In this document: piece after piece, positions 1 to 64,000 of the stretch
How positions within the stretch are numbered: position 1 is the stretch's first letter
Layout of the letters: each line of letters begins with the position of its first letter
NCBI GenBank assembly: GCA_963776275.1
Contig: CAVZMI010000034.1
Coordinates: forward strand, 1 to 64,000
Length of the DNA stretch: 64,000 bases
Direction: 5' to 3'
Origin: Ignavibacteriota bacterium
GTDB taxonomy: Bacteria; Bacteroidota; Ignavibacteria; UBA10030; CAVZMI01
Program-made: the position numbers and the translations under genes
Notes under the pieces: generated by a model
Databases searched by the model: none
Told to the model about the DNA's origin: nothing
The model's input: only the letters and a program-made list of their open reading frames with translations

Positions 1-604
1 GTCCGCCACCTACGGCGACACCGTTGTTCCATATTTGTAGCTCGATCCGCGAGGCGATTTCTTCCGGAGTCGCCGACCGGGATTTCTCTTTGAAAATCTC
101 ATTCGAGGCTTGACGAACGACTTTCCAATCCAAATAATCCTGAGTCCTTCAGAGAGATTTCACATCAGAAAAATACGGCGAATAATAATAAGCGAAGATA
201 CCTCCAACAATAAGAATTGTGATCAAAAAATTTGCGACTATCGAAAAATCGCGAAAAAGAGTGTCGCATGTAATATATACTACTGCAAAAGCTAGTAAAC
301 CAACAGTGACACCGCGGCATATATAAATATAAAAATTATAACGAAATTCAGCCGACCCAAAATAACCGCCGATAAAATGGAATATGCTTAGCAGAAAAAA
401 GAAGGCAAAATTTATGAAAATAAATTTTCCTCTTTTCGTCGGTTCTTTACCAACGAGGAAAAAAAGAACTATCGTAATGAATGACTGGATTCCAAAATTT
501 AATGAAGCAGCTAAGGAAATCGGAGTAACAACAAAGTATGTACTAACTGCCTGAGCAAAAAGCAACACTAACCATAAGATCGCAATCTTTTTTGGCAATG
601 ACAT
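1..604 (-). CDS. Multi-pass membrane protein, runs off the window start; in-frame TGA at 149-151
   Basis: About 5 hydrophobic helices in the first 150 aa, GAGGA RBS. After the TGA the same frame stays open to base 1 (RTQDYLDWKVVRQASNEIFKEKSRSATPEEIASRIELQIWNNGVAVGG). Confidence 0.7.
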
Positions 605-635
605 ATCATTTCCTCTTCATCGAGTCAGGAATTAA

Positions 636-664
636 AATATACTATTACTTTCAAATTGAGTCAA
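636..664 (-). promoter_or_regulatory. Sigma70-type promoter for the membrane protein gene
   Basis: Minus strand TTGACT-17 nt-TATATT about 30 nt upstream of the ATG. Confidence 0.6.
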
Positions 665-737
665 GTAAAAAATTACGTATTTAAAAATCAATGATTCGTA
701 TGATATTATGCACAATTCAAAAAAAATGCGATTTAAC

Positions 738-766
738 TTGACAAATAAGAATATTTTTGTGATATT
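738..766 (+). promoter_or_regulatory. Sigma70-type promoter for the repeat peptide gene
   Basis: TTGACA-17 nt-GATATT in AT-rich divergent intergenic region. Confidence 0.5.
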
Positions 767-905
767 TCGTATGTTATTAAAAATATTTTACATAACTTAT
801 GAGAAACAATTAAACTAACTTCAATGAAAAGCTACTCTTAATCATGATAATCAATGCTTTTCATGTTTCTCATCCACAACCAACATTAACTAAAGGGGAA
901 AAATC

Positions 906-1250
906 ATGGGAACTAACGACAAACGCCGTACAATCAAACGGGTCTCATCGATTCTCATTGCACTCGCACTTACATTCGCCACAAACGCCGCAATCTCGTA
1001 TGCAGGTGCGAATATGTCTCACAACTCAGGATTACTTCCAGATTGTGTCGGATTAACGTCTGGGGATGGTGCTCCATTACCGCCACCGCCGCCGCCTGAT
1101 GTCACTCACTATTCTGTCGGTTTAACGTCTGGAGACGGAGCCCCATTACCACCGCCGCCGCCGCCGGATGTTGCTCATTATTCTGTCGGTTTAACGTCTG
1201 GAGACGGAGCCCCGTTGCCACCGCCGCCGCCGCCGGAACCTGCTCAATAA
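906..1250 (+). CDS. Secreted small protein with 3 tandem Pro-rich cores (VGLTSGDGAPLPPPPPP)
   Basis: AAAGGGGA RBS; basic N-terminus plus hydrophobic signal peptide; 69-nt (23-aa) repeats starting at 1047, 1116, 1185; only synonymous changes within the 17-aa core. Confidence 0.8.
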   Translation: MGTNDKRRTIKRVSSILIALALTFATNAAISYAGANMSHNSGLLPDCVGLTSGDGAPLPPPPPPDVTHYSVGLTSGDGAPLPPPPPPDVAHYSVGLTSGDGAPLPPPPPPEPAQ

Positions 1251-1284
1251 CATTATCGGCGAAAAAATACAAATCTTTAATCGT

Positions 1285-1323
1285 GCCCTTTCCCTCCGGG
1301 AGGAGGAAAAGGGCGTTTTTTTA
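1285..1323 (+). terminator. Intrinsic terminator after the repeat peptide gene
   Basis: GCCCTTT-C-CCTCC/GGAGG-A-AAAGGGC stem followed by a T run. Confidence 0.75.
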
Positions 1324-1467
1324 TAAAATTTTGATAACTGGATTTTTCAAGATCTCTATTGCATCAATCAACTCCTTATATACTCTCGTTTTTTTCTTTC
1401 ATTTTCATCGCAACTTTCGTATATTTCTATTCATTTGAATTAAAAAACCTTATAGTACTGCGATCTG

Positions 1468-2425
1468 GTGAAAAATCCTTTAGAAACACTCATCTATGCA
1501 AGGAAGTGGTTGATACATGGCGGCTTGTTCGTGCTGACGTTTTTTACCACCACCGTTGCCGGAGTCGCATGGTTAAATCTGGATCCCTTTGAATTAGCAA
1601 ATTTCCCTGCCGGTCTACCTTATTCATTTTCAATACTCCTGATACTCGGAATGCACGAATTCGGCCACTATTTCGCTTCGCGCTACCATGGAGTCGATGC
1701 CACACTCCCTTTCTTTCTACCTTTTCCCACAGTCCCGGGTTTTGTCAACTTCGGGACACTGGGGGCGGTGATCAAGACGAAGTCTGTTGTTCCGAACAAG
1801 AAAGCGATGTTCGATATCGGCGCGGCAGGCCCGATCGCCGGATTCATCGGAAGTCTGGGCCTTATTATTTACGGACTTGTCACACTGCCGGATATCGGAT
1901 ATCTTTATAAGATACATCCGGAATACATAGGAATGACTGTTCTCCCGACAGGGAGCCTTACATTCGGAGATACTCTCTTGTATAATATATTGACAAAAAT
2001 AGTTACAACTCCATCGAATTCGTATCTCCCGGCAATGAATGAGATCTACCATTACCCTTCACTATGCGTCGGGTGGTTCGGACTGTTTGTGACAGCAATG
2101 AATCTTTTACCTATCGGTCAACTCGACGGCGGACATATTTCGTATACGCTCTTCGGCAAACATCATCGCCTCATCGCACGAATAGCATTCGGAATAATTC
2201 TTGTTATAGGAGTCACAGGATTCTTACCGGTCATCGGCATCACGTTCCCCATCGGCTGGGCCAGGTTGGATTTTCTGGGCGTTGATTCTTTTTTTTGTCG
2301 TTAAACTCGATCATCCTGAGGTAGCCGATCCCGCTCCGGTCAATCCTGCAAGGAGATATCTCGGTTGGATGTGTTTCACAATTCTGGTTCTGTGTTTCTC
2401 TCCATCTCCATTTCTTTTACTCTAA
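1468..2425 (+). CDS. Site-2 protease (M50 family), frameshift near 2260
   Basis: HEFGH and NLLPIGQLDGGH motifs; removing one G at ~2260 restores WPGWIFWALILFFVVKLDHP... to TAA at 2425. Confidence 0.9.
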
Positions 2426-2501
2426 ATTGTAACTTCTACGGCATAAAGGACGTCATTTATAAATCAATGATATCTCAATTTTTCACTCGCTATCGTATAA
2501 T

Positions 2502-3365
2502 ATGAATATAAAATCGGGGCTTTGTATAATTTCCATTTTCCTTTTTCTGGCCGGGTGTGACAAAAGTCCTGACAGTATCATAGAGCCTTCCAGCAAACGT
2601 CCGAATCTCCTCGCTGTGGTTTTGACGACACCGGTATTCAATACCGATACAATCTTCGTGGACGGACAAAAATCTTCATCGGATCAACTGACTCTTTCGG
2701 TCGGTTTCAACGCAACAATCGGAATACCGATGGCAGCCGTACAGTCGTTTCATTTTGTGGTAACGAGAACTTCAAACAATGCCGAAATTACTTCGGGTGA
2801 AATCCCTCTCACAGAAACGGATCGGCGGGAAATTCAGGGTAATTATAAATTGTTCGTTTTCCAAAAAATCTTTCCACTTCCCATCCAGCGATCGGATATC
2901 GGCATTTTCAACGTCGATATCTCTGCCATCGACGGATCAGGACTCGAGAGCAATACATTTAGGTCACCATTATCGATTCTCAGATTGAACAAGCCGCCGC
3001 AGATTTCGAACTTGCAGTCTCCTGATACACTCCAGCTTCCTGCAGAGGGTTATGTTGTTAATCTGTTGACATTGAAAGTCGACGATCCCAATGGAACTGC
3101 AGATATCCAGAAAGTGCAGTTCACTTCTATTCTTCCTGATGGGAAACCATCGTCATCTGGCCCGATTCAAATGTATGACGACGGAGGAAAGGTGGATCTG
3201 GGGGGATACAACAGCGGCGATACTAATGCCGCTGACGGAATTTACAGCCGGATTATTCAGCTCAGAAGCGACGCGACCCGGGGAACATATACTTTCTACT
3301 TTGTCGCAATCGATAAATCGAACGATACGAGTAATGTGATTACACACACTATTACCGTTCAATGA
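2502..3365 (+). CDS. Lipoprotein with C-terminal Ig-like domain
   Basis: LAGC lipobox; YDDG...GD.NAADGIYS motif. Confidence 0.75.
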   Translation: MNIKSGLCIISIFLFLAGCDKSPDSIIEPSSKRPNLLAVVLTTPVFNTDTIFVDGQKSSSDQLTLSVGFNATIGIPMAAVQSFHFVVTRTSNNAEITSGEIPLTETDRREIQGNYKLFVFQKIFPLPIQRSDIGIFNVDISAIDGSGLESNTFRSPLSILRLNKPPQISNLQSPDTLQLPAEGYVVNLLTLKVDDPNGTADIQKVQFTSILPDGKPSSSGPIQMYDDGGKVDLGGYNSGDTNAADGIYSRIIQLRSDATRGTYTFYFVAIDKSNDTSNVITHTITVQ

Positions 3366-4972
3366 ATAAACTCGTGAAAATATTTTCTTTTTTAGGATTA
3401 GGGATCTGCTTTTCATCTGCGGTCGCCCAACAAACACTGAGTGTTTCGACTGTGATGTCATCATTGCCGCCAAGCAATGGCGCATCACACTTTGAAGTAA
3501 GTGGAGATACGCTCTGGTTCGGAACCAGCAAAGGTCTTACCCGTTCTACCGATAACGGCATAACTTGGGAGACATTTGCCGATAAGAATTTCGAACATCC
3601 CGGCGTGTCCTCCCTCACCGTGCAGGGCAATCGTATCTGGGCCGGAACTATCTTCGACGAAAAAGTCGGCGACGGTTTTGTTCAGACAGGAGCTGGATAT
3701 TCATTTTCAATCGACAGGGGAGCGACATGGTCTCATCTTCCACAGACGGTCGATAACTCTGTGGATAGCATTCTTTCTTACGGCATCAATGATTCGGTTC
3801 GAATCCTTCCGGTGATAGTTCCGGAACAAAATATTACGTGGGGTGTATCGCTCACACCTCCTGCGGCGAGGGCCTCGGGTGAGCCTCGGTCGAACCCCTC
3901 GGTCGAGCCGGCTTCTGTCTGGATCGCCAGCTGGGCGTCCGGCCTTCGAAAATCAACAGATAACGGAAAGCACTGGCAGCGGATTTTACTCCCCGCAGAC
4001 GATCAGAATTCTCTTCACCCGAACGATACACTCTGGTCATATGCATCATACGATTCACTGAAGCAGAATAGAATTTTCCGCAGGTACGATCCACGCAAAA
4101 ATAATAACATGCTCGGCTTTTCGGTCTTAGCCATTGATTCGGACACAATCTGGTGCGGTACGGCGGGCGGTATCAATAAATCGACCGACGGCGGTTTCTC
4201 ATGGGTAAAATTTTCGCATCAGAATCAATCATCTCCGATCCTCGGCAATTGGGTGATATGCATCCGTGCACAACACTTTACAGGGAAAAACCGCCTCTGG
4301 GCTACAAACTGGAAAGCGGTTGACGAGGCTGAAGAATATGGAGTAAGCTATACTGACGATGGCGGGGCGTCGTGGAAAAACTTACTACAGGGAATCCGCG
4401 CGTACGATTTTGCTTTTCAGGATTCTATCGTTTATGTGGCAACGGAACAGGGATTATACCGCTCGGACGATAACGGAACATCATGGATCCGGAGCGGTTC
4501 CATTATCGACGACAGAACACAACAACGAATTGCCTCGCCGGCCATCCATGCAGTGCGCGTAGCAGGAACAACCGTTTGGATAGGATCTCCTGACGGAATC
4601 GCATCAACAGTCGATGACGCACAGCATCCTTTTGGATCAGCCTGGAATGTTTACAGAGCATACACCGAGCTCGGTCAAACAACAGCAGTCTATGCGTATC
4701 CGAATCCCTTCTCTCCTGCATTCGAACAGACCAGGATTCATTATAGCACAGGCGGAAAGGCGGCTCAGGTCACAATCGAGATTTTCGATTTTGGAATGAA
4801 CCGCGTAAAAACACTCCTTCGGAATGCCGAACGAAGCGGAACACAGGATTATGATGAACTATGGAATGGACTGGACGACTCAGCACGACGAATCGCTAAC
4901 GGCGTGTATCTATATCGCGTAACAATCGGCAACGATCAAACACTCTGGGGAAAAATTCTTGTATTGCAATAA
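3362..4972 (+). CDS. Secreted Asp-box/BNR beta-propeller protein with FlgD-like/T9SS C-terminal domain
   Basis: Signal peptide, repeated SxDxGxTW, C-terminal YAYPNPFSP...WNG...GVYLY. Confidence 0.85.
   Translation: MNKLVKIFSFLGLGICFSSAVAQQTLSVSTVMSSLPPSNGASHFEVSGDTLWFGTSKGLTRSTDNGITWETFADKNFEHPGVSSLTVQGNRIWAGTIFDEKVGDGFVQTGAGYSFSIDRGATWSHLPQTVDNSVDSILSYGINDSVRILPVIVPEQNITWGVSLTPPAARASGEPRSNPSVEPASVWIASWASGLRKSTDNGKHWQRILLPADDQNSLHPNDTLWSYASYDSLKQNRIFRRYDPRKNNNMLGFSVLAIDSDTIWCGTAGGINKSTDGGFSWVKFSHQNQSSPILGNWVICIRAQHFTGKNRLWATNWKAVDEAEEYGVSYTDDGGASWKNLLQGIRAYDFAFQDSIVYVATEQGLYRSDDNGTSWIRSGSIIDDRTQQRIASPAIHAVRVAGTTVWIGSPDGIASTVDDAQHPFGSAWNVYRAYTELGQTTAVYAYPNPFSPAFEQTRIHYSTGGKAAQVTIEIFDFGMNRVKTLLRNAERSGTQDYDELWNGLDDSARRIANGVYLYRVTIGNDQTLWGKILVLQ
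3864..3910. repeat. Nested in-frame palindromic element (GAGC..GTCGA core)
   Basis: gggt-gagcctcg-gtcga-accc(+ctc), 24 nt, inserted inside cggc-gagggcctc-ggtcga-gccg. Confidence 0.6.
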
Positions 4973-5929
4973 ATCATACTGGACTGCCGGAATTCTGTAT
5001 CTCGTGATGTTCTTGGTTGGATTCGGATCATCGGTTCACGCTCAATATGGCGGTACGGCAGGAGCATTCGCCCGCATCGGTTTTGGCGCACGCGGGGTGG
5101 CAATGGGTAATGCAATGACTGCCGTTGTCAGTGGAAAACTTTCACCCTATTATAATCCCGCACTCACTGCATTTCAGAGCGATCATGTAATCACCGCGGC
5201 GTATACGGTGATGTCTCTTGACCGGTCATTGAACTTCTTGCAGTATTCGCAGCATCTGAAGAAATCCGCCGGTATCGCGGTAGGATTTATCAACTCGGGT
5301 GTTTCAAAAATCGATGGCCGCGATTCCGATGGAATCTCGACGGGAGATCTCTCTACATCCGAGTACCTATTCTTCGCTTCCTTCGCCAACAGTTTTACCG
5401 ACAAGTTGGCATGTGGAGTGACATTTAAGTATTATTATTATAAACTTTATGAAAATATCACGGCGTACAGTGCCGCAGTCGACCTTGGATGCATATATTC
5501 GATCAATAAGAATATGAGTGTGGGGATTGCTGTAAATGACCTGGGAGCCAAATATCGGTGGGACACCTCTAAAATCTACGGCGATCAGGGGACAACGACG
5601 ATCGACGCATTCCCGACAATCATTAAAATCGGCGTTGCACATACACTCTTCGATTCAACTGTGACCGCTGCAATTGATTACGTCGCTTCGTCTCAAAATA
5701 CACACCACCTCCGTGTGGGGGTTGAGTGGAATCCACTAGAATCGTTTTCACTTCGGGGGGATGCGATCGGATCGATCTTCAGAATCAATGGTCTGGTGCA
5801 ATGCCGACGTTCGGCTTTGCCGTCAGTTGCCCGCTGCCTGGCTGGTGTCCAACGATTCATTACGCCTATGGCATTGAACCGTTTGCACCCTCGGGGATTC
5901 ATATCATTTCTGTTACAGTTGGGTTTTAA
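4959..5929 (+). CDS. PorV/PorQ-family outer membrane beta-barrel, frameshift in G run near 5760
   Basis: GFGARGVAMGNA...YYNPA N-terminal motif; alternative frame gives LRGG...ISVTVGF C-terminus. Confidence 0.8.
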
Positions 5930-5932
5930 GTT

Positions 5933-6823
5933 ATGATGAGATTCTTATTTGTGTTTTGTATTCCTTCGATTATCCTTGCGCAGGCAGGTACAAGCGGAGC
6001 GGCTTTTATGAAAATCGGACTCAGCCCGCGCGCCGGAGGGATGGGGGAAGCATATGTCGCCGTAGCCGATGATGCCGGTGGAATATATTACAATCCTGCG
6101 GGAATATTATTGAATCAATCTCCGCAAATCGAATTGGCGCACCGGGCATGGATCGATGACATACAATCACAATCCTTAAGTGCAACTCTCCCGTGGGACG
6201 ATATCGCGCTCGGCCTGAATATCACGACTACAACGGTCCCAAATATCGAGATTCGCACCAGACCCGGGGATCCCGAAGGAACATTTACGAGTCGGAATTT
6301 TACGCTCGGCGGCAGTATCGCCTATCGAATCGTGGAGAGTGTGACAATCGGCGGAACCGCCAAATATGTATTCGAAAAAATATTTGTCGACGAATGGTCT
6401 GGAGTTGGAATCGATCTTGGCGTTCATTTCCGGACGCCGGTAGATGGACTGGCGCTCGGTGTCTCGTTATTGAATCTCGGATCGATGAGTGGAACGAACA
6501 CTCCTTCAATCAATCTTCCAACAATGCTGAGAGGGGGCGTGGCATACAAATTTCCCGTCGACGTGATCCGATCGGAAGTCACCTTCGCCGCTGATGCAGT
6601 TCAATTGACCAGGGATCGTATTTTCCACTCGTATATCGGTGGCGAGCTCATATTCGACCGTACCATCGCACTAAGGCTGGGATATCAAACAGGATATGAT
6701 TTCCGTAATATTACTGCCGGAGTGGGCATCAGATACAGATCATTCGCTCTTGATTACTGCATCATTCCCATGAGTCAACAGGCAGGGACGGCACAGACAA
6801 TCGGACTCGGCATCACATTGTAA
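5933..6823 (+). CDS. PorV/PorQ-family outer membrane beta-barrel
   Basis: FMKIGLSPRAGGMGEAYVAVADD...YYNPAG; LRLGY near C-terminus. Confidence 0.85.
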   Translation: MMRFLFVFCIPSIILAQAGTSGAAFMKIGLSPRAGGMGEAYVAVADDAGGIYYNPAGILLNQSPQIELAHRAWIDDIQSQSLSATLPWDDIALGLNITTTTVPNIEIRTRPGDPEGTFTSRNFTLGGSIAYRIVESVTIGGTAKYVFEKIFVDEWSGVGIDLGVHFRTPVDGLALGVSLLNLGSMSGTNTPSINLPTMLRGGVAYKFPVDVIRSEVTFAADAVQLTRDRIFHSYIGGELIFDRTIALRLGYQTGYDFRNITAGVGIRYRSFALDYCIIPMSQQAGTAQTIGLGITL

Positions 6824-6832
6824 GCCAAAACC

Positions 6833-7945
6833 ATGAAAGCGCCTCATCACGTTTGCTGTATCCTCTTCGGTGATATCCGCTTCGATTCCCGGAGCTCAAA
6901 GTTTCTACAAACTCTCTCATCTCACGGATATAACACAACGGTCATTATGATTCCCGAACCGTCAGCTGCATCATATCCGACGGGATTAGCAATTCATCCT
7001 GCACACGTCGTCCGTACTCTTCCTACAAAAATTCGTTTCCTCATTTTCTATTGGAAAGCTTTATTCATCGCTCTCCGGGTGCATGCAACAATTTTCCTCG
7101 CTTCCGATTTGTACTCACTCCCTACGGCATGGTTCGCATCGATTCTCACGGGAGCAAAATTAGTATACGATTCACGGGAGTTGTATTCTGCTATTGCGGC
7201 ACTGCACAAACGCCCGCTCACTCAGCGATTCTGGACCTGGTGCGAACACATTTTCAGCCCCCAGGCTGATTCTATTATCACTGTAAATAATTCGCTCGCT
7301 CAATTCCTGCGGGAAAACCACCCCAAACAAAGGGTGTACGTTGTCCGCAATATCCCCCACAGACAGATTGTCAATGACCGATCTCTCCTCCGGAGACGCC
7401 TCAATATCCCTCCCGGGGAAAAAATCGTGCTCTATCAGGGAGGACTCCAGAAAGGACGTGGAATCGGTATCCTACTTTCAATTGCACCAACATTTCCTGA
7501 TGCCGCATTCGTGTTTCTCGGAAGCGGAGTTCTCAGGCATAGTATTGAAGAGGCTTCCCGACAATCTCCGAATGTTCATCTCCTTGATGCCGTGCCCATG
7601 AGCGAACTGATCACATATACTGCAGGTGCCGACATCGGATGGTGTATAATTGAAAATCATGGGCTCAGTTATTACTATTCTCTTCCGAACAAACTCTTCG
7701 AATATATCATGGCTGGAATCCCTGTCGTTGGAAGCGCTTTTCCCGAAATCAAAAAAAATATTGATCTCTACGATGTCGGAATAACAGTCGATCCGCTGGA
7801 CACAAATGGATTAATCGACTCTCTCCGCATGCTACTCACCGATGATGGATTAAACGCAAGATATGCGGGAAATTGTCGTATTGCTGCAGAAGTGCTCACG
7901 TGGCAAAACGAGTCCGGCTTTCTCCTCGAAGCATTTTCATTCTAA
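6833..7945 (+). CDS. Glycosyltransferase family 4
   Basis: YDSRE, YQGGLQKGRG, LPNKLFEYIMAGIPVV motifs. Confidence 0.9.
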   Translation: MKAPHHVCCILFGDIRFDSRSSKFLQTLSSHGYNTTVIMIPEPSAASYPTGLAIHPAHVVRTLPTKIRFLIFYWKALFIALRVHATIFLASDLYSLPTAWFASILTGAKLVYDSRELYSAIAALHKRPLTQRFWTWCEHIFSPQADSIITVNNSLAQFLRENHPKQRVYVVRNIPHRQIVNDRSLLRRRLNIPPGEKIVLYQGGLQKGRGIGILLSIAPTFPDAAFVFLGSGVLRHSIEEASRQSPNVHLLDAVPMSELITYTAGADIGWCIIENHGLSYYYSLPNKLFEYIMAGIPVVGSAFPEIKKNIDLYDVGITVDPLDTNGLIDSLRMLLTDDGLNARYAGNCRIAAEVLTWQNESGFLLEAFSF

Positions 7946-9639
7946 TGGAAACCATCGTGCATAAACGTTGGATGACATACATCGTAGTTCTTGTCGCGGT
8001 TATCCGATTTATCAATCTGGGATTTCTCGATCTCCAGCGGTGGGATGAATCATTACACGCAGTCCGTACATTGACGATCATACGATTCGGAGACTGGCTC
8101 GACCAATCACCGCATCATCTTCATGTTGCCGGTGACTCCACCGGCGTCTATTATGCAGCGCATCCCCCGCTGTACAGCTGGTGTACTGCATTTCTATATT
8201 ATACGATTGGAATTTCAGAATGCTCCTCGCGATTTGTATCAGCCGTGGCCGGAGCTCTGACAATCTTGCTTCTCTATTTGATGGGTTCACATTTCTTTTC
8301 CCGAACGGTAGGTTTTTATAGCGCGTTATTCCTTGGTCTGACACCTTTCTACAACTTCATGACACGGCAGGGACAGTACGACGTCTTACTGACATTCTGG
8401 ATGACCCTTGCCCTTTATACATGGCTCAGAGGACTCACTGCCAGTGCCAATTACCGCCGGTGGAGCATCATTACAGGAATCGCAATTGGATTTGGTCTCA
8501 TGACAAAGCTATTTGTCGCCGGAGGAGTGTTCATCATTCTTTTATTCTCGATATTGCTCTTGTCTTCTCCAAAAAGAAAGATGTACGTAAAAGAATTTGG
8601 AAAAGTTGTCTTCATCGCCGCGATAATTGCACTTCCGTGGTATATCATGATGGGACTGAAGTACAACAGGGGGAGTATGCTGGGTATTTTCGCCGGAACC
8701 GAGCTTGTAAAACATATAGTTTCCGGATCCGAAGGAACTCCAAAACAACTTGGAGTCCTCTACTATTTCAATCAGCTCCTCCTTATCATGCCCCTGGCCA
8801 TTCCACCCGCTTGTATCGCCCTCTGGAGTGCCTGGAAAAAACGACGGGAACCGGATCGACCGACACGACAGCTGCATGTTATCCTTGCTTTCTGGATACT
8901 ATTTTTTTTCTCAGGCTTTTCAATTCTCTCAACAAAGTTTGCCTGGTGGCTCCTCCCCATATTTCCAGCTCTTGTACTCCTGGCAGGTTATGGATTGGAG
9001 CAGTTGACTTCGGGCTCCCTCTCCTCCGGTTGCCAACGGTTGATAATCGGTGCCATTGGATTACTCGCAATCTGGGCTGCGAATTTCGATTTTCGGCAGG
9101 ATATAAAAATGATATTCATACACAACGGTTTTCATTTCCCTTCGTCGAGTGTCCCAGTTATCGTCGAATGCGGTATTCTCATTGCGATTCTTTGGTTATT
9201 CTCCGTATATCCTCATAAAATATCCCGATTGCCAACACTTATTTATATTCCCCTGGCGCTTCTGTGTGCCGTGAATATTTTCTATCTCGATCGGATTCAA
9301 TATAAGGACGGGGCAAAGGAGCTGGCAGATATAATCCAGTCTCAAAAATTGAAAAATATAGTCGTTGTTGGGAATGGCGATAATCCTCAATTGAGCTATT
9401 ATCTCGACGGGATCGACCTCGGGTGGCATGAGGGATACACATTCAGAAGAATTGAGCTCTGGAACGGGACGGGCAGTGTCAAGTCGGATATCGGGAAAAT
9501 CCGGGGTATACCGTGTGTCATAATTATCGAGAAAGATGAGATTCAGAAAGGCCTATACACCTCCGAGCAACAGGTACTCCCTAAGCCGCTCGAAAAAATA
9601 CTTGACACAAAAGAGTACACTGCGTATATTTGGCAGTAA
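7945..9639 (+). CDS. ArnT/PMT-like membrane glycosyltransferase
   Basis: WDE motif, HPPLY, many TM helices; ATG overlaps the upstream TAA. Confidence 0.85.
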   Translation: METIVHKRWMTYIVVLVAVIRFINLGFLDLQRWDESLHAVRTLTIIRFGDWLDQSPHHLHVAGDSTGVYYAAHPPLYSWCTAFLYYTIGISECSSRFVSAVAGALTILLLYLMGSHFFSRTVGFYSALFLGLTPFYNFMTRQGQYDVLLTFWMTLALYTWLRGLTASANYRRWSIITGIAIGFGLMTKLFVAGGVFIILLFSILLLSSPKRKMYVKEFGKVVFIAAIIALPWYIMMGLKYNRGSMLGIFAGTELVKHIVSGSEGTPKQLGVLYYFNQLLLIMPLAIPPACIALWSAWKKRREPDRPTRQLHVILAFWILFFFSGFSILSTKFAWWLLPIFPALVLLAGYGLEQLTSGSLSSGCQRLIIGAIGLLAIWAANFDFRQDIKMIFIHNGFHFPSSSVPVIVECGILIAILWLFSVYPHKISRLPTLIYIPLALLCAVNIFYLDRIQYKDGAKELADIIQSQKLKNIVVVGNGDNPQLSYYLDGIDLGWHEGYTFRRIELWNGTGSVKSDIGKIRGIPCVIIIEKDEIQKGLYTSEQQVLPKPLEKILDTKEYTAYIWQ

Positions 9640-10703
9640 TGCCGACACGACCGAAACATCAGAGAATTCTAATCGTCCGTACCGATCGTATCGGAGATGT
9701 CGTCCTGGCGACACCATTAATCCGTGCAGTACGGCAGGCATATCCAGCGGCCTTTATTGCCGTGATGGTACGGCCATATGCAGTACCAATACTTAAGTGG
9801 AATCCCTCAATCGACGAAATCATCGTTGACGATTTCGACGGTAAACATAAAGGACGAACAGGTTTCTGGAAACAGGTTGCTGCAATACGCAAACGACGAT
9901 TCAATACGGCGCTTCTTCTCTTTCCTACAGAGCGCGCAGCCTGGATGCTTTTCTGGGCGGGGATTCGCACGCGGATCGGTGTGGGGCATAAGTTGTACGA
10001 GCTGCTGACATTTATGCGGACAGTCAGCCGCCACCGATATATACCGCTCCGCCATGAAGCCGACTACTGCCTCGATCTTGGAAGAGCGATCGGCGTCCGG
10101 TCAAACGATCTATCAACCGAGATTTTTATCACAGAAGAGGAACGCGAAGACGCCCGGAAATTTCTTGAGGCACTCGGTGTCGATCATAGCAAGACGATAA
10201 TGGGGATAAACCCGGGAAGCGGCCGTTCATCTCCAAATTGGACAATAGAGAATTATATTACATTCGCCGGTGAATTGCTGGATCGTTACGATGTAACAAT
10301 TATAGTAAGTGGCACTGAACGTGAATTAGTAGACGCTTTCCGGAATATTAATAAACCGAAAATCATCCGGCTGCCGGAATTACCGTTAAGGCAATTCATC
10401 GCAGTGCTAAGTCACTATAATTTCTTTTTTTCGGCAAGCACAGGGCCAATGCACATCGCCGCGGCGTTGAAAATACCGACGCTATCGCTCTTTTGTCCAT
10501 TACCGGCCTGTTCGCCGCAGCTCTGGGGACCTCAGGGGAATATTTCCGAGGTTGTTATCGCTCCGGATAGTGTTTGTCAAACGACGTGCGAGAAAGATCC
10601 TCACATTTGCACCATGCAGGAAGTCGGAATACCGATGGTCCTGAATCATTTTGAAACGCTTCGTCACCGCGTAGTTGAAGGACAAAACAACTTAAGAAAC
10701 TGA
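9639..10703 (+). CDS. Glycosyltransferase family 9 (heptosyltransferase-like)
   Basis: RTDRIGDVVL and STGPMHIAAA motifs. Confidence 0.9.
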   Translation: MPTRPKHQRILIVRTDRIGDVVLATPLIRAVRQAYPAAFIAVMVRPYAVPILKWNPSIDEIIVDDFDGKHKGRTGFWKQVAAIRKRRFNTALLLFPTERAAWMLFWAGIRTRIGVGHKLYELLTFMRTVSRHRYIPLRHEADYCLDLGRAIGVRSNDLSTEIFITEEEREDARKFLEALGVDHSKTIMGINPGSGRSSPNWTIENYITFAGELLDRYDVTIIVSGTERELVDAFRNINKPKIIRLPELPLRQFIAVLSHYNFFFSASTGPMHIAAALKIPTLSLFCPLPACSPQLWGPQGNISEVVIAPDSVCQTTCEKDPHICTMQEVGIPMVLNHFETLRHRVVEGQNNLRN

Positions 10704-10839
10704 ATATTTCTGATTTCTGTATATGAACCATACGGATTGATGATTGATGAATTAAAAAAGGTATTATTTTTAAAGAGAGAATGATTATTGTGGAGGAGAG
10801 TCACTTTATAAGCACTGTTTACAGACGAGGAGGTCGTTC

Positions 10840-11355
10840 ATGAACAGAACACTGACGATTGTATTCATTGCAGTCTTCATCCTGCCATTAATGGTAGGAT
10901 TTACTCCAAAGCCTCATTCCTCCGGGACGACGAATCAATATATCTATTGGATGCCATTTGGTGAAGCACTGAAATATGCAAAGGAGAATGAAAAGATCAT
11001 ATTTGTTTATGCATATACTGATTGGTGTCCGCAATGTAAAAGAATGGAGGCCCTGACATTCACCGATGCGACGGTACAATATTACCTCCGCGAGAAATTT
11101 GTCTGTACTAAAATTAATGCTGAATCCAACGTACAACACGAGTGCAACAGTCAGGTTCTCACCGAACAGCAGATTGCCCAATCGTTGGAAGTCGATGAAT
11201 ATCCTTCGATGATTATGCTGGCCCCTTTAGGCGGATCACTTGGTACTTTCAGCGGTTTCCACGAGTCGACCGATCTGCAGCAAATGCTTGTTTATTTTGG
11301 CGAAGGCCATTACCGTAAAATGCCGTACAATATGTGGTTAAAGGGAAGACGGTAG
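10840..11355 (+). CDS. Exported thioredoxin-fold protein (SoxW-like)
   Basis: Signal peptide, WCPQC, cis-Pro YP; GAGGAGG RBS. Confidence 0.85.
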   Translation: MNRTLTIVFIAVFILPLMVGFTPKPHSSGTTNQYIYWMPFGEALKYAKENEKIIFVYAYTDWCPQCKRMEALTFTDATVQYYLREKFVCTKINAESNVQHECNSQVLTEQQIAQSLEVDEYPSMIMLAPLGGSLGTFSGFHESTDLQQMLVYFGEGHYRKMPYNMWLKGRR

Positions 11356-11363
11356 GAAAGAGT

Positions 11364-11398
11364 CAAGCACCAAATTCCAAGCAACAAATACCAAATTT
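11364..11398. repeat. Five degenerate CAAxxxx heptamers
   Basis: caagcac caaattc caagcaa caaatac caaattt. Confidence 0.55.
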
Positions 11399-11413
11399 AT
11401 ATGTCTGGAGATC

Positions 11414-12622
11414 CTAGATTATAAACTTGGAATTTGATGTTCGTAACTTCTCATAATATTTCTTCACAAGCTCGACAATTCTCTCCAGGTCGATCATCTG
11501 TATACATTCAAGATTATACGGACATTGCTGTTTCCAGCAGGGAGAGCATTCCAGCGTTTGCGGGTATAGTTTTTCTCCCCTTCCGTACACATCAACCTCC
11601 GTCCAGCAGCTCAAGCCGAACCAGGCGATCACATATTTTTTCAATCCAATTGCTACGTGCATGCCGAATGAGTCACCTGTGATTACAACGTCGCAGAGGT
11701 TCTCGTAACAAATCCCACGGCGAACGCCTTCGGTCGTTGGAGTGAACAGTGCCTTTTCTCCAACCCGCCGGGCAATTTCGGCATTCCGTTCTGTGTCCTC
11801 GGATCCACCGAGAAGAACCAATCGGGCCTGCGGAAGCACTTCATAGATTCGATTGATTAATGCAACGTGTTGATCGACAGTCATTTTTTTATTGGGATAC
11901 AGCGTCGAACATCCTGTGTTAAAACCGATGATCAGTCCTGCCTTATCCAGACCCTGTTCCTGCTTATACTTGTTACAGAAGTGCTCCTCCTCTGCCGTCA
12001 GATTCAACACATATTCGTCATGCCTGTACTCAAGTTTCATCGTTTGATGGAGTACATCCGAAACTGTGCGAGTATTCACACGAAACTTCAGATGATCATC
12101 GAGTCCGAGGAGATAATTGTATTCTGCCTCCTTATTCAGAGGGATAATCTGTCCTCGTTCATTGACTCCATAGCCGAGCTTTTTCTTTGCACGAACACCC
12201 ATCGTGAATGCACCGGAGCGTTGTGATTTATCGACATTCATCACAATATCGAATTTCATCGATCCGAGAATTAAACGGCTTTCCGGTCCCCAGACGAATA
12301 CTCTATCGATATATTGATTATTATCCAAAAGCCGATGCGCGTTCTCCATCGTTATCCAAGTGATAATACTGTCGGGATATTTCCGTTTTATCGCCGGAAG
12401 AATTGATGTAGTTGTAAGGACATTACCCATCGCGTCAAGGTTGACGATAAGAATTCGAATGTTATTCTTTTTCTTCTCGTAGCAGCCGTCCACGGCACAA
12501 TTCACACCGGGATAACACGGTTTATAACCGGTAAAACGGGGACAATCGGGGATATGAAAATTCCTTTTTGTCTTTGCAGTCTGCGGTTTTCTTTTTAGGG
12601 AATGTGATAGTCGTCGTGCCAT
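11414..12622 (-). CDS. Glycosyltransferase family 9 with Cys-rich N-terminus (start uncertain)
   Basis: CPRFTGYKPC, LDAMGNVL, GDSFGMHVAIG, CSPCWKQQC. Confidence 0.85.
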   Translation of the reverse strand: MARRLSHSLKRKPQTAKTKRNFHIPDCPRFTGYKPCYPGVNCAVDGCYEKKKNNIRILIVNLDAMGNVLTTTSILPAIKRKYPDSIITWITMENAHRLLDNNQYIDRVFVWGPESRLILGSMKFDIVMNVDKSQRSGAFTMGVRAKKKLGYGVNERGQIIPLNKEAEYNYLLGLDDHLKFRVNTRTVSDVLHQTMKLEYRHDEYVLNLTAEEEHFCNKYKQEQGLDKAGLIIGFNTGCSTLYPNKKMTVDQHVALINRIYEVLPQARLVLLGGSEDTERNAEIARRVGEKALFTPTTEGVRRGICYENLCDVVITGDSFGMHVAIGLKKYVIAWFGLSCWTEVDVYGRGEKLYPQTLECSPCWKQQCPYNLECIQMIDLERIVELVKKYYEKLRTSNSKFII

Positions 12623-12742
12623 AGTATAAATAGTGAATTTTGAATTGCTACCCGTAAACAGCCAGGTTGCCGAACATTGAGAGAGAGCCACTTAAGAAGC
12701 TAGCCGAGGCAATCTCTATATAAAAACCACAACAATAAATTC

Positions 12743-13778
12743 CTACTGTTTTGGAATAATATTATTCTTTTTCATTATTTTTTCGGCGGCAGCCAGAACA
12801 TCGCCGACACTCAGCTCGTTCATACAGATGTGGCCAATCGGACATTTAGTCAAATTGCAGCCCAGGCAGTCCAGCCCTTCCTTCCGGGTATATCCATGCT
12901 CTTGTCCGTAGGGTCCCTGTAAATCCGGACGAGTCGGTTCCGTAGATACCGAGTGTCGGGACACGTAATGCAGCGGAAATATGCATGGGACCGGAATCAT
13001 TACTAATCACCATTGAGCACCGCCGAATGAGGGCTCCAAGCTGCTTGAGCGATGTCACGGGTGGAACTATACACCGGTTTTTCATCGCATGTTGAAACAT
13101 ATCTATTTCTTTTCCCTCGCCGGGTCCCCAGAGAACGAGTATTTTCGCATGATACTTTTCAATTAAAATATTACCGAGCTCGGCAAAACGATCCAATCCC
13201 CACTGCTTTGTGTACCACCCACTCCCGATAGATAATCCCGCGACAAATCCATCGGAGAGATCTTGCGTGTCAAAAAAAACGCCGGCATATTTTTTTTCTT
13301 CCTCGCCGAGCGGGAACATTAACGACCGCGAGACAATTGGAATTCCAATGGCTTCAAGCGCATCGAGATTGAATTGAGTATTATGGACTTCCCCGCCGCG
13401 CGACGGGACTCGCACATTATAAGCATAGCTCCGGCCCCGGAATGGATATCCGACCCTCAGCCGGGCTCCACTACAAAACGTTATAAACGCTGACCTCGGA
13501 TTACTGAAGAGATCGAAAATTAAATCGTACCGGTTATTCCTGATCCTTCGAACGAGGCCGATACTCGATATTTCGGCTTTATCAAAAATAATCAGGTCAT
13601 CGATCGCCGGATTTCCCTGCAGCACTTCGCGGCTCTGTTTTTCCACCAGGAAATCGATCTGTGCATTTGGTAAGGCGGACCGTAAATTTTTAAGCACGAT
13701 CGTCGATAAGAGAACATCCCCTATCCCGCGAAGTTTAATGACAAGGAGACGGCGTATCGAATACGTATTAATGTCCAT
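12743..13778 (-). CDS. Glycosyltransferase family 9, frameshift near 12939
   Basis: LRGIGDVLL, NDSGPMHI; removing one base restores YGPTRPDLQGPYG...CLGC. Confidence 0.85.
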
Positions 13779-13870
13779 TCAATTTCAGATGAGAATGTTG
13801 CTCAATATACAAAAAGGAAGAGCAGCACGCAAACACACACTCCACTAAACTGCAAAATTCGGCCCATTGA

Positions 13871-16781
13871 TCACTGCAATGCGGACTTAAGGAATTTTCC
13901 GGTGTACGATGACGGATGTTTCGCGATTTCTTCGGGAGTTCCAACCGTTACAATATATCCTCCAGCGGCACCTCCCTCGGGTCCGAGATCGATCACGTGA
14001 TCGGCGCATTTGATGACGTCGATATTATGTTCGATGATGAGAACGGAATGGCCCGCATCGATCAGTGCGTTAAAGCATTTCAGCAATTTCGCAATGTCAT
14101 CGAAATGCAAACCGGTGGTCGGCTCATCGAAGATGAAAAGGATATGGCCCTCGGTTTCTTTCGCTGCCAGGTGAAGAGCCAGTTTTACCCTCTGTGCCTC
14201 TCCGCCCGATAGTGTCGTCGCCGGCTGCCCGAGGCGGAGGTATCCGAGTCCTACATCAGCAAGTACCTGTAATCGTGAGGCAACACGACGGCCCGTAGGA
14301 TCGTGGCGAAAAAATTCTATCGCCTCCGTCACCGTCATTGCGAGGATATCGTCGACATTCTTCCCATGATATTTGACATCGAGAACTTCGCTCTTGAAGC
14401 GCCTTCCTTTGCACGACTCGCAGAGAAGATAAAGATCGGCCATGAACTGCATCTCGATTTTCTGATATCCATCTCCTTCACACACATCACAACGGCCGCC
14501 GGGAACGTTAAACGAGAAATATCCCGGTTTATATCCGCGGATCCTTGCCTGCTGTGTGTTCGCCAGAAGATCACGAATGAGATCGAACACCTTAATATAT
14601 GTAACCGGATTTGATCTGGGTGTGCGGCCTATCGGTGATTGATCGACCATTTCAACCGTATCGACCAATTCGCTTCCTTCAAATCCCCTCACCTTTCCCA
14701 CCGACTCATCATATTCCCCTTTTTGCCGCCTGATGCCAGCGTAGAGTATTTGATGAACAAGAGTACTCTTCCCTGAACCGCTCACACCGGTAACGCACAC
14801 AAATCGATTAAGAGGAATATCGACAGTAATATTTTTCAGGTTATGTTCTGCGGCTCCAAGGATTCGTAGAGTTTTTGTCTTTCCAGTCCGGCGTTTTGCA
14901 GGCAGAGGTATTGACAGATGACCGCTGAGATATTTTCCGGTCAACGATTCTGCATGTTTGAGGATTTGATTGTACGATCCCAGAAAGACCAGCTCTCCTC
15001 CCTGTTCTCCCGCACGACGGTCCCAGATCGACGATGACATCACTTTCGCGCATCATTTCGGCATCGTGTTCGACAACAAGAACGGTATTACCAACGTCAC
15101 GAAGCGATTCCAGGATCGTGATTAACCGATGGATATCCCGCGGATGAAGTCCGATACTGGGTTCATCGAGTACATAGAGTGAACCAACCAGCGATGATCC
15201 AAGCGAGGTCGCGAGGTTGATGCGCTGCGATTCTCCACCTGAAAGCGTACTCGAGAGCCGGTCTAATGTCAGATAACCGATACCGACATCAACGAGATAT
15301 TTCAGCCTGCGCCGGAGTTCTTCCATGATTCTTCTGGCAACTTCCCATTCATGGTCGGATAATTCAAGAAGGCGAAAAAATTCCTCGACCTCCCCGATTG
15401 TCATCCGTACGATCTCGGCAATATTTTTCCTGCCGACTTTTATGTTCAGCGCCTCCGGTCGAAGCCGGGCTCCGTCACATACAGGACATGTCGTATATCC
15501 GCGGAATCGGCTGAGAAATACGCGATAATGGATTTTATATGTCTTCCGTTCAATTTCCTTGAAAAATTTGTTGAGACCATAAAAATCTTCATATCCTTCC
15601 ATTACGACACGAATCTCTTCGGCTGTTAATGCCTCATAGGGAACATCGACCCGTACATTTGCATTCTGGTGAACACGAAGCAGGGCACGAAGATGTTCTT
15701 TGAATTTTGGTGTCGTCCATGGTACGATCGCACCTTCACGTATTGTTCGCGACCTGTTCGGAGCGACAAGATCCATATCAATTCCAACAGCCCGTCCGAA
15801 TCCCTGGCACTGCGGACACGCTCCGAAAGGATTGTTGAAGGAGAACAATCGCGGCTGTGGTTCTTCAAATCGAATGCCGCAATGTGAACAGGCAAAATGT
15901 TGATTGAAAAGTGTCTCGCGTCCGCTATCGACCTCTCGAATAATCGCATATCCATCACCTGAAGTGAACGCGGTCTCGATCGAATCGGGTATTCTCGAAT
16001 CTGCTGTCGCATGCCGTATAACCAATCGGTCAATGAGAACCCGGAGATCCTGTTTTCGTACTTTTGCCGGAAATCCGCCGGCTTGTCCTGAGCGCTTGCG
16101 CCTACCGACTTGCGCTGAGCGACTTGCGCCGAGCGACTCGTGCCGAGCGCAGTCGAGGCGAGTCGAGGCGAGTGGAAGTAAGTCGGATTCATTCACATCG
16201 ATGATAGTTCCATCCAGAACAAATCGAAAATATCCCTGCTTCTGAAGATTCTCAATCTCCTGATTAACGGTTACTTTCGGATGATCATGGACCGGAAACA
16301 AGACATAGACTTTTGTACCGTCGGGAAGCTTCTGGAGATATTCCACAACCGATGCAACAGTATCACGACGAATAAGGGCGCCGCATTTCGGACAAAATGT
16401 CTGACCAATCCGCGCGAAAAGAAGGCGGAGATAATCGTAGATTTCTGTCGTTGTCCCTACCGTCGATCTGGGGTTCCGTGAGTTTGTCTTTTGCTCAATG
16501 GCCATGGCGGGCGAGATACCCTGTATGACGTCGACATCGGGTTTATCCATCCGTTCAAGAAATTGCCGCGCATAGGCTGAGAGACTCTCGACGTACCGGC
16601 GCTGCCCTTCGGCATAGATTGTATCGAACGCAAGGCTCGATTTCCCGGAACCGCTTACTCCCGTAATTACTATGAGCTTGTTCCGGGGTAAATCGAGCGA
16701 AATATTTTTCAGGTTGTGAACCCGGGCCCCGCGGATAATGATCGACGAAGTCCGAGGACCGGTTGATTTTTCGTGTGTCAT
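13871..16781 (-). CDS. uvrA: Excinuclease ABC subunit A, frameshift near 15018, in-frame repeat insert at 16082-16190
   Basis: Two GVSGSGKS Walker A motifs, LSGGE signatures, zinc fingers; DLGPRAGEQGG restored by removing one T. Confidence 0.95.
16082..16190. repeat. Nested array of 24-nt palindromic elements inside uvrA
   Basis: Five 13-14 nt left halves (cttgcgccgagcga-like) followed by four 10-nt right halves (agtcgaggcg-like). Confidence 0.75.
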
Positions 16782-17764
16782 TCGTGAATCAATTCATGAA
16801 GCAGCACTGTCATGACAACTCTGGGATCTGTCGGAGTGGATTTGAGTTCCTCGTCTGCACGAAGCAGACTCTCAAAGTTGGCCTCGATACGAGACACCGG
16901 ATATTCGTCTAGCTGGGAAATATATTCCTTGATAAAATATGGATTCACCCCGGCTTTGCCTGCGATATCCTTGTCCGATTGTTTTTTTGAATGGAGTTCG
17001 GCGATTTTCCAGAGTGTGGTAAAATGCCGTGTAATCATCACAACCATCATTGTTGCCTGTTCACCCGCCTGGAGCATCCGTTCCATAATTTCAATCGAGC
17101 GTCCCAGGTTTCGCGTCCCGATCATTCTTGTAAGCTCGAAGATATTATAGACCTTCGACAGACCGACGACATCGGTTACATCGGCAATCTCAATCGTCGG
17201 GCGTTCCCCGACTGCAATAAAAAGTTTCTCAATCTCGTTATTTAAATCGCGAAGTGAATTCCCCACATGGGCATGAAGCAGGCGGGCTCCTTCCGACGTA
17301 ATAACCTTCCCGCGTTCTTTCACACGCGAAATGATCCAATCGGGGACTCTGTCATCATACAGCGGACGGCACTCGATAATTTCAGCCTTTGTTTTCAGTG
17401 TCACATAAGGCTTTCTGCGCATGTCCACTTTTTCAGCCAACAGCAGGAGGCTTGTCGTTTCAGACGGCTGCTCGATGTAGCCTATAAGTTGTTCATTGTT
17501 GGCGAGCCGATCAAAATCCCTTACGACAACCACCCGCCGTTCCGCCATCATCGGATATGCAGAGGCGAGGGCGACGACATCCTTTGCCTCGAGGTCACTT
17601 CCATAGACAATATCAAGATTGAATCCGCGCGTACCTTCGTCGACCGCCGTTTTGATGAACGATTGCACCATCTCATCAATGAGAAAATCTTCTTCTCCGT
17701 AGAGAAGATATACGGAACGAAATTGCCGTTGCCGTAGTGCACTATGAAAATCCTCAGGGGTCAT
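16778..17764 (-). CDS. holA: DNA polymerase III delta subunit
   Basis: VYLLYGEEDFLI, FNLDIVYG, PMMAERRVVVV, NEIEKL. Confidence 0.9.
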   Translation of the reverse strand: MTPEDFHSALRQRQFRSVYLLYGEEDFLIDEMVQSFIKTAVDEGTRGFNLDIVYGSDLEAKDVVALASAYPMMAERRVVVVRDFDRLANNEQLIGYIEQPSETTSLLLLAEKVDMRRKPYVTLKTKAEIIECRPLYDDRVPDWIISRVKERGKVITSEGARLLHAHVGNSLRDLNNEIEKLFIAVGERPTIEIADVTDVVGLSKVYNIFELTRMIGTRNLGRSIEIMERMLQAGEQATMMVVMITRHFTTLWKIAELHSKKQSDKDIAGKAGVNPYFIKEYISQLDEYPVSRIEANFESLLRADEELKSTPTDPRVVMTVLLHELIHE

Positions 17765-18342
17765 TTTGCCTGTTGCTTCGCTGTCTCGATCACAGTGACT
17801 CTGGTCATGATTGCTTTTTGTTGGGGTCGGTCACGCTGGTCACGCGGAAGATTGACAATCTTATCAACGACATCCATTCCCTTATCGACTTTTCCCCATA
17901 CCGTATATTTATTATCAAGAGATGAAACGTCGGCGACACAGATGAAAAACTGACTCGTTCCGCTGTTGATGTCGTTTCCTTTGCGAGCCATCGAGAGTAT
18001 TCCCCGTTTGTGTGATTCCTTACTGAATTCTGCGGGAACCGTTTCCTGTCCCGGTTGCCCTATTCCCCATGTATCCGGATCACCGTGACGGCTGTTCGGG
18101 TCGCCTCCCTGAATAACGAAACCTGGAATAACACGATGGAAGAGAAGACTGTCGAAAAATCCTTCTTTCGCAAGCTTTTCCATATGAGCTACCGTTTTCG
18201 GAGCGATGTCGTTATAGAGTTCAGCCTCGATCTTCCCGAAATTCGTTTCGATCACAAGAGTATCGCGCTGGGCTTTGGCGCATTCAATGTTCGTGATTGT
18301 GGTCATAAAAATAACCGCCATGAGTAGATGTTTTCCTTTCAT
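17761..18342 (-). CDS. Cyclophilin-type peptidyl-prolyl isomerase
   Basis: FHRVIPGFVIQGGDP, LSMAR, SQFFI. Confidence 0.93.
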   Translation of the reverse strand: MKGKHLLMAVIFMTTITNIECAKAQRDTLVIETNFGKIEAELYNDIAPKTVAHMEKLAKEGFFDSLLFHRVIPGFVIQGGDPNSRHGDPDTWGIGQPGQETVPAEFSKESHKRGILSMARKGNDINSGTSQFFICVADVSSLDNKYTVWGKVDKGMDVVDKIVNLPRDQRDRPQQKAIMTRVTVIETAKQQAK

Positions 18343-18375
18343 AATACATTCCCTAAAATTGAGAGGATTGGATTA

Positions 18376-19197
18376 TTATTGTATTACAATTCCAAATTGA
18401 AGAACGATCAGAATAAGAACCGCAAGGGCAATCCGGTACCAGACAAAAACAAATGTCGTATGTGTCCGCAGATAGCGAAGAAGGAATTCAATCGCCAGAT
18501 AACCGCTGACGGCTGCCACAAGTGTTGCTACGATCAGTTCGATGCCCAGCGAGCCCGTTAGTTCATGCCTTATTTCGTAGAGCTCGTAAAGTCCGCTTGC
18601 CGTTACTGCCGGAATGCTCAGGAGAAACGAAAATCGCGCTGCTGCTTCCCGTGTTATTCCGAGAAAGAGTGATGCCGTGATGGTCGTTCCGGATCGTGAT
18701 GAACCGGGGATGAGGGCGAAAGCCTGTGCGATACCGACGATGAATGCTTCCCACCATCTCATCTCCTCCATTTGACGCCGGAAGGAAGATATTTTTTCGG
18801 CAACAATGAGAATGAGACCCAGAAGAAATAAGCTTGCAGCAATGACATACAGCGAGCGGAACGATGTTTCAATCGCGTTTTTCAGTATCAAGCCGGCAAG
18901 GACGACGGGTATTGTGCCCAATCCGACCCACCAGGCCATACGGGAATCGACGCTTTCGAAAGGTTTACGCACCAACAATCCGGCAATAAACGCCCTGATA
19001 AACCTGAGAATATCTCGGCGGAAATAAACCAGCACTGCAATGAGCGTCCCCAGCTGGATGACTGCCGATACTGCAGCTCCAGGGTCGTTCCAGCCTACTA
19101 ACGCAGGAATAACTCGAAGGTGCGCCGTGCTGCTGATCGGAAGAAACTCTGTAATTCCCTGTGTCAGGCCTAGAAGAAAAGCTTCAAGAAAAGACAT
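18376..19197 (-). CDS. uppP: Undecaprenyl-diphosphate phosphatase
   Basis: QGITEFLPISSTAH and PGSSRSGTTI motifs. Confidence 0.95.
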   Translation of the reverse strand: MSFLEAFLLGLTQGITEFLPISSTAHLRVIPALVGWNDPGAAVSAVIQLGTLIAVLVYFRRDILRFIRAFIAGLLVRKPFESVDSRMAWWVGLGTIPVVLAGLILKNAIETSFRSLYVIAASLFLLGLILIVAEKISSFRRQMEEMRWWEAFIVGIAQAFALIPGSSRSGTTITASLFLGITREAAARFSFLLSIPAVTASGLYELYEIRHELTGSLGIELIVATLVAAVSGYLAIEFLLRYLRTHTTFVFVWYRIALAVLILIVLQFGIVIQ

Positions 19198-19212
19198 TCC
19201 GTCTCCAGTCGG

Positions 19213-19959
19213 TTAAAAGTAATATATAAAACCCAGTGTGACACCGATGCTGATAAAGTTCATCGACACCAAACGGTTTGATGTGGATGGCTCATCGAAG
19301 ATGCCGCCGCTATAGTTTCCCACGAACGAAAATCGCAATCCTGCCCCAATAATGAGATAGACATGTTCACCAAGCGGAGTCTGACCCGAAATATCGAGTT
19401 TCACTCCGATGCCGTTTGCCGATGATCGCATTGAGCCCAGGTACGATGGAAATTTCTCTTCAAGTGTAGCAAAATAATATCCCACACCTCCGCCAAATTT
19501 CAAAAAATATCCCTGCGCACCGATGAATAGATATTGAACGATCACCGATGGCATGTGAACACCGTAGGAAAAATCGATTTTTCCTACGTTATCCGGATCG
19601 TCGATCGAGTGGGAATTGAGGAGATAGGCGTATTCAATCTTCAGAGACATGTCGCTCGAGAGATGAAATTCAGGAGCAATAAAGAATTCTCCGGCAACAT
19701 TCCAGTTGCCGATCGTCTGTGACCTTGCAGATAAATTTATAAAATCAGTGAGTTCCTTCGCGTCAATCCCGCAGACGGTCATCCCGGCTCCGATTCCGGT
19801 TTTGGGAACATCCGGCCAGGTGGACTCACCAGGCGGCCTGGCATGCGCAAATGAGATAAACGCAATAACCCCCGTGAGCAACAATAGGAAAAACGATCTG
19901 TAAAAGAAATAATGTTGATTCATCGTAGAAAGGACTTTATCGAAGATCAATGACCTCAA
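19213..19959 (-). CDS. Outer membrane beta-barrel protein (start uncertain)
   Basis: Signal peptide, amphipathic strands, C-terminal aromatic residues. Confidence 0.65.
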   Translation of the reverse strand: MRSLIFDKVLSTMNQHYFFYRSFFLLLLTGVIAFISFAHARPPGESTWPDVPKTGIGAGMTVCGIDAKELTDFINLSARSQTIGNWNVAGEFFIAPEFHLSSDMSLKIEYAYLLNSHSIDDPDNVGKIDFSYGVHMPSVIVQYLFIGAQGYFLKFGGGVGYYFATLEEKFPSYLGSMRSSANGIGVKLDISGQTPLGEHVYLIIGAGLRFSFVGNYSGGIFDEPSTSNRLVSMNFISIGVTLGFIYYF

Positions 19960-20572
19960 CGCCCTCAGGCGGGATGAAGATGAACATGCTATCGCTCACC
20001 CCGGCGTTCATCGAGAATTTTGAAATATTATAGGTTGAATGCGCATCGCTAAAATTAATTGTTTCAACCTTCCGTACGACAAGCTCATCGTCGTCAATCC
20101 AGAGCTTAATTGATTTGAGTGCCGAGGATTCCGATTTTGGTGTAAGTTTGATAATGGTCAATTCCCTTTTCTCGATGACCTCCGACCCTATTCGAATGGC
20201 ATCATACTCTTTCGGAATACTGAGAAATAGACGTTCCGGAGAGAGGTTTTTCGGATCTTCCTTATATTTATCGATCAGTACCTGCTTTTTCACTTTATTC
20301 AACCGCCAGACATTCACACCGTCGGTTACCAGGAGTTCATTCTCCATTTCGATCCGGTACCTGTTGTTTTTCTTCATGCGAATGGTTCCGGCCACATGCT
20401 GTGTGACTTTCGCGAGCGGGAGATAGGTCGTTTGTGAAAACATGAACGTAGCATCGTTCACTTTTTCATATTTTTTCTGGAGCTTATCCAGCAATTCCAG
20501 AGCCTGGGACTGTGCGTTCATTTTCAGAACTGCGCACAGAAACACAACAAGTGTTATCGTTCGATAAATCAT
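19937..20572 (-). CDS. lolA: Outer membrane lipoprotein carrier LolA-family protein
   Basis: FSQ...GTI...YRIE...VTDGVNVW, F.F.PPEGVEVIDLR; follows ftsK. Confidence 0.85.
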   Translation of the reverse strand: MIYRTITLVVFLCAVLKMNAQSQALELLDKLQKKYEKVNDATFMFSQTTYLPLAKVTQHVAGTIRMKKNNRYRIEMENELLVTDGVNVWRLNKVKKQVLIDKYKEDPKNLSPERLFLSIPKEYDAIRIGSEVIEKRELTIIKLTPKSESSALKSIKLWIDDDELVVRKVETINFSDAHSTYNISKFSMNAGVSDSMFIFIPPEGVEVIDLR

Positions 20573-20575
20573 CGT

Positions 20576-22990
20576 TCACAAATTCCGTAAAATATTTTCT
20601 AACTCGGCTTCGGTTTCGACAAGTACTTCACGTGCTTTACTGCCATCGAATGCCCCGACAATTCCGGCTGCTTCAAGTTCATCAACCAGCCGTGCGGCTC
20701 TCGAGTATCCGACTTTCAGCCGCCGCTGAAGAAGCGAAACCGAACCCTGTTGGTGACGTACGATCAGTCGGGCAGCTTCCTCAAATAATTCATCGCGCTC
20801 GTAGGCATCAGAGACCCCACCCACTCCATTCCTCTTCCGATCATAGAATGAAGGCAGCTCATACGGACGGCTGTACCCTTTCTGTTTTCCGATATGATCC
20901 ACGATCCGCTCTACTTCATCGGTAGAGATAAATGCATTTTGTATGCGGACCGGTTTCGGACTCCCGGCAGGCAAATAAAGCATGTCTCCATTTCCCAGAA
21001 GCTGCTCGGCGCCATTCATATCGAGAATAGTGCGCGAATCGACCTTTGACGAAACCTGGTATGCAATGCGCGCCGAAAAATTCGCTTTAATTACTCCGGT
21101 AATAACATCGACAGAGGGACGTTGTGTTGCAAGAACAAGATGGATACCCACAGCACGCGCAAGCTGGGCAAGCCGGGCAATTGGTTCCTCCACTTCTTTT
21201 GCTGCAGTCAACATCAAATCGGCCAGCTCATCGATTACAACAATCAGATACGGTATCTTCCGCGGTCTTACTCCTTCATGCACCTTCATTTTACCTGACT
21301 GTACTTTCTCATTATAATCGGCAATATTCCTCACACCCGCTTTTGCAAGCATATCATACCGCCGTTCCATTTCGATTTCACATCCTTTGAGGACATTGAC
21401 GGCATTCATTGATGTGGTTACAATTTCTTCATCAATGTCGGGCGATACCGCAAGGAAATGCTTGTTTAATTTTTTATATAGTGAGAGCTCGATCTTCTTC
21501 GGATCGATGATGATGAATTTTATATCGGAAGGATGCAGCTTGAAAAGCAGGCTTGTGAGGATCGTATTGATTCCGACACTCTTTCCCGAACCGGTCGCAC
21601 CGGCGATCAACAGATGCGGCATTCTTGTCAGATCGTCCACAAACACTTCGCCTGAAATCGTTTTTCCGATTGCGAGCGGGAGCGACGCTTTCGTATCCCG
21701 GAATTTTGTCGAGTTAATAATGCTCCGGATGCGAACGAGCGACGGATTCTGATTCGGAATTTCAACACCGACGGCTCCTTTTCCCGGAATCGGTGCAATT
21801 ATACGAATTCCTTTTGCCTGCAATGCAAGGGCAAGGTCATCCGCAAGGCTGACGATCCGGCTGATTTTTACTCCCGCCGCAGGCACGAGTTCGTAAAGTG
21901 TGACAACCGGACCGGGCGTTACGCTGACTGTATCGATCTCAACGTCAAAATCGGCAAGCTTTGCACGCAGGAGCTCGGCGTTCGCCTTCAGCTCTTCATC
22001 GTTGACTTCTTCTGACTGTCGTGATATCTCAAGAAGTTCAACTGAGGGCGGAACGTAATCAATTTCTTCATCACTGATATCCACTTGTTCAGATATTCCG
22101 GCGGGACGGTCGTCAAAATCGATCTCCGTTTCTCTGGTAGTAGGTTTGATATTAAGGTGCAGCTCACGCTCGGTTTTTTGCGGATGAGGCTCCATGGATT
22201 CACGTTGAATTTGTACCTCACGAACCGGAAGGATCGTCTCAGGGGATATCTCTTCCTCTTCTATAGGTTCTTCGGTTCTGTTAATCTGTGGTTCTTCAAG
22301 CGATTTTTTCCCTTTAAATTTAAGGAGACCGAAAATTCCTTTGATACCGTGTACGCTCGCCGTGAGGTCGACATTAAATGCCAACACTGTGGCAAAGAAT
22401 AGAAGTCCGAAAAGAATGATTGAGCCCCCGACACTTCCGACGATATTCTTGAGCACTTCTGCTCCGTACGTCCCGATAACACCGCTCCATTCGCTGCTGA
22501 CGGTGACCCGGTACAATCCGGCAATGTAACGAATCATTCCGAGAGAACAAGAGACAAGCAGGGTCAGAAGGATTGCATAATTGGTGGCACGGAGAAGTTT
22601 TTTGGTTTCCTTCCTTGCTAGAAGAAATAATCCCCATGCAAAAAGGATGAACGGGAGAATTAGAATCGGATATCCGACGGTATCATTAATGAGGATGTTC
22701 GATATTGCCGCTCCGAACAGGCTGAGCCAGTTATGCGTACTGCTTACTTTACGGGCAAGATCGGGGTCGTGACTGAATACACGAAAGAAATCGGATAATT
22801 TTATCTCACCGTTTGCCTGATCGGCCGATGTGTAGCTGACAAGACTCAATAACAGCAGTAACGCAACCAGCATCAAGCCTATAGCGAGAAACTGACGTTT
22901 CCGTTCGGGCGATTTCAACTTTTTCCCCTGTTTCCTGCCGTTTACACTTTCCGTCGAGCTATTTCGTGCGGCTCCATTCATTGCGATCAT
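20576..22990 (-). CDS. ftsK: DNA translocase FtsK
   Basis: N-terminal TMs, AGATGSGKS, DELADLM, gamma domain LQRRLKVGYSRAARL. Confidence 0.96.
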   Translation of the reverse strand: MIAMNGAARNSSTESVNGRKQGKKLKSPERKRQFLAIGLMLVALLLLLSLVSYTSADQANGEIKLSDFFRVFSHDPDLARKVSSTHNWLSLFGAAISNILINDTVGYPILILPFILFAWGLFLLARKETKKLLRATNYAILLTLLVSCSLGMIRYIAGLYRVTVSSEWSGVIGTYGAEVLKNIVGSVGGSIILFGLLFFATVLAFNVDLTASVHGIKGIFGLLKFKGKKSLEEPQINRTEEPIEEEEISPETILPVREVQIQRESMEPHPQKTERELHLNIKPTTRETEIDFDDRPAGISEQVDISDEEIDYVPPSVELLEISRQSEEVNDEELKANAELLRAKLADFDVEIDTVSVTPGPVVTLYELVPAAGVKISRIVSLADDLALALQAKGIRIIAPIPGKGAVGVEIPNQNPSLVRIRSIINSTKFRDTKASLPLAIGKTISGEVFVDDLTRMPHLLIAGATGSGKSVGINTILTSLLFKLHPSDIKFIIIDPKKIELSLYKKLNKHFLAVSPDIDEEIVTTSMNAVNVLKGCEIEMERRYDMLAKAGVRNIADYNEKVQSGKMKVHEGVRPRKIPYLIVVIDELADLMLTAAKEVEEPIARLAQLARAVGIHLVLATQRPSVDVITGVIKANFSARIAYQVSSKVDSRTILDMNGAEQLLGNGDMLYLPAGSPKPVRIQNAFISTDEVERIVDHIGKQKGYSRPYELPSFYDRKRNGVGGVSDAYERDELFEEAARLIVRHQQGSVSLLQRRLKVGYSRAARLVDELEAAGIVGAFDGSKAREVLVETEAELENILRNL

Positions 22991-23757
22991 GACCCGGCTT
23001 TTTCATTAGGCGACGCTTCCTTTTTTTCTATCTCTTTCCTGAGCCTTATAACGTTTCCCGATAGTATTGGCAGCACGGCGCAGGTATCGATGCCGGCACA
23101 GATTTTCAGATCATCACCGAATCCTATTTCTGACAGGTACTGACCATGTTCGGACTTCTTGATCATATTCAAAATATTTTTTTCGTAATTTTTGTGGAGC
23201 GTCAGCGATGCCAGAGCGGCATCGGAAAGCGATATGTCATCGGCATTTGCTTCACTGAGTTTCTGAATAATCATCCCCGTACAGACCGCGTCTTCAATAC
23301 AGAACGCCCCCTGTTTTCCGGCACAAATAATCGAGAAATCCGAATTGATCTCGCGGATGAATTCTACTACCTTACTCACATTGATGAAACATCCGATAAC
23401 AAGATTTTTTGCATACCGGCTTTTGACCATCGCCTGTGAGCCGTTTGTTGTACTGAAGATAATCGATTTGTTTTTAACGACTTCTTCCGTGTATTCCCGA
23501 GGAGAATTGCTCAGGTTAAATCCTTCAATAAGCTTTCCATTCCGCTCACCACCGAGGAGAATCACATCCCCGAACAGATTCCCGGATATTTTTACGGCGG
23601 ATTCTACACTGCTGACAGGAATAATCTCCTTAGCGCCGTTTGCGAGCGCCGTAACAATAGTTGTGCTTGCCCGCAACACATCAACGATCACGACATTTTT
23701 ATCGCGGAGTTGAAGCTCATCGATCGCATCGGGTGTAAAGAATACGTCTATTCTCAT
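22987..23757 (-). CDS. comB: 2-phosphosulfolactate phosphatase family protein
   Basis: VDVLRASTTI, GGER.G, NSP, STTNGS, EDAVC. Confidence 0.9.
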   Translation of the reverse strand: MRIDVFFTPDAIDELQLRDKNVVIVDVLRASTTIVTALANGAKEIIPVSSVESAVKISGNLFGDVILLGGERNGKLIEGFNLSNSPREYTEEVVKNKSIIFSTTNGSQAMVKSRYAKNLVIGCFINVSKVVEFIREINSDFSIICAGKQGAFCIEDAVCTGMIIQKLSEANADDISLSDAALASLTLHKNYEKNILNMIKKSEHGQYLSEIGFGDDLKICAGIDTCAVLPILSGNVIRLRKEIEKKEASPNEKAGS

Positions 23758-23771
23758 TCGGGTTTCACCGA

Positions 23772-24854
23772 TTAATTTTTCACAAAAGGTAATTTAACAA
23801 TTACTGCACGCACCGGTTTCGAGCGAATCACGACATCAATTGTTGAATTAACAGCATGATACCCATTCCGGACATACCCCAAACCGATACCCTGTTCAAG
23901 TGTCGGTGAAAATGTTCCGCTTGTTACATTCCCGACAGGCTTTACCTGACTCTGGATTTCATAGCCCTGCCGGGGAAATGCTTTATCATTAACTTTAAAT
24001 CCAACGAGGTGCCGTTTGATTCCTTCCTTCTTGACCCTCAGGATGGCATTGCGTCCGACAAAATCTTCTTTCTCGAGTTTTGTAATCCATCCGAGGCCTG
24101 CTTCGAGCGGATTTGTTGTATGGTCGATGTCATGCCCGTACAGGCAGAATCCCATTTCAAGGCGGAGCGTATCACGTGCCCCGAGGCCGACGGGAGCAAT
24201 ACCGAATTCTTTTCCTGCGTCGAAGACGGCATTCCACACTTTTTCACCTGTCGTAACATCGGAATTAAAATACAACTCGTAACCTAATTCTCCGGTGTAT
24301 CCCGTTCGCGATATAATCATTTCAACTCCGGCGAGGACGCCGCGGCAAGAATGATAATATTGCATTTCTGCAAGATCAACCTTTGTAAGTCTCTGCAACA
24401 ACGCCCGCGATTGCGGACCCTGAACAGCGAGAAGTGAAATCTCGTCGCTCACATCCCTGACTGTCACATTACTGTCAGCATGCTGTTTCAACCACTCGAA
24501 ATCTTTATCTTTATTCGATGCATTCACAACGAGCATGTAATACTCACCCATGTGATACACAAGCAGGTCATCAATAATACCTCCGTCCGGATAACACATA
24601 GCCGAATATTGAACGCGCCCGGGCTGCATTTTCGAAGCATCGTTTACCGTCATTTTCTGTACAAACGCCAGAGCACCTTTACCGCGGATTTCAATCTCTC
24701 CCATATGGCTGACATCAAACACACCGACAGCCGAGCGGACTCTCCGGTGCTCTTCGATAATACCGGTATATTGCATGGGCATTTCATACCCGGCGAACTC
24801 AACCATTTTCCCACCAAGTTTAGCGTGAAGAGAATAGAACGATGTTCTTTTCAT
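23772..24854 (-). CDS. gcvT: Glycine cleavage system aminomethyltransferase T
   Basis: FDVSHMGE, SRTGYTGE, GLGARDTLRLEMG. Confidence 0.96.
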   Translation of the reverse strand: MKRTSFYSLHAKLGGKMVEFAGYEMPMQYTGIIEEHRRVRSAVGVFDVSHMGEIEIRGKGALAFVQKMTVNDASKMQPGRVQYSAMCYPDGGIIDDLLVYHMGEYYMLVVNASNKDKDFEWLKQHADSNVTVRDVSDEISLLAVQGPQSRALLQRLTKVDLAEMQYYHSCRGVLAGVEMIISRTGYTGELGYELYFNSDVTTGEKVWNAVFDAGKEFGIAPVGLGARDTLRLEMGFCLYGHDIDHTTNPLEAGLGWITKLEKEDFVGRNAILRVKKEGIKRHLVGFKVNDKAFPRQGYEIQSQVKPVGNVTSGTFSPTLEQGIGLGYVRNGYHAVNSTIDVVIRSKPVRAVIVKLPFVKN

Positions 24855-24902
24855 GATTATCGCAGCTTCCAGTATTACCTAAACTGATTTCTTCCATGTA
24901 TC

Positions 24903-26582
24903 TTACGCATTCATGTATTGATCGGTGACATCCTTGCCCTGTCTTTTCGATATAAAGTGAAATTCATCGATCGCAAGGGATTTATCACTGTCCAGTGATA
25001 TCGACACAAAGAATTTCATCATTATTTTTCTGATCCGGCTGAATGTTCCCGCCGTTAATGCTTCTGCAATGGAAGGATGAACTTTGAGTATCACCCGGAA
25101 TTCATGTGTCTCCGATTTGAACCGGCGAATCCATCGCTCAATCTGTCCGATGATCGTCGCTTTCGATTGCACCAGTCCGAGACCACCGCACGTTGGACAC
25201 GGTTCGGTAAAGCTATGGAGAACGCTCTGGCGGATTCGCTGGCGGGTAATCTGGACGAGTCCGAACTCCGTCATCGGCAGGACGGTCACTTTTGCCCGAT
25301 CGTGCCGGAACTCTTTTCGGAGCTCATCATAGACCTTCTTTTTATTCCTATCGTCTTCAAGATCGATGAAATCGATGACGATGATCCCGCCCATATCGCG
25401 TACCCGGAGCTGGCGTACGATCTCGCGTGCCGCTTCCAGGTTTGTACGGAGGGAATTAAGTTCCTGTTCACGTTTAGCAGCGTACCGGCCGCTGTTCACA
25501 TCGATCACAACCATGGCTTCAGTCGGTTCAATGATGACGTATCCACCGCTTTTAAGCCAGACCTTCCTGCTCAGGGCCGTCGCAATTTCTTTTTCCACTC
25601 CATATTTGTCGAATATCGGCTCGCGTTCTTTATAAAGATCGATTTTATCGAGCAGACTTGGAGATGTCCATTTGACGTAGGCCCGGATTTCCCGGAAAAG
25701 TTTTTTACTATCGACGACAATATGCTCCACCTCATTCGAGAACAAATCCCGAATGACGCTGGATGTCGTTGTCATGTCTTTGTAAAGAAGAGCCGGCGGC
25801 CGTTCTTGCTTTACGGTTTTTTCGATTTCGTGCCATGTATTGATAAGGTTTTCAAGGTCGTTCTTGATGTCCTGCTCTTCTTTTCCCTCGGCGACGGTCC
25901 GGATGATCGCTCCGAATCCATCGGGAAGGATACTGCGAACGATACGCCGCAGGCGGCGTTTCTCACGGAAATTTACCAGCTTCTTCGAAACCCCAATTTT
26001 CCCGTCGAATGGCAATAACACAAGGAACCGACCCGCGAGAGAAACCTCGGTCGTTACACGTACTCCTTTTTTCCCGACCGGTTCTTTGGTCACTTGAACA
26101 ATGATATCGTGGCCTTTCTGGAGATGGAGCTCAGGGTGTTCTAATTTCTCCCGACCACGTGATCGGCGTTCAGGGACATGGTCTTGCTGAGGGTATTGTG
26201 GAGGCGCAACAAGTTCTTTTTGGTTTTCCCCCGCTTCATGAGTCATCCCGTCGCGTATTTCGTTTACCGGGAGTACCTCAGCTTCATCTTCGTCGTTATC
26301 TTCCTCAGTATCATCGATATCCTCGTCCCCAATCATTGCAGAGTAATCACCGAGAGAGCGACCGATGTCAGAAAAGTGTAAGAACCCATCCTGTTTCATC
26401 CCTATGTCGATAAACGCAGCCTTGATGCCGGGCATAACGCGCGCCACGCTGCCCAGATAAATATCACCGACCATGCGTTCCTTCTCCGGTGTCTCTACAA
26501 AGAGTTCTGCCAAGCGACCATCTTCCGTTATGGCAATTCGTATCTCGTTTGCCGTCGAGTTGATGATGATCTCTTTACGCAT
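24903..26582 (-). CDS. rng: Rne/Rng family ribonuclease
   Basis: S1 domain, IDVNSG, GGIIVIDFID, CPTCGG. Confidence 0.92.
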   Translation of the reverse strand: MRKEIIINSTANEIRIAITEDGRLAELFVETPEKERMVGDIYLGSVARVMPGIKAAFIDIGMKQDGFLHFSDIGRSLGDYSAMIGDEDIDDTEEDNDEDEAEVLPVNEIRDGMTHEAGENQKELVAPPQYPQQDHVPERRSRGREKLEHPELHLQKGHDIIVQVTKEPVGKKGVRVTTEVSLAGRFLVLLPFDGKIGVSKKLVNFREKRRLRRIVRSILPDGFGAIIRTVAEGKEEQDIKNDLENLINTWHEIEKTVKQERPPALLYKDMTTTSSVIRDLFSNEVEHIVVDSKKLFREIRAYVKWTSPSLLDKIDLYKEREPIFDKYGVEKEIATALSRKVWLKSGGYVIIEPTEAMVVIDVNSGRYAAKREQELNSLRTNLEAAREIVRQLRVRDMGGIIVIDFIDLEDDRNKKKVYDELRKEFRHDRAKVTVLPMTEFGLVQITRQRIRQSVLHSFTEPCPTCGGLGLVQSKATIIGQIERWIRRFKSETHEFRVILKVHPSIAEALTAGTFSRIRKIMMKFFVSISLDSDKSLAIDEFHFISKRQGKDVTDQYMNA

Positions 26583-26718
26583 ACAATATTATTCAGAATT
26601 GAATGTGTTCTCTGAATCTCCTCATTTAATGGTTGAACATATTTATTTGACAATAAATTTAAGGAAAAAAAGGGTGGAATGCAATCTCTATCAGCGACAT
26701 AGTCTCATCGACACCCAT

Positions 26719-26753
26719 AAAAAGAAAACAGCCTTCCTGGAGCCAGGAGGCTG
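26719..26753 (-). terminator. Intrinsic terminator downstream of SRP RNA copy 1
   Basis: CAGCCTCCTGG-CT-CCAGGAAGGCTG followed by TTTTCTTTT on minus strand. Confidence 0.7.
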
Positions 26754-26779
26754 ATATATGAAGTGACTATATTAAAAGA

Positions 26780-26878
26780 GGTCAAGTTATCCTGCATCAC
26801 ACAGGCGCGTTTGCTGACCGTTGCTTCCTTCCGGAACCTGGCGGGATTGGGCAACGTCCCGTTGCGCAGGACTTGACC
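26780..26878 (-). ncRNA. ffs: Signal recognition particle (4.5S) RNA, copy 1
   Basis: GCCAGGT(T)CCGGAAGGAAGCAAC helix-8 motif inside a hairpin closed by GGTCAAG/CTTGACC. Confidence 0.85.
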
Positions 26879-27002
26879 AATAAGTTTTATGAAATAAATG
26901 TGTAGCAATGCCTAACCGAGTCCACGGCTGTCTCAATCTCGAACTATTCGGACTCAACGAGGGGTGAATGAATAGAAAAGTCATTTAGGTCTTTTTCTGA
27001 TA

Positions 27003-29567
27003 CTATTTTAAGAAAAGTAATTTTTTTGTTTGAACGTACGAGCCTGCTTTAAGTTGATAGAAATATATTCCACTGGCCAAGTTCCCTGCATTAAATATTA
27101 CTTCATGATACCCTGAAAACTGTCGCTCGTCCGTAAGTATCATTACTTCTCTACCCAATATGTCATAAACCTTTAAAGTAACTAATCCACTAGCGGGGAT
27201 TCTATAGCGTATTGTCGTAGAAGGATTAAAGGGATTAGGATAATTTTGATCGAGTCTGTAACTAAGATTCTCTATCTGTTTGAGTTCTTTAACCGGAGTC
27301 ATTTCATCGATATCGAGAATGTTATAATAAGCATCATAGCCTCTCCCAGGTTCGCGCACATCCGACCAGAGAATGAATACTTTTTTTCGGTTAAGTTCTA
27401 CGAGAGGGTCAAGCTTCAGAGAATTTCCATCGGAAGCAACTGTTAGTAGCCCCGAATAGGGAATTCCTTGACTGGTATAAGTCCTTGAATAGATCTGAGT
27501 CCCCTTTCGATAAACAATGAGGAAATAGTCTTTTGTGAGTTTCTTGCATAGTAATGTGTTTACTTCGCCTTCAATAGGGAACTTTTGTACCAAAGTATCA
27601 CCGTTCACAGAAAATATCATCCCATAATATTGACGTAGAGTATTGTAGTAATTGAGACCTTCGTATCCCAGACGTATGAATCTACCATCGCCCAAATACT
27701 CACTAAAATTTATATTCGAATATTCATTACTGAGAGATTTCAGAGATTTTGACATTAACCTCAGATGTTCTGAATATACAACCCAAAATGAGGTGTCATT
27801 CTCAGCAATAAGGCGATAAGAGTAGTTTGCATTGCTAAACGGAAGAACGATCTTTTCAATACCATCATCATTTTTTACATGCCACAAGAAATAATTATTG
27901 GCATTAATCCTGTACATCGCAATGAAGCTTGTGTCAGGGAGAATCAGGAAAGTACCATAGGAATAACCCGGTTTTGCATTCGCTTCCAAGGTGTCTGTTT
28001 TCTTGAGGGACCATGTTTCATTAAAAATTGAATATCCAATTACAGATGAGGAATCGTTGGTCTTTTTGATCCACATCCTTAGAGCCGAACCGTCAGGAAG
28101 GAATTGGAAATCGTCATCACCTTGAAGAATCTCCATGGGTCCATGAACCTGCCCATCATTACTCACTCTATGTCCGAAAATGTTTTTTTCATCCTTCCAT
28201 GTCATGAACATGGTGCTGTCATTTATTGTGATGATCCTCGATGCATTGTCATTGCTTGCAGGAGTATTATTGTTAACCTTCTTGTTCCAAACCAGAGAGA
28301 GGTTACGATATGCGTTAATATATATATCTCCATCTGAACACGATGGGGTTATTAACAAGGAATCTTGTGAATTGAAAAATAAATTTCCATAATCGAAAAT
28401 ACTGCTACTATCTTTGAAGGCATTACTAATTAAATCACCATTCGAATTGAAGGAAAAGAGCATACTTCCTGTTTTTCCCTGCGATGATGAGCCCTCCACA
28501 GTTCTAATCGACGCCCCAATATAAAACCTATTATTCACCATAGATGTTATATTGAAGTTCTCTAAGGAGGCATAAATCCCAGGCAAAGCGCCATTGTCAG
28601 AATAAAGGCGCACCTCTCTCGTATCGCCGACCGTATTTCCGAACCTATTGACTTTCCAATAATATACTATGAGTGAATCTCTATTTAAGGCAAATACTTC
28701 GTAAAGAGAGTCGGAGACTGAAAGAACCTTTAATGTCCACCGGTACCACGAATTCGGATCACCAAGAAATTCACCAGATTTCAAGAGAATGTTCTCTGCT
28801 ATTATAGAATCGTTTCTATCGAAAAAAGTTCCCCTCATCCCGAAAAATGAAGTACTCTCTGGAAGAGCATATGGAACGTTAACCCAGACCACACCAAGAT
28901 CTTCCATTGAATTGAAACATGTTGATATGGTGGAAGGTCGAATTGAGTCTTCACTCGAAAATTCACGAGAATTGTTCCAATTCCATAACGTTTCGTGGTT
29001 CCAATTGTGCTTGGATAATGAAAGCAAGCCGTCGTCATTAAACGCAATAAGGTAACCATTCGAGAATCTCTTCATATCGTGATAAATGCCGACATATCCC
29101 GTGCCGCACCAAGGAAGAATCGCGGAAGCAAATTCAATAGGCTCTGACCAGGTCCCGTCAGTCCGACAAAATCTTCCTTTCATGTAATAATATGTATATT
29201 CAAGCTGGTCATTTCCCCAGGTTACATACTCCTCACCTAATGCAAGAAACGAATTATCGGGAGAAAAGATGATATCATTGGAATAAATGGGGAAATTCTC
29301 TCCGATAGGATTCCCGACGGAGTCGAAAAGCTGTGCAAAAAACTGAGCTGGTCCATTCCGGTAATCTTGCCAAATTACTAAAAAAGTGTGACTGCCATCA
29401 GCATAAAGTATAGGGTAACTTTGTTGGAATTTACAGGAGGTATCTTCTTGGCTTAATAAAAAATCGTGCCCCGTAGGGCGTGCATGACTAATGGATAATG
29501 CGATAACCAGAAGAAATAAGACATTAATCAACTTCTGTCTGAAAAGCATTTTATATCCTTCAAACAA
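27003..29567 (-). CDS. Large secreted protein with T9SS type A C-terminal domain
   Basis: Signal peptide; VIWQDYRNG / ILWSDVRE repeats; LDQNYPNPFNPSTTI...GIYFYQL...KKLLFLK; visibly AT-richer than flanks. Confidence 0.85.
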   Translation of the reverse strand: MFEGYKMLFRQKLINVLFLLVIALSISHARPTGHDFLLSQEDTSCKFQQSYPILYADGSHTFLVIWQDYRNGPAQFFAQLFDSVGNPIGENFPIYSNDIIFSPDNSFLALGEEYVTWGNDQLEYTYYYMKGRFCRTDGTWSEPIEFASAILPWCGTGYVGIYHDMKRFSNGYLIAFNDDGLLSLSKHNWNHETLWNWNNSREFSSEDSIRPSTISTCFNSMEDLGVVWVNVPYALPESTSFFGMRGTFFDRNDSIIAENILLKSGEFLGDPNSWYRWTLKVLSVSDSLYEVFALNRDSLIVYYWKVNRFGNTVGDTREVRLYSDNGALPGIYASLENFNITSMVNNRFYIGASIRTVEGSSSQGKTGSMLFSFNSNGDLISNAFKDSSSIFDYGNLFFNSQDSLLITPSCSDGDIYINAYRNLSLVWNKKVNNNTPASNDNASRIITINDSTMFMTWKDEKNIFGHRVSNDGQVHGPMEILQGDDDFQFLPDGSALRMWIKKTNDSSSVIGYSIFNETWSLKKTDTLEANAKPGYSYGTFLILPDTSFIAMYRINANNYFLWHVKNDDGIEKIVLPFSNANYSYRLIAENDTSFWVVYSEHLRLMSKSLKSLSNEYSNINFSEYLGDGRFIRLGYEGLNYYNTLRQYYGMIFSVNGDTLVQKFPIEGEVNTLLCKKLTKDYFLIVYRKGTQIYSRTYTSQGIPYSGLLTVASDGNSLKLDPLVELNRKKVFILWSDVREPGRGYDAYYNILDIDEMTPVKELKQIENLSYRLDQNYPNPFNPSTTIRYRIPASGLVTLKVYDILGREVMILTDERQFSGYHEVIFNAGNLASGIYFYQLKAGSYVQTKKLLFLK

Positions 29568-29681
29568 TCAGAGACAACAAATCGTGCACTTTCCTCTTTG
29601 CGACGACTATGTGGAGGAGTTCAAACGTGCCGCGTTATGGATATAAAAACCAATTTACCGGAATAGAAGATCATAAAAAAA

Positions 29682-29784
29682 GAGGTCAAGCGACCCTGCA
29701 TCACACAGGCGCGTTTGCCGACCGTTGCTTCCTTCCTGGACCTGGCGGGATTGGGCAACGTCCCGTTGCGCAGGACTTGACCTC
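29682..29784 (-). ncRNA. ffs: Signal recognition particle (4.5S) RNA, copy 2
   Basis: GCCAGGTCC(A)GGAAGGAAGCAAC; closed by GAGGTCAAG/CTTGACCTC then T run; 7 nt downstream of tRNA-Ala. Confidence 0.85.
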
Positions 29785-29791
29785 ATTGAAG

Positions 29792-29857
<66 letters not shown>

Positions 29858-29864
<7 letters not shown>

Positions 29865-30029
29865 CCGTTCTTGGGGGCAGTCCCACGTTTCGTGTGGGGC
29901 AGCCCCGTTCTTGGGCAGTCCCACGTTTCGTGTGGGGCAGCCCCCCGTTCTTGGGTAGTCCCACGCTCCGTGTGGGGCAGCCCCCCGTTCTCGGGCAGTC
30001 CCACGTTCCTCGTGGGGCAGCCCCCCGTT
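29858..30029. repeat. Four ~40-bp tandem hairpin repeats plus a partial unit, overlapping the tRNA 5' end
   Basis: Unit cagccccccgttcttgggcagtcccacgtttcgtgtgggg at 29858, 29900, 29938, 29978; partial at 30018. Confidence 0.9.
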
Positions 30030-30039
30030 TTCATAATCC

Positions 30040-30068
30040 AATATAATTAAAATTTGCAGTCGAGTCAA
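30040..30068 (-). promoter_or_regulatory. Sigma70-type promoter for tRNA-Ala/ffs
   Basis: TTGACT-17 nt-TATATT upstream of the repeat array. Confidence 0.65.
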
Positions 30069-30163
30069 CCAGCGATTCCGGGGTTAAAATCCGGACAAAA
30101 TTTTGGGGATTCTATTATCACTCCGGCATGAATGCCTGAGCTATATTTTAGATCGAATTCTCC

Positions 30164-30192
30164 TTGCATTTTTTCGGCCACTTTTATACGTT
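30164..30192 (+). promoter_or_regulatory. Candidate Pc-like promoter for the cassette array
   Basis: TTGCAT-17 nt-TACGTT pointing into the cassettes. Confidence 0.45.
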
Positions 30193-30337
30193 AGGTTAAA
30201 TATATCTTATTGAATCTGGCTGATGATAGCCAAAGTAAATAACAACGCAATCCCGACTTCCGTCGGGACAGGTGGCGTTGTTATGCAAGTTAGGCGCCAC
30301 GTAGTCAAGTTAATATATGCAGGAGTTTACAACCATC

Positions 30338-31034
30338 ATGAAGCATTCATGGACATATCTAGTTCTAATCATAATTCTGCTATCATGCAGCAAGAAGACA
30401 GAAACTCATGTATTACCGCTTCAACTTGACACAAGTAGATTTGAGAAGACACCTGATGGCCATCTCACCCTAAGTAGCGCCCTAGTAGTGGCAGCAATAC
30501 GGTACAAACTAATCAGAGAATCAACCAAAGATGTACGCTCACAACTTTTGAATGACAATGGATTGAAGATTCACAATACCACCGGCACACTATTCACAAC
30601 ACCAAAGCATCCATTCAGTCGACTCCCGGGCTTTACAAGCTTTTCTCTGAGCGATCGTCGGTGCCTACCTAGCCTTCAGCGTCGACTTCATGAGGGACAC
30701 TTGTATCAGCGTTTTTTTCTTCGACTCAACCAGCAATTTACGGCAGGTCGACGCATGTGTGAATCTCATTTCGTCTGTTCTCGGTCCGTATGACGTACAT
30801 CGACACTACGATACTCTACGCACAGTTCTGAACCATTATGCAAAGAATCTTGACCAATTTACTTGGTTGGGGAAGGAATATATTACATATGTGCGGCACG
30901 CACCGGCTGAATCTACCGATTTCCCGACCAATTCAGGATTCCACTATTTCTATGTTGTCAATATGACTGACACAAGCAAATACGCACCCGTTTCACAAGC
31001 CTTAGGAGTAGGTCAAGAAGGACGGGGCTATTGA
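30338..31034 (+). CDS. Cassette 1: lipoprotein, frameshift near 30650
   Basis: MKHSWTYLVLIIILLSC lipobox; continues in the 30690..31034 frame. Confidence 0.55.
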
Positions 31035-31101
31035 TTTGCCGTCTGACCATCGGCTTAACATCGCTAAATGAGCGTTGTTAATGTACCATTAACTGCGCGG
31101 C

Positions 31102-31261
31102 GCCTAACAAGCATGGTTACGACGTTCACTTATTTGCTAAGCTAAATAAAAGCGGTATAATTATATTATTGCGTTCACTCAATACCACACCGGAGCGAGT
31201 ATTAAATTGGTAATCTGCAAATTACCGGTGTGGTACTGCGTAACCACGTGGTAAGTTATGT
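31102..31261 (+). repeat. attC site
   Basis: GCCTAAC...TGGTTACG / CGTAACCA...GTTATGT, with internal hairpin TACCACACCGG/CCGGTGTGGTA. Confidence 0.8.
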
Positions 31262-31295
31262 GAAATTCCGAACCCAAATATAGCGAGGTATACAC

Positions 31296-31883
31296 GTGAA
31301 AAAATCAAACCTAAATTCTAGCAAGCGCCCAACAAGGCAATATCCGACAATTGCAGTATGCGGCCTTGATTGTGGTTTATGCCCAAGGTTTTACACTGTG
31401 GGCCCATCAAGATGTCCTGGATGTGTTGGCCCTGATTTCTTCAATAAACATCCAACATGTTCTTTCATAACCTGCTGTGTCAAGATAAAGAATCTTGAGG
31501 TTTGTGCTGAATGTTCGGACTTTCCCTGTCCTAAGTTTAAAAGTGCGGAAGAATATAAGCAGGTAAAGGAATCTTCTTCGTACCCATCATCTAAAAAAAT
31601 TTTATCGAATTTGTATTTTATTAAAGAACATGGAATCAAAAAATTTATAGAACAACAGAAAAAACGTATCAAATTAATTGAAACAATGATAGAAAAATTT
31701 GATGATGGAAGGTCGAGAAGCTTTTTCTGTAAAGCAGCAATTCTTCATGACTCAAAGGCATTAGCGGACTCAATAGAAAAAGCAACAAAAATAATTAAAA
31801 CTGACAAGATCAAACAAAGTGATAGGAAAAGCAAAGCAAAGATTCTTAAAACAATTATTAACGAAATTCCTTTAGCAGAATGA
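31296..31883 (+). CDS. Cassette 2: DUF3795-like Cys-rich protein
   Basis: CGLDCGLCP...CPGC...C...CC...CAECSDFPC. Confidence 0.8.
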   Translation: MKKSNLNSSKRPTRQYPTIAVCGLDCGLCPRFYTVGPSRCPGCVGPDFFNKHPTCSFITCCVKIKNLEVCAECSDFPCPKFKSAEEYKQVKESSSYPSSKKILSNLYFIKEHGIKKFIEQQKKRIKLIETMIEKFDDGRSRSFFCKAAILHDSKALADSIEKATKIIKTDKIKQSDRKSKAKILKTIINEIPLAE

Positions 31884-32012
31884 TTGTAATGAATTTATCT
31901 GTAGCAGTCCCACAATTAAAAGTCTATCTCGGGCAGGGTTCGGAACTTCGCACAACAGCCAATATGTGCAATTGCGCTCATATTGATTTTTATAATAACA
32001 TGAGGAATATAT

Positions 32013-32534
32013 ATGTTTTTTGGATTATTAAAAGTCGATAAATCAGAGCCAAAAATAAAAAAATTGGATGCACCTATAAAAATGATCGGTGTTTCGCTGA
32101 AGACAAGTATGAAAACAATATATAAAGATGCAGTTGTTTTAGGAAAAGAATATCAAAAGGTTAAAAAGCTAAACATAATTCAAAATAAAAAAATACCCTG
32201 GTCTTTCGTTGCGGTAAGTAAAAATTTCAGTGATAACAATAGTAGGTGGGAATATTTGATGGGTGATGTTGTAACAACATTTGATAATACACCGAAAGGA
32301 TTAATAACATTTGAAATTCCAGCAAATACTTATGCAGTATTCACAATTCGGCCAAAATTAAATTTTCTTTGGGATCCTATTATTGGGATGACAAAGAAGT
32401 ATATATTTACAGAGTGGCTGCCTAATTCAAAATATGAATCTAATAATAGTATTATAGGTGATTTTGAATATCACGATGAACGAAGTGTATCTAAAAATCC
32501 ATCCATAGATTTGTATGTAGCTGTTAAAGATTAG
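32013..32534 (+). CDS. Cassette 3: GyrI-like/Cass2-type effector-binding protein
   Basis: IPANTYAVF, YIFTEWLPNSKY, DFEYHDER, IDLYVAV. Confidence 0.8.
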   Translation: MFFGLLKVDKSEPKIKKLDAPIKMIGVSLKTSMKTIYKDAVVLGKEYQKVKKLNIIQNKKIPWSFVAVSKNFSDNNSRWEYLMGDVVTTFDNTPKGLITFEIPANTYAVFTIRPKLNFLWDPIIGMTKKYIFTEWLPNSKYESNNSIIGDFEYHDERSVSKNPSIDLYVAVKD

Positions 32535-32575
32535 AAGTGAAATAATATGCATACAGCTGCATATCATAGCAGGCA

Positions 32576-32664
32576 CTATAACGTGAAAAACACCCTACCC
32601 CGCCACATAAAATTATTTTATATCAGTATCGGGTAAGACGGTGTGGTTTGCGTGAACGTTATGG
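32576..32664 (+). repeat. Degenerate attC site
   Basis: CTATAACGT..AACACC..ACCCCG / CGGGT..GGTGT..ACGTTATGG. Confidence 0.55.
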
Positions 32665-32696
32665 GCAATTGCTAACACAAAAGAAGGAGAGGTCTT

Positions 32697-33731
32697 GTGT
32701 CTCGTAGGCTCCATATGGAAATCATCTTATTGATCTTATGCGCTGCGACAAATTTGGTAATGAGCCAGGAGATACTAACGATAAGCACGAAGATCCCACA
32801 CGCTCGGAAGTACCACAGCTTCCTGTACCACGATACCAGCGGTTGTGTTCTTTTGTTCTCAGGCGTTTCGAGAAGCGGATGGACGACCGATCTCATGGAC
32901 ATCTGGTCGTATGATGTAAAGTCTGGCCAATGGAACAACGTCGGCATCTGTGAACCTCTCCAGCCCGACAGCTCTAATGTATTCACTTCCGCTGTCTACG
33001 ATAGCAAATCAAATCGCGTTATAATATTCGATCGTCAGGGACAAACCTGGGCCTATCATTTTGAGAAGAATACGTGGCAGAATATGAAGCCGAATGTATC
33101 GCCACTCCCCCGATGCGGGCAGGGGATGGCGTATGATACTGAATCCGACCGCGTGATTATGTTCGGCGGATTTGGATGCAAGGGAGTCAACGACAGCGTT
33201 TATGCGGACACATGGGCCTATAACTATGATTCCAACACCTGGACCTTGATGCATCCCATGCTTTCCCCACCCGCTCGTATGTACTCTGCGATGGCAGACG
33301 ACAGTAAACTGGATCGCGTTGTTATGTGGGGAGGAAGGCTGTGGAAGCCGTTGCCGGACAACGCTGTGTGGGCATACGATTTTAATTCTGATACCTGGAC
33401 TCGCTACGAGAATGACGGCGGCCCGGCACAGGCGCTCACCTATGCCAACATGGTATACCGGACAGCGACTCACGATTTCTTTCTGTATGGAGGTGCAGTG
33501 CTAGTAGCAGCGTTCAAAGGCAAGCCCACGAATGAAACGTGGACGTATGAACTTTCTTCCAACACATGGAAGCGGCTCATGCCAAACCATTTGCCACCCC
33601 CACTTGCCAACCACGGTATGGCGTATGTCCCGACTAGCAGTGTCGTCATCCTGTTCGGGGGAGAACTTGTAGCTCTCTATTCTGACAAGCTATTCAGTGA
33701 CGTTCTGGTTATTCGACTCGAAGACAAATGA
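32697..33731 (+). CDS. Cassette 4: secreted Kelch-repeat beta-propeller
   Basis: Signal peptide; repeated MAYD...VIMFGG...DTWAY...NTW. Confidence 0.85.
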   Translation: MSRRLHMEIILLILCAATNLVMSQEILTISTKIPHARKYHSFLYHDTSGCVLLFSGVSRSGWTTDLMDIWSYDVKSGQWNNVGICEPLQPDSSNVFTSAVYDSKSNRVIIFDRQGQTWAYHFEKNTWQNMKPNVSPLPRCGQGMAYDTESDRVIMFGGFGCKGVNDSVYADTWAYNYDSNTWTLMHPMLSPPARMYSAMADDSKLDRVVMWGGRLWKPLPDNAVWAYDFNSDTWTRYENDGGPAQALTYANMVYRTATHDFFLYGGAVLVAAFKGKPTNETWTYELSSNTWKRLMPNHLPPPLANHGMAYVPTSSVVILFGGELVALYSDKLFSDVLVIRLEDK

Positions 33732-33758
33732 TTGGGTCAAGCAATAGTTCGCAACTGC

Positions 33759-33884
33759 TCATATCACGCAAAACAACGACGTTGGAATAGGCAGGGAATA
33801 AAAAACCTCGCTCAATATTTTTGTTCGCTTGAATTAGATTTATACGCTCACAAAAATATTGCGTTGTTTTGCAGGACGTTAATC
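33759..33884 (+). repeat. attC site
   Basis: TCATATC..GCAAAACAACG / CGTTGTTTTGC..GTTAATC. Confidence 0.7.
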
Positions 33885-33926
33885 GCCACACAGCGGACAA
33901 TTTGTGCAATCAACGGAGGTGAATTT

Positions 33927-34771
33927 GTGAACTCCAAATGCATCATTCTGCTTGTTGCATTTATTGCTGTGCGATATTCTGCAGCACAGCAAGAGGCAAA
34001 GCTCTACGGAATCGAACGCGTCTATTTCCGACCTGTTCTAGAATCGGATTCAAACCTGATGCGACAGCCCAACGTGGCCTCATTTCTGCCGATTCAACTC
34101 AAGTCTTCCGACCTCGGCTCAATTTAAACAACTCTTTGGATGAAATAGCTGTTCGGGATTTTCGTCTCCCATTTGATCCTCACGGTAAGGAACTCTGGAT
34201 TCGGGAGATTGTTAACAGTGAACATCATCGAATATTTGAGACATGGTGGGCCATGTATGCAGGTGGAAAACGTAGTTGCTTGTGGCGCTTTAGGGCCGAT
34301 CCGAGAGACAACGACGACAAAGCGCTAACGAACTATGTACTAGATAGTGTGTTACAGTCTGGAGAGCACACCATCGCTGTTCGAGTCCAAGGAACAATGT
34401 TTCGCCCACAAGGGGCTTGGTGGGTAACAGGAAAAGTGTTCAATTTCTCCATAGTCGACTCTGGATTAGTTTTCTCATGTATTGAAAACACGTTCGGCTT
34501 TTTTCATGGCTACAACCGGGGCGAGGATCCGCCGATCAGCGTCATGTCGGAAGAGCTAGTCGACAAGCGTTTTCGGAAGCGTGAGGTGTACAAAACTCCC
34601 GAGCATATTCTCAGGCTATGCGGATTCCGAAATCCAGTAACAGATGACGCATCACAATTCAATTGGATAGAACTCCGACAAGTTGCTCGCTGCATTACCG
34701 AAAGAGCTGGTGCAAAGGAATCTTTTCGTGCAATGTATGCACCCACGTTTGTTGAACGTGGTGGGAAATGA
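33927..34771 (+). CDS. Cassette 5: secreted hypothetical protein, frameshift near 34120
   Basis: GGAGG RBS, GTG start and signal peptide in one frame; body in the 33938..34771 frame. Confidence 0.55.
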
Positions 34772-34835
34772 GGTGTGCTCACCAAGCAACATGGTTTACG
34801 TAGTATTAAGGTCGGAGGGTGATCCGCTTCGCGGC

Positions 34836-34983
34836 ACTTATCAGCACCAACTACGACACTCGCTTCATTTGGTAAGGCAACGTTGGTCCCTAGTTCGGCG
34901 CGACAAATAAAGGTCGTTCACCCCGCCCGTCAATTGACAGAATGTTGGTCGGTCGGGGTGCGTAGTTGGCCCAGATGTTATGC
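34836..34983 (+). repeat. attC site
   Basis: ACTTATC..CCAACTACG / CGTAGTTGG..GTTATGC, internal hairpin CACCCCG/CGGGGTG. Confidence 0.7.
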
Positions 34984-35035
34984 GCCATTTGCGTTGCGTT
35001 AACTCATGAGAAACAGGAACGAAAGGGAAAACAAT

Positions 35036-35398
35036 ATGAAAGTCACAGGACTCTCTCTCTGCCTCCTTATAGGAACGGTCTTCTTGTACAACGGATGCAA
35101 GGATGACACAACGGCCCTAGAAGATAATATCTGTTCCTTTGTTAATCCGTATTTGGTTGATAGGCCCGAGAATGGTGCCAATATTCCAGGTTGCGGAACT
35201 ACAAATGTAACTGTTTCAAATGTTCAGCGTATCCAACCATATGCAGTTGTATATTCATTTGATTTCACAATCTCCTGTTCGTCCAGTGGAAAGACTTACT
35301 CGGGGAGAGTCTACGAAGTTGAGTATTCGGACAATTGGATTCCAATAGCTTACAAGCTGGATATTAACGGGAAAAATTGTGGTAGGATTCAAATGTAG
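35036..35398 (+). CDS. Cassette 6: small Cys-containing lipoprotein
   Basis: MKVTGLSLCLLIGTVFLYNGC lipoprotein signal. Confidence 0.65.
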   Translation: MKVTGLSLCLLIGTVFLYNGCKDDTTALEDNICSFVNPYLVDRPENGANIPGCGTTNVTVSNVQRIQPYAVVYSFDFTISCSSSGKTYSGRVYEVEYSDNWIPIAYKLDINGKNCGRIQM

Positions 35399-35448
35399 GA
35401 ATTAGCTGGAGAATTGACCAATCATCAATGCCGGAGCGATATTCTTAT

Positions 35449-36144
35449 CTATTCCTTCTCTTTTTTCTTCCCTTCGATGACAATGACAAATTCCCCCTTG
35501 ATGTTCCGGGATGAAAAATGTTCAAGAACCGAAGAGACGGAACCGCGCAGCACCTCCTCGAATTTTTTCGTCAGCTCGCGCGCCACGGCAATCCGGCGAT
35601 CGCCAAAATACTGCTGAATATCTGCAAGTGTGCGGAGTACTTTATGGGGGGATTCGTAGAGGATGACTGTCCGTTCCTCTTTTGCAAGCCGTTTCAGCAT
35701 CGTCTGGCGCCCTTTCTTCGCCGGCAGAAAGCCTTCGAAGACGAACGCATCCGCCGATAAACCGCTGACGACGAGAGCGGCCACAAAGGCGGTGGGGCCC
35801 GGAATGGGAACGACCGGCACATCGGCGTCGATCGCGGCACGCACAATGCTGTAAGCAGGATCCGAGATGCCCGGCGTCCCGGCATCCGACACCAGCGCGA
35901 TCGATTGACCCTGCTCGAGCTTATCTATAAGATCGGGTACCCGGCGCTGCTCGTTATAACTGTAGAAGCTTATGAGCGGTTTCTTAATTTCGAAATGATC
36001 TAATAGAATCTTCGTCGTTCGCGTGTCTTCTGCAGCTATCAGATCGACAGATTTTAATATCTCCAGCGCCCGTACGGTGATATCGCCGAGATTGCCGATA
36101 GGAGTCGCGACAATAAATAAGACTCCTCGCGAAGTATTCACCAT
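35449..36144 (-). CDS. rsmI: 16S rRNA (C1402) 2'-O-methyltransferase
   Basis: VATPIGNLGDIT, EDTR, SDAGTPGISDP, YESPH, RELTKKFEE. Confidence 0.95.
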   Translation of the reverse strand: MVNTSRGVLFIVATPIGNLGDITVRALEILKSVDLIAAEDTRTTKILLDHFEIKKPLISFYSYNEQRRVPDLIDKLEQGQSIALVSDAGTPGISDPAYSIVRAAIDADVPVVPIPGPTAFVAALVVSGLSADAFVFEGFLPAKKGRQTMLKRLAKEERTVILYESPHKVLRTLADIQQYFGDRRIAVARELTKKFEEVLRGSVSSVLEHFSSRNIKGEFVIVIEGKKKEKE

Positions 36145-36328
36145 ATTTGATGAAGAATATTCAATCATAATGTCATAATATAGGAATATGAGATGAAAAA
36201 AAGAAATGAATATACGATTCAAAAAGATGTATACGTGTATTTCACCAAAAAAAACGGCCAGATGCCCCAAGGCTCCTGGCCGCATTATGGCGTTCTCCCC
36301 GTATTTTAAGATCCGAAATCCAGAGATC

Positions 36329-37726
36329 CTATTTCAGCGATGAAAGGACCTGACGAATAATTTGCATTCCCTTATCGACGTTTTCCTTTGAAAGTATCAG
36401 CGGGGGACGGAACCGGATCGTCCGCTCTCCACATCCCATAATAATCAATCCCAGCTCATAAGCCTTTTTACGAAATTGTCTACGGCTCTCGGGAGAATCG
36501 AAATCCATGGCGCACATGAGTCCTCTGCCGCGGATGTTGTGAATCAGCAGCGGAAATTCCTCGCCGATCTCCTGAAGCCGTATCAGGAGATACTCGCCGA
36601 CAACGCGGGCATTCTCAACGAGATTTTCTTCCTCGATGATCTGCAGTATCTTTGTGAACCGCACCATGTCGACGAGATTCCCGCCGAACGTCGAATTCAG
36701 CCGGCTCGATTTATGAAATACATTATCCTTCACTTCGTCAATGCGCGTGCTGCACATGAAGCCGCAGATGTGCGTTTTCTTGCCGAATGCCATCATGTCG
36801 GGCTTCACGAAATGTTCATGAGCCCACATGGCTCCGGTCAGGCCGACGCCTGTCTGCACCTCATCGAAGATCAGCATGATCTCGTTTTCATCGCAGATCC
36901 TTCGCAGCTCGACGAAAAATTCTTTCCGGAAGTGGTGATCTCCCCCTTCGGACTGGATCGGTTCGATGATCATCGCTGCAATGTCATCCGGATTGTTGAT
37001 GATCGCTTCTTTGATCTGACCGAGGGCAATCTGCTCCGCATTGATCACCTCATTGAGGTTTCGTTCATTCAACGGGAAGCGGATCGCCGGATTCAGAATC
37101 CGCGGCCACTTGAACTTCGGGAAATAATTTGTCTTGGTCGGATCTGTATTTGTGAGCGACATCGTATATCCACTCCGGCCGTGAAATGCCTGCCGGAAAT
37201 GAATGACCTGATGTCCCCGTTCTATCGTATATCCTTTTATAAAATTTTTTCGGACCTTCCAATCAAACGCCGTCTTCAAGGCATTTTCATTCGCCAATGC
37301 ACCGCCATCAATATAAAATACATATGGGAGATACGACGGCATCGCGATGCGGCTGAAAGTCTCGACGAATTCGGCCATCTCAACCGTGTAGATATCCGAA
37401 AGCGTCGGCTTATTCACAGCAGCATAACCCAGTTTCTCGCGGAATGCGGGCGAGTTCAAACCGGGATGGTTCATTCCCACCGCCGATGATGCGAAAAACG
37501 AGAAGAAGTCAAGGAATTCTCTCTCACGCCGCGAATCATAAATATAGCAGCCGTGACTTTTTTGCAGGTCAACGACCATGTCAAGACCGTCGGCCAGCAT
37601 GTGCTTCGCGAGCGTGGTATGAACTTCCTGTGGCGTGATGTGTACGGGGGCCGCAGTGGCCTTCTTCCCCGTTACTTCTGTTTCCTTCTGAACGGGGTTC
37701 TTATCGACAACCAATGTGTCGGGCAT
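36329..37726 (-). CDS. lat: L-lysine 6-transaminase
   Basis: GALANENALKTAFDWK, AFHGRSGY, DEVQTG, AFGKK, STFGGNLVDM. Confidence 0.9.
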   Translation of the reverse strand: MPDTLVVDKNPVQKETEVTGKKATAAPVHITPQEVHTTLAKHMLADGLDMVVDLQKSHGCYIYDSRREREFLDFFSFFASSAVGMNHPGLNSPAFREKLGYAAVNKPTLSDIYTVEMAEFVETFSRIAMPSYLPYVFYIDGGALANENALKTAFDWKVRKNFIKGYTIERGHQVIHFRQAFHGRSGYTMSLTNTDPTKTNYFPKFKWPRILNPAIRFPLNERNLNEVINAEQIALGQIKEAIINNPDDIAAMIIEPIQSEGGDHHFRKEFFVELRRICDENEIMLIFDEVQTGVGLTGAMWAHEHFVKPDMMAFGKKTHICGFMCSTRIDEVKDNVFHKSSRLNSTFGGNLVDMVRFTKILQIIEEENLVENARVVGEYLLIRLQEIGEEFPLLIHNIRGRGLMCAMDFDSPESRRQFRKKAYELGLIIMGCGERTIRFRPPLILSKENVDKGMQIIRQVLSSLK

Positions 37727-37953
37727 GGAACACCTCCTTCATGATTCAGGGTACTATGTCGTTGTAATAAAATAGACACAATCCCTCTCTCAGAAGAATT
37801 CCTGATGCTCAAAAAACGAAACAATATATGTTACACGACCGACCATGATATAATATACCTGTTTATAATGAAGAAAACAATTATCCCCTTGCTGACGTTC
37901 CCTACCTCTATAATAATCGACATTTTTATGTCTTCACTTAAGGAGAAATCCAA

Positions 37954-38010
37954 ATAAATATTGAATTGTACCAGCTATAACTTGCCGCTATAGTCGACAT
38001 ATACCGTCCT
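37954..38010 (-). pseudogene. Degenerate duplicate of the ALDH 3' end
   Basis: Reads RTVYVDYSGKL*LVQFNIY versus KTVYVDFSGKLQRAQIDNY in the intact gene. Confidence 0.7.
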
Positions 38011-38138
38011 TATATCTATGCCTCGGGAGGTGGACCGTCCCTCGTAACACTCTTTTTATTCTGCACGTTCCGAGGGAGCATGACTCCCAAGGAATATATG
38101 CCAACCTTAAACCTTAAACCTTCAACCTTAAACGCTCT

Positions 38139-39626
38139 TCAGTAATTATCTATCTGCGCCCGTTGCAGCTTACCGCTAAAATCGACATATACTGTTTTCC
38201 ATTCTGTGTAGAAGTCGTACACCGCCCATCCACCCTCACGGTGTCCGTTACCCGTCTCCTTAACTCCACCGAACGGCATATGGGCTTCGGCGCCGATGGT
38301 CGGGACATTGATATAGGTGATGCCCGCTTTGATATCCCGTATGGCCTGAAATGCCGAGTTCACGTTTGTCGTGTAGATGGAAGATGAGAGTCCGTACGGT
38401 GTGTCGTTTAGAACTACAATCGCTTCTTCGAGTGTCTTCACTTTGAGAACCGATAACACAGGACCGAAAATTTCTTCCCTTGCAATTCTCATTTCCGGAA
38501 TCACATCGGTGAAAATTGTCGGTTTGTAGAACCATCCTTTGCTTGCCTCGCCTTCGGTATAGATCTCACCGCCTATTGCAATTTTCGCTCTCTCCTTCTT
38601 TCCGATTTCGACATAGCTCTGAACTATATCGCGTTGTGATTTATTAACACATGGACCGACATCAACATCCGGCAGCAAACCGTCACCGAGTTTAAGTTTT
38701 TCAGTCCGCTTGATCAACATATCGATGAACGTATTGTAGATACCTTCCTGAAGTATAAGCCGGCTCGTTGCAGTGCAGCGCTGCCCAGTGGTCCCGAACG
38801 CACCCCAGAGAACACCGTCGAGTGCGAGCTCAAGATTCGAATCGTCCATAACAATCTGCGCATTTTTCCCGCCGAGTTCGAGTGAAACACGTTTGAGTGT
38901 CTTCCCCGCGGCTGAAGCAATAATCTTCCCGACTGATGAAGAACCCGTGAAGCTGATCAGGTCGATATCCGGATGTTCGACTATCGCCATACCGACTTCA
39001 CTGCCGGTACCGTGGACGATATTGACGACTCCATCAGGAACTCCGGCTTCCGTCAGAATTTCAACAAGCTTTGCGGCAGTCTCAGGAGTATCCGATGCCG
39101 GCTTAAACACCACAGTATTACCGCTAAGCAGGGCCGGAAAGATTTTCCAGGTCGGAATTGCCATTGGAAAATTCCATGGAGTGATGATCCCGGCAACGCC
39201 GATCGGCACTCTTATTGCCATATTAAACTTGTTTGGAAGCTCTGAAGGTACTGTATGACCGAACAGCCGCCGTCCTTCTGTGGCTGCATAGTATGCGGTA
39301 TCGATTCCTTCCTGAACGTCGGCGCGTGTTTCGAGCAGCACCTTCCCCATTTCTTTCGTCATTATGCGAGCCAGTTCTTCTTTTCTTGCTACGAGGATAT
39401 CTCCGACCTTTCGCATGATGTCACCGCGTTTTGGTGCAGGTACGAGGCGCCATTTCTCGAATGCCGTTCGCGCTGCTTTAACGGCTTCATCAACATCTTC
39501 TTTTGTGGATTTTGGAAAGGTACTGAGAATTTCATCCCAGTTGGCGGGGTTTCTATTTTCGAAGGCACGCCCTGATTGTGAATCGATGTTCTTACCATTG
39601 ATGAAGTTTTTGTAATGCTTCGCCAT
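38139..39626 (-). CDS. Aldehyde dehydrogenase (probably aminoadipate-semialdehyde dehydrogenase, given lat adjacency)
   Basis: PWNFP, FTGS, LELGGKN, GQRCTA, EEIFGPV. Confidence 0.93.
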   Translation of the reverse strand: MAKHYKNFINGKNIDSQSGRAFENRNPANWDEILSTFPKSTKEDVDEAVKAARTAFEKWRLVPAPKRGDIMRKVGDILVARKEELARIMTKEMGKVLLETRADVQEGIDTAYYAATEGRRLFGHTVPSELPNKFNMAIRVPIGVAGIITPWNFPMAIPTWKIFPALLSGNTVVFKPASDTPETAAKLVEILTEAGVPDGVVNIVHGTGSEVGMAIVEHPDIDLISFTGSSSVGKIIASAAGKTLKRVSLELGGKNAQIVMDDSNLELALDGVLWGAFGTTGQRCTATSRLILQEGIYNTFIDMLIKRTEKLKLGDGLLPDVDVGPCVNKSQRDIVQSYVEIGKKERAKIAIGGEIYTEGEASKGWFYKPTIFTDVIPEMRIAREEIFGPVLSVLKVKTLEEAIVVLNDTPYGLSSSIYTTNVNSAFQAIRDIKAGITYINVPTIGAEAHMPFGGVKETGNGHREGGWAVYDFYTEWKTVYVDFSGKLQRAQIDNY

Positions 39627-39637
39627 GGTACACCCCC

Positions 39638-40933
39638 TTATGTCAGACCGACCCTTTTGAAGATCGTGTCGACATGTTTTGTGCTTCTGGAGAGATCGAA
39701 TAATTCGTCAATCTCTTTTTGTGAAAGGATTGCCGTAATTTCGGGTTCCGCTTTAAGGAGGTCCTTGAATTCCTGTTTGGTTTGCCAGGCCTCCATCGCA
39801 TTTTTCTGGACCAGCCGGTACGCATCTTCGCGATTCATCCCCTTTTTTGTCAGTGCAAGAAGCACCGGTTGCGAGAAAATGAGCCCGTGCGTAAGGTTCA
39901 GATTCGCCAGCATGTTTTCCGGATAAACAAGAAGTCTGTCCAGAACGTTCGAGGTCAGATGGATCATGTAATCAAGCAAAATGCAGCTATCGGGGATCAC
40001 AACGCGTTCAACGGATGAATGGGTGATATCACGCTCGTGCCACAATGCAACGTTTTCGAGTGCCGCCATTGCATTTCCGCGCAGAACGCGGGCGAGTCCG
40101 GCAATGCGTTCGCATGTGATCGGATTCCGTTTATGTGGCATGGCGGAGGAGCCTTTCTGGCCTTTGGAAAAATATTCCTCGGCTTCGAATACCTCGGTTC
40201 TTTGTAAATGCCGGATTTCCGTCGCAAATTTCTCGAGTGACGCTCCGATAATGGCAAGCGTGCTCATGAATTCCGCATGACGATCGCGCTGAAGCACCTG
40301 TGTTGAGACCGATGCCGGTTTCAATCCCAGTTTTCCGCATACATATTCTTCCACTTTCGGACTCAGATGCTCGAACGTTCCGACTGCACCCGAAATCATC
40401 CCCACCGAGATGGTCTCGATGGCATGTTCCAGTCGCGTAATATTCCGCTTGGTTTCTTCATACCAGATTGCAAATTTCAGTCCCATGGTAACAGGTTCCG
40501 CATGGATACCGTGTGTACGGCCGACCATAATGGTATTTTTTAATTCCACCGCGCGCCGGGCAAGGATTTCTTTCAATCCCTGAAGTCCTTTCAAAAGCAG
40601 CTCTCCCGATTGTTTCATCTGCACGGCCAGTGCTGTATCGAGAACATCCGAAGACGTTATGCCGAGGTGAATGAAACGCGATTCCGGACCCACATATTCT
40701 CCGACGTTCGTCAGAAAGGCGATCACATCGTGCTTGACTTCTTCTTCGATGGCCGCGATACGTTCAACATCGAATGCCGCCTTCTCGCGAATTACCGATA
40801 CTGCTTTAGAAGGAATCACACCCAGCTGTGCCTGTGCTTCACATGCAAGGATTTCGATTTGAAGCCAGATAGAAAATTTGTTTTTATCGTTCCAGATGGC
40901 CCCTATGGCAGGACGTGTATATCGTGAGATCAC
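39638..40933 (-). CDS. purB: Adenylosuccinate lyase
   Basis: [28 protein letters not shown]. Confidence 0.96.
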
Positions 40934-41112
40934 TTGATAAGCACTCCTTTCTCTACCAGGCTAATAAGAAAACGGATTGGTCATTCCGACACTTCCCCCG
41001 ATGTTTGTCGAGGATAGATCAGAATCTACAAAATTAATTGAAAATGGCACTTCGAATTTGAGGAACACAACCTTAAAAAATAAATCGCCAGCCTGTTACA
41101 AATCGCAGACTC

Positions 41113-42326
41113 TTATTTCTGCTTTTCCAGTTTGAGTGAGATATTTATTTTTTTCTTATCACGCATAACGGTCATTTTTAATGTATCGCCGGTTTTTGCA
41201 TCGCGAATCACTTCCATGATAGATTCTTCATTCACTATGGGAATACCACTGACTTCGAGGATCACATCGCCGGGCTGCAGTCCTGCCCGATCTCCCGGAC
41301 TATTCTTTTGAACATCGCTGATGATAACTCCCTCGGTTTTCTGCAGGCCAAGTGGTTTTACCATGCGTTCATCCACATTCTGAACACTGATGCCCGTCCA
41401 GAAATCCCTTTCAACCTTTCCATCTTTCTTGAGAATCTCGAGTGCAACTTCTTGATACGATTAATCGGAATTGCAAAACCGTATCCGACATATGTCTGAG
41501 AATACCCCGCGGTGAAGATCAATGTGTTCATTCCAATGACTTCACTGTTCATGTTAACCAGCGGACCGCCGCTGTTTCCTTTGTTGATCTGGGCGTTCGT
41601 CGCGATCATATCACGATAGATTCTCCCTTCATCGCCTGAGAGTTTCATACCGGTCGAGCTGACGATTCCATTCGTAACGATCGGTTTATCGTTAATATCG
41701 AAGAGGCCAAACGGATTACCAAAGGCAACCACATCTTCACCAACCATGATATCGTCCGAGTCACCGAATTGTATATAAGGAAAATTTTCTCCTTCAATTT
41801 TCAGGAGTGCCACATCGGAGACATGGTCGGAACCGACGAGTCGTGCTTTGTAGCGTTGTTTATTCGTCATGGTGATTGTAATTTCTTTCGCATTACCGAC
41901 AACGTGATCGTTCGTGAGGAGGTAGCCATCCGCAGAGATGATAAAGCCAGAGCCGAGTCCCTGTACTTCTTCCTTATATGTTTGATCGCGCTTCTGGTGG
42001 CCAAAAAACTGATCAAAGAAAGGATCATTGAAAAAATTTTGAAATGGATCGCGTACCGTATATTCACGCACTTCTTTAACGTTGATTCCGACGACTGCCG
42101 GACTCGCGACCGCTGCGACATGCGTAATCAATGAGCGTCGTGTTTCACGGGTATTCGGTTGTTTTGTGTTCTCCTGTTGGAACACCGCCTTTTCAGTATC
42201 GTAATGGCGGGTATCGACCCCCAAATTATCCATCGGGCGCGAAGGAGCCGTAGCACGGCCGATAACAAAACCCGCAATGCCAAATAATAAAAAAACCAGT
42301 GCAACGATGATAATACGCCGAGCCAT
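41113..42326 (-). CDS. HtrA/DegP-family serine protease with PDZ domain, frameshift near 41450
   Basis: GSGFII, TNDHVV, GNSGGPL; PDZ domain in the 41113..41376 frame. Confidence 0.9.
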
Positions 42327-42337
42327 AATTATCCTCC

Positions 42338-43287
42338 CTACCGTTTTCTTTTCATCACTTTCTGTACCGATGCAACGATATCATTTTTATGGATATGGTA
42401 TTTTTGCAGTAACTCGTTTGGCGTACCGGATTCACCAAATACGTCATTCACTGCTACCATCTCAACCGGAACCGGAGCATTTCGCACCACAACCTGAGCG
42501 ACAGCATCGCCGAGTCCGTTATTGATCTGATGTTCTTCGGCTGTGACAATTGCACCGGTTTCTCGAGCTGCTGTAATAATCGCTTCACGATCAAGGGGTT
42601 TGATTGTGTGCATATTGATAACCCGGGCCTTGATACCTGCTTGGGCCAGCTCATCTGCGGCTTGAAGTGCCTGCCAGACCATTACACCGCATGCGATAAT
42701 CGTGACATCATTACCCTGCAGAAGTGTATCCGATTTTCCCAGGACAAAAGGAGTTGCGGGATCTGTAAATACCGGCAGAGCAGGTCGGCTGAAACGGAGG
42801 TATGCGGGCCCTTGAGTTCAGCAATCGCAAATGTCGCTTTTCGTGTCTCGTTCGCATCGCACGGGACTATAACGGTCATATTCGGGAGTCCGCGCATCAA
42901 TCCGATATCTTCAAGCATCTGATGTGTCGCTCCATCTTCACCAAGTGTAAGACCGGCGTGTGATGCACAGATTTTTACATTCATCCTGCTGTAAGCAATA
43001 CTCTGGCGGATAGTATCGTATACACGACCCGTCGCGAAGACTGCGAATGTTCCTGTGAATGGAATTTTTCCTGTGATCGAGAGCCCGGCCGCCATTCCGA
43101 TCATATTATGTTCGGCAACGCCTGCGTGCACAAACCGGTCCGGAAACTCTTTAGCGAATTTGTGCATATTGACCGATTCGGTTAAATCCGCACAGAGAGC
43201 GACGACATTCGGATTTTTTCGGCCGAGTTCGACGAGTGCTTCACCGAAGGCAACGCGGGTGGCTTTTTGTTCTGCTGCTTGTATCAT
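42338..43287 (-). CDS. Transketolase C-terminal subunit, frameshift near 42806
   Basis: [15 protein letters not shown]; shifted frame gives GPAYLRFSR...TIKPLD...EEH. Confidence 0.9.
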
Positions 43288-43310
43288 GAATTTTTCTTCC
43301 TTTGCAATAT

Positions 43311-44201
43311 TTAAGTATTGTTCTTTTCCCATTCAAGTGTTATAAAGTCGCCGAATTTTGTCGGGGCAAGATCGGCAAGCGCTTTCTTTGCCTGTTCTTC
43401 GTTTGGCGCTACACCATGCCATTTAAAATCTCCCTCCATCCACGGCACTCCTTTGCCCATAATTGTACGAGCGAGTATCACCGATGGTTTCCCTTTCGTT
43501 TGGAATCCTTTATCGATGGCATTTCGGATCTGGTCGATGTTGTGTCCGTCAATTTCCTGCACATCCCAGCCGAAGGCGGAAAATTTATCCGCCAGCGGAT
43601 TGATATCGTACAATTTATCCATAAGGCCGTCAATTTGAATATTATTCCGGTCGACTATAGCAAGAAGATTATCGAGTTTTCTATATCCCGCCATCATGAT
43701 GCCCTCCCAGCTCGATCCCTCCTGAAGCTCGCCATCGCTCCCGATCATAACGACGCGGTTTGGCTTTTTGTCCAGACGCATTCCGAAGGCTGTCCCCGTC
43801 GCTACCGACATTCCCTGTCCCAGTGAACCTGAAGCGATTTCAATACCCGGCGCACCATGAATCCACATAGGCGCAGGATGACCCTGAAGACGGCCGTTGA
43901 ACTTCCGGTATGTTGCAAGCTCACTCAAAGGGAAATAGCTGGCACGCGCTAAAGCCGAATACCAAACGGCAGCCACATGCCCGCACGAGACATAGAAATA
44001 GTCGCGTCCCTCCCATCCGGGATTGGTAGGATCATATTGTAAGACATTAAAGAATAATGTCGCAAATATATCGGCAAGGCCAAGTGGTGCACCTGTATGG
44101 CCGGACTTGGCAAGATAGAGCATTTTAATAATATCGCGACGCATCTGTCGTGCCATTTCTTGAAGATCGGGTGTTTCAAATTTCTGAAATTTCCGTTCCA
44201 T
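43311..44201 (-). CDS. Transketolase N-terminal subunit
   Basis: [27 protein letters not shown] motif. Confidence 0.93.
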
Positions 44202-44210
44202 TTTGTCCTT

Positions 44211-44855
44211 TCATTGATCAGAAGAAGATTGACCGCGTTTTGTACGAATCAGACCGCGGATGAAATCCGCATGACGCAGAAGGATAAGCATACACAACGC
44301 TGTGCACAACCAAATCATTTCATTCCATTGTATCGGTGTCCATAAGCTTACTTCAACCCACGACCGGGGGAGAAAGAACAACAATATCGGGGTAATAATA
44401 GTCGCTACTACATTCCCACCATGTACATCCCGCCAGATCTTGTATGTTATACACCAGAGAAGACACCACACGAGGGGAAAAATCGAGCCGAGTAATAACA
44501 TGACTCCAAGCGCTGTAGCCAGACCACGACCGCCACGAAACCGTAACCAGATATTAAAATCATGTCCGACGATTGCCGACAATCCGGCAAGAGCCTGAAT
44601 CGGATATCCAGACTTCTCGAATCGCGATACGACAACTACAGCAGCTGCTCCTTTGCATACATCAAACAGAAGAACAGCAATACCCACCCATTTTTTCCGG
44701 GTCACCTGAAAACTGTTGAGGGCACCGACATTTCCCGAACCTGCGAGGCGAATATCACGCTGTGAAGAAAGCTTCACAATGATATAGGCTGCAGGTATCG
44801 AGCCGATAAGATATCCGATCAGAATCGCAAGAATGCCACTGGACAGCAACTGCAC
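44211..44855 (-). CDS. plsY: Glycerol-3-phosphate acyltransferase
   Basis: YLIGSIP, GSGNVGALN, GH...FRGGRGLAT. Confidence 0.9.
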   Translation of the reverse strand: MQLLSSGILAILIGYLIGSIPAAYIIVKLSSQRDIRLAGSGNVGALNSFQVTRKKWVGIAVLLFDVCKGAAAVVVVSRFEKSGYPIQALAGLSAIVGHDFNIWLRFRGGRGLATALGVMLLLGSIFPLVWCLLWCITYKIWRDVHGGNVVATIITPILLFFLPRSWVEVSLWTPIQWNEMIWLCTALCMLILLRHADFIRGLIRTKRGQSSSDQ

Positions 44856-44936
44856 CTCGGTCGAGTAACCTCAGGAATGATGATTCATCTACTATAAAAA
44901 TAGGGAAAATATGGTGAAGAAGCAAGGAAGCGGGAC

Positions 44937-44978
44937 GAGGTAAAGGTAGAGGTAAAGGTTAAGGTTAAGGTTGAGGTG
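44937..44978. repeat. Seven (A/G)AGGTN hexamers
   Basis: gaggta aaggta gaggta aaggtt aaggtt aaggtt gaggtg. Confidence 0.7.
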
Positions 44979-45127
44979 GAACATTATAGTTTGATTGCGC
45001 GTCGTCTATATGAGACACTCTCTAGAGAACATTCACCTGAAAGAAGATTTTGAACTACATTATTGAACGACTATCAAATTATCGTTATATTTTCGATTAT
45101 GTTGCCCATCGTAAACTCGGAATCCCA

Positions 45128-46018
45128 ATGAGATATTATATACTGTTTTTTCTGACTATTTTCTTCACTTTCTTTCAGAGAACTAATGCGCAGGAACTTG
45201 AATTCGACGTTTCCATCGATGCACAGCAGCTCCCCACGGCAAACAAGGAGTATGTCACCCACTTTGCGGAAGAGGTGAAGAAGTACCTAAACGATTTTAG
45301 ATGGACAACCGAAGATTATCTTGGCGAGAAGATTCATTGTACAATGTCGATCTTTTTTCTCTCAGGATCTCCGGATAACCGATATAGTGTCAGGGTCTTC
45401 ATCGGGAGCCAGCGACCGATATACCGATCGAACAAAGGAACATTGACATTGCGTATACTCGATGATAAGTGGGAGTTCAGTTACATCCCCGGACAGGGAT
45501 TCCGTCACAATGAAACTCAATTCGACCCGTTGTTAAGCTTCCTCGATTTCTACGCCTGCCTCATCATTGGATACGATACGGATACATTCTCAGAAATGGG
45601 CGGTACCCAATATTTTCAAAGGGCTTCCGATATTGCCGCGCGCGGAGCATCAGAAAATTCGAAGGGGTGGCCGAAAGGAGGCACCGGCTATACGCGGCAA
45701 CAGATCATCGAAGACCTGCTAAACTCTAAATATGCCCCTATCCGCAAGGCACTTTTCATATACCATTTTCACGGTCTAGATATGCTGGAGACGAATCAGA
45801 ATCGCGGTCTCGATAATATGCTGTACGCGATCGACCTGATCGGAAAAGCACAAAAAGCTGAGAACACGGCCCTCCCCCTCGCCAGAATTTTCTTTGAGGC
45901 AAAATATCAGGAAATAGCAGATCGCTTTGCCAACTACCCCGACCGTTCGGTGATCGGAAGATTCGCAGACTACGACCCAACACATAAGAGGGATTACGAC
46001 CAAGCCGGCAGAAGATGA
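45128..46018 (+). CDS. DUF4835-family (PorD-like) T9SS-associated protein
   Basis: AQEL..V, SQRPIY, DFYACLIIGYDTDTF..MGGT.YF, YHFHGLD. Confidence 0.8.
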   Translation: MRYYILFFLTIFFTFFQRTNAQELEFDVSIDAQQLPTANKEYVTHFAEEVKKYLNDFRWTTEDYLGEKIHCTMSIFFLSGSPDNRYSVRVFIGSQRPIYRSNKGTLTLRILDDKWEFSYIPGQGFRHNETQFDPLLSFLDFYACLIIGYDTDTFSEMGGTQYFQRASDIAARGASENSKGWPKGGTGYTRQQIIEDLLNSKYAPIRKALFIYHFHGLDMLETNQNRGLDNMLYAIDLIGKAQKAENTALPLARIFFEAKYQEIADRFANYPDRSVIGRFADYDPTHKRDYDQAGRR

Positions 46019-46049
46019 CTAAAGTATATATAAATTTCCCGCCCCGTTT

Positions 46050-46250
46050 TTACTTTTTACGACGAAGCTTCGACAATGATTTTTCGTCAGCAGCATACTG
46101 CTCCATATAACCGCACGATGTACAAATATACCGCGTAAGGTTCGCAAAACCGAACATATCAACCTTAATTACATTATATGTACCAATATCGCTGGGTATG
46201 ACTGTTATTTTCTTGGAGGAGCATTTTGGACAAACGCCTGTAGATTTCAT
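46050..46250 (-). CDS. Small zinc-ribbon protein
   Basis: CPKC...ICTSCGYME. Confidence 0.7.
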   Translation of the reverse strand: MKSTGVCPKCSSKKITVIPSDIGTYNVIKVDMFGFANLTRYICTSCGYMEQYAADEKSLSKLRRKK

Positions 46251-46337
46251 GATGATTTTCCGGAATATTTTTTCATTTAATGATCTGATTTACTCAAGGT
46301 TACAAGTCGTCGGTTTTTATCAACAAATATGAAATCA

Positions 46338-46469
46338 TTACATAATTTCAATTGCCTTCTCCAGAACAATATCATGTTCATCTTTAATACTTTCAGATGC
46401 ATCAATCACAATATTAGGAAATATACCAACGTCTTCAAGAATTGTCATATCCAATTTATATTCAACTGT
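46338..46469 (-). pseudogene. C-terminal fragment resembling an S41-family peptidase
   Basis: TVEYKLDMTILEDVGIFPNIVIDASESIKDEHDIVLEKAIEIM*; no start, abuts the GH2 stop. Confidence 0.5.
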
Positions 46470-46470
46470 C

Positions 46471-49400
46471 TCATTCTTCCATAGAAAAACCATGAAATCC
46501 CACAACAGGCTTTTCGCCGCGCGTATCGGCGTTCTCCAATTCCATTTTAACTAAACGCTGCTCGCCGGGCATAAGCGAAATATAATTATCGCTGTATATA
46601 ACCGGTAAAATTCTCTCTCCGCTTTTTTCTCCCGTCACTCTCAACACAACCATCAGCGCGGGTTGATTGGTATTGTTTTTCAGACTGGTCGTCAAATACC
46701 AGCGGTTCCCTTTCTGTTCCACTTTTGTGTCCGAGTCCAATTTCACCTTTGGAAGTTTTCGAATCGCTTTGAGATCACCTTCTTCCAATCCGCGCCAGTA
46801 AAAATTTTCCGAGATCACTTCGCCGCCTCTTTCAAGCTTGAGTCTGATAAAACAAACGCGGCTCAGGCTATCGGCAGATTCAATCCTGAAACAACGTATT
46901 ATGCTGTCTTCCGGACAACTCATCGTTGTTTTCCTTTTTATTTTTACCGTTCCGTCCAGACCGATAATTTCCATGCTTGCCGTAAGCTCGCGACCGTTCG
47001 GAACGCTGTAATTAACAACTTCAATGCTGTCGCTCAATGGATTCCACTGAATATGCAGCGGTTCGCAGGCTTTCTTGCAGCCGAAATAAGCTGCTGTCGG
47101 CTCGAAGTAATAATCATAGGTTTGCCAGACAAGAGAAGGCCATGCAGGGTGGCTCATCCATAATAACATTCCCATCCTGTTCTTACCTTGAGCTTCAAAC
47201 ATTGCGCGATATCCCTGGTAATTCATCCACTGTGAGAATGAAAGCCACTCTTTCAAATCATTCATGGGTCCAAAACTTTCCTCAAGCTGTTGAATAAATG
47301 ACGATCCACCTTGAGCACCATTCAGACAAAAATCGTGGATCCCCCACATGCGCTCCCGGGGCCATATTGCAGAATCGGGCATCATTTGTTTTAGACTTTC
47401 AAACGAGACGATGTCAGGCATCCCCATTTCACTGTGGAGTTTTTCCGTAGCCCTTTTTTCGAAATAAAACTTTGTCGGCATTGCCCTATAGGGCCCTCCA
47501 CCGCTCACCACTCCGAATGCCGAGTTTGATATGTAGTGCACATCCGGGTGTAATTCCTCCAATAATTTCCTGATTGCCGAATCTATTACCTCAGGCGGAT
47601 TGCCTTCGTTACGCCCACAGTATAATGCGAGTGAGGGGTGATTGCGAATTCGCTTCACGAAGTCTTCCACATTCCGTACGAACATTTCATTGTCGCTTGG
47701 GTTCGGACCGTCTACCGGGTTCGCCAGCCAGAAATCCTGCCATATCATAATACCGTGGCGGTCACAAGCCTTATAAAATTCTTCATCGCCCGTCTGTCCG
47801 ACCCAGTTTCTAATCATGGTGAAATTCATCTCTTTGTGATATCGTACTGCGATATCATACTCCCTTCCCCGATAACGAAGCATCGATTCGGAAAAACCCC
47901 AGTTGCCGCCTTTGCCGATGAACCTCCTGCCGTTAATCCAGATTTTCAAAATCCCACCATCTTCGGAGTAAATCATTTCTCTGATGCCCGTTGAAAACGA
48001 AATTGAATCCGATACTCGATCATCTGCAAGAACGAATGTAAGTTCAACATTATACAAATTAGGTTTACCGTATCCGTTCGGCCACCACAACGCGGGATTG
48101 TGCAAGTGAAGCGACGGGTGTGTAGAGGAATTAAATCTTACCCTCGCTTTTTCAGAAGCTTTAAGTGTAACAGATTGTTCAAAAGCAACCCCGCTGAATT
48201 TACCTCGCAGCGTTCCCGTTACGCGTTCCGAGCTATGATTACAAAGAAGTGCTTCTATAGTTACATCAGCCGACGATGTATCCGGAAGGGGTAGTTTGGT
48301 TGAAATAAAAGGATTTTCAATTGTGACGGAGCCACTCACCGACAGGTAAACGTCGTTCCAGATGCCGGTATTGCGTCCGCGTATAGTCGGTATCCAATCC
48401 CAGCCGATAGATGCATGAAAGGTCGGATTATCTGCACCAAGCTCGCCGCCGTTTGCATCGGGACTGAATTTTGTTTGTTCGGTGACAAATCCGGGTGCGG
48501 CATTTTTTTCGATATGTACAGCAATCACATTTTTCTTTCCAGTGATAATGATGCCTGAAACATCGAATTTGCCGCGCGTAAAAGCTCCTTCTATCCGCCC
48601 GAGCTTTTGTCCGTTCAGAAAAACTTCCGCTTTCCAGTTTATTCCATCGAAGTCAAGAGATATCCGTTTCCCTTTATAGGAAGCTGGAGCAATGAACTCG
48701 TCCCTGTACCAGAAATCCGAATAGAAGTAAGAATCCGAAATCATCAATTGATTATCTCCATAGTTCGGATCGGGCAGAGCCCCCGCGTTGAGGTAACTGA
48801 CAAGCACTGTTGCCGGTACGGTTGCAACAATCCAGCTGCTGTCATTGAATCCTGGTCTGGACAAAGCTTCACCGTCGGCGTGAACCTGCGAGCTGCGCTG
48901 AAGCTTCCATGCACCTCCGGACAAATACAATTTCCCATCTTCTTTCACAGAAGGCTGGGCATGCGGGATCGCTACGGGACCACCCCTGCCGTACACTTCC
49001 AATTCACTTAAAATGTAATTGCTGTCTATAGCGGGCTTTTTTAAAAGTATGCGCACATACTTTCCTTTAACAGGTTTGCTTAATTTAATATCATCGGTGT
49101 ATCCCCAATTCTTAGACAGCAACATGACATCCTTCCAGTGCGTTGCGTCGTCCGACACCTGAATCGAACCGGCCACAGCGCGGTGTAACCAATAGAGAAC
49201 AATTCGATCAAATGAACATTCAGCGCCCAGATCTACATAGACCCACTCCTCCCCTTTGCCTTCGCTCATCCATGCGCTGGAAAACTGGTATGCGTCATCC
49301 GATAATGGAACGTGTTCCGTTGGTGAACATGGCAAACTCGCCGATACCCCAACTCTTGGCATTAGGGGAATGTAAATCAACCCGATAGAACCGGTGGTGA

Positions 49401-50032
49401 GACGGTTTCTTCAAATTAAAAGGATAATTGAATATTCGAAAGTTGGGCGGAAGAAATTTTCGGAAAAAACCGGTAATAGTGTCTCCAGGGAGACCGCCAC
49501 CGCTTACAGTACCCAATGTCTCCCAATTTCTCCCTTCATCAGAAACGCTTACAGCCATCTCCCAATGTTTAGGTTCCAGACTGTCAACCAGAAGGCTGCA
49601 TGTTACAGCGATGCTATCCACCTGCGGGATAATACTATTCCCGCTAATTTCTACCTGAGTCCAGACATTCGGACCTACCAGATTTTTCCCTGTCATCATG
49701 TGACGATCCAAAACCCATTCTCTCTCGTTCTTTTTAGCTACTCCATCGCTGTAGGTCGTAACTACAAAGGGGGGAAGTTGTGATTCTTTTATTCCATCGG
49801 TAACAAGCTGCGCAGCCAGATTATAATCGTAACTGCTCGAATTGTAAGCCGGCCTGTGTAAAGCAAGGTTTCTGTACGTTGTATTATCTATTTTTATCGA
49901 CGGAGAGAAATCTTCTTTTGCGTCCCCCGGGTATATACCCACGCCGCGTGTGTGCACCTGAGCCTTTGTCGTAGTGAAGACTAATATCGCAAGAAGAATA
50001 AAAAAGGTATGGAGTAGAGTCATTTTTTTCAT
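46471..50032 (-). CDS. Secreted GH2 glycoside hydrolase with discoidin (F5/8) domains, disrupted near 49295
   Basis: GWDWIPTIRGRNTGIW, GGNWG, IRNWVG, WQDFW, RNHPSLALYCGRNEG; N-terminal part in the 49295..50032 frame. Confidence 0.85.
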
Positions 50033-50108
50033 AATACTTCCTGTCGAAACTGGATGATTGATACTTCTCTCCCCATCAATCTGTCAGCTCGTGAAGCAGA
50101 AGCTCTGC

Positions 50109-51975
50109 TTATGGTGCCTGCACGACGGTGATTTCAAACGGTTTTAAGTTCAATGAAACATCACTAATAACAGGTCCGCCGAATCGCACGTAACTTGTAT
50201 CCTGCTTCACTGATAGCTCCTTGTTGTTCACTGCTTCACGCCAACCGGAAGTCGGAACCTTCTGGATGAACCTAAGCGTCATCGCCGCTGTTTCATCGCT
50301 CATGTTATAAAGGACATATTGCTTGTCGCCGAACAAGTACATGCCGACACCTCCGGGGCCATCCAACTCCGTTCCAAGTTCTCTTACGAAGGCACGTCGA
50401 ATTAAATTCAGAGCCTGCGCGGGGAGACGCAGCAGATCGTAGCTGTTCTCCGGCATATTTAAGACGTATATTCTTCCGTTGAGATACTGCACGTTAAAAA
50501 GGACTCCGAAGTCGTAGTCATCCTTCTCCACGGCTACATCGCGCGCGTAAGGCCAGGTGGTCGTTTCGATGCGGGGGAAAGTGAAAGTCCTGTCCGCCTT
50601 GATGAGATCCTCCCGGAACCATCCTTCTCTCAGCCTGAATTCATCCAACGTCACGCTCCCACCGTAATCAACCAGATTCAGAGTATTCTTGAATTCTGTA
50701 TTCTGAAGTTTTTTCCAGAGCCCCCACGTCATAAACAGGTCTCTTCCTTCACGCAGTCGTACAAGCATCTCATCGGCGAGTCCGGGATCCTTGAGTGAGT
50801 GGAGAGTGAAGATTGCATTCTGACTTTGCGCCGGAAACTTTGCTACTGGAGTGAGCGGAATCCCCGCCATGCCCAAATAACCGAAAATATTGTATTCGCC
50901 TGTAGAGCCGTAAGGCAAATAGATCGGGACTCCGCGCGAAGGACCGTTCAGCATTCCAGCAACTCGGTCGAACTCCTGCAGCTTATCGCGGAAATAAGGG
51001 TAAACGTCGCTTGACGGACCGGTTGCAGGATGAAGCTGACCTGCGCACCAGAGGATTATCTCCGGTGTCTGTGCAAGAACCGCCTGCCAGACCTGAGCAT
51101 TGTAATCGTTATAGTCTCCCTTCATATCGTAATTGTCCAACCACGAGCCGACCCACTTGGAGGAATCGACGCTTGAATACCATTTCTGGAAAATATAACC
51201 GCTGTAGATCGGTATATGCTGGTCGTGATTCATTCGATTCCGTGTTTCGATGCCGACGGCCATATTATCAAATAGATGAGTTTCGTTGTAAACGTCGTAA
51301 CCGTTGTCTCCGAATCCTTCGTACCAGTTCGGGTACTTGATGATGATCCTGACCTCAGGATTTACTTGTTTGGCTGGAGCGATAATATATTTTTTAGATT
51401 GTTCGAGCAATAGTTTTGTGCGGTATTCGGCCCAGGTTTGATTGCCCCGTTCTTCGTAACTTTTCGGATCAGTAGCCAATGTGAAGAGCCAGTCGTCGAT
51501 AATGATATCGTCGAAGATCCCAGCCAGCGCGCTCATTCGTTTCTCGAGGGCTGCCATGTCCCTGGGGTCGTTGTAGGTCAACGGACACTTGTGCTCCGAA
51601 CGGCACCATTCCTCCTGAGACTCTGATACCCATGGCCCGAAACCTGTCGGCGATTTTTTTCATCATTGGAATATCTATTTCTCCGCGGGTGGTCCCTTCG
51701 AGATATACATGATTAGCTTTTATCGGTGCGAAGTATTCCATCGTCTTCTGGAATTTAACAGGATCGGCGAGAAGCGAATCGATATCCCGCGATGTGAAGT
51801 AGATCGCGTACTTCAAGTGCGGCCAGCCCGCTTCGCTCGTCTCGCCTTCGGCTCGCCGAAGCGAACGAGGCGAGCCCGCTATCTTGCTGTTCTCTTGACC
51901 GTGAGCAAAGCGTGTACCCAGAAGCAGGATGGATATCAGTCCGAGGGTAAAGTATTTTGGAATTGTATTTTTCAT
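50109..51975 (-). CDS. Secreted hypothetical protein, possibly glycoside-hydrolase fold; frameshift near 51589
   Basis: Signal peptide; removing one T joins GAQG to PLTYNDPRD; DDIIIDDW, IIKYPNWYE. Confidence 0.6.
51825..51880. repeat. 48-nt in-frame palindromic insertion with 8-bp target duplication
   Basis: agcccgct at 51825-51832 and 51873-51880 flanks a GC-rich palindromic 40-mer. Confidence 0.7.
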
Positions 51976-52034
51976 CACACACTCCTTGCTGAGTCTATTG
52001 GAATAGTCATATTGTTTCAATGTGTTTCACCATA

Positions 52035-52122
52035 ATCAGCTTATCCGGCATCAAAAAAAAGTCGAAAGCATTCGGGGAAAGGTGATGGTAGTGTAGGAAG
52101 AAGCTTTTAAAAATGCAAGGAG
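52035..52122 (-). repeat. Direct repeat 1 (contains sigma70-type promoter)
   Basis: Near-identical to 58710-58795; minus strand TTGCAT-17 nt-TACACT. Confidence 0.85.
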
Positions 52123-52218
52123 AGAGTAAAAATCCTCAGAGATTTATGATTGCCCGCGTTTAATAGATGCAAAGTCAATTCCGCCGTAACGGAACCGACC
52201 CTGCCGTCGTTGTTCCAT

Positions 52219-52410
52219 TTATCTAATAAATATTAATTTCTTAGTCCGAACCATATCTCCCGCTCGAAGTCTGTAAAAATAAAATCCCGACGCCAGATCT
52301 TGTGAGTTAAACTTATAAGAATATTTCCCGACAGATCGCTCTCCATCAATCAAAACTGCAACTTCTTCACCGATCAAATTGAACAAAGTCAGCCGAACAT
52401 GCGACGTGAT
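52219..52410 (-). pseudogene. Orphan T9SS C-terminal domain fragment
   Basis: HVRLTLFNLIGEEVAVLIDG...ASGFYFYRLRAG...TKKLIFIR without signal peptide or YPNPF part. Confidence 0.7.
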
Positions 52411-52586
52411 ATTGTTTCTTAATATAAGCATTAATATCGAATTTTCTTCTGGGACATTATTACGATTACAATATAAAAAGTACAAATTGAACTTACCTTT
52501 CAAATCACTTAACTTACAAGTAGAATAAGAAAGTCGTATTTAAATAATACAAGGATTCTATGGATTCGGGGATAAACACCATATAA

Positions 52587-53324
52587 ATGAATGATAACAT
52601 GAAAAAAACTAGGACTATTATACACCCTGCGAGAATTATCAAAAAACCAGTAGCTATCCCTCAAATTGTTAGTCTTCGGAAAAAGGCTATTCAAGCCACT
52701 AAAATTCTTCGTTCAATTTACCATTCACCACAGCATAACAATAAACAAGACCCACTCGATGAGATCGTGTTCATTATACTGTCCCAAATGACAACATATC
52801 GGAGTTTCGAACGAGTATTTGACCGGCTAAAGAAAATCGCTCCAACTTGGGAAATGGTTCGTCGGATGCAGCTGAAGCGGCTGAAGAGACTCATCAAGGA
52901 TGCGGGGCTTAGCAACCAGAAGGCACCTCGAATAAGGGCGGTATTGAACAGACTGCGGAATGACTTTGGTAGGGTAACGCTAGAGCCGCTTAGGCAAATG
53001 AAAACCAGTGATGCCGAAGCCTATCTGGTTTCCCTCCCCGGAGTACAAATGAAGAGTGCAAAGTGCGTATTAATGTACTCATTGAAACGCAAAGTTCTCC
53101 CAATTGATACTCATGTACTGAGAGTAGCACGTAGGCTCGGGCTCTTGGATGATTTGGTCATTTCAGAGAAGGCTCATCGGCGACTAGAAGCAATAGTTGA
53201 ACCTTCGTTTCGTTATGCATTCCATGTTAATTCTGTCTCTCACGGTCGATCGATTTGCCTTACGGCCAACCCACGTTGTCCCTTGTGCAGGCTGAAACGA
53301 CTTTGCGATTACTACAAAAAGTGA
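52587..53324 (+). CDS. Endonuclease III-like HhH-GPD DNA glycosylase with Fe-S motif
   Basis: DPLDEIVFIILSQ, LPGVQMKSA, PIDTHV, C-x6-C-x2-C-x5-C. Confidence 0.88.
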   Translation: MNDNMKKTRTIIHPARIIKKPVAIPQIVSLRKKAIQATKILRSIYHSPQHNNKQDPLDEIVFIILSQMTTYRSFERVFDRLKKIAPTWEMVRRMQLKRLKRLIKDAGLSNQKAPRIRAVLNRLRNDFGRVTLEPLRQMKTSDAEAYLVSLPGVQMKSAKCVLMYSLKRKVLPIDTHVLRVARRLGLLDDLVISEKAHRRLEAIVEPSFRYAFHVNSVSHGRSICLTANPRCPLCRLKRLCDYYKK

Positions 53325-53415
53325 TCTAGGGGCATTGCTTGATTTCGACATACGGCGCCTACACCCTGTGGTGAGCAATGTCCGGTTGTGACCTCCGATG
53401 GGTCAGAGGACTAAA

Positions 53416-54015
53416 ATGGCCAATCAGAAAATAGATGATGAAAACGAATTTCTCGAGAGTGAAGACGACTTCAACCGTGAACTCGAAATAGCTATAAGAG
53501 AAGCATACCCAGCCCTTCTCAATAGGGTCAGGACTGCGGGGTTTGCAGGCTATCGCCGACGCTTGGGTTTGGAAAAGGATCTAGCCGATGAGGCAGTCTT
53601 CCATTTTATAAAGCATTGTAAACGCAAACACACGCTCCCTGACAATGCACTTAAATATCTTGTTGCCATTGCCCGCAATATCGCAAAGAAAGAGTACCGC
53701 AACAAGGATAGGATTACCCCTCTATCCCGAAGGAGTGTATCCAGTTTATCTATCGCTGAACTTACAATAACGGAGGACATACAAGAGGTTGAATTGGAAG
53801 GGGACGAGGCTTCATACCAGGAGATACTCATGGAGAAAGTTCGCATCATGATTGAAAAACTGCCCCCCAAGCAGCGGAAAGCGGTTAAACTCCATATAGA
53901 AGATCCAGCAGCAACACAAAAGCAGCAGGCCGAAAGAATGGGTGTAGATGAAGGCGCTTTTCGAAAGGATCTTACAAGGGCAATGGATAGACTTAAACGG
54001 GAACTGAATCCTTGA
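53416..54015 (+). CDS. ECF-like sigma-70 factor
   Basis: Region 2 (DLADEAV...YLVAIARN) and region 4 (LPPKQR...AERMGVDEGAFRKDLTRA); GAGGA RBS. Confidence 0.75.
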   Translation: MANQKIDDENEFLESEDDFNRELEIAIREAYPALLNRVRTAGFAGYRRRLGLEKDLADEAVFHFIKHCKRKHTLPDNALKYLVAIARNIAKKEYRNKDRITPLSRRSVSSLSIAELTITEDIQEVELEGDEASYQEILMEKVRIMIEKLPPKQRKAVKLHIEDPAATQKQQAERMGVDEGAFRKDLTRAMDRLKRELNP

Positions 54016-54080
54016 GTACGACAGAAAATGTCCGGTATGCGACTCCATTGTTATGTGAATAAAAAAAAAGGAGATCAAAA

Positions 54081-55298
54081 ATGGAAGAAACAGCAAAACC
54101 AAATCAGACAAGCCCTTTTGAATCTACCCCACCACCGATTCTTAGCTGGGAAGGGCAAAAGAATTGGCAGAAGCCCCGATTCGAGGCGAGGTACTTCCAC
54201 CGTAAACGGATCGAGGTTTGGAACGGATATGTACGAACTAGGGATGTGAAGGGATGGGTTGACAATGTTCGGATCGAGCTATTCGTTGAAAAATGGAAGC
54301 GTGATAATCATGGATTACCTCCAGGTAACGAAGATATACTTCAATGGATGAAGAACGATCCCTACGATGAGTTTGATCTGAAGAGCCTGGGAGAGAGCAT
54401 TGTGAATAATGGGGTCAGACAACCTATCGTGGTGACAAGTGATGGCGTACTCCTCGATGGAAATCGACGCTACTTCGCTGCATTGATGATGCTGGAGAAG
54501 TCTGAACAAGAACACGCCCCTGATATCTCCGAAATGGTAAGCCAGCTCCCGGCTTATGTCTTGAGTCCCACCTGCGAACCTTCGGAATATGACTCAGTGC
54601 TTGTCGAGGAGAATTTTGTCGATGATTGCCGCCGAGAATGGCCCAATTTCATCAAAGCTAAGAAAGTCTTCGAAGCGTACGGTGAAATGAGGGAACGGGG
54701 CAAATCACGTTCAGAGGCTCTTTCAGATTTGGTCGTTCGTTTTGGCATTTTACGCAGTCGAGCAGAGAGATTCATCAAAATGATGGATCTAATCCAGGAG
54801 TTCCATGACCATCATTCCACTAACGACGAGGAATCCGGCCAGCAGGCCAAGGACGAGTATGAGGTTAGGTGGAGAGCACAAAAGTATTTCGAATACTTCG
54901 ACGAGTTACATAAGACGCGAGTATTGAACACACTCGACAATGATCCGGAGCTGAGAACCAAGGTGTTCGAAAGGCTTTACGATGGCGACTTCTCTAGCTT
55001 CGCTCAAATAAGGAAAGTTCCAGAAATCGCAGCTGACCGACGTGCACGTGATAAGTTCATTTTAGGCTCGGGCAAGCGAGCAGTTGATGAGGCAATCGAA
55101 TGGGTTACAGTCGTGGGCGTCGCAAAGAAAGCACTCAACAACAACGACCGCATAACGAGCTTCTTGCGCTTTTTGTTGAGCTTGACAGCTGAAGAAATGG
55201 AGAACCTAGATCCTGTTGCAATAACTGAACTAAAGAATATTTCGACGAAGGTCGCTGATATGGCCAACGCCGCAAAGGGAGGTGAAAAAGATAATTGA
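54081..55298 (+). CDS. ParB/Srx N-terminal domain protein
   Basis: SIVNNGVRQPIVV...LLDGNRRY motif. Confidence 0.75.
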   Translation: MEETAKPNQTSPFESTPPPILSWEGQKNWQKPRFEARYFHRKRIEVWNGYVRTRDVKGWVDNVRIELFVEKWKRDNHGLPPGNEDILQWMKNDPYDEFDLKSLGESIVNNGVRQPIVVTSDGVLLDGNRRYFAALMMLEKSEQEHAPDISEMVSQLPAYVLSPTCEPSEYDSVLVEENFVDDCRREWPNFIKAKKVFEAYGEMRERGKSRSEALSDLVVRFGILRSRAERFIKMMDLIQEFHDHHSTNDEESGQQAKDEYEVRWRAQKYFEYFDELHKTRVLNTLDNDPELRTKVFERLYDGDFSSFAQIRKVPEIAADRRARDKFILGSGKRAVDEAIEWVTVVGVAKKALNNNDRITSFLRFLLSLTAEEMENLDPVAITELKNISTKVADMANAAKGGEKDN

Positions 55299-57037
55299 AA
55301 GAAGCACTCGGCTTAATAGACATAGATCAAAGCGACATCGCGTTTGTTTGCAAAACGCTGTCGCCATACAATCGCCGTAAATCAATTGAACTAATCAGGA
55401 GGGTAAATCCCTCCGCCAAGATTTCCATTGATGGAACTCTCTTGAGATTCAGTGTCACGGATGCGGTTGCCCTGCGGGCCAGTATCGACAGCTCTGAGTT
55501 CACCTGGTCGGAAAATGCAGCCATGTGGATAACAACCTTCTCTCAGAATTACTCAAACCTAAGTCGCTCCCGTCGACGTCTTTGGGAACTACAGAGACAT
55601 GGCACTGCTAAGAAGTTGCTATCAGATTATTCTAATTTCACGAACCTTGATGAGCATCAGATCATTGCTGTTGCCGCCATGACGGATAAGACCATTACTG
55701 GCATATGCTTGTTCGACGAGCAAGGCCTTGGAAAAACAGTCATGGCTATTCATTCTTTTGATCGCCTCAAGCAGGAGAGTTTAGCGGATGCGGTCTTGAT
55801 ATTTGCACCCAAAAACATGTTGGAGGAGTGGAAGAAGGATTTCGAACGATTCATGGGTGGAAAGTATAGAATCCAGATCCTCTCGGGTGAACGGAGAAAG
55901 AAGTACCAGTCACTTCTTGAGAGCGCTGACGTGTATATTACAAATTACGAGACCGCCTACTCCCTAGAAGACTCCTTGCGTTCCATTCTCAACAGGAAGA
56001 TAGGTAAAGTTGTTCTCGTTGTTGATGAGAGTTTCTACATAAAAAACCGAAATACGAGGCGGGGTATAGCCATTAGACGACTACGAAACCTATGCGAGCG
56101 GTGTTGGGTTCTATGTGGAACGCCTGCACCTAACAACGCGCTCGATGTGGTGCATCAGTTTGAAGTAGCAGATGCTGGTGCTACTTTTGCCGGTGTTGAA
56201 CTTCCAAAAAATGGAAAGAGACTTCAAGAGGTCATCAAGACCACAGTGGAGTCGAGAGGCGTATACTTGCGTCGACTGAAACGCGATGTTCTTCCTGAAT
56301 TGCCCGCGAAGCAGTTCGAGCTAGTTGTCGTACCGATGGAGTCAGAACAGCAGAGTCTCTACGGAAATGCACTCCGATTGCTCGTTAAAGACGTGAAGGC
56401 TTCGGATGAGATAATCTTCAATAAACAATATGCATCATTCTTGTCACGGAAGATGAAGCTACTTCAAATCTGCAGCCATCCGGGGCAAATCGTCGATCAG
56501 TACCAAGGCTTACCAGCAAAGATGGTGGCATTGGATGGTCTACTGCGTCACCTTATAGACGAAAACGGCGAAAAGGTCGTTCTGTGGTCCTACTTTCGAT
56601 ACACAATTGATCAATTGATCCGGAGATACGACCTATATAAACCGGTAAAACTCGATGGTAGTGTACAAGACACTACAAAACGGTCTCAAGCAATACGCAG
56701 CTTTCAAGAAGATAGTGAAACAATGCTCTTTGTCGGTAACCCTGCTGCTGGTGGAACTGGTATCACTTTGACACGATCCTGCACCATGATCTATGAATCT
56801 TTCTCACCACAGACAGCACATTACCTCCAAAGTCTCGACAGGATACATAGAAGAGGCCAAACGCGTGATGTGTATTACTATGTTTTGCTATGTAAAGGCT
56901 CGATCGAAGAAGATGAGTACGAGAGATTATTGAGAAAAGAAATTCAATCAGCCGAGTTATTCAGTGACCCGTTGCCAGAAGCGACACCGAGAGAAGTGTT
57001 CCTTGAGGAACTGATCGGTGCTTTGAAGAAACTCTAG
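55295..57037 (+). CDS. SNF2-family helicase/ATPase
   Basis: DEQGLGKT, VVDESF, CGTP, RRLKRDVLPELP, QSLDRIHRRGQ. Confidence 0.9.
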   Translation: MKEALGLIDIDQSDIAFVCKTLSPYNRRKSIELIRRVNPSAKISIDGTLLRFSVTDAVALRASIDSSEFTWSENAAMWITTFSQNYSNLSRSRRRLWELQRHGTAKKLLSDYSNFTNLDEHQIIAVAAMTDKTITGICLFDEQGLGKTVMAIHSFDRLKQESLADAVLIFAPKNMLEEWKKDFERFMGGKYRIQILSGERRKKYQSLLESADVYITNYETAYSLEDSLRSILNRKIGKVVLVVDESFYIKNRNTRRGIAIRRLRNLCERCWVLCGTPAPNNALDVVHQFEVADAGATFAGVELPKNGKRLQEVIKTTVESRGVYLRRLKRDVLPELPAKQFELVVVPMESEQQSLYGNALRLLVKDVKASDEIIFNKQYASFLSRKMKLLQICSHPGQIVDQYQGLPAKMVALDGLLRHLIDENGEKVVLWSYFRYTIDQLIRRYDLYKPVKLDGSVQDTTKRSQAIRSFQEDSETMLFVGNPAAGGTGITLTRSCTMIYESFSPQTAHYLQSLDRIHRRGQTRDVYYYVLLCKGSIEEDEYERLLRKEIQSAELFSDPLPEATPREVFLEELIGALKKL

Positions 57038-57054
57038 CTTTATGATATCGATAA

Positions 57055-58364
57055 CTATTTTATTTCCCGGCTCTTGTCTAGAATGAGGATATGTTTAGAA
57101 ATGATATCGCGGCGATGGCCGTTGTTACCCAACCAATTACGCGCTTCCTTCGGATTTTTATTGCGCCGCATCCTTGCCGGGTTTAACATTGTATGAGGTC
57201 GATCTGAGAGACGATCCAATAGAGTCAGGTTATGACAAACGATAACCCCTCGTAGTTTATGAGTTTTCGCGCTCTGCATGGCTTTTTTTATTGTTTTTCC
57301 AATTACCTCTCCTAACCCCACCGGTACAGCATTGCCAATTTGTTTGTATTGTTCAGAAATGCCACCCGCAAATCGCCAGTTATCTGGGAATTGTTGGATG
57401 CGAGCATATTCCCTTACACTCAGTGGTCGAAGTTTTGTGGGGTGGCACAACAAGGTTGCTTTGTAGGTGGGATGTGTCGTTAGTGATGGTGCTGGTCTCT
57501 TCCATGAAAGTCTTCTGAAGAAACCACTCCTCCCCCCCACGAGTCGTATGCTTTGCCGAGTGCCTCCTCTTGTACACCAGGTTTTAAGTCTCTCCAGTTG
57601 CCACCTTCGGGTATGTGCTTTAAGTACTTCTTATATGTCGGTGGCAATGGAGTATATTTTTGACTCTTTTCCCTCAACCCCTTAAGGGCTTCGTGCAACC
57701 CGAACCAAGGAAGGCGCCCCTTTTTTCTACTTTTAGAATGAGAAGGTTTTATGAACCGCAAATCTTCTCCATCTCGTGAACCAATAAATACAACGCGTTG
57801 TCTTGACTGAGGTACGCCATAGTCAGCTGCATCAAGTAAGTCAAAAACTATATAGTAACCAGTCTTCTTTAGTTCTCTAAGAATTAATGCAAAAGCTGAT
57901 CCTAATTCCTCCTCGATCGTCAGTGGCGGAAACCCTGGTCATCGTCTCTTAAGTTGGCGATGCTTAATGGCAGCGGAAAGAAGTCCTTTTACATTCTCCA
58001 TTACAAAGAACCGTGGTTTTGCTTCATTAATAACTCTTAAAAATTCTTTGAACATTTTCCCACGTGGATCGCCAACTGATCCTCTTTGTCCTGCTGTACT
58101 GAATGCCTGACAAGATGGTCCTGCAGCTACAATAGCAATATCACCAATTCCAAGACCCGCTGCCATCAAAAGTTCTTTTGTAGATACATCCTCTATTTTA
58201 TTTTCAAAAAGTTTGATGTCTGGTCGGTTAATGCGGATTGTCTCCGCTGCATGTTTGTTACACTCAACCGCAACACGAACATTAAAACCAGCCTTCTCAA
58301 GACCAATATCAAGCCCTAATGCTCCTGAGAATATAGATATTATAGATTTGTTTCTCTTGCTCAT
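57055..58364 (-). pseudogene. DNA (cytosine-5) methyltransferase with in-frame TGA (57939-57941) and G-tract frameshift (~57535)
   Basis: FSGALG, GPSCQAFS, MENVKG, DYGVPQSRQR, RPLSVREYARIQQFPD, QIGNAVP. Confidence 0.88.
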
Positions 58365-58709
58365 GTAGGAATCTTAAAGAAATATATGTTCATCTTGTAG
58401 CTTCATCAAGACGGTTTATTAAGAGTGCGTTTTCTGTTGTAGATAACTGAATATAATTAAAGTACGAGAGTGTACATTTACTTTATAGTCCCTTCGCATC
58501 CCTGAGCTTCCCATCAGCATTGTCTGTTTCAAATCCTGCATCACTTTCTCAATCGTGTAAGATGAGTGCAATACGCTTACATAATTACATGCCTCGGTTT
58601 GATGTCCCTAGTTCTAAAAAATATATCTGTTTTTTGCTGTGAAAGCAAGCCTATCGACGCCTCCTACAATTTTGAAAGATTACGTCCATTCCGGTTGCCT
58701 TGCTTCCAT

Positions 58710-58795
58710 ATCAGCTTATCCGGCATTAAAAAAAGTCGGAAGTATTCGGAAAAGGCGAAGGTAGTGTAGGAAGAAGCTTTTAAAAATGCAAGGAG
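58710..58795 (-). repeat. Direct repeat 2 (contains sigma70-type promoter)
   Basis: Near-identical to 52035-52122, last 36 bp identical. Confidence 0.85.
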
Positions 58796-58868
58796 GAGGT
58801 CAATATTGATTGATAATTCTCATCTCTTTAATCTCATCGCCAACCTGAATCTGATCCATGTACTATAA

Positions 58869-60272
58869 TCAAAAATAGGGCCGCATCCGGTATTTCATTC
58901 CAAGCGTTTTCTCGATGAACTCTTTTGCTTTCTCCTGATCCACTTCATCCATACCTACGATGCTCATAACAACCTCGGGGAGGTATTTCTGGCATTCCCT
59001 GGCGAACTCGAGTATTGCGGTATAGAAACGGGGACCGTCGATACGCATCAGGCGGCCGTACTGTTCGGGATCCGTGGAATTCAGGCTTATCGATACACTA
59101 TCGATCAATCCCACAAGTTCCGGAACTATATTCCGTTTATTGATAACGCTGCCGTGTCCATCGGTGTTGAGGCGGACTTTTCCACCGTGCTCTTTGACCC
59201 ATCGTGCAATATCTTTCAGCTCATCGAGGCGAATCGTCGGCTCACCATACCCGCAAAAGACAATCTCATCGTATTTTGTCGGATCGCCGATTTGGTCGAT
59301 GACTTCCTGTGCGGTCGGTTCCTCAGTGATGCGAAGATTATGTCCTTTTATGACTGCCTCGCCTTTGCGATCGCAGAAAACACAATCAGCATTGCAGCGG
59401 ATCGTCAGGTTAATGTATAGAGCATTCTTGAGCTCGTACACGATCCGTGGCGGATCGAGGCTCCCGATGCCGAATAACTTTTTTGCGTTATACGACGTTG
59501 TCCGCTCTACATCTTTTATCGTTGCGTGCAATATTTCAGCGATTTTTTCTGCAACAATTTTCACGTTTGCCGGTTCGTTCCGCCGGCCGCGGAAAGGGAC
59601 GGGAGTAAGATACGGGGCGTCGGTTTCAACCATTATATAATCATAACTGATCTTTTTCAGCACATCGACGGTACTGGAATTTCTAAACGTTACAATTCCC
59701 GGAAACGAAATCAGAAAACCCATCTCAATGAGCTTCCAGGCTGTTTCTGCATCCCCTGCATAACAATGGAACACTCCCTTATGAATCGGGACCTTACCGT
59801 CCGATCCCGTCGTTCCACTCCGCCATTTCGGTTCCTGAGCGATCGTTTCCTCGACGATACGGATGGCATTATTAAGTGAATCGCGAGTGTGAATCACCAC
59901 CGGGAGATTTCTCCGGACAGCAATACGAAGCTGCTCGCGGAACACATCAACCTGAGTCTCACGGGGAGAAAAGTCGTAATAGTAATCGAGTCCGATCTCG
60001 CCGATAGCGACCACCTTCGGGTGCTTGCTTATTTGTTCGATTTCTTTGAGTGATTCCGTTGTGGCCTTGCCTGCATCATGGGGATGGAAACCGACACAGG
60101 CATAGATCATGTCGTATCGTTCTGCCAGATCGATAACGGTTCGGCTGGTTGCATAGTCAACTGCCGGCACAACAATATATTCAATACCGGCTTCGCGTGC
60201 ACGAGCGATAACTTCATCGATATCACCCTGGAATTCGGGAGAATAAAGGTGAGCATGTGTATCTATAAGCAT
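58869..60272 (-). CDS. TatD-family nuclease fused to a radical SAM domain
   Basis: DTHAH, GEIGLDY, ETDAPY, then YINLTIRCNADCVFC and FCGYGEP. Confidence 0.9.
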   Translation of the reverse strand: MLIDTHAHLYSPEFQGDIDEVIARAREAGIEYIVVPAVDYATSRTVIDLAERYDMIYACVGFHPHDAGKATTESLKEIEQISKHPKVVAIGEIGLDYYYDFSPRETQVDVFREQLRIAVRRNLPVVIHTRDSLNNAIRIVEETIAQEPKWRSGTTGSDGKVPIHKGVFHCYAGDAETAWKLIEMGFLISFPGIVTFRNSSTVDVLKKISYDYIMVETDAPYLTPVPFRGRRNEPANVKIVAEKIAEILHATIKDVERTTSYNAKKLFGIGSLDPPRIVYELKNALYINLTIRCNADCVFCDRKGEAVIKGHNLRITEEPTAQEVIDQIGDPTKYDEIVFCGYGEPTIRLDELKDIARWVKEHGGKVRLNTDGHGSVINKRNIVPELVGLIDSVSISLNSTDPEQYGRLMRIDGPRFYTAILEFARECQKYLPEVVMSIVGMDEVDQEKAKEFIEKTLGMKYRMRPYF

Positions 60273-60390
60273 GGAACAAGAATATTCTTATGATTGAACT
60301 TTTCTTTAATATACCAAGCACGGCCCTGAGAGGCAAGCGGAGAGTGTCGCTGTCAGATATGAGAATATAAAAGCAGATATTTCACATTTG

Positions 60391-61077
60391 TCAATGCGGA
60401 TAAATTTTTCCTATTCCATTGACTGTTTTATTTACAACCGGCGGATTGCCTTCATACACAATACTTCCAACACCATTAATTTCAGCATTTAATTGTTGTG
60501 TGACATGAACTTCACAATTTCCTGTCCCGTTAATGGTGGCTGTACACACGGAGGAAACCAAACCGAAATTGCTGATATTTCCCGCCCCATCGATGAAAAT
60601 CGTTTGAGTGCTGGCATCTCCGTCAAGTGAAATATTTCCGGCACCCTCGATCCGGCATTTCACCGCATCGCAATGAATCGGGTTAGTAGTAGTAATATCT
60701 CCCGCTCCGATAATTTCAAGGTTTTCGATTGTCGTCAGGGTGACATAAACTCTAACCGTAGTGTTGGTGTATGATCCTTCATCCAATCCTACGATCAGGT
60801 ATCCGTTTTCACACCGTGTGACTACTCTGTCGATAATATTATCGTCGGCCTCAACCCGTATGCTCTGATGGGTGTCTTGTGTCAGATATACTTTTGCCGA
60901 TCCGACGATCTGTACGCTCTGACAAGGCTGAACGACTCGTTCCTCGGATACAGTCCTTCCCGAGCCGACAATGGATTCGCTGTCTTCATAATTATGATGG
61001 TGATGAAAACAGCCCTGAGTAAAGATAGAGAGCGTAATAATAAGAATAGCGGATATAATTATTCGGCGATATTGCAT
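60391..61077 (-). CDS. DUF2807 (GIN domain) lipoprotein
   Basis: TQGC lipobox, repeated GAG.I motifs, Y.GNP. Confidence 0.85.
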   Translation of the reverse strand: MQYRRIIISAILIITLSIFTQGCFHHHHNYEDSESIVGSGRTVSEERVVQPCQSVQIVGSAKVYLTQDTHQSIRVEADDNIIDRVVTRCENGYLIVGLDEGSYTNTTVRVYVTLTTIENLEIIGAGDITTTNPIHCDAVKCRIEGAGNISLDGDASTQTIFIDGAGNISNFGLVSSVCTATINGTGNCEVHVTQQLNAEINGVGSIVYEGNPPVVNKTVNGIGKIYPH

Positions 61078-61187
61078 TGTGTGTTCCTCACTGGATGATG
61101 TTTTATTCTTATCACTATTCATATACGTAAAATTGGGCAACCTGTTTCAGAATTACTCTTTAATAATTGCTTTATCCAGGATTTAAG

Positions 61188-63380
61188 TCACAAAAGTGCT
61201 TCAACCGTCAGTGTAAATCGTCGTACTGGCGCGATATTACCAATCAATTCCACATAATAATATTGAAAGATATTATATGCATTAAACGTAATACGTGCAG
61301 GGATGCCATAATGCGATCCGTCGAACATGAGACGGGCATCAGTGACATAGATAGGGACCCGCAGGTCTCCGTCTTTGACTATGTTGAGTGTGACAAACTC
61401 CCTATCGATCCTGTCGATTTTGCTGATAAACCGGAAATCGATTCCGGCGCTGAACGATCCGATGGTTGCGTCGAATCCGGCCATGAGTACATGGCGGGGT
61501 CTGTATTTTAAAAGGTCATTAAGCGTAAGGTCGCGCGGATAGACATAGGTGTAGGCAAGCTCGGCCTTGAGGAGATTATGGAATAATGAGGATTGAAGGT
61601 GAACTTCTCCGCCGAGGATACGTGCGCGTGTAACATTATTAAACTGTCCGAATGATTTTCCTCCGATGACAACAAAACGGGGCTCGATCATATCCCAGAA
61701 CTCATTTTGAAAAAGTGCGCAATCGACAGCGACATCGGATACTATCCGAGCGTTCAACCCGATTTCTATTGACAAGCTTCGTTCAGGCTGAAGCGAAGGA
61801 TTCGGGATGATGGTGAGTCCGCCGGCACTCGTGACCGTGAATGTTTCGCCGACCGTCGGTACACGAAATCCGCTCCCGGCCGATGCCCTGACAATGATCC
61901 CCTCGGACAGCGTCGCGGTCAGACCGAGTTTCGGATTGAAGCGCGAAAAAGCCGAAAGAGAATCGATTTTTTGATAATCATATCGAGCACCCGCGGTAAC
62001 ATGCAGCGAAGTCATGATTGCATATTCATCCTGGATGTAGAATGCCCCACCGCCTCCCGATCGTTTGCCAAAAATGTTCGCATCGACCTTATCGATTCGT
62101 CCTTCTATACCCGCCGTGAGATAATGCTGCGGATGAATCTGAGTTTCAATCTGCACTTCGTTAACAAAAAGGTTTGCCAGCGACTTATTCCCCACTCCAT
62201 TGATGTTGCCGACATTATCCTCCCAGTCAGTCCGGTACCACATCGATTTGAAAGTGAATGAAAGATCCTCTGTGAGAAATGTTTTAAAATCCGAGCTGAC
62301 ATTCACCCGTGTCGTTTTTACCCATTCACCAAGCTGATCTTCCTGCGGCTGAAGCGCGTGATAAATATCGCGCCAGAAGAGAAAGCTTCCTGTCCGATGG
62401 GAATAGAAGTTAGTACTCAAAGTCCAGCGGGTGAACGGACTGAATTCATACCCGGCTTTCGCATAGAAATTCAAACGTCGGGCATAATCATTTTCACGGT
62501 ATCCATCATCGACCGTACGATTTGCCGAGAGCGCCAATGTAAGCTTATCGAAACGCTGTGTATGAGTAAGATATAGACCGGCCTGACCCCGCGTTACAGA
62601 GGACCACTTCCATTCATCGTAGAGCGGACGGTCATACACACTCAAAAAAGTCTTTATCACAGTCACAGGTTGTGATTCAACTTCTTTCGTAATAATATTG
62701 ATAACCCCCCCGAGCGCATTCGATCCGTACAGTGCCGATCCGGCTCCTTTCACAACTTCGACCCGATCGATGCTCATTACCGGAATGGATTCAAAAATAA
62801 TCTCGCCCGTATCGCCGGTGAGATAAGGGATCCCGTCGAGCAGCACCAGCACGCGGCTTCCGATTCCGCGGGCATATCCGCTCGATCCGCGGATGTTGAT
62901 TTGCCATTGCGTCATGTTGACGCCGGGGATATATCGCAGCGCTTCGTCCATGGTGATAATATTCCGTGTGCGAATCATCTCGGCTCCCATTACGGCAACA
63001 GTCGTCGGTACATCCTGAATATTCTGTTCATGCTTTGCTGCAGTTATAACGACGGGTTGAGTTTGAACAGGCTGGGGTGTCAGCAGAATCGTGATCGTGC
63101 TAATTGAGTCTTTCGCAACACGGACGTTCACGACTTTTTTCGTGGCGAAACCAACCATGGAGACTTCAAGAGTAAAAAGCCCCGGAGGCACTCTTTGGAG
63201 TGCAAATTCGCCCTGTGTATTTGTAGTACTCCCCAGCAGAGTACCATGAACGGAGACTGAAACACCGAGAAGCGGCGATCCGTCCTCATCGGATCTAACA
63301 ACACCCCGAAGCGTACCGTTCTGTGCTAATGATATTTGATGGAATACTATCAGTGCAAAAATGAAAGAGTACCATCTCAT
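61188..63380 (-). CDS. TonB-dependent receptor
   Basis: Carboxypeptidase-like N domain, plug RVEVVKGAGSALYGSNALGGVINIIT, NPSLQPE. Confidence 0.93.
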   Translation of the reverse strand: MRWYSFIFALIVFHQISLAQNGTLRGVVRSDEDGSPLLGVSVSVHGTLLGSTTNTQGEFALQRVPPGLFTLEVSMVGFATKKVVNVRVAKDSISTITILLTPQPVQTQPVVITAAKHEQNIQDVPTTVAVMGAEMIRTRNIITMDEALRYIPGVNMTQWQINIRGSSGYARGIGSRVLVLLDGIPYLTGDTGEIIFESIPVMSIDRVEVVKGAGSALYGSNALGGVINIITKEVESQPVTVIKTFLSVYDRPLYDEWKWSSVTRGQAGLYLTHTQRFDKLTLALSANRTVDDGYRENDYARRLNFYAKAGYEFSPFTRWTLSTNFYSHRTGSFLFWRDIYHALQPQEDQLGEWVKTTRVNVSSDFKTFLTEDLSFTFKSMWYRTDWEDNVGNINGVGNKSLANLFVNEVQIETQIHPQHYLTAGIEGRIDKVDANIFGKRSGGGGAFYIQDEYAIMTSLHVTAGARYDYQKIDSLSAFSRFNPKLGLTATLSEGIIVRASAGSGFRVPTVGETFTVTSAGGLTIIPNPSLQPERSLSIEIGLNARIVSDVAVDCALFQNEFWDMIEPRFVVIGGKSFGQFNNVTRARILGGEVHLQSSLFHNLLKAELAYTYVYPRDLTLNDLLKYRPRHVLMAGFDATIGSFSAGIDFRFISKIDRIDREFVTLNIVKDGDLRVPIYVTDARLMFDGSHYGIPARITFNAYNIFQYYYVELIGNIAPVRRFTLTVEALL

Positions 63381-63904
63381 TGATGAAAGTCCTCCTGAAA
63401 TGGTTGTGGAGGAGGATTACTAAAATCGACAAGGATATCGATACCGGGAACGACCTGATCGGTGGGAACGACTAAATCTTTCGTTTCGTTGGTTCCACTC
63501 CCGCCATCGTATACGCCGATAATTCTCCAATCAGCGAAAGGATTTGTTCCGAAACGCTGAACCACAGCAATATATCGATAGGTAGATGCTGGAACAGGAA
63601 ACTCATAAGGCACGGAATCATGTCCCATTGGAAGTCCGGATTCAGCCGGCGGCGGATAAATTTTCACCGAATCTGTATTGACTACGAGTGCGATGATCTC
63701 GGTAAATGACGTAAATTTACGCCATGCCTGAGATGCAATAAGACGCAATTCCAGTGTATCTTGCGGCCATGTCCCGTGAAACCGGATAACACCGCTAAAA
63801 CCCGGCTGAACCGGACGCGACGGCCCAAGGCCGTGATCGCAGCCGCCAAGGGAAAAAAGAAATGCGAAAAAGAGAGGGAGCAGTGTTATGAGTCGTTTCA
63901 TCAA
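63377..63904 (-). CDS. Lipoprotein upstream of TonB-dependent receptor
   Basis: LGGC lipobox, CDHGL.P; overlaps receptor start. Confidence 0.75.
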   Translation of the reverse strand: MMKRLITLLPLFFAFLFSLGGCDHGLGPSRPVQPGFSGVIRFHGTWPQDTLELRLIASQAWRKFTSFTEIIALVVNTDSVKIYPPPAESGLPMGHDSVPYEFPVPASTYRYIAVVQRFGTNPFADWRIIGVYDGGSGTNETKDLVVPTDQVVPGIDILVDFSNPPPQPFQEDFHQ

Positions 63905-64000
63905 TGCAAAAAGTAGTAATTGCTGAAGCGAAAGTCAAGAGTGAAGAGATAGGTTAAGGGAAAGGTTAACCCTTCGCCTTTCCGCCTACGCTCCGCTGGT

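Follow-up and report, generated by a model that had tools for sequence, protein, structure and literature searches.

A bacterial gene cassette joining a C5 methyltransferase to an ECF sigma factor, a ParB-like protein and a SNF2 ATPase is widespread and apparently undescribed

The locus lies in a window of 64,000 nucleotides (contig CAVZMI010000034.1 of an Ignavibacteriota bacterium, assembly GCA_963776275.1, positions 1 to 64,000 of the forward strand), to which all coordinates refer (Table 1). A preliminary description of this DNA had placed here four co-oriented genes converging on a C5 methyltransferase, with a 4-nt overlap of parB and snf2 and flanking direct repeats; all five genes, the overlap (55295-55298) and the repeats (80 of 88 columns identical) were confirmed. 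DUF1998, PLD and an extra ATPase, noted there as missing, were likewise absent from the Pfam/PADLOC-type domain matches of the eight ORFs between the repeats. The sigma gene probably starts at 53416, downstream of a ribosome-binding site, and the T9SS remnant had no BLAST match across the 49 loci described below. No integrase was found between the repeats, Rfam gave no match at the repeats themselves, and a scan for sigma-70 promoters and terminators performed at chance (13 vs 11.9 and 6 vs 5.9, respectively). By eye, a promoter-like stretch (TTGCAT-17-TACACT) can be seen on the minus strand of the left repeat, preceding the neighbouring glycoside-hydrolase genes; it is missing from the output of that scan.

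Table 1. Features of the cassette and its borders, in window coordinates
Feature	Position	Strand	Remarks
Left direct repeat	52035..52122	.	sequence comparison
T9SS C-terminal sorting domain remnant	52219..52503	-	inside repeats, outside conserved cassette
HhH-GPD [4Fe-4S] glycosylase	52587..53324	+	K156, D174, C224/231/234/240; HhH-GPD E 7e-12
Compact bipartite motif copy 1, TGTCCG-N5-GACCTC	53379..53395	+	upstream of sigma gene
ECF-type sigma factor, regions 2 and 4	53398..54015	+	TIGR02937
Compact bipartite motif copy 2, TGTCCG-N6-GACTCC	54029..54046	+	upstream of parB
ParB-like protein: ParB/Srx NTP-binding domain, HTH, helical C-terminal part	54081..55298	+	
SNF2-family ATPase, helicase motifs intact	55295..57037	+	SNF2 E 1.5e-29
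C5 cytosine methyltransferase, SinI-family-like, C-terminal extension	57055..58364	-	DNA_methylase; 3 pieces
Right direct repeat	58710..58795	.	sequence comparison

The methyltransferase gene is split by a TGA codon (57939-57941) and by a frameshift in a run of seven G residues (57532-57538). These breaks are probably assembly errors, because six further genes of the window are broken as well, uvrA and transketolase among them. All 108 matched homologues carry glycine at the position of the TGA, and the codon would sit within a GGACC site. Alternatively, the copy in this genome could be a decaying relic whose methylase is dead and whose nuclease has been lost, a reading that draws on the two breaks, on the lack of a nuclease gene and an integrase, and on the failure to find an intact methylase from the same organism (best match 75% identity). 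Set against it are the broken neighbouring genes, the nature of the two break sites and the catalytic motifs, all of which are kept in the other four genes, and we regard such decay as unlikely.

Loci of ParB-like relatives in GTDB (n=49) carried an ECF sigma gene in 47 cases, SNF2 in 46 and a C5 methyltransferase in 46, every absent sigma or methyltransferase gene falling at a contig edge; the expectation that these genes co-occur elsewhere was thus borne out. The loci are spread patchily over many phyla. No system in PADLOC (PADLOC-DB of 2023) matched the gene set, and neither this set nor an ECF spacer of 7-8 nt turned up in the literature outside subscription journals, in keeping with the earlier suggestion of an undescribed set; the cassette is widespread in bacteria and apparently undescribed. 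A nuclease, toxin-antitoxin or mobility domain was present among the nearest long ORFs scanned in 16 of 42 loci, a raw count without background control, and HNH or Mrr genes were nested within loci L014, L019 and L046. For the SNF2 protein, the 15 listed plasmid records matched at only 26-31%. Cultured carriers exist (Nitrospirillum iridis DSM 22198, Roseateles asaccharophilus BE316 and Herbaspirillum frisingense GSF30), and the cassette is therefore directly testable.

When a full-length methyltransferase of the family was compared with plasmids, its two best matches (47-48% identity) adjoined SinI-family endonucleases and resembled it in the target-recognition region. We take the SinI specificity to be GGWCC, methylated at the inner C, and the cassette methyltransferase most likely marks the same sequence. 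GGWCC was the most depleted of all 512 5-mers in the cassette genes (442 observed vs 630 expected, 0.70), compared with 0.84 in the flanking ORFs. Such depletion, together with the breaks at GGACC, is an indirect sign of 5mC at GGWCC in vivo. The cassette nonetheless differs from SinI-family restriction-modification (RM) systems, which have their own cognate endonuclease: it has no SinI-family endonuclease and no spare ORF between the repeats, its methylase is longer by a C-terminal extension of ~60-70 residues, and it adds sigma, ParB and SNF2 genes. The deamination products of GGWCC were barely above background (GGATC 1.21 vs 1.11; GGTTC 1.14 vs 1.10) and did not rise in loci without repair genes; an excess of C-to-T products that had seemed decisive was smaller once compared with controls.

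Originally viewed as a core gene, the glycosylase turned out to be an accessory, present in 24 of the 49 loci. In a PDB search the closest solved relative of this 245-aa protein was D. radiodurans EndoIII-1 (E 5e-36), and ROS1 (2e-18) ranked above E. coli Nth (2e-16) and Mig (1e-12). Vsr or Mig accompanied the cassette in 1 of the 24 loci with the glycosylase and in 12 of the 25 without it (p 0.0008), and a quick tree of ParB forced at least six changes. Among 21 full-length cases the glycosylase was fused to the methyltransferase in seven and lay no more than 65 nt from it in 13 more. The observed/expected ratio of GGWCC in sigma, parB and snf2 together was 0.44 where no repair gene was present (9 loci), 0.69 with the glycosylase (18) and 1.01 with Vsr (7), a gradient with permutation p values of 0.003 and 0.0004; of some seven pairs of sister loci compared by eye, L013/L029 and L041/L043 ran against it. 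Since loci with Vsr show no avoidance of GGWCC, its depletion reflects mutation, not restriction pressure.

Two roles had been proposed for the glycosylase: as a replacement for Vsr it is now well supported by the alternation with Vsr and Mig, the methylase fusions and the GGWCC gradient, whereas as a weapon against modified DNA it is disfavoured. A DEMETER/ROS1-like eraser of 5mC, or a modification-dependent weapon, at the centre of the system would accord with the ranking of ROS1 above Nth and Mig and with a lysine, not the tyrosine of Mig, at the HhH position, and erasure of 5mC would likewise reduce the loss of GGWCC. DEMETER and ROS1, however, are large multidomain proteins with an inserted glycosylase domain and C-terminal domains, and the match of our short protein to ROS1 spans only residues 86-243, behind EndoIII-1 as best match; 25 of the 49 loci lack the gene, 12 of these having Vsr or Mig in its place, and in seven loci it forms a fusion with the methylase. 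We consider this role very improbable.

The glycosylase is thus probably an exchangeable accessory for T:G repair, judging from gene content and sequence statistics. Like Vsr and Mig it adjoins or fuses to a methylase, and it alternates with Vsr and a Tyr-type Mig within the same cassette (Tyr-type in L016, L032 and L036). It belongs instead to the EndoIII-1-like branch, with lysine (K156 in the window) where Mig.MthI has tyrosine. The available part of PMC3260424 describes Mig.MthI as acting in T:G repair beside a C5 methylase, and a role of its Y126 is given in PMC9945173, also available in part; T:G activity of the EndoIII-1-like branch goes unreported in the accessible portion of PMC10523315. 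T:G arising from 5mC is a candidate substrate for this branch, and the cassette points to a third, EndoIII-1-like way of coping with 5mC deamination, in addition to those of Vsr and Mig. One PADLOC model, PDLC03398 (32-218 of 221), would have made the glycosylase a REase_II; it shares length and range with the Mig structure 1kea, and that assignment was rejected.

The sigma factor scored 59.2 bits against TIGR02937 (cut-off 42.9), is 205 aa long and ends after region 4; the profile of its family matches SigH, SigE and RpoE, and when close relatives of the window protein were sought, it was the only one returned. Across the family a motif, TGTNAC-N7/8-G(A/T)CTA, lies upstream of both the sigma gene and parB. 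De novo discovery of a two-box motif in 43 regions favoured a spacer of 7-8 nt (score 340 vs ~265 for shuffles), and at 16-18 nt the second box was reduced to a purine-rich patch. The window form of the pattern, written after both copies were known, had two matches, compared with none in 100 shuffles, and all nine non-duplicate short-ParB loci had a further copy upstream of parB, in sequence that had not been used for training. Residues N94 and K98 in sigma2 ranked first and second of 195 columns for base 1 of box 2, and K190 in sigma4 tracked base 4 of box 1 in 32 of 34 loci; about three of these sigma-box pairs are informative and independent, all changing in the same direction (p 0.25). These observations support recognition of the compact motif by the sigma factor, and the motif may well be active as a promoter. 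No copy was found beyond the cassette's own genes within 10 kb (background 0.26 per kb), and the sigma factor appears, as first supposed, to be dedicated to the cassette.

The boxes themselves are ECF-like, but they stand closer together than usual, by roughly one helical turn. ECF41 sigma factors have nearly the same half-sites, likewise ahead of the sigma factor's own operon (TGTCACA-n16-CGTC; PMC3426412, available in part), but their spacer is 16 +/- 1 nt, and they have a long C-terminal extension and a COE neighbour, neither of which is found with the window sigma, which adjoins parB and the glycosylase. ECF holoenzymes use a spacer of 16-18 nt, and the survey reporting them, in its accessible part, considered spacers of 15-18 nt only (PMC7776599) and was therefore blind to a promoter of 7-8 nt. 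Confirmation of the compact promoter would make it an exception to this rule. Neither box holds a conserved GGWCC; a methylation switch within the promoter was therefore rejected.

The ParB-like protein was detected by sequence only weakly (ParB_N E 0.002), its fold being clear from the predicted model (pLDDT 89; Foldseek E 2.5e-4 to a Myxococcus ParB; 5k5d Z 8.7, rmsd 4.6, 217 residues aligned). The family to which it belongs is distinct: it counts 120 representatives at E < 1e-30 and has an invariant C-terminal motif of its own and an invariant DGNRR in the ParB/Srx NTP-binding domain. ParB/Spo0J, KorB and DndB share the same NTP pocket followed by an HTH. The protein shares the GxxR box and HTH with ParB of the ParABS type. 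In ParABS a parA gene adjoins parB, whereas none was found in the window cassette or among the recurring families. The nucleotide preference of ParB-type domains is described as not predictable from sequence in the available part of 10.1101/2025.10.10.680097. A predicted complex of ParB with sigma scored 0.16 (mark 0.32), which counts neither way.

The cassette had been described as having no nuclease. This holds for the window copy, with nothing significant against profiles of Vsr or of the gene family described next in the whole window and no nuclease gene between the repeats; it fails for the system, a small PD-(D/E)XK nuclease-like gene (F8) following SNF2 in 25 of 49 loci. PD...(D/E)AK is invariant in 22 of 22 aligned proteins, and the ten best atlas-feature matches with an assigned family all fall within a single family or clan, the families shown being PD-(D/E)XK types. 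An alignment to SdaI (E 0.15) agrees with this, but the predicted model had no clear fold match, the best being at Foldseek E 0.01, with Holliday-junction resolvases at E 0.02 and its best Z score, 7.3, to unrelated methyltransferases; Pfam and PADLOC gave nothing useful.

We give an even chance to the reading that the cassette is a mobile RM-like system, presumably defensive, in which an NTP-driven, sigma-controlled arm has replaced the type II endonuclease. In such a system the methyltransferase would place 5mC at the inner C of GGWCC, a well-supported step, and the glycosylase would remove T from the T:G left by deamination, with strong indications that it is a swap-in for Vsr or Mig. The sigma factor would recognise its motif before its own gene and parB-snf2, creating a positive-feedback switch that would express the effector arm apart from the methylase, a control role filled by C proteins in ordinary RM systems. 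ParB might then form a clamp on DNA that is gated by nucleotide, with translocation supplied by SNF2, and the two would act on DNA without the GGWCC mark, cutting through the PD-(D/E)XK subunit where present; this is the weakest step. Having no such subunit, the window copy would therefore rely on ParB and SNF2 alone or be attenuated. Counting against the RM-like reading are the loci without the nuclease gene (24 of 49, a few at contig edges) or wholly without SNF2 (three), a differing methylase recognition region in five loci, the lack of a recognisable GGWCC-reading domain in any subunit, and the absence of ParB relatives from plasmid and phage collections.

Somewhat doubtful to us is a methylation-linked transcription switch without restriction, in which ParB, like KorB or DndB, and SNF2, like RapA, act at RNA polymerase or at the compact promoter. 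The short spacer would then make this promoter depend on both, and the methylase mark would set or remember its state. Methylase, sigma and ParB are the only invariant trio, the nuclease being optional; ParB carries the full NTPase-HTH layout of KorB and Spo0J, and several loci have 2-4 copies of a motif whose spacer is unfit for ECF holoenzymes. DndB is moreover described as an ATP-dependent repressor (10.1101/2025.10.10.680097, in its available part). What weighs against it is the confinement of the motif to the cassette's own genes, the boxes without GGWCC, and the patchy distribution with defence or mobility neighbours. A bolder combination seems to us only a tentative possibility: the ECF family would read both boxes over a geometry barred to the standard holoenzyme, binding DNA without core polymerase or needing the ParB clamp and SNF2 motor much as sigma-54 needs its ATPase, and with the C5 methylase and the exchangeable repair enzyme would form a so far undescribed kind of immune or epigenetic switch, gated by methylation and dependent on NTP.

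The remaining candidate is an abortive-infection or addiction module, in which a toxic ParB/SNF2 activity (nucleotide depletion, nicking or a roadblock) is released when the mark is lost or its placement blocked, a scheme already put forward for PD-lambda-5. It would account for nuclease-free copies such as ours, and the accessible parts of PMC5512222 and PMC10853773 describe ParB/Srx domains of conflict systems that work as NTPases or as non-specific nucleases. We think it improbable: L036 (through an IS insertion) and L015 have a disrupted methylase beside intact-looking sigma and parB, a loss that obligate addiction should not tolerate unless the sigma factor is silent or the breaks are errors. 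PD-lambda-5 itself is methyltransferase-containing and described as a compact RM+Abi system (PMC9519451, available in part), but it has a two-gene layout without sigma, SNF2 or repair gene, and its PD-Lambda-5_A model matched four of 43 ParB-family members weakly (best E 2e-4) and the window protein not at all.

Like the cassette, DISARM class II, Hma, Druantia type II and CglI/NgoAVII pair a C5 methylase with a superfamily-2 ATPase; no ECF sigma factor or ParB clamp is known from any of them. The DrmMII model of DISARM matches the first methylase fragment (PDLC02650, E 7.6e-43), a match generic to C5 methylases, but the other parts of class II, the DrmA helicase, DrmB (DUF1998), DrmC (PLD) and DrmE, are absent from the eight ORFs between the repeats and from the recurring families of the 49 loci. 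Of Druantia type II only the DruM2 model matches, again to the methylase, the cassette having no DruE, DruF or DruG. The HmaA model (~1200 aa) covers only residues 428-548 of the 580-aa SNF2 protein, and no gene for the HmaC ATPase is present; ZorD, DpdE and DrmD are, like HmaA, far longer models, and the cassette protein matches their motor core only. Set beside these, the cassette stands as an unnamed methylation system that spans phyla.

Across GTDB, the preliminary description's proposal that these genes form a linked cassette was upheld: one scan, for two peptide patterns drawn from an alignment of 43 ParB sequences, yielded 49 loci from 90 candidate stretches (numbered with an L below; a sample conditional on ParB and not exhaustive). 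Profiles built from the loci recovered the sigma gene in 47 of the 49, and SNF2 and a C5 methylase in 46 each. The absent sigma and methylase genes all fell at contig edges, and the three loci lacking SNF2, all from Chloroflexota, had the order methylase-sigma-parB-Mig. Hosts also include Pseudomonadota, Actinomycetota, Acidobacteriota, Nitrospirota, Planctomycetota, Bacteroidota and Bacillota. The ParB family itself comprised 120 representatives with E below 1e-30 and 400 below 1e-3; the only locus sharing the window's ParB subclade was L001, whose contig stops within SNF2. Close relatives of ParB, at 53-65% identity, number about 50, the majority of them on metagenome contigs.

Within the window, ORF and domain searches returned the same reading frames and domains as initially described. 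In the glycosylase, K156 is the conserved lysine of the HhH and D174 the catalytic aspartate, and the four cysteines of the Fe-S cluster are kept. Among solved structures it matched D. radiodurans EndoIII-1 best (E 5e-36); ROS1 came next at 2e-18, then E. coli Nth at 2e-16 and Mig at 1e-12. The sigma protein scored above the ECF cut-off in a domain profile search, and all SNF2 motifs are intact. The ParB-like protein gave a weak sequence match, and its predicted model (pLDDT 89) resembled ParB, Spo0J, Noc and KorB over the NTP domain and HTH. The surrounding direct repeats were also recovered (88 nt, 80 columns identical), with tatD on one side and glycoside-hydrolase genes on the other, and no integrase accompanies the cassette between them.

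Features located in the window and in related loci
Feature	Sequence	Position	Strand	Remark
EndoIII-like glycosylase	window	52587-53324	+	matches a PADLOC model named type II nicking endonuclease, apparently Mig
Frameshifts in six further genes	window	~2284, 15015, 41450, 42805, 49300, 51590		several at or compatible with GGWCC
TatD DNase fused to radical SAM domain	window	58869-60272	-	adjoins right repeat
Small SRP RNA, two copies	window	26777-26878; 29681-29782	-	93% identical, 2.9 kb apart, either side of T9SS-tail gene
Four 38-40-nt tandem repeats	window	29865-30029		immediately next to tRNA-Ala
Mig-type glycosylase with C-terminal XRE helix-turn-helix	L016	5544-6437		SNF2-less locus
Mig-type glycosylase with C-terminal XRE helix-turn-helix	L032	11321-12235		SNF2-less locus
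Mig-type glycosylase with C-terminal XRE helix-turn-helix	L036	11314-12213		SNF2-less locus
Sigma gene inverted relative to parB	L043	8809-9552
Second divergent ParB-like gene, prephenate-dehydratase-like gene, Mrr-like nuclease	L019	4627-7824		between methylase and glycosylase

As for the target of the methylase, when a full-length family member was compared with plasmids, its best matches adjoined a SinI-family endonuclease in two of the three records opened, the neighbour in the third being hypothetical; the SinI specificity we take to be GGWCC. We compared 5-mers in 222 gene segments of 44 loci (window included, six near-duplicates left out) with synonymous-codon shuffles, and GGWCC was the most depleted of 512 5-mers in cassette genes (442 observed, 630 expected), falling under expectation in 39 of the 44 loci; in flanking ORFs its observed/expected ratio was 0.84, rank 8 of 32 palindromes. 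Its C-to-T products exceeded background only slightly, and the depletion data therefore do not fix the methylated position within the site. In five loci the recognition region of the methylase is of another kind, and in L046 this methylase adjoins its own EcoO109I-like endonuclease. The C-terminal extension of the methylase is absent from all three SNF2-less loci (also from L046 and L048), which hints that methylase and SNF2 motor may interact. In 11 of the 49 loci (L005, L012, L014, L017, L022, L024-L027, L029 and L030) the methylase is immediately preceded by a small gene that by eye looks ribbon-helix-helix, possibly a methylase regulator.

The window's own methylase is interrupted by one TGA and one frameshift, the stop occupying a position that is Gly in 108 of 108 matched homologues (of 120), and six other genes are broken as well: a site-2 protease, uvrA, htrA, transketolase and two hydrolase-like genes. 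Two of the eight breaks, in uvrA and at the methylase stop, lie clearly at GGACC, three are compatible with a damaged GGWCC and three are not; the chance of at least two such coincidences is ~0.004, computed for nine breaks. Methylation is described as a source of nanopore errors in part of PMC9997738. We infer that the breaks are probably sequence errors, and that the DNA used for sequencing may have carried methylation at GGWCC.

Of the 49 loci, 24 have the glycosylase (three of these copies being incomplete or decayed), 10 have Vsr and three have Tyr-type Mig; the glycosylase coincides with either of the other two only in L044, where Vsr is a fragment. The alternation was significant (Fisher p 0.0008, 49 loci; p 0.0014 for the 41 loci left once edge and near-duplicate loci were dropped), and on the ParB tree the repair-gene label changes about 10 times, at least six of them forced. 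Where glycosylase and methylase are both full length (21 loci), seven are fused and 13 more lie within 65 nt. We then measured GGWCC retention in sigma, parB and snf2 of 34 loci with a typical methylase: observed/expected was 0.44 with no repair gene, 0.69 with the glycosylase (p 0.003) and 1.01 with Vsr (p 0.0004, each against none), and the glycosylase value was 0.73 (p 0.008) with nine related loci dropped. The flanks gave a weaker slope (0.73, 0.88 and 0.99), and among five control motifs none showed a glycosylase effect, CCWGG showing a weak Vsr effect (p 0.03). Such a gradient is what partial T:G repair would predict, and together with the alternation it lends good support to the suggestion that the glycosylase replaces Vsr. 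A 5mC eraser would likewise protect GGWCC sites, but alternation with Vsr is hardly to be expected of one, and that the enzyme is an eraser seems very unlikely. Automated tools could miscall the glycosylase-methylase pair as a type II RM system, because the apparent Mig model is labelled a nicking endonuclease.

A de novo two-box search of 43 regions upstream of sigma genes scored highest at a 7-8 nt spacer (340, against ~265 in shuffles), giving the consensus TGTNAC-N7/8-G(A/T)CTA; spacers of 16-19 scored ~300, owing to box 1 and a purine-rich patch. This compact motif matched 48 times in the 11.6 kb upstream of sigma genes on which it was trained, compared with a rate of 0.26 per kb elsewhere, and a second copy, outside that training DNA, precedes parB in nine of nine non-duplicate loci of the short-ParB clade. 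In the window, a variant (TGTCCG-N5/6-GACYYC) matched exactly twice, before sigma and before parB, scoring poorly on the family matrix and with an uncertain register. Two to four tandem copies were seen upstream of sigma in L014, L016, L035, L037, L042 and L046, and in 38 of the 49 loci ParB is a ~510-aa form with an additional N-terminal helical segment, its gene usually abutting or overlapping sigma and lacking its own motif copy. Published excerpts give TGTCACA-n16-CGTC for ECF41 (PMC3426412) and model ECF promoters with 16-18 nt spacers (PMC7776599). When the 195 sigma alignment columns were compared with the boxes of 34 loci whose site we judged clear, N94 and K98 of sigma2 ranked first and second for base 1 of box 2, and K190 of sigma4 ranked third for base 4 of box 1, agreeing in 32 of 34 loci. 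We take these to be Asn80, Asn84 and Ser172 of RpoE, with numbering checked only against SigH and SigE alignments. In the portion of PMC7776599 consulted, those RpoE residues are named as the -11, -12/-13 and -34 contacts. The top-ranked columns for the remaining boxes are not known sigma contacts, and independent pairs, too few for a test, gave p 0.25. The main text of the ECF reclassification paper (PMC7826278) contained SNF2, ParB and spacers nowhere in a word search. That this promoter mechanism makes the cassette categorically new seems doubtful to us.

The claim that no nuclease is present held for the window, from which a profile search found F8, a small nuclease-like gene, absent throughout, but probably not for the family, where F8 (~140 codons) follows SNF2 in 25 of the 49 loci. 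P-D and G-(D/E)-A-K are kept in 22 of 22 aligned members and atlas features indicated PD-(D/E)XK families; the profile aligned with SdaI at the catalytic motif in a weak match (E 0.15), and fold searches of the model gave no clear family.

Our best reading is an RM-like system with a sigma-switched effector arm and a repair enzyme, in which a self-activating sigma would turn on a ParB clamp, an SNF2 motor and an optional nuclease, the glycosylase serving as repair. Gene context leads us to infer a role in defence: nuclease, toxin-antitoxin or mobility domains lie near 16 of 42 loci (the scan took in the nearest 116 long ORFs and had no background rate for comparison), and nuclease genes are nested inside three. 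Against defence we count that the cassette has no visible reader of unmethylated GGWCC, that half of the loci have no nuclease and that GGWCC is not avoided in Vsr-bearing loci. A purely regulatory switch is a less likely reading than ours, and an abortive or addiction module less likely still.

PADLOC had no model for sigma or ParB and gave only generic matches for SNF2 and methylase. Literature searches returned no paper on the gene set, and the portions of papers on Dnd, BREX, polyvalent proteins, the ParB fold and PD-lambda-5 that were consulted do not describe it. In keeping with the preliminary description, the cassette did not belong to DISARM II or Hma; it likewise falls outside Druantia II, SinI-type RM, PD-lambda-5, ParABS and ECF41. 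Judged from its genes, it would work like the helicase-plus-methylase defence systems, while being equal to none of those named.
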